From IMG/VR virus record IMGVR_UViG_3300045988_065566: a stretch of 17,001 nucleotides of DNA. One strand, written 5' to 3'. A program made the translations under genes and the position numbers. The stretch comes from a virus. Under the pieces are notes generated by a model, which made no database searches, was not told where the DNA came from, and saw only the letters and a program-made list of their open reading frames with translations. This document shows, one piece after another, positions 1 to 17,001 of this stretch; positions within the stretch are counted from its first letter, which is position 1, and each line of letters begins with the position of its first letter.

Positions 1-40
1 AGGGCGTTGGCTGATACGTCGTTGTTGGAGAGGTGTTGAT
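1..40. repeat. Left inverted terminal repeat (40 bp, perfect)
   Basis: nt 1-40 AGGGCGTTGGCTGATACGTCGTTGTTGGAGAGGTGTTGAT is the exact reverse complement of nt 16962-17001. Identity ends at nt 41/16961. Short ITRs are typical of protein-primed linear phage genomes. Confidence 0.95.
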
Positions 41-41
41 T

Positions 42-551
42 ATGAAGGGTAATGATGACCGTACGAACTGGTTTGATGACGGTGTTTTGGATGACGATCG
101 CGTGCGCCGTGTCATTCGTGGCCGTCGGCGTAATCTATACTTGCGTGAGTACAATAAAGGTAGAGGCGACTGGGAGACATTTTGTCGTAGTGTAGCACTG
201 CTCAAGGACTTCTACAAGTCCCAAGGTGGTCAGGTGACGTTTGCCGACAGTATCGAACACGCGGCGAACATTTGTTTGAGCATCTCGCCAAGTTCGTCAA
301 TGTACGCCGCATTATCACGAACGCAGGATATTGAAATGTTGTCCGGGCTTATCTACTGTCCGGCAATGGTGGCGTGGTGCGCGGTCTGCCATGTTAAAGG
401 CGCGTCATGCTATGAGATGTGTCGGACTTGGGAGGGTAACGAGTTTGCTCAGACTATCATCAAAATTGCGTGTCTCCGTTTTGACAATCTGACCGATGCA
501 CGGTATACTGATGAGGATATTGCAAGAATGTCACGGCAACAGCAACATTAA
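42..551 (+). CDS. Hypothetical early protein, Cys-rich (about 169 aa)
   Basis: Long ORF. ATG at 42 lies 8 nt after GGAGAGG (27-33), which is inside the ITR. The track start at 33 is a GTG with no better RBS. Contains a C-x6-C-x2-C(H)-x6-C-x3-C cluster (YCPAMVAWCAVCHVKGASCYEMC). I recognise no family. Confidence 0.6.
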   Translation: MKGNDDRTNWFDDGVLDDDRVRRVIRGRRRNLYLREYNKGRGDWETFCRSVALLKDFYKSQGGQVTFADSIEHAANICLSISPSSSMYAALSRTQDIEMLSGLIYCPAMVAWCAVCHVKGASCYEMCRTWEGNEFAQTIIKIACLRFDNLTDARYTDEDIARMSRQQQH

Positions 552-562
552 GAAAAGGCAGT

Positions 563-883
563 ATGATTATGGCATATATTAAGCGAGCCAAGCACTATAG
601 TATTGTGCGCGGTGTCACGCGCGGCGAAAACGGGGAACTCGTGGACGCCGAGGTAGTCGTGAATGGCGCGTGCCGCACGCCTGAAATGGCTATGAAGAAA
701 GCCCGCAAGATTAACAAGGACATGCTCCCCATGTCCGCCGAGTATCATGCGCAGGTTACGCGCATGGATGAGGCAATCTATTGGGCTAATTGTGAGTTTG
801 GGGATGATACCATTATCGACTATCCGGGGTCGGCTAATGGCAACGTGGTTGAAGATGATATTATCTCCGAGGAAAATAATTAA
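563..883 (+). CDS. Hypothetical early protein, possibly a phi29 p6-like dsDNA-binding protein
   Basis: ORF of 104-106 aa (ATG at 563 or 569) with an acidic C-terminal tail (VVEDDIISEENN). Its size, acidic tail and position just upstream of the SSB candidate mirror phi29 gene 6. Sequence resemblance to my recollection of p6 is weak (NGEL.., ..MAMKKARK..). Confidence 0.5.
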   Translation: MIMAYIKRAKHYSIVRGVTRGENGELVDAEVVVNGACRTPEMAMKKARKINKDMLPMSAEYHAQVTRMDEAIYWANCEFGDDTIIDYPGSANGNVVEDDIISEENN

Positions 884-912
884 TAACCACTATAAGGAAA
901 GGCAACACACAC

Positions 913-1350
913 ATGGCTGACAACGAACTGGCCGTAGCAAACGGCAACAATTTCGCGGCAAACGGTGCCAACGCCGTCTCTCATTACTTCGACACCACTA
1001 CTATGGATGGTAAAATGGCGTTGTATAACGCCATGCAGACCGCCGATAGGGTTGATGAACATCTCAATGAGCCACTGCATGTCACTAATGTGCTTGCGCA
1101 GGCTATTGAGGTTGCTAATCAGGAGACGGGTGAGATCAACTCTTCTACCCGTGTTGTCATTCATGCGGAGGAGGGTGACTTTGCCGCCTCCTCCCCCACG
1201 TTGGCGCACGCTTTTGGTAATCTGTTCGCTATTTTCGGTACGCCGGACGCGTGGAAACAGCCGCTTGTTCTCAAGGTGGTGGAAAAGAAGAGTCGCCGTG
1301 GCTATAAGTTCTTCGACCTCGAACTGATGTCAGAAGACAAGCGCAAGTAA
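913..1350 (+). CDS. Putative single-stranded DNA-binding protein (phage SSB family; positional analog of phi29 gene 5)
   Basis: RBS AAGGAAAGG lies upstream. The pattern ..ALYNAMQ..(x)..V.NV..Q.IEV.N.ETGE....TRVVI..E.G.F...S......FGNLF.IFGTPD.W..PL.LKV resembles the Lactococcus/Streptococcus phage SSB family as I remember it. The order p6-like, SSB, TP, polymerase matches phi29. Confidence 0.5.
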   Translation: MADNELAVANGNNFAANGANAVSHYFDTTTMDGKMALYNAMQTADRVDEHLNEPLHVTNVLAQAIEVANQETGEINSSTRVVIHAEEGDFAASSPTLAHAFGNLFAIFGTPDAWKQPLVLKVVEKKSRRGYKFFDLELMSEDKRK

Positions 1351-1397
1351 CGTGAATGTCCACGTCATATGATAACGTGGTAACGTCCCTATAGGGA
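1349..1397. promoter_or_regulatory. Cluster of ACGT-core motifs and palindromes (possible operator)
   Basis: Four (A/C)ACGT(G/C) motifs within about 40 bp (AACGTG 1349, CACGTC 1361, AACGTG 1374, AACGTC 1382). Inverted repeat CCACGT(1360-1365)-N9-ACGTGG(1375-1380). Perfect 12-bp palindrome TCCCTATAGGGA (1386-1397). Confidence 0.3.
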
Positions 1398-1414
1398 TGT
1401 TGCCGCCAGACTCA

Positions 1415-1456
1415 CCCCTCCCGTCGTTTCCCATCCTTACGGCGGGGGGGTGTTTT
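1415..1456 (+). terminator. Putative intrinsic terminator/attenuator between the SSB and TP genes
   Basis: C-rich arm 1415-1424 pairs with G-rich arm 1439-1449 (about 10 bp, one bulge, one G-U), followed by GTGTTTT. It would lower TP/polymerase expression relative to SSB. Confidence 0.4.
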
Positions 1457-1477
1457 ACACTCATAAGAGGAGGGGGC

Positions 1478-2422
1478 GTGGCAAAACGTAAAAACAACCG
1501 ACGCGCCAACAATCTGAAACGCAACGCCGCCATCAGGTCGGCACAGGTACGCCGAGAGCGAGCTGTCAGAGATTATAGTAACGGACACCTCCCCAAGCAA
1601 ATCACCGAAACGTTTCTGGAAAAACTCAGCGCCCAACAACTCGAACAGGTTGCGCGCCGAATCGGGCAGGAGTTCGGGGAACAACAGCAGGCCTTGAGGG
1701 CACGGGACAGCGAGCCGTATCAGGTCGTGCCGGATGTGCATATCACGAAACTTGATAGGGAGCTGGCGGCGCGTCCGTTGATTACCGACGCGGAAATCGC
1801 CGCCGCCCCGTCGAAACGTCGGAAAACATTACGACAGCAACAGCGCCGCCGTATCGAGGCACGGCGGAAAATCAAACGTGCCCAACAATTCGAGGCCTTG
1901 AGCATGGCGAGCTACACGGTGGGAGAAATCCGTGAGATGGAACGCGCGGGAGAGTCGCCGTTTGACGTGTTGGGCACTCATACGGTCGGCGGTTCGGCGC
2001 GTGACGAACTCACGCGCAACCGTGCGAACATGTTTGGTTCGGAGCGTGGTATGAGTCACGCGCGTGTGATGATACGAGAGGGGGGCAGGAGGAGGCTTGA
2101 ACGGGAGATACTCGAATACGCCGGACTTATAGGTCGAGCGCCATTACGTGCAGGCACTGGAAAAATCCCCAAGAACGAGGGGGTTGCGGATTTTGAGAGA
2201 GTCGCGCAACAGCTTGAAGCATTCGACTCCAATATTTCCCAAAAATTCGCGTCTTTATCGAACCGTCAAAAACGATGGCTGATAAACAACACGAATTTTA
2301 GCACCGTGGTACGCGAGGCTGCATGGTATAATGATAAGACACATAAATGGGAGACCAAAGCGGACGCGGGAGATGTAGAGACTAGACTTGATGAATGGAT
2401 GACCAGCGCGGCACGACACTAA
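1478..2422 (+). CDS. Putative terminal protein (replication primer)
   Basis: Sits directly upstream of the protein-primed polymerase, as phi29 gene 3 does. Extremely basic N-terminus (VAKRKNNRRANNLKRNAAIRSAQVRRER) plus a second R/K-rich block (RRKTLRQQQRRRIEARRKIKR). I prefer the GTG start at 1478 because AAGAGGAGG (1465-1473) precedes it. The track ATG at 1397 would translate through the hairpin. No direct sequence match that I can verify. Confidence 0.55.
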   Translation: MAKRKNNRRANNLKRNAAIRSAQVRRERAVRDYSNGHLPKQITETFLEKLSAQQLEQVARRIGQEFGEQQQALRARDSEPYQVVPDVHITKLDRELAARPLITDAEIAAAPSKRRKTLRQQQRRRIEARRKIKRAQQFEALSMASYTVGEIREMERAGESPFDVLGTHTVGGSARDELTRNRANMFGSERGMSHARVMIREGGRRRLEREILEYAGLIGRAPLRAGTGKIPKNEGVADFERVAQQLEAFDSNISQKFASLSNRQKRWLINNTNFSTVVREAAWYNDKTHKWETKADAGDVETRLDEWMTSAARH

Positions 2423-2434
2423 AGGGATGGAATC

Positions 2435-3895
2435 ATGAAAGAGCGTCGAACGGCGGCAACAGACGGCGCAACACTATTGACGGATGACGGCGTGGAACCA
2501 TTGACGGCGAGCGCCGTTATCCGCCTTACCATGCTCGACCATCATACGCGCGTATGGTGCGCCCACGGATGGCAGGATATCAAACCCATAGCCGCCGAAC
2601 TGTTGAAACGACTCCCGTTGCAGTCGAATCCAGCCAAGGACGGTGTGTGGGGCACGTTCAACATTCGAGGCCACTTCTATAGTTTTCGTGTGCGTATGGG
2701 CGGCATCACCGTGGATTTTGTGGACGTGCGTAATGTCACGCGCGACGATGGATTGAATGTTTCACGTGAAACGTTTGGCGGTGCGGACGATTTGGAGACC
2801 ACGTGGAACATTGCGCAGGAATGCACCGCCCTGAATCTTAAGGGCACGACCATAGCTTCAATGGCGATGACCGACTACATTGATGGCGATTACGCCGGAT
2901 TCAAACGCCATTTTCCACCATTGGATAAAGATGTTTATCACCGTATGCGCCCCTCCTACTATGGGGCGATAGTGTACAGTAAGCCGGGCGAATACCGGGA
3001 CTGCCGAAGCTGGGACGTGAACAGCCTCTACCCGAGTATCATGCGTGATTCGCCCATGCCAGTAGGCTCACCAATATGGTATGGCGGCGAATATCAACAC
3101 GACAATGACTATCCACTACATATCGATGTCATTGCGTTTGATGCAAGGTTGAAACCGGGAAAAACGGCGACACTCACCAATATCCTACCCGTATGGGGGT
3201 ATGAGGGTGAACGCTTGGATAGTACGCTGGGCGTTGTCACCATGCCAGTTACGGATGTGGATTGGGAGACGCTGACCGAAAACTATGACATCCACGTGTG
3301 GGAGCATGTCGGCGGCTGGAAGTTACGCAAATCACACGGACTTTATTATACATACGTGGACAAATGGTTTCACGTGAAACAAACCGCGACGGGTGAGCGC
3401 AGGCAGATGGCGAAACTATTACTGAACTCGCTGGTGGGAAAATTCGGGGCCTCGCTGTACCGTCCCATGTTGCATCCGAAACCGTCTATGGATGGAGGCG
3501 TGGATTTTACCGTGGACAAACCCGAGTCGGCCAACAGTCTGGCATGGCTACCGACCGCCGCATATGTCAACGCCTATGGACGGCAAATACTATCCCGCGC
3601 CATGAACGATAACGCCGAGCGCGTGATCTACGCCGATACCGACGGCATGATACTAGAAGGACTGGACGCGCCCGCAGGCATGGAAACGGATGACCGAAAA
3701 CTAGGCGCGTGGAAAAACGACCACACCTATGAGAGGCTCCGTATCCTAGGCAATCGCAAATATTGTGGTGTGGAAACAGGCGGCGATACCGTCATGCGGC
3801 TGAGCGGCGTGCACCGCGCCGCCCCCATCCCCTATGATGAGTTTATATCCGGGTCACGCCATTTCAACGACGATGGCCATGCTTTTATGCTATAA
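2435..3895 (+). CDS. Protein-primed family-B DNA polymerase (phi29 gp2-like)
   Basis: Motif A WDVNSLYPS, motif B KLLLNSLVGKFG, motif C IYADTDG, and KxY (NRKYCG). Long collinear similarity to phi29 DNAP, e.g. DYPLHI, DKWFHVKQ vs DKWTYIKT, and TRVWCAHGW vs CRVWAYGY. The region between motifs B and C has TPR2-like length. Confidence 0.95.
   Translation: MKERRTAATDGATLLTDDGVEPLTASAVIRLTMLDHHTRVWCAHGWQDIKPIAAELLKRLPLQSNPAKDGVWGTFNIRGHFYSFRVRMGGITVDFVDVRNVTRDDGLNVSRETFGGADDLETTWNIAQECTALNLKGTTIASMAMTDYIDGDYAGFKRHFPPLDKDVYHRMRPSYYGAIVYSKPGEYRDCRSWDVNSLYPSIMRDSPMPVGSPIWYGGEYQHDNDYPLHIDVIAFDARLKPGKTATLTNILPVWGYEGERLDSTLGVVTMPVTDVDWETLTENYDIHVWEHVGGWKLRKSHGLYYTYVDKWFHVKQTATGERRQMAKLLLNSLVGKFGASLYRPMLHPKPSMDGGVDFTVDKPESANSLAWLPTAAYVNAYGRQILSRAMNDNAERVIYADTDGMILEGLDAPAGMETDDRKLGAWKNDHTYERLRILGNRKYCGVETGGDTVMRLSGVHRAAPIPYDEFISGSRHFNDDGHAFML
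2759..2772. repeat. Copy 1 of the 14-bp perfect palindrome GTTTCACGTGAAAC
   Basis: Exact 14-mer inside the polymerase gene, read as ..N V S R E T... Confidence 0.9.
3367..3380. repeat. Copy 2 of the 14-bp perfect palindrome GTTTCACGTGAAAC
   Basis: Exact 14-mer inside the polymerase gene, in a different codon phase (..W F H V K Q..). Confidence 0.9.
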
Positions 3896-3896
3896 T
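3888..3896 (+). promoter_or_regulatory. Extended -10 promoter candidate TGCTATAAT
   Basis: Perfect TGnTATAAT overlapping the polymerase stop codon (TAA 3893-3895). No good -35, which an extended -10 can tolerate. Confidence 0.4.
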
Positions 3897-3902
3897 ATCC
3901 GG

Positions 3903-4066
3903 TAGCGGGATGTGCGTCCCAAGCCGACTCGATGGCCCGACCGGCAGGCAAATCGGTAAGGCGAACTGGTCGGATGTAGACGTGCGTAGCCAACGCCCAG
4001 CGACGGCGAGGGAACCCGCACAGCCTAGCAATCCGGCACGGCGTCGTGATTGACGCCGTGCCTTTT
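3903..4066 (+). ncRNA. Candidate structured non-coding RNA, about 165 nt (pRNA-like RNA or late-operon leader)
   Basis: GC-rich gap bounded by the extended -10 (3888-3896) and a strong terminator (4035-4066). Possible helices are 3907-3916/4017-4026 and 3937-3944/3966-3973. The only ORF is a 47-codon P/R-rich frame with no RBS. The 5' end is only predicted. Confidence 0.35.
4035..4066 (+). terminator. Rho-independent terminator
   Basis: GGCACGGCGTC (4035-4045), loop GTGATT, GACGCCGTGCC (4052-4062), giving a perfect 11-bp GC-rich stem followed by TTTT (4063-4066). Confidence 0.8.
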
Positions 4067-4082
4067 ACTCTAAGAGGTGATT

Positions 4083-4427
4083 ATGGACGACACCGAAACC
4101 CACGACAAGCCGGACACCACGCCCGACGCTGAACCGGACGCCGAACCGACCGACGACAATACGCCGGACCCGGAGCTTGAAGCGCAGGACGACAGCGAAC
4201 CGGAGGATGCGGGCGACGACAAGAACGCCGACATGGCCAACCGTCTCAGCGCTTTGGAAGCGACCGTGGCGGAACTATCCAAAACCATTGAGGCGATGCG
4301 CGACGCCGCCGCAGACCACGTGTTGAACGATGGCCCGGACGGCGATGAGGAGCCGGACGCCACGGAAATGACCGACGATGACTACAACGGCACCTATTCC
4401 ACGTTCGATGACCTTTTTGAAGACTAG
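4083..4427 (+). CDS. Highly acidic protein, putative scaffolding protein (positional analog of phi29 gp7)
   Basis: RBS AAGAGGTGA (4072-4080) then ATG at 4083. About 114 aa, very rich in D/E/P, with a central helical segment (ANRLSALEATVAELSKTIEAMRDAAA). Lies directly upstream of the major capsid gene. Confidence 0.5.
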   Translation: MDDTETHDKPDTTPDAEPDAEPTDDNTPDPELEAQDDSEPEDAGDDKNADMANRLSALEATVAELSKTIEAMRDAAADHVLNDGPDGDEEPDATEMTDDDYNGTYSTFDDLFED

Positions 4428-4449
4428 TGATTAGGAGGGAATGATTATC

Positions 4450-6180
4450 ATGCCAACCACTCCAGTGGTGACGCCCAAACAGCAGTTGCGCCCGCTCACC
4501 GAATTCAACAACGCTCAAATCCTCAATATGATTCGTAACGAGGCATCTCCTGAATACCAACGGAGAATGCCCTCGGCCACTCAGATGAACATGGACCGCC
4601 AAATGGCTACGCTCATGTCCAGCACCCAACTCAAGAACGAGTTCTACTCGGCCTTGGTCAACCGTATCGGCGGTACGTATGTGAACACGTGGCGTTGGAA
4701 TAATCCGCTTGGCGTTTTCCAGCGTGCATCTCAGGCGTATGGCGATACGTGGCAGGAAATCGCCGTAGGTATGCCGCTCGCACAGGTATATGACCCGGAC
4801 GCGGAGTACTTGGGCGCGGACAACTTCCGCAAGTGGAAAATCGATGTGGACAGCCTTTACCATCGTCTGGACTTCGCCCACTTCTACCCCGCTACCACGG
4901 ATGACAAGACGCTCCAGCGCGCTTTCGCCTCAGAAAACGGTTTGGCCTCCCTTACTTCCCAGATTCTCACCTCCTGTTACAATGCGGCTGAGGTTGACTT
5001 GTTCGAGGCCATGTGCCACCAGTTCGTGGAATACGCGAAACTGGGCGGCTATTGGCGCGTCCACATGGGGCATGACCTTAACGACATGGGTTCGACGGAA
5101 ACCGACGCCCGCGACATGTTGCGCCAGATTCGCGCATGGGCCGACACGCTGAAATTCGTGTCTACCCGGTATAATGCGCGTCATATGCCGACGTTTGCCC
5201 GCCCCGACGAACTCGTACTGTTCTGCTCTCCCGAGGTTAAGTCGGCGCTTGACGTGCAGGGCCTCGCGACCGTGTTCCAGCGTACGGACGCTGAGCCGAC
5301 CATTGACCGGATTATCGTCATTCCACAGGACAGGTTCGGCATGGACGGCGTGCAGGCCATTCTTACTACTGACAAGTTTTTGATTGATATTCCCGTTATC
5401 AATGAGATGACCCAGCAGACGAACCCGGTGAACATCAACTCGGTCAACCATTATCTGCATGTCCAGCACATTATCTCGGTGTCCGGTTTCGCCCCGGCCG
5501 TCATGTTCTGGACGGGCGCGGGTTCCACCGCCAAGGTGGTGGCTCCTACCGGTACGACGGCCAAGACGCCGGCCTTCCAGCTTAAACTCGCCATGTACGG
5601 TGGCGGCACGTCCACCCCGTCGAACGTGGCGCGTGGCGGTGCGGTGCAGGTCATTGCGGATACGGCCATCACCAATGACGGTACGGCCACGTTCCGTTCG
5701 GACGCGGTCGAGTATCGTATTGGCGACACCGCCAAGCCGAAGAGCGATTACACGTACATTTCGCCCACCGGCGTACTGGTGGTCGGCCTTGACGAACCGA
5801 ACACCACTATCCCGGTAACGGCGACCGCATTGTACACGAATCCGGCGACGCCGGAAGTGCCGGGTACGGTGGCCGCCGCCCTGAGCGTGCCGGTGGTTGG
5901 CGACGGTATCATTGGATTCAGCCCGTCGATTATCGCGTCGATTGCCGTCAACGTCTCGAATGTGACTACGGGTCATACGGTTCAGGCGACTGCCGTAGCG
6001 ACTATGATTGACGGGCGAACCGCCGACGTTACCATGCAGGCCGCATGGACATCCGGCACCCCGGCCAACGCCACCGTGTCCGAGTCGGGTGTCGTTACCG
6101 GCGTCAAGGCGGGCGCGTCCGATATCACCGCCACGCTGTTCGGCGTATCCGGTAAGAAGAGCGTGACCGTGACCGCGTGA
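4450..6180 (+). CDS. Major capsid protein with C-terminal Ig-like (Big_2) domain (phi29 gp8-like)
   Basis: Position and size fit. The C-terminal roughly 80 aa (..VQATAVATMIDGRTADVTMQAAWTSGTPANATVSESGVVTGVKAGASDITATLFGVSGKKSVTVTA) is a classic Big_2 signature, as in phi29 gp8. AGGAGG at 4433-4438 favours ATG 4450 (11-nt spacing) over ATG 4441 (2 nt). Confidence 0.88.
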   Translation: MPTTPVVTPKQQLRPLTEFNNAQILNMIRNEASPEYQRRMPSATQMNMDRQMATLMSSTQLKNEFYSALVNRIGGTYVNTWRWNNPLGVFQRASQAYGDTWQEIAVGMPLAQVYDPDAEYLGADNFRKWKIDVDSLYHRLDFAHFYPATTDDKTLQRAFASENGLASLTSQILTSCYNAAEVDLFEAMCHQFVEYAKLGGYWRVHMGHDLNDMGSTETDARDMLRQIRAWADTLKFVSTRYNARHMPTFARPDELVLFCSPEVKSALDVQGLATVFQRTDAEPTIDRIIVIPQDRFGMDGVQAILTTDKFLIDIPVINEMTQQTNPVNINSVNHYLHVQHIISVSGFAPAVMFWTGAGSTAKVVAPTGTTAKTPAFQLKLAMYGGGTSTPSNVARGGAVQVIADTAITNDGTATFRSDAVEYRIGDTAKPKSDYTYISPTGVLVVGLDEPNTTIPVTATALYTNPATPEVPGTVAAALSVPVVGDGIIGFSPSIIASIAVNVSNVTTGHTVQATAVATMIDGRTADVTMQAAWTSGTPANATVSESGVVTGVKAGASDITATLFGVSGKKSVTVTA

Positions 6181-6186
6181 TATAAT
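6178..6186 (+). promoter_or_regulatory. Extended -10 promoter candidate TGATATAAT
   Basis: Perfect TGnTATAAT overlapping the capsid stop codon (TGA 6178-6180). Same arrangement as at 3888-3896. Confidence 0.35.
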
Positions 6187-6232
6187 GAGAGGGTGGCCGG
6201 CTGGCTACTCTCTATCACAGTGTGATACAGGA

Positions 6233-6273
6233 CAGTGCCCGGAGCGCAAGCCACGTGAGCGCTCCGGACACTG
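6233..6273 (+). other. Long imperfect hairpin with a CACGTG loop
   Basis: CAGTGCCCGGAGCGC (6233-6247) pairs with GCGCTCCGGACACTG (6259-6273): 15 bp with one C/A mismatch and an 11-nt loop AAGCCACGTGA. ACAGTG/CACTGT words recur at 6217, 6232, 6269 and 6276, which allows alternative pairings. Confidence 0.6.
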
Positions 6274-6304
6274 TGACAGTCGCCTAATCTGCGACATAAT
6301 AAAA

Positions 6305-6336
6305 GGGAGTGTTTCACGTGAAACACTCCCTTCTTT
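6305..6336. terminator. Intrinsic terminator built on a 26-bp perfect palindrome (contains copy 3 of GTTTCACGTGAAAC)
   Basis: GGGAGTGTTTCACGTGAAACACTCCC (6305-6330) is preceded by AAAA and followed by TTCTTT. The 14-mer core is at 6311-6324. Confidence 0.75.
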
Positions 6337-6350
6337 ATGGAAGGGATAGT

Positions 6351-8600
6351 ATGCTGAGAGATATCAACCCTAACGTCGAGGCGACGTTTAACTGGGCTCA
6401 ATGGACGCCCAACACGTCGCTGAAACTCTGTAATGTGCCGTGGGATAGTAGTTACCGTGACCTAGCCCGGTTCGAGTCACCGCAGAAACAACAGGAATGG
6501 TTTGACCGACGGCCCGGCATTGACAGGGTGCATGGAGTCATGCACATGTTCGGCCAACCCGTGCGCGTCGAACTGCCATTTAACGAGGCGTCCAACTACA
6601 ACTATGTCGTGGTGTATAACGATTACCCCGACTTGGAGGTGCCACGGTATTGGTATTATTTCATCAACCACGTGGATTACATCAATGCGTACACTACTCA
6701 GCTCACTGTACAGTTGGACGTTTGGCAGTCGTTCCAGCATGTACTTAGGTTTGGATCATGCTATGTGGTGCGAGGCCATATCGGCATTGCCAACGAAAAC
6801 CAGATGACCGATTATGGTCGCAGTTATCTTGCACTACCCGAAGGGCTGGACACCGGTAGCGAAATGGTGACGGTAAACCAACAGTACAAGTCTCTTATCA
6901 GCATGGACGGGAGAAATCTGAATTACGGCGTAATAGTCGTGAGCACGGTAGATTTGTCAGCGGACGCGGGCAATCAGGAAAAACCGTCTCTCACTACTGC
7001 GGGCGGCTCTCTGTTTGAGAACATGGCTAACGGTGCTGAAATACTGTACTTTAAGGACATCCAGTCTATCCGAGTGTTTATGGGAGTGGGCTCTACTTTT
7101 TCATGGATAACACAGGGTATTGTAAACATGTACATGATACCCTCTTTAGACGATGACTTTCTTAAGCAATCCGGCTATGTCGTAGATAAGCTGTTTGGGA
7201 AAACACTCCCTTCGGAATTAAATAATCGTATCTACCGTTTCCCCCGGTCGGCCACAAATGCGCCCAGCAGGTATGAAGACATTATTACCATTAATGATTT
7301 TCGTGATAATTTTAATATCCCTAAACGTTATAAAAACCTTAAAAAACTCAAATGCTACCCCTATTCTACTGTTGAATGCACTTGCTTGAATGGCACTAAT
7401 ATCACCTATAAGCCCGAAAATATCCAAAGCGATAATCTGGTTATTAGAGCGGTGCATAATTACGCGCCCAATGGCGCGCGCTTGAACTTTTACCCGGTTG
7501 GGTACAATAAGGCGGGTGCAAGCGAGATCGCTCCTCTTGATAAAAACAATGGGTTACCCATTGATAGCGGGGAAATGTTGGACGCCGCGTTTGGCATCAG
7601 CAATTTCCCTCAATTTGTGATAGTCAACAATGGTGCCCAGTTGGCAATGGCAAACAGTGCCTACACTCGTTCCTACAGTCAACAGTCCGCTGACTGGGCG
7701 TACCAAAAAGCGCAGATGGGCATCAGTCAGTCTCTTGCGGCCACGGCCATGCAAAACCAGTACAACACCCAAGCCAACAAACTCGCTATCGGCAACCGCA
7801 ACGCCAATAACGCGATACAAGCAACCTCGCTTAACACCAGTCTGGACAACACAACGTATATCAACAATCAGCGAGCTGACCTCGCACAGCTTAATAACGT
7901 GGTTAACGGCGTGGTCGGGGTGGCGGGCAACGCCGCTTCTGGCAATGTCGGGGGCGCGGTATCGGCATTAGGCGGTGCGGTTATGAATGGTGTCAACACT
8001 GAGGCAAACCGCAGTATCAACAATACCGCCGCCCAACTTTCCACGGCGAACTCGCTGAGTACCAACGCGGCCACAACAAGTCAGGCCAACACATACGGCT
8101 CTCAGACTACAGCGCTTTCAAACCAGTTGGCCCAAAATATGGCGGATATGAACGCGGATTACGCTCAACGTTCCGCGTTCGGAGACTATCAAAACACCAT
8201 TGCGGGTATCAATGCACAGGTACAGCAGATGCAATTAACACCCCCGACCACCTCCGGCGCCATCGGCGGAGACGGTTTTAACCTCGCAAACGGTATTGTC
8301 GGGGTGTTGGTTCGATTTAAGACGTGCGCACCCTCAGCTCTGCGGAGCGTCGGAGAGTACATGTTGCGTTACGGGTATTTTATCCAGCGTTTCATCACGC
8401 CGCCGCAATCGCTGGAATGTATGACAAAATTCACTTACTGGCAGATGCAAGAGTGTTACGTGCGAGGTGATTTGCCCGAGCAGTATCGGCAGACCATTAA
8501 AGGCGTGTTCGAGTCTGGGGCTACTATATGGACTAACCCGGATGATATCGGCGTGACCGATTGGGCGGATAACGACCCATTGCCGGGCATCTCATTCTAG
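6351..8600 (+). CDS. Tail knob / distal tube protein (phi29 gp9-like)
   Basis: N-terminus matches the gp9 pattern: NVPWDSSYRD..EWFD vs phi29 DVPFSNDYKNT..NWFN, and YNYVVVYND....YWYYFI..VDYIN...TQLTVQLDVWQSF vs SYIMFQNADYGNKWFYAFV..LEF.....YVHFEIDVLQTWMF. The YPY motif (KLKCYPYSTVE) is present. I use ATG 6351 after GGAAGGGA. The track GTG at 6309 lies inside the terminator. Confidence 0.8.
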   Translation: MLRDINPNVEATFNWAQWTPNTSLKLCNVPWDSSYRDLARFESPQKQQEWFDRRPGIDRVHGVMHMFGQPVRVELPFNEASNYNYVVVYNDYPDLEVPRYWYYFINHVDYINAYTTQLTVQLDVWQSFQHVLRFGSCYVVRGHIGIANENQMTDYGRSYLALPEGLDTGSEMVTVNQQYKSLISMDGRNLNYGVIVVSTVDLSADAGNQEKPSLTTAGGSLFENMANGAEILYFKDIQSIRVFMGVGSTFSWITQGIVNMYMIPSLDDDFLKQSGYVVDKLFGKTLPSELNNRIYRFPRSATNAPSRYEDIITINDFRDNFNIPKRYKNLKKLKCYPYSTVECTCLNGTNITYKPENIQSDNLVIRAVHNYAPNGARLNFYPVGYNKAGASEIAPLDKNNGLPIDSGEMLDAAFGISNFPQFVIVNNGAQLAMANSAYTRSYSQQSADWAYQKAQMGISQSLAATAMQNQYNTQANKLAIGNRNANNAIQATSLNTSLDNTTYINNQRADLAQLNNVVNGVVGVAGNAASGNVGGAVSALGGAVMNGVNTEANRSINNTAAQLSTANSLSTNAATTSQANTYGSQTTALSNQLAQNMADMNADYAQRSAFGDYQNTIAGINAQVQQMQLTPPTTSGAIGGDGFNLANGIVGVLVRFKTCAPSALRSVGEYMLRYGYFIQRFITPPQSLECMTKFTYWQMQECYVRGDLPEQYRQTIKGVFESGATIWTNPDDIGVTDWADNDPLPGISF

Positions 8601-8609
8601 TGCTATACT
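8601..8609 (+). promoter_or_regulatory. Extended -10-like box TGCTATACT, 6 nt upstream of the portal ATG (leaderless-type)
   Basis: TATACT at 8604-8609, then 6 nt, then ATG 8616. The only purine-rich run (GAGG 8611-8614) is 1 nt from the ATG, too close to act as an SD. Confidence 0.35.
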
Positions 8610-8615
8610 AGAGGC

Positions 8616-9572
8616 ATGTCTAGGTCGAGGAAAAATCAGAATCGTAGGGGCGGCGCGTTGCATCCGCGTGGCAATTACGCCAAGGCGCGCGCCGCCGACC
8701 TTGACGCAATGTACTATCACCTGTTGACTGAACTGGCACTGAACCGGCTCAGCTGGCGGGGATTGCCGCCCACCGTGGATGAACGATGGCTGGAAATGTG
8801 TCTGTGTGAATACGGTTGCGCGTTGTTTTTCGAGGACAAACGTATAGGCCGGTTCCTCGTAACGCAGGCCGGGTATCAAGGCCGGTTGAACGTGTATAAT
8901 AATCCGACGTGTTTCGAGCCGGTCGGGGTCAACTATCATTACAAGCAACTCAAGGCGGGCACGGAGTGCATCCCCATTTGGGATAATCGTATGCGCATGA
9001 GTTTCAAGGATATTCTATGGCAGTATGCGCGGCGTCTTGCGGACATTGACAAGGCGTATGATGTGAACTTGGAGAGCCTGAAGCTTCCGACCATTATCAC
9101 CGCCGACCCGCGTACCAAGCTCACCGTACAGAACATGTTGCAACAGCGGCAGGACGGGCAGGATTATATCATCGGCTATGATTCGCTTGACCCCGGTAGC
9201 ATGTTCCAGCCGTGGCCCAACACCACCCCGTATCTGCTGGACAAGTTTATCCAGCAAAAAGCGCAGGTGACTAATGAGGTGTTGGGGTATCTCGGTATCC
9301 AGTCTTCCGGCACGGAGAAAAAAGAACGGCTCATATCGGATGAGGTGGCGCAAGCCAACGAGAAAACGGACTTGTTCCGCCTGAGTTTCCTCAAGGCCCG
9401 GCAGGAGGCGGCAACCCAAATAAACCGTTTGTGGCCATCTCTTAATGTCTGGGTTGAGTATGCGGACGTGCAAAGCTCCGGCGTACCCAACGCACTGGAC
9501 TCCAGCGCGACCGGCACGACTGATATTGATATGCCCGCCTCGTATGACGCGGGTATCGGAGGTGTATTGTGA
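8616..9572 (+). CDS. Portal / head-tail connector protein (phi29 gp10-like upper collar)
   Basis: Collinear matches to phi29 gp10: WRGLPPTVD vs WENLPPTIN, EKKERLISDEV vs EKKERMVTDEV, FLKARQEAATQINRLW vs FLKSREEACEKINELYG. The basic N-terminus and length (318 vs 309 aa) are also similar. Confidence 0.9.
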   Translation: MSRSRKNQNRRGGALHPRGNYAKARAADLDAMYYHLLTELALNRLSWRGLPPTVDERWLEMCLCEYGCALFFEDKRIGRFLVTQAGYQGRLNVYNNPTCFEPVGVNYHYKQLKAGTECIPIWDNRMRMSFKDILWQYARRLADIDKAYDVNLESLKLPTIITADPRTKLTVQNMLQQRQDGQDYIIGYDSLDPGSMFQPWPNTTPYLLDKFIQQKAQVTNEVLGYLGIQSSGTEKKERLISDEVAQANEKTDLFRLSFLKARQEAATQINRLWPSLNVWVEYADVQSSGVPNALDSSATGTTDIDMPASYDAGIGGVL

Positions 9573-10186
9573 GGCCACATATGGCACAGAGTTTTAGCGC
9601 CTATGCAATGGCAACGCCCGGAGAGTACACCGAAACCCTCGGCAACCTCATTGCGTTGGGATACGATACGGACGCCAAACTGCATCTGAGCGCCGACTAT
9701 TACCCGATTTACGATGAATCACATCGCGCCGAACTCAACGAGAAAATCATCCGCCATTACGCGCTTCGGGAAATCGGACAGGAAACCGCACAACAGTTCA
9801 TCTTCTACCTGGGGATGACGATGGCGGAAATCATGCCATATTTTAATGAGCGCTACAGGACGCTAGCGTTGAAATATGACCCATTGAACACTATGGAAAT
9901 TGTCAGTGAAAGCCTGTCCAATACTGTAGCCCAGTCCAGCGGCAAAACCAGCGCCTCTCAGGATAGTGCGACCCGAAGCTCCTCGGACGGCACCAGCTCA
10001 AGTAGCACCAAGTCCCAGTCTTATGACTCGGAAGTGCCCGCAACCGGCGTGCAAGGTGATTTTGCTCGATACGCGACTCATGCCAATCAGGCGCAAGCAG
10101 ATACGGACGGCAGTAGCCATAGCACGCAAGATACCTCTTCTCAGTCCCATAGTACATCCAGCACGGAATGGCAACACGACGCATGA
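9569..10186 (+). CDS. Lower collar protein (phi29 gp11-like), N-terminal and central part
   Basis: HYALREIGQETAQQF....MAEIMPYFNERY matches the collar-family H.EIGQET..F / MPY(Y/F)N.. pattern. It is followed by an S/T-rich segment (..SEVPATGVQGDFARYATHAN..). GTG 9569 lies 6 nt after GGAGG (9558-9562) and overlaps the portal stop. The ORF stops at TGA 10184-10186, before the conserved C-terminal motif. Confidence 0.75.
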   Translation: MRPHMAQSFSAYAMATPGEYTETLGNLIALGYDTDAKLHLSADYYPIYDESHRAELNEKIIRHYALREIGQETAQQFIFYLGMTMAEIMPYFNERYRTLALKYDPLNTMEIVSESLSNTVAQSSGKTSASQDSATRSSSDGTSSSSTKSQSYDSEVPATGVQGDFARYATHANQAQADTDGSSHSTQDTSSQSHSTSSTEWQHDA

Positions 10187-10326
10187 GCCTCATACAGGAG
10201 TACCGGCAGGCGATTATCAACGTGGACATGGAAATCGTGAGGAGCCTCGAACCGTGCTTCATGCAGATATGGGGGTCGTATGATACAATTTTCAGTAACT
10301 GCCATAACTATGGAGAATGGGAGTAA
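10183..10326 (+). CDS. Small ORF (47 aa) carrying the conserved C-terminal motif of lower collar proteins
   Basis: Absent from the supplied track because it is under 60 aa. ATG 10183-10185 overlaps the upstream TGA 10184-10186 (ATGA). Translation is MSLIQEYRQAIINVDMEIVRSLEPCFMQIWGSYDTIFSNCHNYGEWE. The ..R..IINVDM.I...L...FM.IW segment is the usual C-terminus of gp11-like proteins. This frame is open only from 10153. Confidence 0.45.
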   Translation: MSLIQEYRQAIINVDMEIVRSLEPCFMQIWGSYDTIFSNCHNYGEWE

Positions 10327-10328
10327 TC

Positions 10329-10982
10329 ATGGTTGCCATTAACGCTTTGATTCCACGGCAACGTTTGTTTGACGGGGTGCCCACGTCCGTTCCGTTCACC
10401 TATCGGGATGGGCTGACCACGTTGCAGTTGATTGAATGTCTACGCCATAATCTCGATATCCTCCAGCGTGATTTGAGCAAGCTGGAAGAGACCACCACTG
10501 ACCTTGCGGCATCCGTGGACAAGGCGCTTGCGGATACCGTAGCCCAGCTTAACGGGGCTATGGCCGCGTTGCGCGCGGAACTGCTGGCCCTGATTCGCGA
10601 GATGGAACAGCAGGGCGCGGCAACCTCCCCGGTGTACGGCACCACGCAACCGCTCGGGGACGTGCTTGGCGGCATGTACGACAATGCGGGCATGTACGAC
10701 AATGCGCGCAATCATGGACTGTTCTGGGGTGACTACGATGACATGCGGTTGACCGCGCAGGAGTACGACGGGTTGTCGCTTAAGGCGCGCGAGTATGACC
10801 TGAAGGCCACTGCCGTGGATAATTGCGTGCCCGGCGACTTTCCGGGCCGCTCCCAATTCCCTTACGGAAAGTCCATGCCCGAGAATCCGCCCGCCGACAT
10901 GACGTTTATCACGCAAACGGAGGCGGATGCGCGTTATGTCGAACGTAACCCGACCGCTGACAATTTTGACAGAAAGGAATAA
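10329..10982 (+). CDS. Putative tail/appendage structural protein with coiled-coil region
   Basis: GGGAG (10319-10323) sits 5 nt before ATG 10329. The track start at 10317 would overlap the preceding small ORF. Heptad-like region (LDILQRDLSKLEETTTDLAASVDKALADTVAQLNGAMAALRAELLALIREMEQQ). Located between the collar and fibre genes. No family recognised. Confidence 0.5.
   Translation: MVAINALIPRQRLFDGVPTSVPFTYRDGLTTLQLIECLRHNLDILQRDLSKLEETTTDLAASVDKALADTVAQLNGAMAALRAELLALIREMEQQGAATSPVYGTTQPLGDVLGGMYDNAGMYDNARNHGLFWGDYDDMRLTAQEYDGLSLKAREYDLKATAVDNCVPGDFPGRSQFPYGKSMPENPPADMTFITQTEADARYVERNPTADNFDRKE
10671..10706 (+). repeat. Perfect 18-bp tandem duplication (2 copies)
   Basis: GGCATGTACGACAATGCG at 10671-10688 and again at 10689-10706. 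It is in frame and gives GMYDNA-GMYDNA. Confidence 0.95.
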
Positions 10983-10987
10983 TCACC

Positions 10988-11404
10988 ATGACCGCATCCA
11001 ACCATACCGGAAACTATAATCTCTCGCAGTTCGCTGGTTCCGACCGGCCTACGTGGCTCGGTGACTATAACGGCGACATGAAGAAAATCGACGACCAACT
11101 GAAGAAAAACGCGGACGCCATCACATCCGCCGGGGGTGGGCTTAAGACCGTGGCGCACACCGCCGACCTCACCGGTGACGGCACCAGTGGCTCCCCTCTT
11201 GGCGTGGCGCCCACTATCGCCAAAAAAACCGACATCCCGGACGTGAGCGGTTTCGCCACCACCTCCGCAGTCACTTCGGGGCTTGCGGGCAAGGTCGATA
11301 AAACCGCCTCTAAGCCCTCCAAGCTCGGATTGACGGCGGCCGAACTTGACTCCATGTACAAGGACGCGGACGGCATTGTTCGCGTCGGCACCTCCGTGGC
11401 ATAG
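10988..11404 (+). CDS. Short tail fibre/appendage protein sharing its N-terminal module with the next gene
   Basis: RBS AAAGGAA. N-terminus HTGNYNLSQFAGSDRPTWLGDYNGDMKKIDDQ is paralogous to residues 6-40 of the 11420 ORF. The rest is G/S/T/A-rich. Confidence 0.55.
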   Translation: MTASNHTGNYNLSQFAGSDRPTWLGDYNGDMKKIDDQLKKNADAITSAGGGLKTVAHTADLTGDGTSGSPLGVAPTIAKKTDIPDVSGFATTSAVTSGLAGKVDKTASKPSKLGLTAAELDSMYKDADGIVRVGTSVA

Positions 11405-11419
11405 AAAGGAAAAACGACA

Positions 11420-12919
11420 ATGTCCACCACACAGCACACCGGTCATTATAATCTGCCGACGTTTGGCGACAATCCGAACGACCGCCCGTCATGGCGCGGT
11501 GATTTCACCGATGCCATGACGAAAATCGATAATCAGATGTACGCCAACGCCACTAACATCACCACGGCGACGGCGGCGGCGAACAACGCGACGGCGGCGG
11601 CGGGCGAGGCAAAAAAGGCGGCGAGCGGCGCACAGTCCACAGCCAATGACGCCGTTGACCGACTGGACGCGCTAGGCGCAACCGACGCTACGCAGGCGGG
11701 CCGGATTAAAACCAAGATTGACTCCACAGCCACCGACCTTGGCAGTTTCAAAACCACCACTAACGACAGTATTGCCGCATTGCAACGCAAGGATACGGAA
11801 ACCGATGGCTCTATCGCAGGGATTAACGCCAATTTAACGGCCCTCGGCGTAAACGGCACATCAGAAGCAACTCGGTCTAAAACCAAATGGGACACAGCCG
11901 CTTCGAATGCAACAAGAAACGCATCCAACATCACAAAGAACACGACCGATATCACTCGAAACATCAGGATTCTACGGAACTCTATCGGTTATAACGATAA
12001 TATTGTGGTCATCGGTGATAGTTGGGTTGATGGGTACTATGGCGGCGCCAAGCATCCAACCGATAGCCCTGCAAACGCCATTTACGATATTCTATCTCCA
12101 TCAACCAAGCAGACACTGGGCACCAGTGCCGGAGGGTTTTTCGCGGCCGGAGACAGTGGAACATTTTTGGATAGATGGAATACCGTGCCTAATAAAAGTT
12201 CTGTGGACAGGGTTATTATCATCGGTGGACAAAACGATGCCGAAAAGCTACATGACGGGACCGCCATAGCGGACATTGAACAAAAAACCATCACCACTCT
12301 CAACACTATCTCCCAAGAAGCGCCAAACGCCATTATCGACGTGTTTCCCATGTGTCTCGGCGTGGGGGAGTCAATGAGCAGGACAACTAACCAGATTCAA
12401 GGCGACCCCCGCACCATTGTATATAAAATGATCACCCGTATAAACAATATCCCCAACCTTGTGATTCATGAGGGTGCATATCGTGCTGGCGTCTGGGCCT
12501 CATACGCATCGGACGGCGGTGATGATAACGATGGCGCACATCTTAGCAAACTGGGGTACGTCGAATTTGGACACGCGGTAGGCTCCTGTATCCTGCATGG
12601 AAAAACCTTCTTCCCTACTACGGATGGCGGGGTCAATGACTCACAGCTTCCGGGGGCTTGGAAATATATCAATGTTTTCGAGACCGGCGGCATCTTGAGT
12701 ATTGTCTATAATATTCAACTTTCCGGCCCCGTGTCAAATGGATTCCGTATTTTCAAGGTACCTAAGTGCCTTAAAGTAGGTGCTACTCGGTACTGGCATG
12801 ATTTTAGCGACAAGTATTTTGTAAGCTTTGGAGGCGACACACTTGCAATACAAGCAGCCAACAACCTCGGCAACGGTGATATCGTGGCTGGAAGCCAATC
12901 ACTGTTAGCGGGGTTCTGA
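11420..12919 (+). CDS. Tail fibre/appendage protein with C-terminal SGNH (GDSL-type) hydrolase domain
   Basis: RBS AAAGGAAA. Shared N-terminal module (HTGHYNLPTFGDNPNDRPSWRGDFTDAMTKIDNQ), then a long A/T/N-rich helical stalk. SGNH blocks follow: VVIGDSWVDG (block I), IIIGGQNDA (block III) and DGAHLSKLGY (block V, DxxH). Confidence 0.7.
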   Translation: MSTTQHTGHYNLPTFGDNPNDRPSWRGDFTDAMTKIDNQMYANATNITTATAAANNATAAAGEAKKAASGAQSTANDAVDRLDALGATDATQAGRIKTKIDSTATDLGSFKTTTNDSIAALQRKDTETDGSIAGINANLTALGVNGTSEATRSKTKWDTAASNATRNASNITKNTTDITRNIRILRNSIGYNDNIVVIGDSWVDGYYGGAKHPTDSPANAIYDILSPSTKQTLGTSAGGFFAAGDSGTFLDRWNTVPNKSSVDRVIIIGGQNDAEKLHDGTAIADIEQKTITTLNTISQEAPNAIIDVFPMCLGVGESMSRTTNQIQGDPRTIVYKMITRINNIPNLVIHEGAYRAGVWASYASDGGDDNDGAHLSKLGYVEFGHAVGSCILHGKTFFPTTDGGVNDSQLPGAWKYINVFETGGILSIVYNIQLSGPVSNGFRIFKVPKCLKVGATRYWHDFSDKYFVSFGGDTLAIQAANNLGNGDIVAGSQSLLAGF

Positions 12920-12927
12920 CATACGCC

Positions 12928-12957
12928 ATACCCCGTCCGGTACGCCGGGCGGGGTAT
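12928..12957 (+). other. GC-rich hairpin after the fibre gene (no U-tract)
   Basis: ATACCCCGTCCGG (12928-12940), loop TACG, CCGGGCGGGGTAT (12945-12957): 13 bp with one G-U. Its 3' arm overlaps the TATACT box. Confidence 0.55.
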
Positions 12958-12960
12958 ACT
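12955..12960 (+). promoter_or_regulatory. -10-like box TATACT, 6 nt upstream of the ATG at 12967 (leaderless-type)
   Basis: Same TATACT-N6-ATG geometry as at the portal gene. No SD upstream of ATG 12967. Confidence 0.3.
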
Positions 12961-12966
12961 AATACC

Positions 12967-14181
12967 ATGGTAGACGTACAAGCATGGCTGGAACGCACCC
13001 AGAACCAATATTGGGACATGGACGGGGCCTACGGTGCCCAATGCTGGGATTTATGGGCAAAGTACTGCATGGACAATTACAATCTGTCGTTAGGCGACTG
13101 CATCACCCCGACAGGTTACGCAGAAGGCAATTACACCATGTTCCCCACCACATCCGCCGTGGGGCGCGTTTTTGAGAAAAAAGACGCCGACTATACACCC
13201 GGCATGGGGGATGTCGTGTTTTGGAAATTCGGCAGTCAAAACTACCCCGGCAGCCACGTGGCCATCGTGTGGGGCGGTATCCAAGGCGACAGTATCGATG
13301 TACTAACGCAAAACCCGACGCCCGCCGTACATCAAACCTTACCGCTTGCGAAAGGGTCACAGCTTCTCGGCTATCTGCATCCCACGGCACTACCGGAACC
13401 GCCGGAATCCGGCGACAACCCGACTGGCGGTGACAATCCGGGCGTGAGCGTGGACGGCGACATCTCCGCGTGGATACAATTGCAGGGGGATGATCTCGTA
13501 TATCATAGTGGCTCGGGCACGATATCATCACAAGCCATTTTCTATAAGGCAAGCGCCCAGACTTGGGTATATCGCGGCGGCACGGGTCAGCCGGACGCCG
13601 ACCACGGTCAGAGCACGCCAAGCGTAGGCGACGGGAAAAGCTCATACGCGCTGTATGTAATCGGTACAGTCGAATCATCATTACGCTGGGATGCGGTCGA
13701 ATCAAACAATCAGGGTATCGGTATCGCACAATGGAGTTTTGGACGCCGCTTGCAGGTTCTGAATGCAATGAGAGCGGTGGATGCTGTAGGATATGAGGCG
13801 TTTGCCGCCGCCGCGCCGGGTATCGCCGCGCTCATGGAATCAGGCGGCACATTCAACAGAGCGTTAACCGGTAGCGAAGTCGCGGCATTCCAGACGTGGG
13901 CGCGGCGCACGGGATCACGGCAGGGCCAGCGTAATCAGTTCGCAAGGGATTACGAGAGCTACCCGAAGACGTATGAGGATGCGAAAATGCAAATACTATG
14001 GGTAAGCGCCTATCATCAAAACCCGGCGGGCGCGTTGAACGTGCCTCATGCTTCATCACTTACCCAACTGTATAATAATATCCTCAATACACCCCCGTTC
14101 GGGCCGTATGGGACACGCTACAATACCGTCTACTCGCTGTTGAACGTATGGGACGGCACCAGCGCACCACCGAACTTCTGA
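12967..14181 (+). CDS. Tail-associated peptidoglycan hydrolase: N-terminal CHAP domain plus C-terminal lysozyme-like domain (functional analog of phi29 gp13)
   Basis: CHAP signature: DGAYGAQCWDL (catalytic Cys) and YPGSHVAIV (His). A Pro/Gly linker follows (PEPPESGDNPTGGDNPG). The C-terminal part has ..VIGTVESS....NNQGIGIAQWSFGRR.., which resembles the phage tail lysozyme E...G(I/L)xQW..R pattern. Confidence 0.72.
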   Translation: MVDVQAWLERTQNQYWDMDGAYGAQCWDLWAKYCMDNYNLSLGDCITPTGYAEGNYTMFPTTSAVGRVFEKKDADYTPGMGDVVFWKFGSQNYPGSHVAIVWGGIQGDSIDVLTQNPTPAVHQTLPLAKGSQLLGYLHPTALPEPPESGDNPTGGDNPGVSVDGDISAWIQLQGDDLVYHSGSGTISSQAIFYKASAQTWVYRGGTGQPDADHGQSTPSVGDGKSSYALYVIGTVESSLRWDAVESNNQGIGIAQWSFGRRLQVLNAMRAVDAVGYEAFAAAAPGIAALMESGGTFNRALTGSEVAAFQTWARRTGSRQGQRNQFARDYESYPKTYEDAKMQILWVSAYHQNPAGALNVPHASSLTQLYNNILNTPPFGPYGTRYNTVYSLLNVWDGTSAPPNF

Positions 14182-14226
14182 TACAACGACAGACCGGTAG
14201 ATATCCACCGGTCTGTCACTGTTGTA
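14182..14226 (+). other. Long hairpin after the hydrolase gene (no U-tract)
   Basis: TACAAC+GACAGACCGGT (14182-14198), loop AGATATCC, ACCGGTCTGTC (14207-14217), then a 3-nt bulge and GTTGTA (14221-14226). The 11-bp core is perfect and 6 further bp extend it. Confidence 0.6.
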
Positions 14227-14235
14227 TGGTAAAAT
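14227..14235 (+). promoter_or_regulatory. Extended -10-like box TGGTAAAAT upstream of the ATPase gene
   Basis: TGnTAAAAT lies immediately 3' of the hairpin. ATG 14243 begins 7 nt after the hexamer, a leaderless-type geometry. No SD precedes ATG 14234 or 14243. Confidence 0.3.
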
Positions 14236-15340
14236 GGATGTTATGGAGAGGCTGTTAGCGGAGGGCGATTATTACGATTATGGGAGCGTATTATCCTATC
14301 ATGCGCCTTGGATGTTCGTAATCGGCGCGCGCGGTCTCGGAAAAACCTATGGTGCCAAAAAACTTGTCATCGGTGACTGGATTAAAAAACGCTGGCAATT
14401 CATCTACTTACGCCGTACTGCCGAAGAACAGAAAAACAAGGGCACATGGTTCGCTGACATAGCGGAACAATACCCGGAATTGGAATTCCGCGTATCCGGG
14501 AACCAAGCCGAATGTCATTGGCTGAATGACAGGGACGCCACCACGGACAAGCACGGCAAGACACGCCCCACATGGCATGTCATGGGGTATTTTATCGCCC
14601 TCAGTCAGGCAGGACAAGTGAAATCAGTCGCATACCCCAAGGTGCGAACCGTAATCTTTGATGAAATATTCCCCGATAATATGCATTACCTTGGAGGCGA
14701 GGTCACGGCGCTTGAGGAATTCTATAATACCGTTGACCGCTGGAACGACAGGGTTCGCGTCATCATGTGCAGTAACGCCGTAACCCTCGCTAACCCGTAT
14801 TTCAGCGCATTCGGTATTAACCTCAAGCCACAACTTGATAATCACACGCAATATCAACGGTATTGCGACGGATTTATCATAGTGGAATTAGCCGATTACG
14901 GCGGGTTCAGCGCCAAGGTGGCCACATCGAAATTCGGACAGTTCCTACGCAAATATGACGAAAATTATGCGAACTATGCAATCAACAACGACTTTAGGGA
15001 TAACGCCAATACTCTCATTAGTGATTTTAACAACGCCGGTTATGCATTCACACTAAGAACCACCGAATACGGTATTTTTAATGTATATCAGCAATTAAGC
15101 GATACAGATGAAGTGTTGTATATCATCACCAAAAAACAGCCGAAAATCACCAGAGATTTTACGTTTGATTACCGACTGGTCGATAATGATTGCATCATGC
15201 TCAAACGCTCCGACGATGTGACGCAGAAAATACTAAACGCCTATCGTGTCGGACGATTGCGTTTTGAGACACCACAAATCAAGGCGGAATTCAGCATGAT
15301 ACTTGGCGGCTTACTACAACAATCAGGTATAAGAAAGTGA
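14234..15340 (+). CDS. DNA encapsidation (packaging) ATPase, phi29 gp16-like
   Basis: Collinear with phi29 gp16: VLSYHAPWMFVIGARGLGKTYG (Walker A) vs MLSYDRILNFVIGARGIGKSY; QFIYLRR; YPKVRTVIFDEIF (Walker B) vs YPNVSTIVFDEFI; IMCSNAVTLANPYF vs CLSNAVSVVNPYF; GRLRFE vs GYLRFD. The start is uncertain: TTG 14222, ATG 14234 or ATG 14243. Confidence 0.92.
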   Translation: MDVMERLLAEGDYYDYGSVLSYHAPWMFVIGARGLGKTYGAKKLVIGDWIKKRWQFIYLRRTAEEQKNKGTWFADIAEQYPELEFRVSGNQAECHWLNDRDATTDKHGKTRPTWHVMGYFIALSQAGQVKSVAYPKVRTVIFDEIFPDNMHYLGGEVTALEEFYNTVDRWNDRVRVIMCSNAVTLANPYFSAFGINLKPQLDNHTQYQRYCDGFIIVELADYGGFSAKVATSKFGQFLRKYDENYANYAINNDFRDNANTLISDFNNAGYAFTLRTTEYGIFNVYQQLSDTDEVLYIITKKQPKITRDFTFDYRLVDNDCIMLKRSDDVTQKILNAYRVGRLRFETPQIKAEFSMILGGLLQQSGIRK

Positions 15341-15350
15341 GGAAATATTC

Positions 15351-15716
15351 ATGCCAGTTCGTGAGTTGATTGTCATCGGCATTGTTTTTTTATTGGCGCT
15401 GATAGACTATATTACCGGCGTGGTAAACGCAATCATGCACGGCGAACTGTCCAGTGAGAGAATGAGGCAGGGACTTGGGCACAAGTTCGCATATCTGGCG
15501 GTTATTTGTGTCGCGTTGATTGTGGAATACGGCTCGGACTACATCAATCTCGGAATCGAACTACCCGTATTCATCCCCGTATGCGCAGGTATTTGTCTGA
15601 CTGAAATCACATCAATCATCGAAAACTGTATAAAAATCAACCCCGAATTAAGCGGGTCGAATATTTCCCACATCTTCAATGTTGACAAAAAAGAAAACAA
15701 CGGTAAGGAAGATTAG
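15351..15716 (+). CDS. Holin (three predicted transmembrane segments; phage_holin_4-like)
   Basis: RBS GAGGA. Hydrophobic segments are LIVIGIVFLLALIDYITGVV, FAYLAVICVALIVEY and LPVFIPVCAGICLTEITSII. The DYITG... and ..E..SI.EN motifs are typical of that holin family. Charged C-terminal tail. Sits immediately upstream of the endolysin. Confidence 0.8.
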   Translation: MPVRELIVIGIVFLLALIDYITGVVNAIMHGELSSERMRQGLGHKFAYLAVICVALIVEYGSDYINLGIELPVFIPVCAGICLTEITSIIENCIKINPELSGSNISHIFNVDKKENNGKED

Positions 15717-15719
15717 GCA

Positions 15720-16622
15720 ATGGATAACATCACATGGATAGGCTCCCCCAACCACTACAACGGGCGAGACGGACACCACGTAGACCACATCACCCTACAC
15801 ATCATGGTAGGCTATCTAACCAGCACAGACAACTTTTTTCAATCACCCGGAAGCTCGGCATCAGCCCACTACGGAATAGGCGGAGACGGCACTATCCATC
15901 AATACGTAAGTGAAAGTGACGGCTCATGGTCAGACGCCAACTACGCCAGCAACAACGGAACCATCAGCATCGAACACGAAGGCGGAATGGAGGGAGTCCC
16001 CTGCACGCAAGCCTGCATGGACGCATCCGCCGCACTCTGCGCCGATATCGCCCAACGATACGGATGGAAACGCCTATGGCACGACGGACTCAACGGAAAC
16101 ATCTGGCTACACCGCGAAGTCCCCGGATCCGACCACGCCGGATGTCCCGACCTCGCGCCCAACGGACTTGACGTAAACTACGTCATCAACAAAGCAAACC
16201 AAATACTACAAAACGGAGGTATCGAAAAAATGGCGTTCACAGATGAAGATATCATGAAATTCTGGACACACAAACTACCCAACGGACGCCCAGCCCGCGA
16301 CATCATAAGCGACGCAACCAGCGACATCATTCGAATGCACGACAACGGCATGGTCGGCGGCCAATGGATGCACATACTACCCAACGGGCGATATGCACGA
16401 GATATCATAAGCGACGCAACCAGCGACATCATTCGTATACATGATAACATGCTCCCAGCACTGACAACACAGGTAACAGCGCTTACGGCGGCAGTCAAAA
16501 CCCTATCCGAGTCAATCGGCGCAGACCCTGACACCATTGCCAAGGCAGTACAGGACGCCGTAAAAGCCAAGCTCGATGCGCTCGAAATCACCGTAAACGC
16601 CAAAGACAAGGCAGAAAAGTAG
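15720..16622 (+). CDS. Endolysin: N-acetylmuramoyl-L-alanine amidase (Amidase_2/PGRP type) with a repeat-containing C-terminal region
   Basis: RBS AAGGAAG. Amidase_2 features: ITLHIMVG, SAHYGIGGDGTIHQYV, ISIEHEG, HREVPGSDHAGCPD (Zn ligands H/H/C). The C-terminus has two 34-aa repeats and a coiled-coil-like tail. Confidence 0.85.
   Translation: MDNITWIGSPNHYNGRDGHHVDHITLHIMVGYLTSTDNFFQSPGSSASAHYGIGGDGTIHQYVSESDGSWSDANYASNNGTISIEHEGGMEGVPCTQACMDASAALCADIAQRYGWKRLWHDGLNGNIWLHREVPGSDHAGCPDLAPNGLDVNYVINKANQILQNGGIEKMAFTDEDIMKFWTHKLPNGRPARDIISDATSDIIRMHDNGMVGGQWMHILPNGRYARDIISDATSDIIRIHDNMLPALTTQVTALTAAVKTLSESIGADPDTIAKAVQDAVKAKLDALEITVNAKDKAEK
16275..16448 (+). repeat. Two direct repeat units, 102-bp period, inside the endolysin C-terminal region
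   Basis: 16275-16346 and 16377-16448 share a 32-nt identical core, ATCATAAGCGACGCAACCAGCGACATCATTCG (16302-16333 and 16404-16435). They encode LPNGR(P/Y)ARDIISDATSDIIR(M/I)HDN twice. Confidence 0.9.
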
Positions 16623-16639
16623 CCACACGCACAAGAAAG

Positions 16640-16670
16640 CCCCCTAGGTATATAACCTAGGGGGTTTCTT
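16640..16670. terminator. Bidirectional intrinsic terminator between convergent genes
   Basis: CCCCCTAGGT (16640-16649), loop ATATA, ACCTAGGGGG (16655-16664), followed by TTTCTT and preceded by AGAAAG (T-rich on the minus strand). Lies between the endolysin (+) and the right-end gene (-). Confidence 0.8.
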
Positions 16671-16710
16671 ATATATCAGCTCAAAACTCCCACCCAGATA
16701 TCGACTTCAC

Positions 16711-16947
16711 TCATAAAACAAGGTCATCAATCACCTTAACATTATATATATGCCAACCATCACATTCACGGAGGCATACATAATCAAAATCACAGTCACC
16801 GTACACATAATCAAGAACCTCACGAAGAGCCGCCTCGGCATTAATACCGACATGAGCCCTATAAAGAATCGGATTATCTCCAGTATCAATAAAAACAGGA
16901 CAAAATTGATTCTCAGACTCAATGACAACGGCCTTAACTTTAAACAT
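16711..16947 (-). CDS. Small acidic hypothetical protein (78 aa), right-end inward-facing gene
   Basis: AAGGAG (complement of 16956-16961) sits 8 nt before ATG 16947. The track GTG at 16956 is unlikely. By hand count it is 38% G+C, well below the sampled structural-gene stretches. Net negative charge. No family recognised. Confidence 0.6.
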   Translation of the reverse strand: MFKVKAVVIESENQFCPVFIDTGDNPILYRAHVGINAEAALREVLDYVYGDCDFDYVCLRECDGWHIYNVKVIDDLVL

Positions 16948-16961
16948 TTTAATCACTCCTT

Positions 16962-17001
16962 ATCAACACCTCTCCAACAACGACGTATCAGCCAACGCCC
17001 T
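16962..17001. repeat. Right inverted terminal repeat (40 bp, perfect)
   Basis: Exact reverse complement of nt 1-40. Confidence 0.95.

Follow-up and report, generated by a model that had tools for sequence, protein, structure and literature searches.

Between its DNA polymerase and scaffold genes, the picovirus DNA studied here (IMG/VR record IMGVR_UViG_3300045988_065566; the whole 17,001-nt stretch is called the window) has a gap that is, on balance, likely to be the gene for a structured RNA of about 160 nt, a counterpart of the pRNA-type packaging RNA of phage phi29. The conservation, secondary structure, layout and internal complementarity of this RNA and the presence of its partner proteins are observed; its transcription, ring formation, prohead binding and role in packaging are all inferred, there being no transcript or prohead data. 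A preliminary description of the DNA had raised the possibility of a divergent pRNA in a non-Bacillus picovirus, and this proposal is now favored by selection, covariation, layout, partner proteins and genome position. The function is still only inferred because the Rfam pRNA model RF00044 found no match and no experiment has been done. The findings suggest that RNA-dependent DNA packaging extends beyond the Bacillus phages. To our knowledge, no RNA other than pRNA has been shown to serve as an essential moving component of a motor that packages viral DNA.

The polymerase-scaffold gap is 187 nt long, the largest non-coding gap in the window, and the G+C richness first ascribed to it is borne out (61.5% versus 53.1% for the window). 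The extended -10 box TGCTATAAT said to open the gap is present, has the form of a sigma-A type promoter and overlaps the polymerase stop codon (Table 1). The box is kept as TG(C/T)TAT(A/G)(A/G)T in the window's clade, in a diverged comparison subclade having an MCP 77% identical to that of the window (the 77% clade), in the clade of the cultured Bifidobacterium phages BD811P1-3 and BP1, and in BadAztec. The predicted start of the RNA is at about 3903-3905, transcription being inferred, and the conserved sequence of the RNA starts at 3904. Beyond the RNA, AAGAGGTG at 4072-4079 precedes ATG 4083 of the next ORF, the first late gene, which encodes an acidic, scaffold-like protein of 114 aa. No conserved ORF was found in the 187-nt gap, and a scan for tRNA and tmRNA genes gave none. 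The sole coding candidate, a 47-codon + strand ORF (3910-4053), lacks credibility: most relatives have GTG in place of its ATG, 1-nt indels fall inside it and its changes are pairwise-compensatory rather than codon-patterned; hence, the variation among relatives upholds the earlier view that the gap holds no credible ORF.

The RNA is Y-shaped and consists of a long helix formed by its 5' and 3' ends, a three-way junction, a linker and a 3' hairpin. Domain I (125 nt) is closed by P1, in which 3905-3935 pairs with 3997-4029. The ACC bulge of P1, which is CUC in the 77% clade, resembles the CCA bulge in helix A of phi29, but no more than that can be said. Arm 1 has an outer helix of 7 bp (3937-3943/3967-3973), a 9-nt 5' bulge (3944-3952, GCAGGCAAA) with an invariant GGC at 3947-3949, and an inner helix of 3 bp (3953-3955/3962-3964) that closes the 6-nt loop GUAAGG (3956-3961). 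The junction linker that follows is AUGUAAAAU in the 77% clade. Arm 2 is a 4-bp stem (3984-3987/3993-3996) with the loop AGCCA (3988-3992), in which an invariant GCC (3989-3991) is complementary to the GGC of the arm 1 bulge. Within the window's clade pair 3987/3993 of arm 2 varies among U-A, C-G and U-G, and there is also one G-C to U-A change. The linker between the two domains is 5 to 9 nt long among relatives. In the 3' hairpin 4035-4046 pairs with 4051-4062 (12 pairs, including a closing G-U) and UUUU lies directly 3' of it (4063-4066). The hairpin loop, UGAU, is inside a conserved GUGAUU that also occurs in the BD811/BP1 clade.

Table 1. Features of the RNA locus and of the proposed partner proteins (positions in the window).
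Feature	Position	Strand	Basis or remark
DNA polymerase ORF end	TAA 3893-3895	+	
Extended -10 promoter TGCTATAAT (activity inferred)	3888-3896	+	Overlaps polymerase stop TAA 3893-3895
P1 5' strand (long interrupted terminal helix, counterpart of pRNA helix A)	3905..3935	+	RNAalifold, pair counts
P1 3' strand	3997..4029	+	RNAalifold, pair counts; contains 3-nt bulge ACC 4014-4016
Arm 1 (C/E-like)	3937..3973	+	Double changes; element strings verified contiguous
Junction linker AUGUAGACGU	3974..3983	+	Nearly invariant in the window's clade
Arm 2 (D-like hairpin)	3984..3996	+	Covariation within the clade and versus the 77% clade
Single-stranded linker AAUCC between domains	4030..4034	+	RNAalifold
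Domain II-like 3' hairpin and UUUU	4035..4066	+	Top terminator-like site; covariation
RBS AAGAGGUG and ATG, first late gene	4072..4085	+	Context, outside the RNA
Connector (gp10 homolog), inferred docking partner of the RNA	8616..9572	+	Pfam PF05352, 3.8e-42
Packaging ATPase (gp16 homolog), inferred partner of P1	14222..15340	+	Pfam PF05894, 1.7e-41

Across about 100 distinct relatives conservation is higher in the gap than in the genes on either side. Over 3916-4035 the mean pairwise identity is 0.93-0.95, compared with 0.70-0.90 for the flanking coding sequence (78 relatives), and the RNA is under purifying selection. Within the window's clade 99.3% of cells are paired in the consensus structure. 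When the 77% clade is included the value is 93.1%, versus 34-40% with the partners slid. Between the two clades compensatory double changes are found in 25 of the 56 pairs, including five of the seven pairs of the arm 1 helix, one of the three pairs of the arm 1 inner helix, three of the four pairs of arm 2 and 10 pairs of P1. Five pairs of the 3' hairpin have double changes as well. The G-U pairs assign the RNA to the + strand. A minimum free energy (MFE) fold and a search for covarying structure in related genomes had been put forward in the preliminary description as checks. The second is met by the double changes just given and the first by a single-sequence fold of -79.7 kcal/mol (z = -3.35). 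The two helices that description had drawn, 3907-3916/4017-4026 and 3937-3944/3966-3973, both fall within the covariation-supported consensus. Two other pairings were set aside. The 3910-3918/3980-3988 pairing of the single-sequence MFE fold was rejected because it destroys arm 2, the pairs of which covary, and a pairing between the GUGAUU loop and AAUC of the linker that precedes the hairpin was rejected as the linker varies without compensation.

The layout corresponds to that of phi29 pRNA in each element. In phi29, too, the RNA gene is found downstream of the polymerase gene, with the same orientation and behind TGCTATAAT, the identical nonamer being that of the A1 promoter of pRNA. Domain I of phi29-type pRNAs is about 117-120 nt compared with 125 nt in the window, and in both cases the 5' and 3' ends lie in a long bulged helix. 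Both RNAs have a three-way junction that carries a first arm composed of a helix, a 5' bulge, a 3-4-bp helix and a 6-nt loop, followed by a small hairpin, and in both the arm bulge is complementary to the hairpin loop. Then come a single-stranded linker and a 3' hairpin; the phi29 hairpin (domain II) is that of the terminator. The arm modules (window, 60 nt; phi29, 62 nt) have their elements in an identical order. RNAfold, without manual input, gave one and the same arm pattern in three RNAs: ((((((.(((.........((((......)))))))))))))...((((((.....)))))) for phi29 pRNA, ((((((.(((.......((((.......)))))))))))))....((((((.....)))))) for BD811P2 and ((((((((......((((......)))))))))))).........((((....)))) for the 77% clade. 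For pRNA, a two-domain organization in which a single-stranded linker leads to a 3' hairpin has been described, and the pRNAs known so far keep their structure at a sequence similarity of only about 12% (PMC5066667). There are also differences from phi29. The gene is in the polymerase-scaffold gap rather than at the genome end, the host type is Actinobacteria (Bifidobacterium-type) rather than Bacillus, the junction linker has 10 nt in place of the 3 nt (UUU) of phi29, and arm 2 has 4 bp whereas its phi29 counterpart has 6 bp. Unlike phi29, the complementary stretch consists of three G-C pairs and in the window's clade neither a U-tract nor a promoter separates the RNA from the late genes. Moreover, the RNA lacks an RF00044 match.

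Complementarity of bulge and loop is a defining property of pRNA. The GGC bulge and GCC loop are invariant in about 100 distinct sequences, whereas the flanking loop bases vary. As GGC and GCC never vary in the window's clade, their pairing cannot be tested there by covariation, and about 5% of shuffles that preserve composition give a 3-bp bulge/loop match by chance (P = 0.049). The complementarity is longer in the 77% clade (UGGCA/UGCCA). In the sister BD811/BP1 clade the equivalent pairing is 5 bp and 98.4% paired and, in contrast to the invariant 3 bp of the window, it covaries: the variable pair is G-C 59 times, G-U eight times and A-U seven times, with no mismatch and never A-C. The pair is CAGCU/AGCUG in Arthrobacter picoviruses, UUGCA/UGCAA in Curtobacterium Prophecy and AACC/GGUU in phi29. 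A complementary pair specific to each clade is the pattern that would be expected of a self-assembling RNA. Sequence cannot distinguish a contact between molecules, as in pRNA, from an intramolecular pseudoknot.

Like phi29, the phage encodes a gp10 connector and a gp16 ATPase, so the homologs named in the preliminary description are indeed present (Table 1). The connector is 31% identical to phi29 gp10 and its N-terminus, MSRSRKNQNRRGGALHPRGNYAKAR, is strongly basic, as is that of phi29 (MARKRSNTYRSINEIQRQKRNR). The match of the ATPase to its Pfam family spans profile positions 6-319 of 331.

BD811P1-3, BP1 and their metagenomic relatives have a syntenic RNA that is Y-shaped, has a promoter box overlapping the polymerase stop codon and is unannotated in GenBank. 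Its sequence cannot be aligned with that of the window RNA and, in contrast to the latter, it ends in a genuine U-rich terminator, beyond which lies a second promoter: a U-rich tail is found 3' of the hairpin in 78 of 82 members, and a second extended -10 box lies downstream of the RNA in all 82. Because the hairpin has a U-rich tail and is then followed by a second promoter, this predicted RNA is a separate unit and not a leader. In the BadAztec clade, of which there are only two sequences, P1 has two compensatory changes and the arms are untestable; there, as in the 77% clade, the RNA abuts the late genes as it does in the window's clade. Arthrobacter and Curtobacterium picoviruses share the design but have other complementary pairs. 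The same position in Actinomyces phage Av-1 has only a short hairpin and terminator, with no junction.

Homology searches did not connect these RNAs. A covariance model of the window's clade (R1) matched the 77% clade at E values of 1e-14 to 1e-16 and had no match in BD811, BadAztec, Av-1 or Mendel, and a model of the BD811 clade (R2) had no match in the window even with the filters off. Because the models do not cross, the link between clades is one of synteny and layout, not of detectable homology. The gap DNA had no match in phage records. No Rfam family reached its gathering score, and at E values up to 10 only two chance minus-strand matches were returned. The Rfam pRNA model, a check that had been recommended at the outset, went against the proposal: none of the window, BD811P2, BadAztec1, Mendel and Av-1 gave an RF00044 match, even with E values up to 1-10 allowed. 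It is a narrow model (gathering score, 100 bits) that scored phi29, the positive control, at 145 bits. A different covariance model, from Bacillus pRNAs (Nf, GA-1), also fails on Streptococcus phage Cp-1 (PMC6266182), for which a pRNA was proposed by Martin et al. 1996, as cited in PMC6266182. The Cp-1 RNA is a putative pRNA of a non-Bacillus picovirus missed by covariance models of Bacillus pRNAs, as is ours, but its host is a Firmicute. Reviews of 2016 and 2024 (PMC5066667, PMC11476376) continue to restrict pRNA to phi29 and its relatives among the Bacillus phages. The similar statement of the preliminary description, that pRNA was documented only in Bacillus phi29 relatives, needs softening in view of the Cp-1 pRNA to which PMC6266182 refers.

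The absence of detectable pRNA homology in an RNA that is structured and conserved leaves room for a trans-acting phage small RNA with some other role, such as host takeover, a defense decoy or binding of a host protein, in which case the likeness to pRNA would be convergent. The invariant GUAAGG and GUGAUU loops and the junction linker could bind any protein. We consider such a role unlikely, as the RNA is always placed at the start of the capsid/packaging module in Bifidobacterium, Arthrobacter and Curtobacterium picoviruses, the capsid proteins of which are only about 35% identical. Each clade also has its own complementary bulge/loop pair, and the phi29-type ATPase and connector, the users of such an RNA, are present.

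The 3' hairpin and its UUUU form the best terminator-like site in the window, and had been taken as a perfect 11-bp stem plus UUUU terminator. Both elements are there, but the stem has 12 pairs and a run of four T follows the hairpin in only three of the 79 clade members, so the UUUU is peculiar to the window. At least five T in the 8 nt after the hairpin are found in seven of the 79. The hairpin ends 19-23 nt before the ATG in all 79 relatives (20 nt in 69 of them), and no extended -10 box was found between hairpin and ATG in any of them. Because there is no intervening promoter and the U-tract is mostly absent, the late genes of the window's clade are probably read through the hairpin and transcribed through the RNA. 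This arrangement raises the possibility that there is no free RNA and that the element works only in cis, as the 5' leader of the late genes, acting on read-through (attenuation or antitermination), mRNA stability or translation. Given the hairpin-ATG spacing, the missing promoter and the rare U-run, the scaffold and capsid genes must then be transcribed through the RNA. The extended -10 box is conserved, and BadAztec and the 77% clade are arranged alike. However, the BD811/BP1 RNA has its own U-rich tail and is followed by a second promoter, no Rfam riboswitch or leader family was matched, and a leader needs neither a closing 5'/3' helix nor a covarying bulge/loop pairing and does not predict the detailed match to the pRNA layout. 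The put RNAs of phage HK022, the processive-antitermination RNAs that serve as the model for such a leader, are likewise promoter-proximal structured RNAs that precede a terminator-like hairpin and downstream genes, but their two stem-loops, together about 70 nt, have no terminal helix or loop-loop complementarity. Hence, we regard a leader acting only in cis as improbable. Gating of the late operon by read-through, an alternative offered in the preliminary description, survives in that transcription through the hairpin is probable. As the sole function it is contradicted by the separate BD811/BP1 unit and leaves the three-way junction unexplained. That there is no functional RNA at all, only a promoter and a terminator with a chance-folding spacer, rests on the promoter-like box and terminator-like hairpin being the most obvious features, and can be given almost no credence since the comparative data already contradict it: the spacer is more conserved than the neighboring genes, its pairs show compensatory double changes and in most relatives the hairpin does not make a canonical terminator.

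If the RNA is a pRNA-type packaging RNA, as we prefer, then by analogy with phi29 its transcription would start about 8 nt past the extended -10 box at the polymerase stop codon. Domain I (3905-4029) would fold into P1 and the three-way junction with its two arms, and several copies would sit on the narrow basic connector end of the prohead, where the GGC of the arm 1 bulge would pair with the GCC of the arm 2 loop of the next molecule to give a ring. The outward P1 helices would dock the gp16 ATPase, which itself lacks a portal-binding domain, and the 3' hairpin (Domain II, 4035-4062) would close the RNA. In the window's clade the hairpin would usually not be a full terminator and transcripts probably run on into the scaffold and capsid genes, and the small RNA may be made by partial termination or by processing. 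We advance more tentatively, with rather more doubt than conviction, the idea that a pRNA-type RNA is an ancestral and widespread part of the phi29-type motor, found in Bifidobacterium, Arthrobacter and Curtobacterium phages with their own bulge/loop pairs, and that in the window's clade it is produced as the 5' part of the scaffold/capsid transcript, coupling its supply to late expression.

Were a pRNA-like function true, an RNA component would be general to picoviruses with a short gp16 ATPase, the origin of pRNA would predate the split between Firmicutes and Actinobacteria phages, and about 180-230 nt of unannotated DNA per genome would be explained. It would also yield naturally occurring three-way junctions, rich in G+C, and pairs of loops that interlock, to set beside the phi29 RNA of RNA nanotechnology. 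The cultured Bifidobacterium phages BD811P1-3 and BP1 make a direct experimental test possible.

Two further observations concern the rest of the window. A second structured gap (6181-6308) was considered as a pRNA-like candidate and rejected, as it has simple hairpins that are variable among relatives. The motif TGNTATAAT occurs four times in the window, where 0.48 would be expected. Of the three + strand copies, two overlap or just precede a gene end, and the third lies about 100 nt within the 3' end of the preceding ORF.

The 187-nt gap between the DNA polymerase stop codon and the scaffold-like ATG is almost certainly a real, conserved, structured RNA gene. All of the elements that the preliminary description had listed were found there. 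The gap is GC-rich (61.5% G+C versus 53.1% for the window) and opens with the extended -10 TGCTATAAT (3888-3896), which overlaps the TAA stop (3893-3895). The proposed terminator is a 12-pair hairpin followed by UUUU, both helices picked out by inspection belong to the RNAalifold consensus fold, and the gap indeed lacks a credible ORF. A coding reading of the 47-codon + strand ORF (3910-4053) was rejected, as it is not conserved as coding sequence.

The window holds most of a phi29-like picovirus genome, and its genes lie almost without exception on the + strand. A 114-residue acidic ORF (4083-4427) had no family match; it lies directly 5' of the capsid gene, the position of the phi29 scaffold gene. 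The only named relative found by DNA match was Bifidobacterium phage BD811P2 (78% across the endolysin gene) and hence the host is probably a Bifidobacterium. Directly 5' of the polymerase is a 341-residue ORF (1397-2422) without a Pfam or PHROG match that by position is probably the terminal protein, because gene 3 precedes gene 2 in phi29. The polymerase is short (486 residues) and its Pfam match begins at profile position 170.

Coordinates of genes and RNA elements (L-numbers are other phage records with their own coordinates)
Feature	Record	Coordinates	Basis
Protein-primed type-B DNA polymerase	window	2435-3895	Pfam and PHROGs
phi29-type major capsid protein	window	4441-6180	Pfam and PHROGs
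Tail knob protein	window	6309-8600	Pfam and PHROGs
gp10 connector	window	8616-9572	Pfam and PHROGs
gp16 packaging ATPase	window	14222-15340	Pfam and PHROGs
Amidase	window		Pfam and PHROGs
P1, long interrupted helix	window	3905-3935 with 3997-4029	RNAalifold
Arm 1	window	3937-3973	RNAalifold
Arm 2, small hairpin	window	3984-3996	RNAalifold
3' hairpin, 3' of the Y-shaped part	window	4035-4062	RNAalifold
BD811P1-3 and BP1 RNA	L001	4725-4951	
	L083	1960-2189	
	L084, L085	1958-2185	
Arthrobacter/Curtobacterium structured RNA and terminator	L293	1836-2137	
	L087	1966-2137	
	L294	1811-2137	
	L295	1808-2137	
	L296	1942-2135	
	L297	1940-2035	

Many close relatives of the window are present in IMG/VR (capsid proteins 91-97% identical), and in all of them the gap is full-length, with 85-92.5% identity. 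Mean pairwise identity per column is 0.93-0.95 over 3916-4035 versus 0.70-0.90 in the coding sequence on both sides, which is not the pattern of an intergenic spacer. RNAalifold gave a Y-shaped fold for the 79 aligned sequences of this window clade, in which 99.3% of the cells are paired; double changes fall mainly in the 3' hairpin, together with three core pairs. The single-sequence minimum free energy fold, which differs in the arms, was rejected because it would break arm 2, which covaries.

A protein search gave subclades whose capsid proteins are 85%, 82%, and 77% identical, and their contigs were retrieved. The window-clade model matched the RNAs of the 77% clade at full length (E 1e-14 to 1e-16). 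In the joint alignment of these two clades 93.1% of the cells are paired, versus 34-40% when the pairing partners were slid, and both sides have changed in 25 of the 56 pairs: ten in P1, 5/7 in the arm 1 helix, 3/4 in arm 2, and 1/3 in the inner helix. Fitting this alignment to the window-clade model biases it toward the structure. Even so, many independent predicted helices are rebuilt with other bases, and the strand that encodes the RNA is the + strand, as its G-U pairs show. Amid the changing helices some segments left unpaired in the fold remain constant: GUAAGG (a loop), AUGUA(G/A)A (a linker), GGC within the arm 1 bulge, and GCC within the arm 2 loop. GGC and GCC are invariant across the window clade and therefore covariation is not informative for their pairing. 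In most relatives the stretch just past the 3' hairpin (ACUUACUUU or AUCUACCUU; 4063-4075), which adjoins the scaffold RBS on its 5' side, is complementary to the invariant arm 1 loop GUAAGG (3956-3961). The match may be coincidental, or it may couple folding of the RNA to how the first late gene is translated.

The sister clade of cultured phages BD811P1-3 and BP1 plus about 80 metagenomic relatives has an unannotated 228-230-nt gap at the same genomic place, which also starts with TGCTATAAT over the polymerase stop. The cultured phages carry here an RNA gene (about 150 nt, unannotated) complete with promoter, Y-shaped fold, and U-rich terminator. Support for the fold of this clade is very strong: it is 99.1% paired, with double changes in 24 of 40 pairs, and none of 500 shuffles was as good. 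Arm 1 has a 7-nt 5' bulge (ACCACCA or AUUGCCA), five nucleotides of which are complementary to the 5-nt arm 2 loop (GUGGU or GUGGC). The variable pair is G-C in 59 sequences, G-U in 8, and A-U in 7, without mismatches, and where the bulge has A the loop has U (8/8). A U-rich tail follows the hairpin in 78/82 sequences and a second extended -10 box (mostly TGATATAAT), serving the late genes, in 82/82; hence the RNA of this clade is its own transcription unit. Window-type and BD811-type covariance models gave no match across the two types. The GUGAUU loop of the 3' hairpin (window 4046-4051; L001 about 4876-4881) is identical in both clades, although the hairpin stems and the Domain I sequences cannot be aligned; the 77-83% subclades have AUUAUU or GUUAUU. 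Conservation of GUGAUU suggests a protein-binding or processing signal.

The most likely reading, which we hold to be probable rather than established, is that the RNA functions as a packaging RNA of the phi29 pRNA type. In phi29, too, the pRNA gene is oriented like the polymerase gene and lies 3' of it; TGCTATAAT is the sequence of its A1 promoter, and the terminator hairpin forms the last domain of the RNA. In pRNA the ends of Domain I (1-117) are paired, and a 13-nt linker then leads to domain II; helix A has a three-base bulge, the junction is three-way, and the CE and D loops pair between molecules (two G-C pairs by NMR) (PMC5066667). Folded without manual input, phi29 pRNA, the RNA of BD811P2, and one from the 77% clade gave the same arm-module bracket pattern: a helix with a 5' bulge of 6-9 nt leads to a 4-bp helix capped by a 6-7-nt loop and returns directly, after which come a short linker and a small hairpin that closes onto the terminal helix. 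Arm-module lengths are 62 nt (phi29), 60 (window), 58 (77% clade), and 62 (BD811P2), the elements being checked as contiguous strings. In both phi29 and BD811P2 the complementary bases are located 3'-terminally in the bulge and within a 5-nt loop. As far as sequence alone can show, the window RNA is predicted to have all of the pRNA features, its bulge and loop being complementary though invariant; whether they pair between molecules is beyond such reach.

The divergent pRNA put forward in the preliminary description is thus favored on architecture and context, but without detectable sequence homology, in a new host phylum, and with another link to late transcription. The Rfam pRNA model RF00044 recognized phi29 (145 bits) and nothing else tested; among pRNAs sequence similarity is only 12% although structure is conserved (PMC5066667). 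That pRNA is known only from phi29 and related Bacillus phages agrees with reviews (PMC5066667; PMC11476376) but not with a paper that mentions a Streptococcus phage Cp-1 pRNA, which a Bacillus-based covariance model failed to find (PMC6266182). We found no literature report of pRNA in Bifidobacterium, Arthrobacter, or Curtobacterium phages.

A trans-acting RNA with another role seems unlikely. Less likely still is a purely cis-acting leader, the second idea of the preliminary description, which in part fits how the window clade is probably transcribed but leaves the conserved junction unexplained. The UUUU tail of the window is exceptional (a four-T run in 3/79 relatives), and from hairpin end to ATG there are only 19-23 nt (20 nt in 69) with no promoter between in the 79 relatives; hence transcription of the scaffold and capsid genes in this clade probably runs through the RNA. 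Free RNA would then have to come from partial termination or processing.

In Arthrobacter (Anjali, Mendel, Tillums, Swim) and Curtobacterium (Prophecy, Reje) phages a gap of about 100-300 nt lies directly 5' of the scaffold gene, and in every case a long terminal helix is seen there together with this arm module and a strong terminator. Each also shows complementarity of bulge and loop, through different bases (CAGCU/AGCUG, UUGCA/UGCAA, CGC/GCG, GCU/AGC). As these arms were parsed by eye, the shuffle values of 0.016 to 0.47 for single sequences serve only as indications. Anjali, Tillums, and Swim have extra sequence between terminator and scaffold gene, with a small annotated ORF in Tillums and Swim. 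No three-way junction RNA was seen in the equivalent gap of Actinomyces phage Av-1 (L086 1320-1460), whose only features ahead of ORF 8 are the promoter already annotated, one short stem-loop, and a strong terminator.

Four copies of the box TGNTATAAT are present in the window (0.48 expected), three of which lie on the + strand; two of these overlap or just precede gene ends and one is within the preceding ORF, about 100 nt short of its 3' end. The latter, the third + strand extended -10 box (TGGTATAAT, 2324-2332), lies within ORF 1397-2422 about 100 nt 5' of the polymerase ATG (2435). The capsid stop (TGA 6178-6180) is overlapped by TGATATAAT, and strong hairpins are predicted in the 128 nt that separate the capsid and tail genes (MFE -58.2 kcal/mol, z = -5.66). 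Window 6178-6308 was rejected as a junction RNA; it is variable among relatives and looks like promoter plus hairpin punctuation. One of its hairpins (CCCGGAGCGC...GCGCUCCGG) is shared by four relatives.

Follow-up and report, generated by a model that had tools for sequence, protein, structure and literature searches.

The 17,001-bp stretch of viral DNA analyzed here (the window) carries three copies of a 14-base palindrome that, judged by its sequence, forms the core of parS, the near-universal chromosomal binding site of ParB/Spo0J, and we consider it probable that these copies are parS sites maintained by selection and read by the ParB of the host bacterium. parS is the 16-bp centromere sequence at which ParB dimers load. 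The exact 14-mer, GTTTCACGTGAAAC, lies at 2759-2772, 3367-3380, and 6311-6324, these being the only three copies in the whole window, and a count allowing up to 2 mismatches found no additional site. None of 200 dinucleotide-preserving shuffles reached three matches (mean 0.06), which bears out the claim of an earlier note on this DNA that three exact copies, at 2759, 3367, and 6311, are not a product of chance. The codon phases given there for the two copies in the polymerase ORF (2435-3895) are also accurate, copy 1 being read as N-VSRET (GTT TCA CGT GAA AC) and copy 2 as W-FHVK-Q. The statement that the motif matches no recognized operator was mistaken, as it is the canonical parS of chromosomal ParB/Spo0J: the 16-mers of the window agree with the consensus TGTTTCACGTGAAACA at 15, 15, and 16 of 16 bases, and score the same against the 16-bp palindrome TGTTNCACGTGAAACA that defines the chromosomal type. 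The reported parS consensus is TGTTNCACGTGAAACA in B. subtilis and C. glutamicum, GTTTCACGTGAAAC in M. smegmatis, and TGTTTCACGTGAAACA in H. neptunium (PMC7022226), and it is conserved across Firmicutes, Actinobacteria, and Proteobacteria (PMC7022226, Table 1). Of 23 papers among the 28 that contain the 14-mer, all but about four deal with ParB, parS, or the related Noc. The shorter CACGTG, to which the earlier note had also drawn attention, is not enriched by itself (10 sites vs 7.3 ± 2.7 expected; at least 10 in 40 of 200 shuffles). The features discussed below are listed in Table 1.

Table 1. Candidate parS sites and associated features of the 17,001-bp window
Feature	Position	Strand	Remarks
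parS-1 TGTTTCACGTGAAACG	2758..2773	.	Inside DNA polymerase gene, codons N-V-S-R-E-T; 15/16 to consensus
parS-2 GGTTTCACGTGAAACA	3366..3381	.	Inside DNA polymerase gene, codons W-F-H-V-K-Q; 15/16; codon phase differs from parS-1
parS-3 TGTTTCACGTGAAACA	6310..6325	.	Intergenic, capsid gene/tail-knob gene; 16/16
Palindromic hairpin carrying parS-3	6303..6340	+	13-bp stem, ACGU loop, U-rich tail
Alternative third-parS position in tail-knob gene	6474..6487	.	35 relatives with parS here (codons VSRET); window has GAGTCACCGCAGAA, not parS
Conserved intergenic hairpin	12930..12958	+	-25.7 kcal/mol; fourth exact parS directly 5' in 12/80 relatives, absent in window
Family B DNA polymerase gene	2435..3895	+	Pfam DNA_pol_B_2 1.8e-33; PHROG 1907
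phi29-type major capsid protein gene	4441..6180	+	Pfam Phi29_MCP 2.4e-85; upstream of parS-3
Tail-knob gene (gp9-like)	6351..8600	+	PHROG 2248, 1.1e-86; Pfam phi29_gp9_C; downstream of parS-3
Left inverted terminal repeat	1..40	.	Perfect 40-bp partner at 16962-17001

The sites look selected, and comparison with relatives indicates that purifying selection keeps the parS sequence in this clade. Among 80 close relatives (polymerase 88-96% identical in amino acids and 81-92% in nucleotides), 66 loci carry at least three copies with at most 1 mismatch, while about 0.004 exact copies would be expected per 1.1 Mb. The parS-1 14-mer is exact in 77% of the 79 unique relatives, which places it in the top 0.4% of the 14-nt windows of the gene, and where the amino acids are identical, the nucleotides are so too in 81% of relatives (gene median 23%). 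parS-2 is exact in 58% of the same 79 and is nucleotide-identical in 71% of the relatives with identical amino acids (median 16%); its conservation is weaker than that of parS-1, reaching only the top 5% of 14-nt windows. The third site occupies one of two mutually exclusive places, the hairpin in 38 genomes (the window and 37 relatives) or codons of the tail gene about 165 nt downstream in the 35 relatives that lack the hairpin, and both in none. At the tail-gene position, conservation of wobble positions is 0.97, compared with 0.77 in the flanks. A fourth, intergenic parS is found in 12 of the 80 relatives, behind variable upstream sequence. No single site is essential, because losses of one or two sites, or 1-2 mismatches, are seen in some relatives. 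The view that the motif is conserved at the level of DNA is thus well founded, as the sites are kept in about 80 relatives with their synonymous positions included, well above the background of the gene, and a clade serving as negative control is free of them.

That control consists of 80 BD811P2-like IMG/VR loci (1.18 Mb) with zero parS sites, and none of the cultured Bifidobacterium podophages BD811P2, BP1, BadAztec1, and BadAargau2 has a site within 2 mismatches of the 16-mer. The BD811P2-like sister clade is closely related and similar in architecture. The motif does recur far beyond the relatives of the window: in a sample of 79 phi29-like gut phage loci chosen irrespective of the motif, 31 carry parS, with 47 exact 14-mers vs 0.004 expected, an enrichment of about 10,000-fold, and it is present in distant phi29-like phages whose polymerase is only 25-35% identical to that of the window. 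The sequence varies among phages, being GTCTCACGTGAGAC in L062, L073, and L080, TGTTCCACGTGGAACA in L230 and L234, and TGTTCCACGTGAAACA in phi29. The same search recovers the sites of phi29 itself, with TGTTTCACGTGGAACA present four times and a fifth site that is weaker.

Perfect 40-bp inverted repeats lie at both ends of the window, which is taken to be a complete linear genome because of them. Pfam matches include DNA_pol_B_2, Phi29_MCP, Phage_connector, Podovirus_Gp16, and Phi29_Phage_SSB, and the order SSB, ORF 1397-2422, polymerase agrees with that in Av-1, whose middle gene is the terminal protein. These families, the terminal repeats, and the Av-1-like gene order mark the window as the complete genome of a protein-primed phi29-like podophage of lytic type, and no lysogeny genes are detectable in it. 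The nearest cultured polymerases all come from Bifidobacterium phages, and a segment of the endolysin gene (15720-16211) shares 78% nucleotide identity with B. dentium phage BD811P2, this gene being the only match when the whole window was compared with cultured phages by megablast. Among 185,579 species genomes, only B. olomucense has a relative of the endolysin. Together, these similarities point to Bifidobacterium as the probable host. Bifidobacteria are non-sporulating actinobacteria. ParABS has been reported in all actinobacteria (PMC4255298), and a consensus parS is present in 12 of 12 OMM12 gut genomes, one of them a Bifidobacterium (PMC10197239).

The likely reader of the three phage sites is the host ParB, because the phage has no detectable ParB-like or helix-turn-helix protein. 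No ORF matched ParB-like, ParA, or helix-turn-helix families in Pfam, PHROGs, or NCBIfam, and a PDB sequence search of the ORFs without assigned function gave no ParB or helix-turn-helix match. The window therefore combines multiple host-type parS sites with no phage ParB, and a partition cassette of its own (ParA plus ParB) was not found.

What the phage would gain can be framed from established ParB biochemistry and by analogy. ParB-CTP dimers nucleate at parS and then spread, and those of the host would be expected to nucleate at the three sites and to spread across the 17-kb genome. phi29 is reported to have five parS sites, and segregation of its genome into the prespore to depend on Spo0J (Meijer et al. 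2005, EMBO J, as cited in PMC2731898). By analogy, ParB-coated phage DNA may be treated as a chromosomal origin region and moved by ParA or, in actinobacteria, possibly tethered near the poles, and an infecting or stalled genome could in this way be positioned and passed to daughter cells instead of being lost, which would provide a non-integrating phage with a carrier state or a means of bet-hedging. Entrapment in spores cannot be the pay-off here, because the probable host does not sporulate. That the benefit lies in genome positioning or inheritance, rather than in titration or SMC recruitment, is in our estimation slightly short of an even bet. Against this reading stand the dependence of the benefit to phi29 on sporulation, the lack of any sign of episomal persistence among the species genomes described below, and the existence of a closely related clade of similar architecture without any parS.

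The same binder may serve another purpose, in that phage parS sites could titrate ParB off the host origin or recruit SMC and ParB to compact replicating phage DNA, a reading that we regard as rather unlikely. Titration would work if replicating genomes, each with three consensus sites, came to outnumber the parS sites of the host, disturbing ParA regulation and SMC loading and with them segregation, replication control, or division. The sites are indeed of consensus strength and present in several copies, and host chromosomes typically have 1-10 sites (12 gut genomes, PMC10197239) or up to about 20 (PMC7022226). In other bacteria SMC is loaded by ParB, which also interacts with ParA and the control of DnaA (PMC7022226, PMC4255298). 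The phage polymerase is absent from the 185,579 species-representative genomes, so isolate assemblies and genome bins hold no sign of episomal persistence, which also fits this purpose. However, parB is non-essential in six of the six Gram-positive species listed (PMC7022226, Table 1), so the phage may have little to gain from titration, and the precedent of phi29 points to segregation.

Far less probable is that the palindrome is an operator, bound by a phage-encoded dimeric regulator such as a p4-like switch or repressor that acts on polymerase transcription and the capsid terminator. The earlier note rightly expected a DNA-binding protein that acts as a dimer and may come from the host, but nothing points to a p4-like switch, a block of polymerase transcription, or an effect on the capsid terminator. 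A phage operator would suit the dyad symmetry of the site, the presence of several small early ORFs without assigned function (33-551, 563-883, 4077-4427), and the position of one copy next to the promoter-like site at 6273-6300. The motif is nevertheless identical to the universal parS and recurs where the polymerase has diverged so widely, with no consistently shared gene family; clustering of the ORFs of 80 phi29-like genomes likewise gave no family that tracks the presence of parS. The best tracking candidate, a p6-like dsDNA-binding protein (22/35 vs 5/45), was set aside, its distribution most likely reflecting phylogeny. Homologues of the early proteins orf172 and orf106 occur in related phages without parS, sequence searches detected no helix-turn-helix domain, and no cognate phage DNA-binding protein that co-occurs with the site was found; two of the three sites lie deep within a gene, distant from promoters. 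As for the terminator, the hairpin is missing altogether from about half of the close relatives, which have the site within the tail gene.

The hairpin itself may give that one copy a second, separable role as a terminator. parS-3 lies between the capsid stop (6180) and the tail-knob ATG (6351), at the center of a perfect palindrome of 26-30 bp; the earlier note had placed it at the core of a 26-bp one. Folded as RNA, the palindrome pairs over 13 bp around a 4-nt loop (-20.9 kcal/mol, z = -6.1), and UUCUUUAU follows; the region 6181-6350 holds three hairpins (z = -8.4), and the promoter-like site is immediately upstream. From this predicted fold, the structure is a plausible intrinsic terminator or, alternatively, a hairpin in the 5'-UTR of the tail gene. 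It is, by contrast, extremely improbable that all three copies are an RNA-level motif, a small GUUUC-ACGU-GAAAC hairpin copied thrice as a terminator core, RNase site, or translational-repressor site. The very stable hairpin and U-tract at copy 3 would agree with this, as would the fourth copy that abuts another hairpin in some relatives, but the folds of the two polymerase copies are no more stable than those of shuffled sequences (z = -1.5 and -0.8) and show no extended pairing, the third copy sits in the tail gene with no hairpin in 35 relatives, a search of the window against Rfam gave zero matches, pRNA included, and a 5-bp RNA stem needs no perfect DNA palindrome equal to parS. Neutral leftovers, either host DNA fragments gained by recombination or by-products of protein sequence without function, are hardly credible. 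Individual sites do decay in some relatives and the sister clade lives without them, but three exact copies stand in three sequence contexts and two codon phases, synonymous positions are held, the two placements of the third site never occur together, and the enrichment extends to phi29-like phages not selected for the motif.

With host ParB as the probable reader, what had been an unknown operator is replaced by a precise and testable identity, that of host ParB sites on a virulent-type phage. It was already known that phi29 carries parS, and what is added here is the presence of such sites in a phage whose host is probably a high-GC, non-sporulating gut bacterium, along with the finding that parS is common among uncultured gut phi29-like phages and not just a feature of phi29. 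This raises the question of whether small non-integrating phages use ParABS to persist in dividing cells, as in pseudolysogeny or a carrier state, or to disturb host segregation. The hijacking of ParABS through borrowed parS sites might be a general, repeatedly evolved strategy of non-integrating phi29-like phages beyond the sporulation of Bacillus, a tentative idea about which we remain on the skeptical side. It draws on the consensus parS sites present in about 40% of the gut sample chosen irrespective of the motif and throughout the putative Bifidobacterium clade of the window. If it were true, a nominally virulent phage would gain either a plasmid-like carrier state with active partitioning or the ability to control how host chromosomes segregate, which would help to explain the gut persistence of such phages in non-sporulating bacteria. 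parS also provides a simple sequence marker that may sort these phages into two life-style classes, and the two sister clades of Bifidobacterium podophages, one with parS and one without, form a natural pair for comparison.

The arrangement in the window can be set against three known systems. Chromosomal ParABS centromeres, with their parS clusters near oriC, have the identical 16-bp sequence and the same expected reader protein, whereas the sites of the window are on a 17-kb virus, not near an origin, and have no adjacent parA or parB. The cassettes of plasmid-prophages (P1 parABS, N15 sopABC) also place centromere-like sites on a phage genome, and their purpose is episome segregation. P1 and N15 supply ParA and ParB themselves and rely on a centromere sequence of their own; in contrast, the phage described here encodes neither protein, borrows the site of the host, and has no detectable lysogeny genes. 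phi29 differs from it in several respects: the window phage has a probable non-sporulating host, Bifidobacterium, for which no Spo0A-box partner system would be expected, its large ORFs are all on one strand, and it has the fully symmetric TGTTTCACGTGAAACA where phi29 has TGTTCCACGTGAAACA. The two are alike in their small, protein-primed genomes of about 17-19 kb, with phi29-type capsid, connector, gp16 ATPase, and SSB, and in the scattering of several host-type parS copies in genes and beside terminators, the site of phi29 at 17243 lying a few bases 5' of terminator TD1. In both, there is no phage ParB, and the Spo0J/ParB of the host is the binder, which for the window phage is predicted from its sequence.

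The 14-bp palindrome GTTTCACGTGAAAC lies at 2759, 3367 and 6311 of the window (copies 1, 2 and 3), exactly as the earlier note had reported, with no further site at ≤2 mismatches, and three matches were reached in 0 of 200 dinucleotide-preserving shuffles. A scan of IMG/VR with this 14-mer returned many unrelated viral contigs of 30 to 69% G+C, many of them with multiple copies, and nearly always within the longer palindrome (A)TGTTTCACGTGAAACA(T). By its sequence, this is parS, the near-universal chromosomal site to which the partitioning protein ParB (Spo0J in B. subtilis) binds. Published consensus sequences are TGTTNCACGTGAAACA for B. subtilis and C. glutamicum, GTTTCACGTGAAAC for M. smegmatis and TGTTTCACGTGAAACA for H. 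neptunium (PMC7022226 Table 1), and among the 23 papers listed, out of 28 containing the 14-mer, all but about four deal with ParB, with parS or with Noc, a relative of ParB. The window sites are identical in sequence to parS, at a copy number far above chance; the 16-mers at 2758, 3366 and 6310 match the consensus at 15/16, 15/16 and 16/16 positions, so that the motif, previously thought to match no recognised operator, does have a known counterpart. CACGTG alone, to which attention had also been drawn, is not enriched (10 sites vs 7.3 ± 2.7 expected).

The window carries perfect 40-bp inverted terminal repeats, 1-40 being the exact reverse complement of 16962-17001, as expected with protein-primed replication, and therefore represents a phi29-like podophage genome that is linear and complete at 17,001 bp, with all large ORFs on one strand. 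The ORF at 1397-2422 corresponds in position to the terminal protein of Actinomyces phage Av-1 and has no family match. At 486 aa, the polymerase ORF is shorter than those of Av-1 and phi29 (566-572 aa by annotated gene coordinates), and its Pfam match begins at profile position 170. Rfam families, pRNA included, gave no hit in the window, although in Av-1 a packaging RNA is annotated close to the right end; the right end of the window (16623-17001) contains a strong hairpin that is bidirectional (16637-16667) and, on the minus strand, an ORF (16711-16956).

Features of the phage genome
Feature	Coordinates	Strand
Early ORF, unassigned	33-551	+
Early ORF, unassigned	563-883	+
phi29-type SSB	913-1350	+
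Family B, protein-primed DNA polymerase	2435-3895	+
phi29-type major capsid protein	4441-6180	+
gp9-like tail knob	6351-8600	+
Connector	8616-9572	+
Lower collar	9569-10186	+
CHAP/lysozyme tail lysin	12967-14181	+
gp16 packaging ATPase	14222-15340	+
Holin	15351-15716	+
Amidase endolysin	15720-16622	+

Polymerase and endolysin matches together suggest that the host is probably a Bifidobacterium. The closest cultured polymerases, at 33-36% amino-acid identity, all belong to Bifidobacterium podophages (BP1, BD811P1-3, BadAztec, BadAargau), part of the endolysin gene (15720-16211) has 78% nucleotide identity to B. dentium phage BD811P2, and 185,579 species-representative genomes yielded a single relative of the endolysin, at 49% amino-acid identity, in Bifidobacterium olomucense.

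At least 113 close relatives of the window are present in IMG/VR, and in almost all of the 80 that were fetched (polymerase 88-96% identical in amino acids and 81-92% in nucleotides) three parS sites occupy equivalent positions; 66 of the 80 loci have at least three copies at ≤1 mismatch, where about 0.004 exact copies would be expected in 1.1 Mb. Copies 1 and 2 lie within the polymerase ORF in different codon phases (N-VSRET vs W-FHVK-Q), and the earlier proposal that conservation acts on the DNA is borne out by the relatives: of the sequences encoding the same amino acids, 81% also have identical nucleotides at site 1 and 71% at site 2, against medians of 23% and 16% in windows that share the codon phase. 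Of 79 unique polymerase sequences, 77% keep site 1 exactly and 58% keep site 2, which ranks the two in the top 0.4% and the top 5% of all 14-nt windows, and the serine, arginine and histidine codons within these sites are above the 90th percentile in constancy when compared with other codons for the same amino acids. As a negative control, the cultured phages BD811P2, BP1, BadAztec1 and BadAargau2 contain nothing that matches the 16-mer with 2 or fewer mismatches (a single 3-mismatch match, in BadAztec1, is within chance expectation), and the same holds for 80 BD811P2-like IMG/VR loci of the sister clade (1.18 Mb, G+C 0.52); the motif is thus not a by-product of composition or of shared protein sequence. 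These sequence comparisons show that the window parS sites are under purifying selection. Three of the relatives (L062, L073 and L080) carry the symmetric variant GTCTCACGTGAGAC at polymerase site 1, with both half-sites altered by synonymous substitutions and the GAGAC half present at the third site too, which may reflect either tuning to a host ParB whose specificity differs slightly or decay that they share.

Copy 3 falls in the intergenic region that separates the stop of the capsid gene (6180) from the tail-knob ATG (6351), and is indeed the core of a longer palindrome, at the centre of 26-30 bp of perfect symmetry. As RNA, this palindrome would fold into a hairpin of 13 base pairs capped by a 4-nt loop (-20.9 kcal/mol, z = -6.1), with UUCUUUAU after it, and the hairpin may have an additional role as terminator of capsid-gene transcription. 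Such a role is not obligatory, since about half of the relatives lack the hairpin: the third site is in it in 38 genomes, the window included, and in 35 genomes without it lies ~165 nt downstream within the tail-knob gene, again over codons VSRET, the two placements being mutually exclusive (0 genomes with both). In the tail-gene version, wobble positions are 0.97 conserved inside the site vs 0.77 in the flanks, in a sample mildly biased by its selection with a degenerate motif pattern. The intergenic region (6181-6350) contains three strong hairpins (6188-6213, 6232-6274 and 6303-6332; z = -8.4), the middle one, with CACGTG in its loop, being retained also in relatives without the parS hairpin, and a promoter-like site (GTGACA-16-CATAAT, 6273-6300) stands immediately upstream of the parS hairpin. 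In twelve relatives, a conserved hairpin has a fourth exact copy immediately on its 5' side, with varying sequence upstream; the window has the equivalent hairpin (12930-12958) and not the site.

The reader of the sites is likely the host ParB. No window ORF matches a ParB, ParA or helix-turn-helix family (Pfam, PHROGs, NCBIfam, PDB sequences), both early ORFs have homologues in Bifidobacterium phages without any parS, and clustering of the ORFs of 80 phi29-like genomes yielded no gene family that tracks parS, while ParABS is reported in all actinobacteria (PMC4255298); taken together, these observations point to the host protein. Consensus parS is also reported in 12/12 OMM12 gut genomes, a Bifidobacterium among them (PMC10197239). 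The best candidate for a tracking family, a p6-like dsDNA-binding protein (22/35 vs 5/45), most likely reflects shared ancestry. Of the earlier suggestion of a dyad site for a dimeric regulator, the dimeric binder stands, as parS is read by ParB, and the phage switch protein, given the lack of a helix-turn-helix match, does not stand as the likely binder.

As the established biochemistry of ParB would predict, ParB-CTP dimers of the host would be loaded at the sites, from which they would spread along a large part or the whole of the 17-kb genome. If phi29 is a guide, the coated genome could then be handled as a chromosomal origin is, with ParA moving it and possibly with tethering at the pole, as in other actinobacteria (PMC4255298), so that a genome not immediately lytic would be positioned and inherited. 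The same ParB binding could instead serve to recruit SMC to organise the phage DNA, or to titrate ParB off the host origin in a takeover of the host. A stable episomal state is disfavoured by the absence of the window polymerase from 185,579 species genomes and of parS from the sister clade.

Host parS sites appear common among gut phi29-like phages. Among the 120 IMG/VR contigs listed for the 14-mer there are 16 phi29-like ones, one a close relative of the window and 15 distant (21-43% identity to window proteins). In a motif-unselected sample of 79 loci, fetched through the polymerase of one distant phi29-like phage, 31 have at least one parS-like site, with 47 exact 14-mers (0.004 expected) and 69 sites at ≤2 mismatches (0.27 expected), distributed patchily, clade by clade; the same scan detected no site in Av-1 or in Eggerthella phage LE1-1. 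Several distant phages have their sites right after gene ends or, like copy 3 of the window, between capsid and tail genes. In low-GC phi29-like phages, intergenic sites often form tandem pairs 24-26 bp apart (L100, 5526/5552 and 12131/12155; L210-L223, around 4430-4720), one such pair lying between capsid and tail genes, the relative position of copy 3. Another low-GC phage (L287) has parS-like sites with 1 mismatch at both extreme ends (12-27 and 15692-15707), apparently inside terminal repeats, and two phi29-like loci (L230, L234) carry three copies each of the symmetric variant TGTTCCACGTGGAACA, at about 1140, 6460 and 8755. Three viral contigs that are not phi29-like (G+C 0.50-0.54) hold clusters of ATGTTTCACGTGAAACAT, with five copies within ~800-900 bp (L113, 2658-3443; L172, 10536-11461) or three within about 700 bp (L190, 241-960), an arrangement resembling the centromere arrays found in plasmid-like or phage-plasmid elements.

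The literature searched yielded no description of parS in phi29-like phages outside Bacillus, and the term is absent from a review, dated 2024, on the diversity of phi29-like phages. In phi29 itself, the same scan found four copies of TGTTTCACGTGGAACA, the B. subtilis parS on the opposite strand, and one weaker site, in agreement with the five parS sites reported for phi29 and with the contribution of Spo0J to partitioning of the phage genome into the prespore, as related in PMC2731898, citing Meijer et al. 2005. The window is likewise a phi29-like phage carrying host parS, a type already known, and what is new is the host context, the probable host being a non-sporulating actinobacterium.
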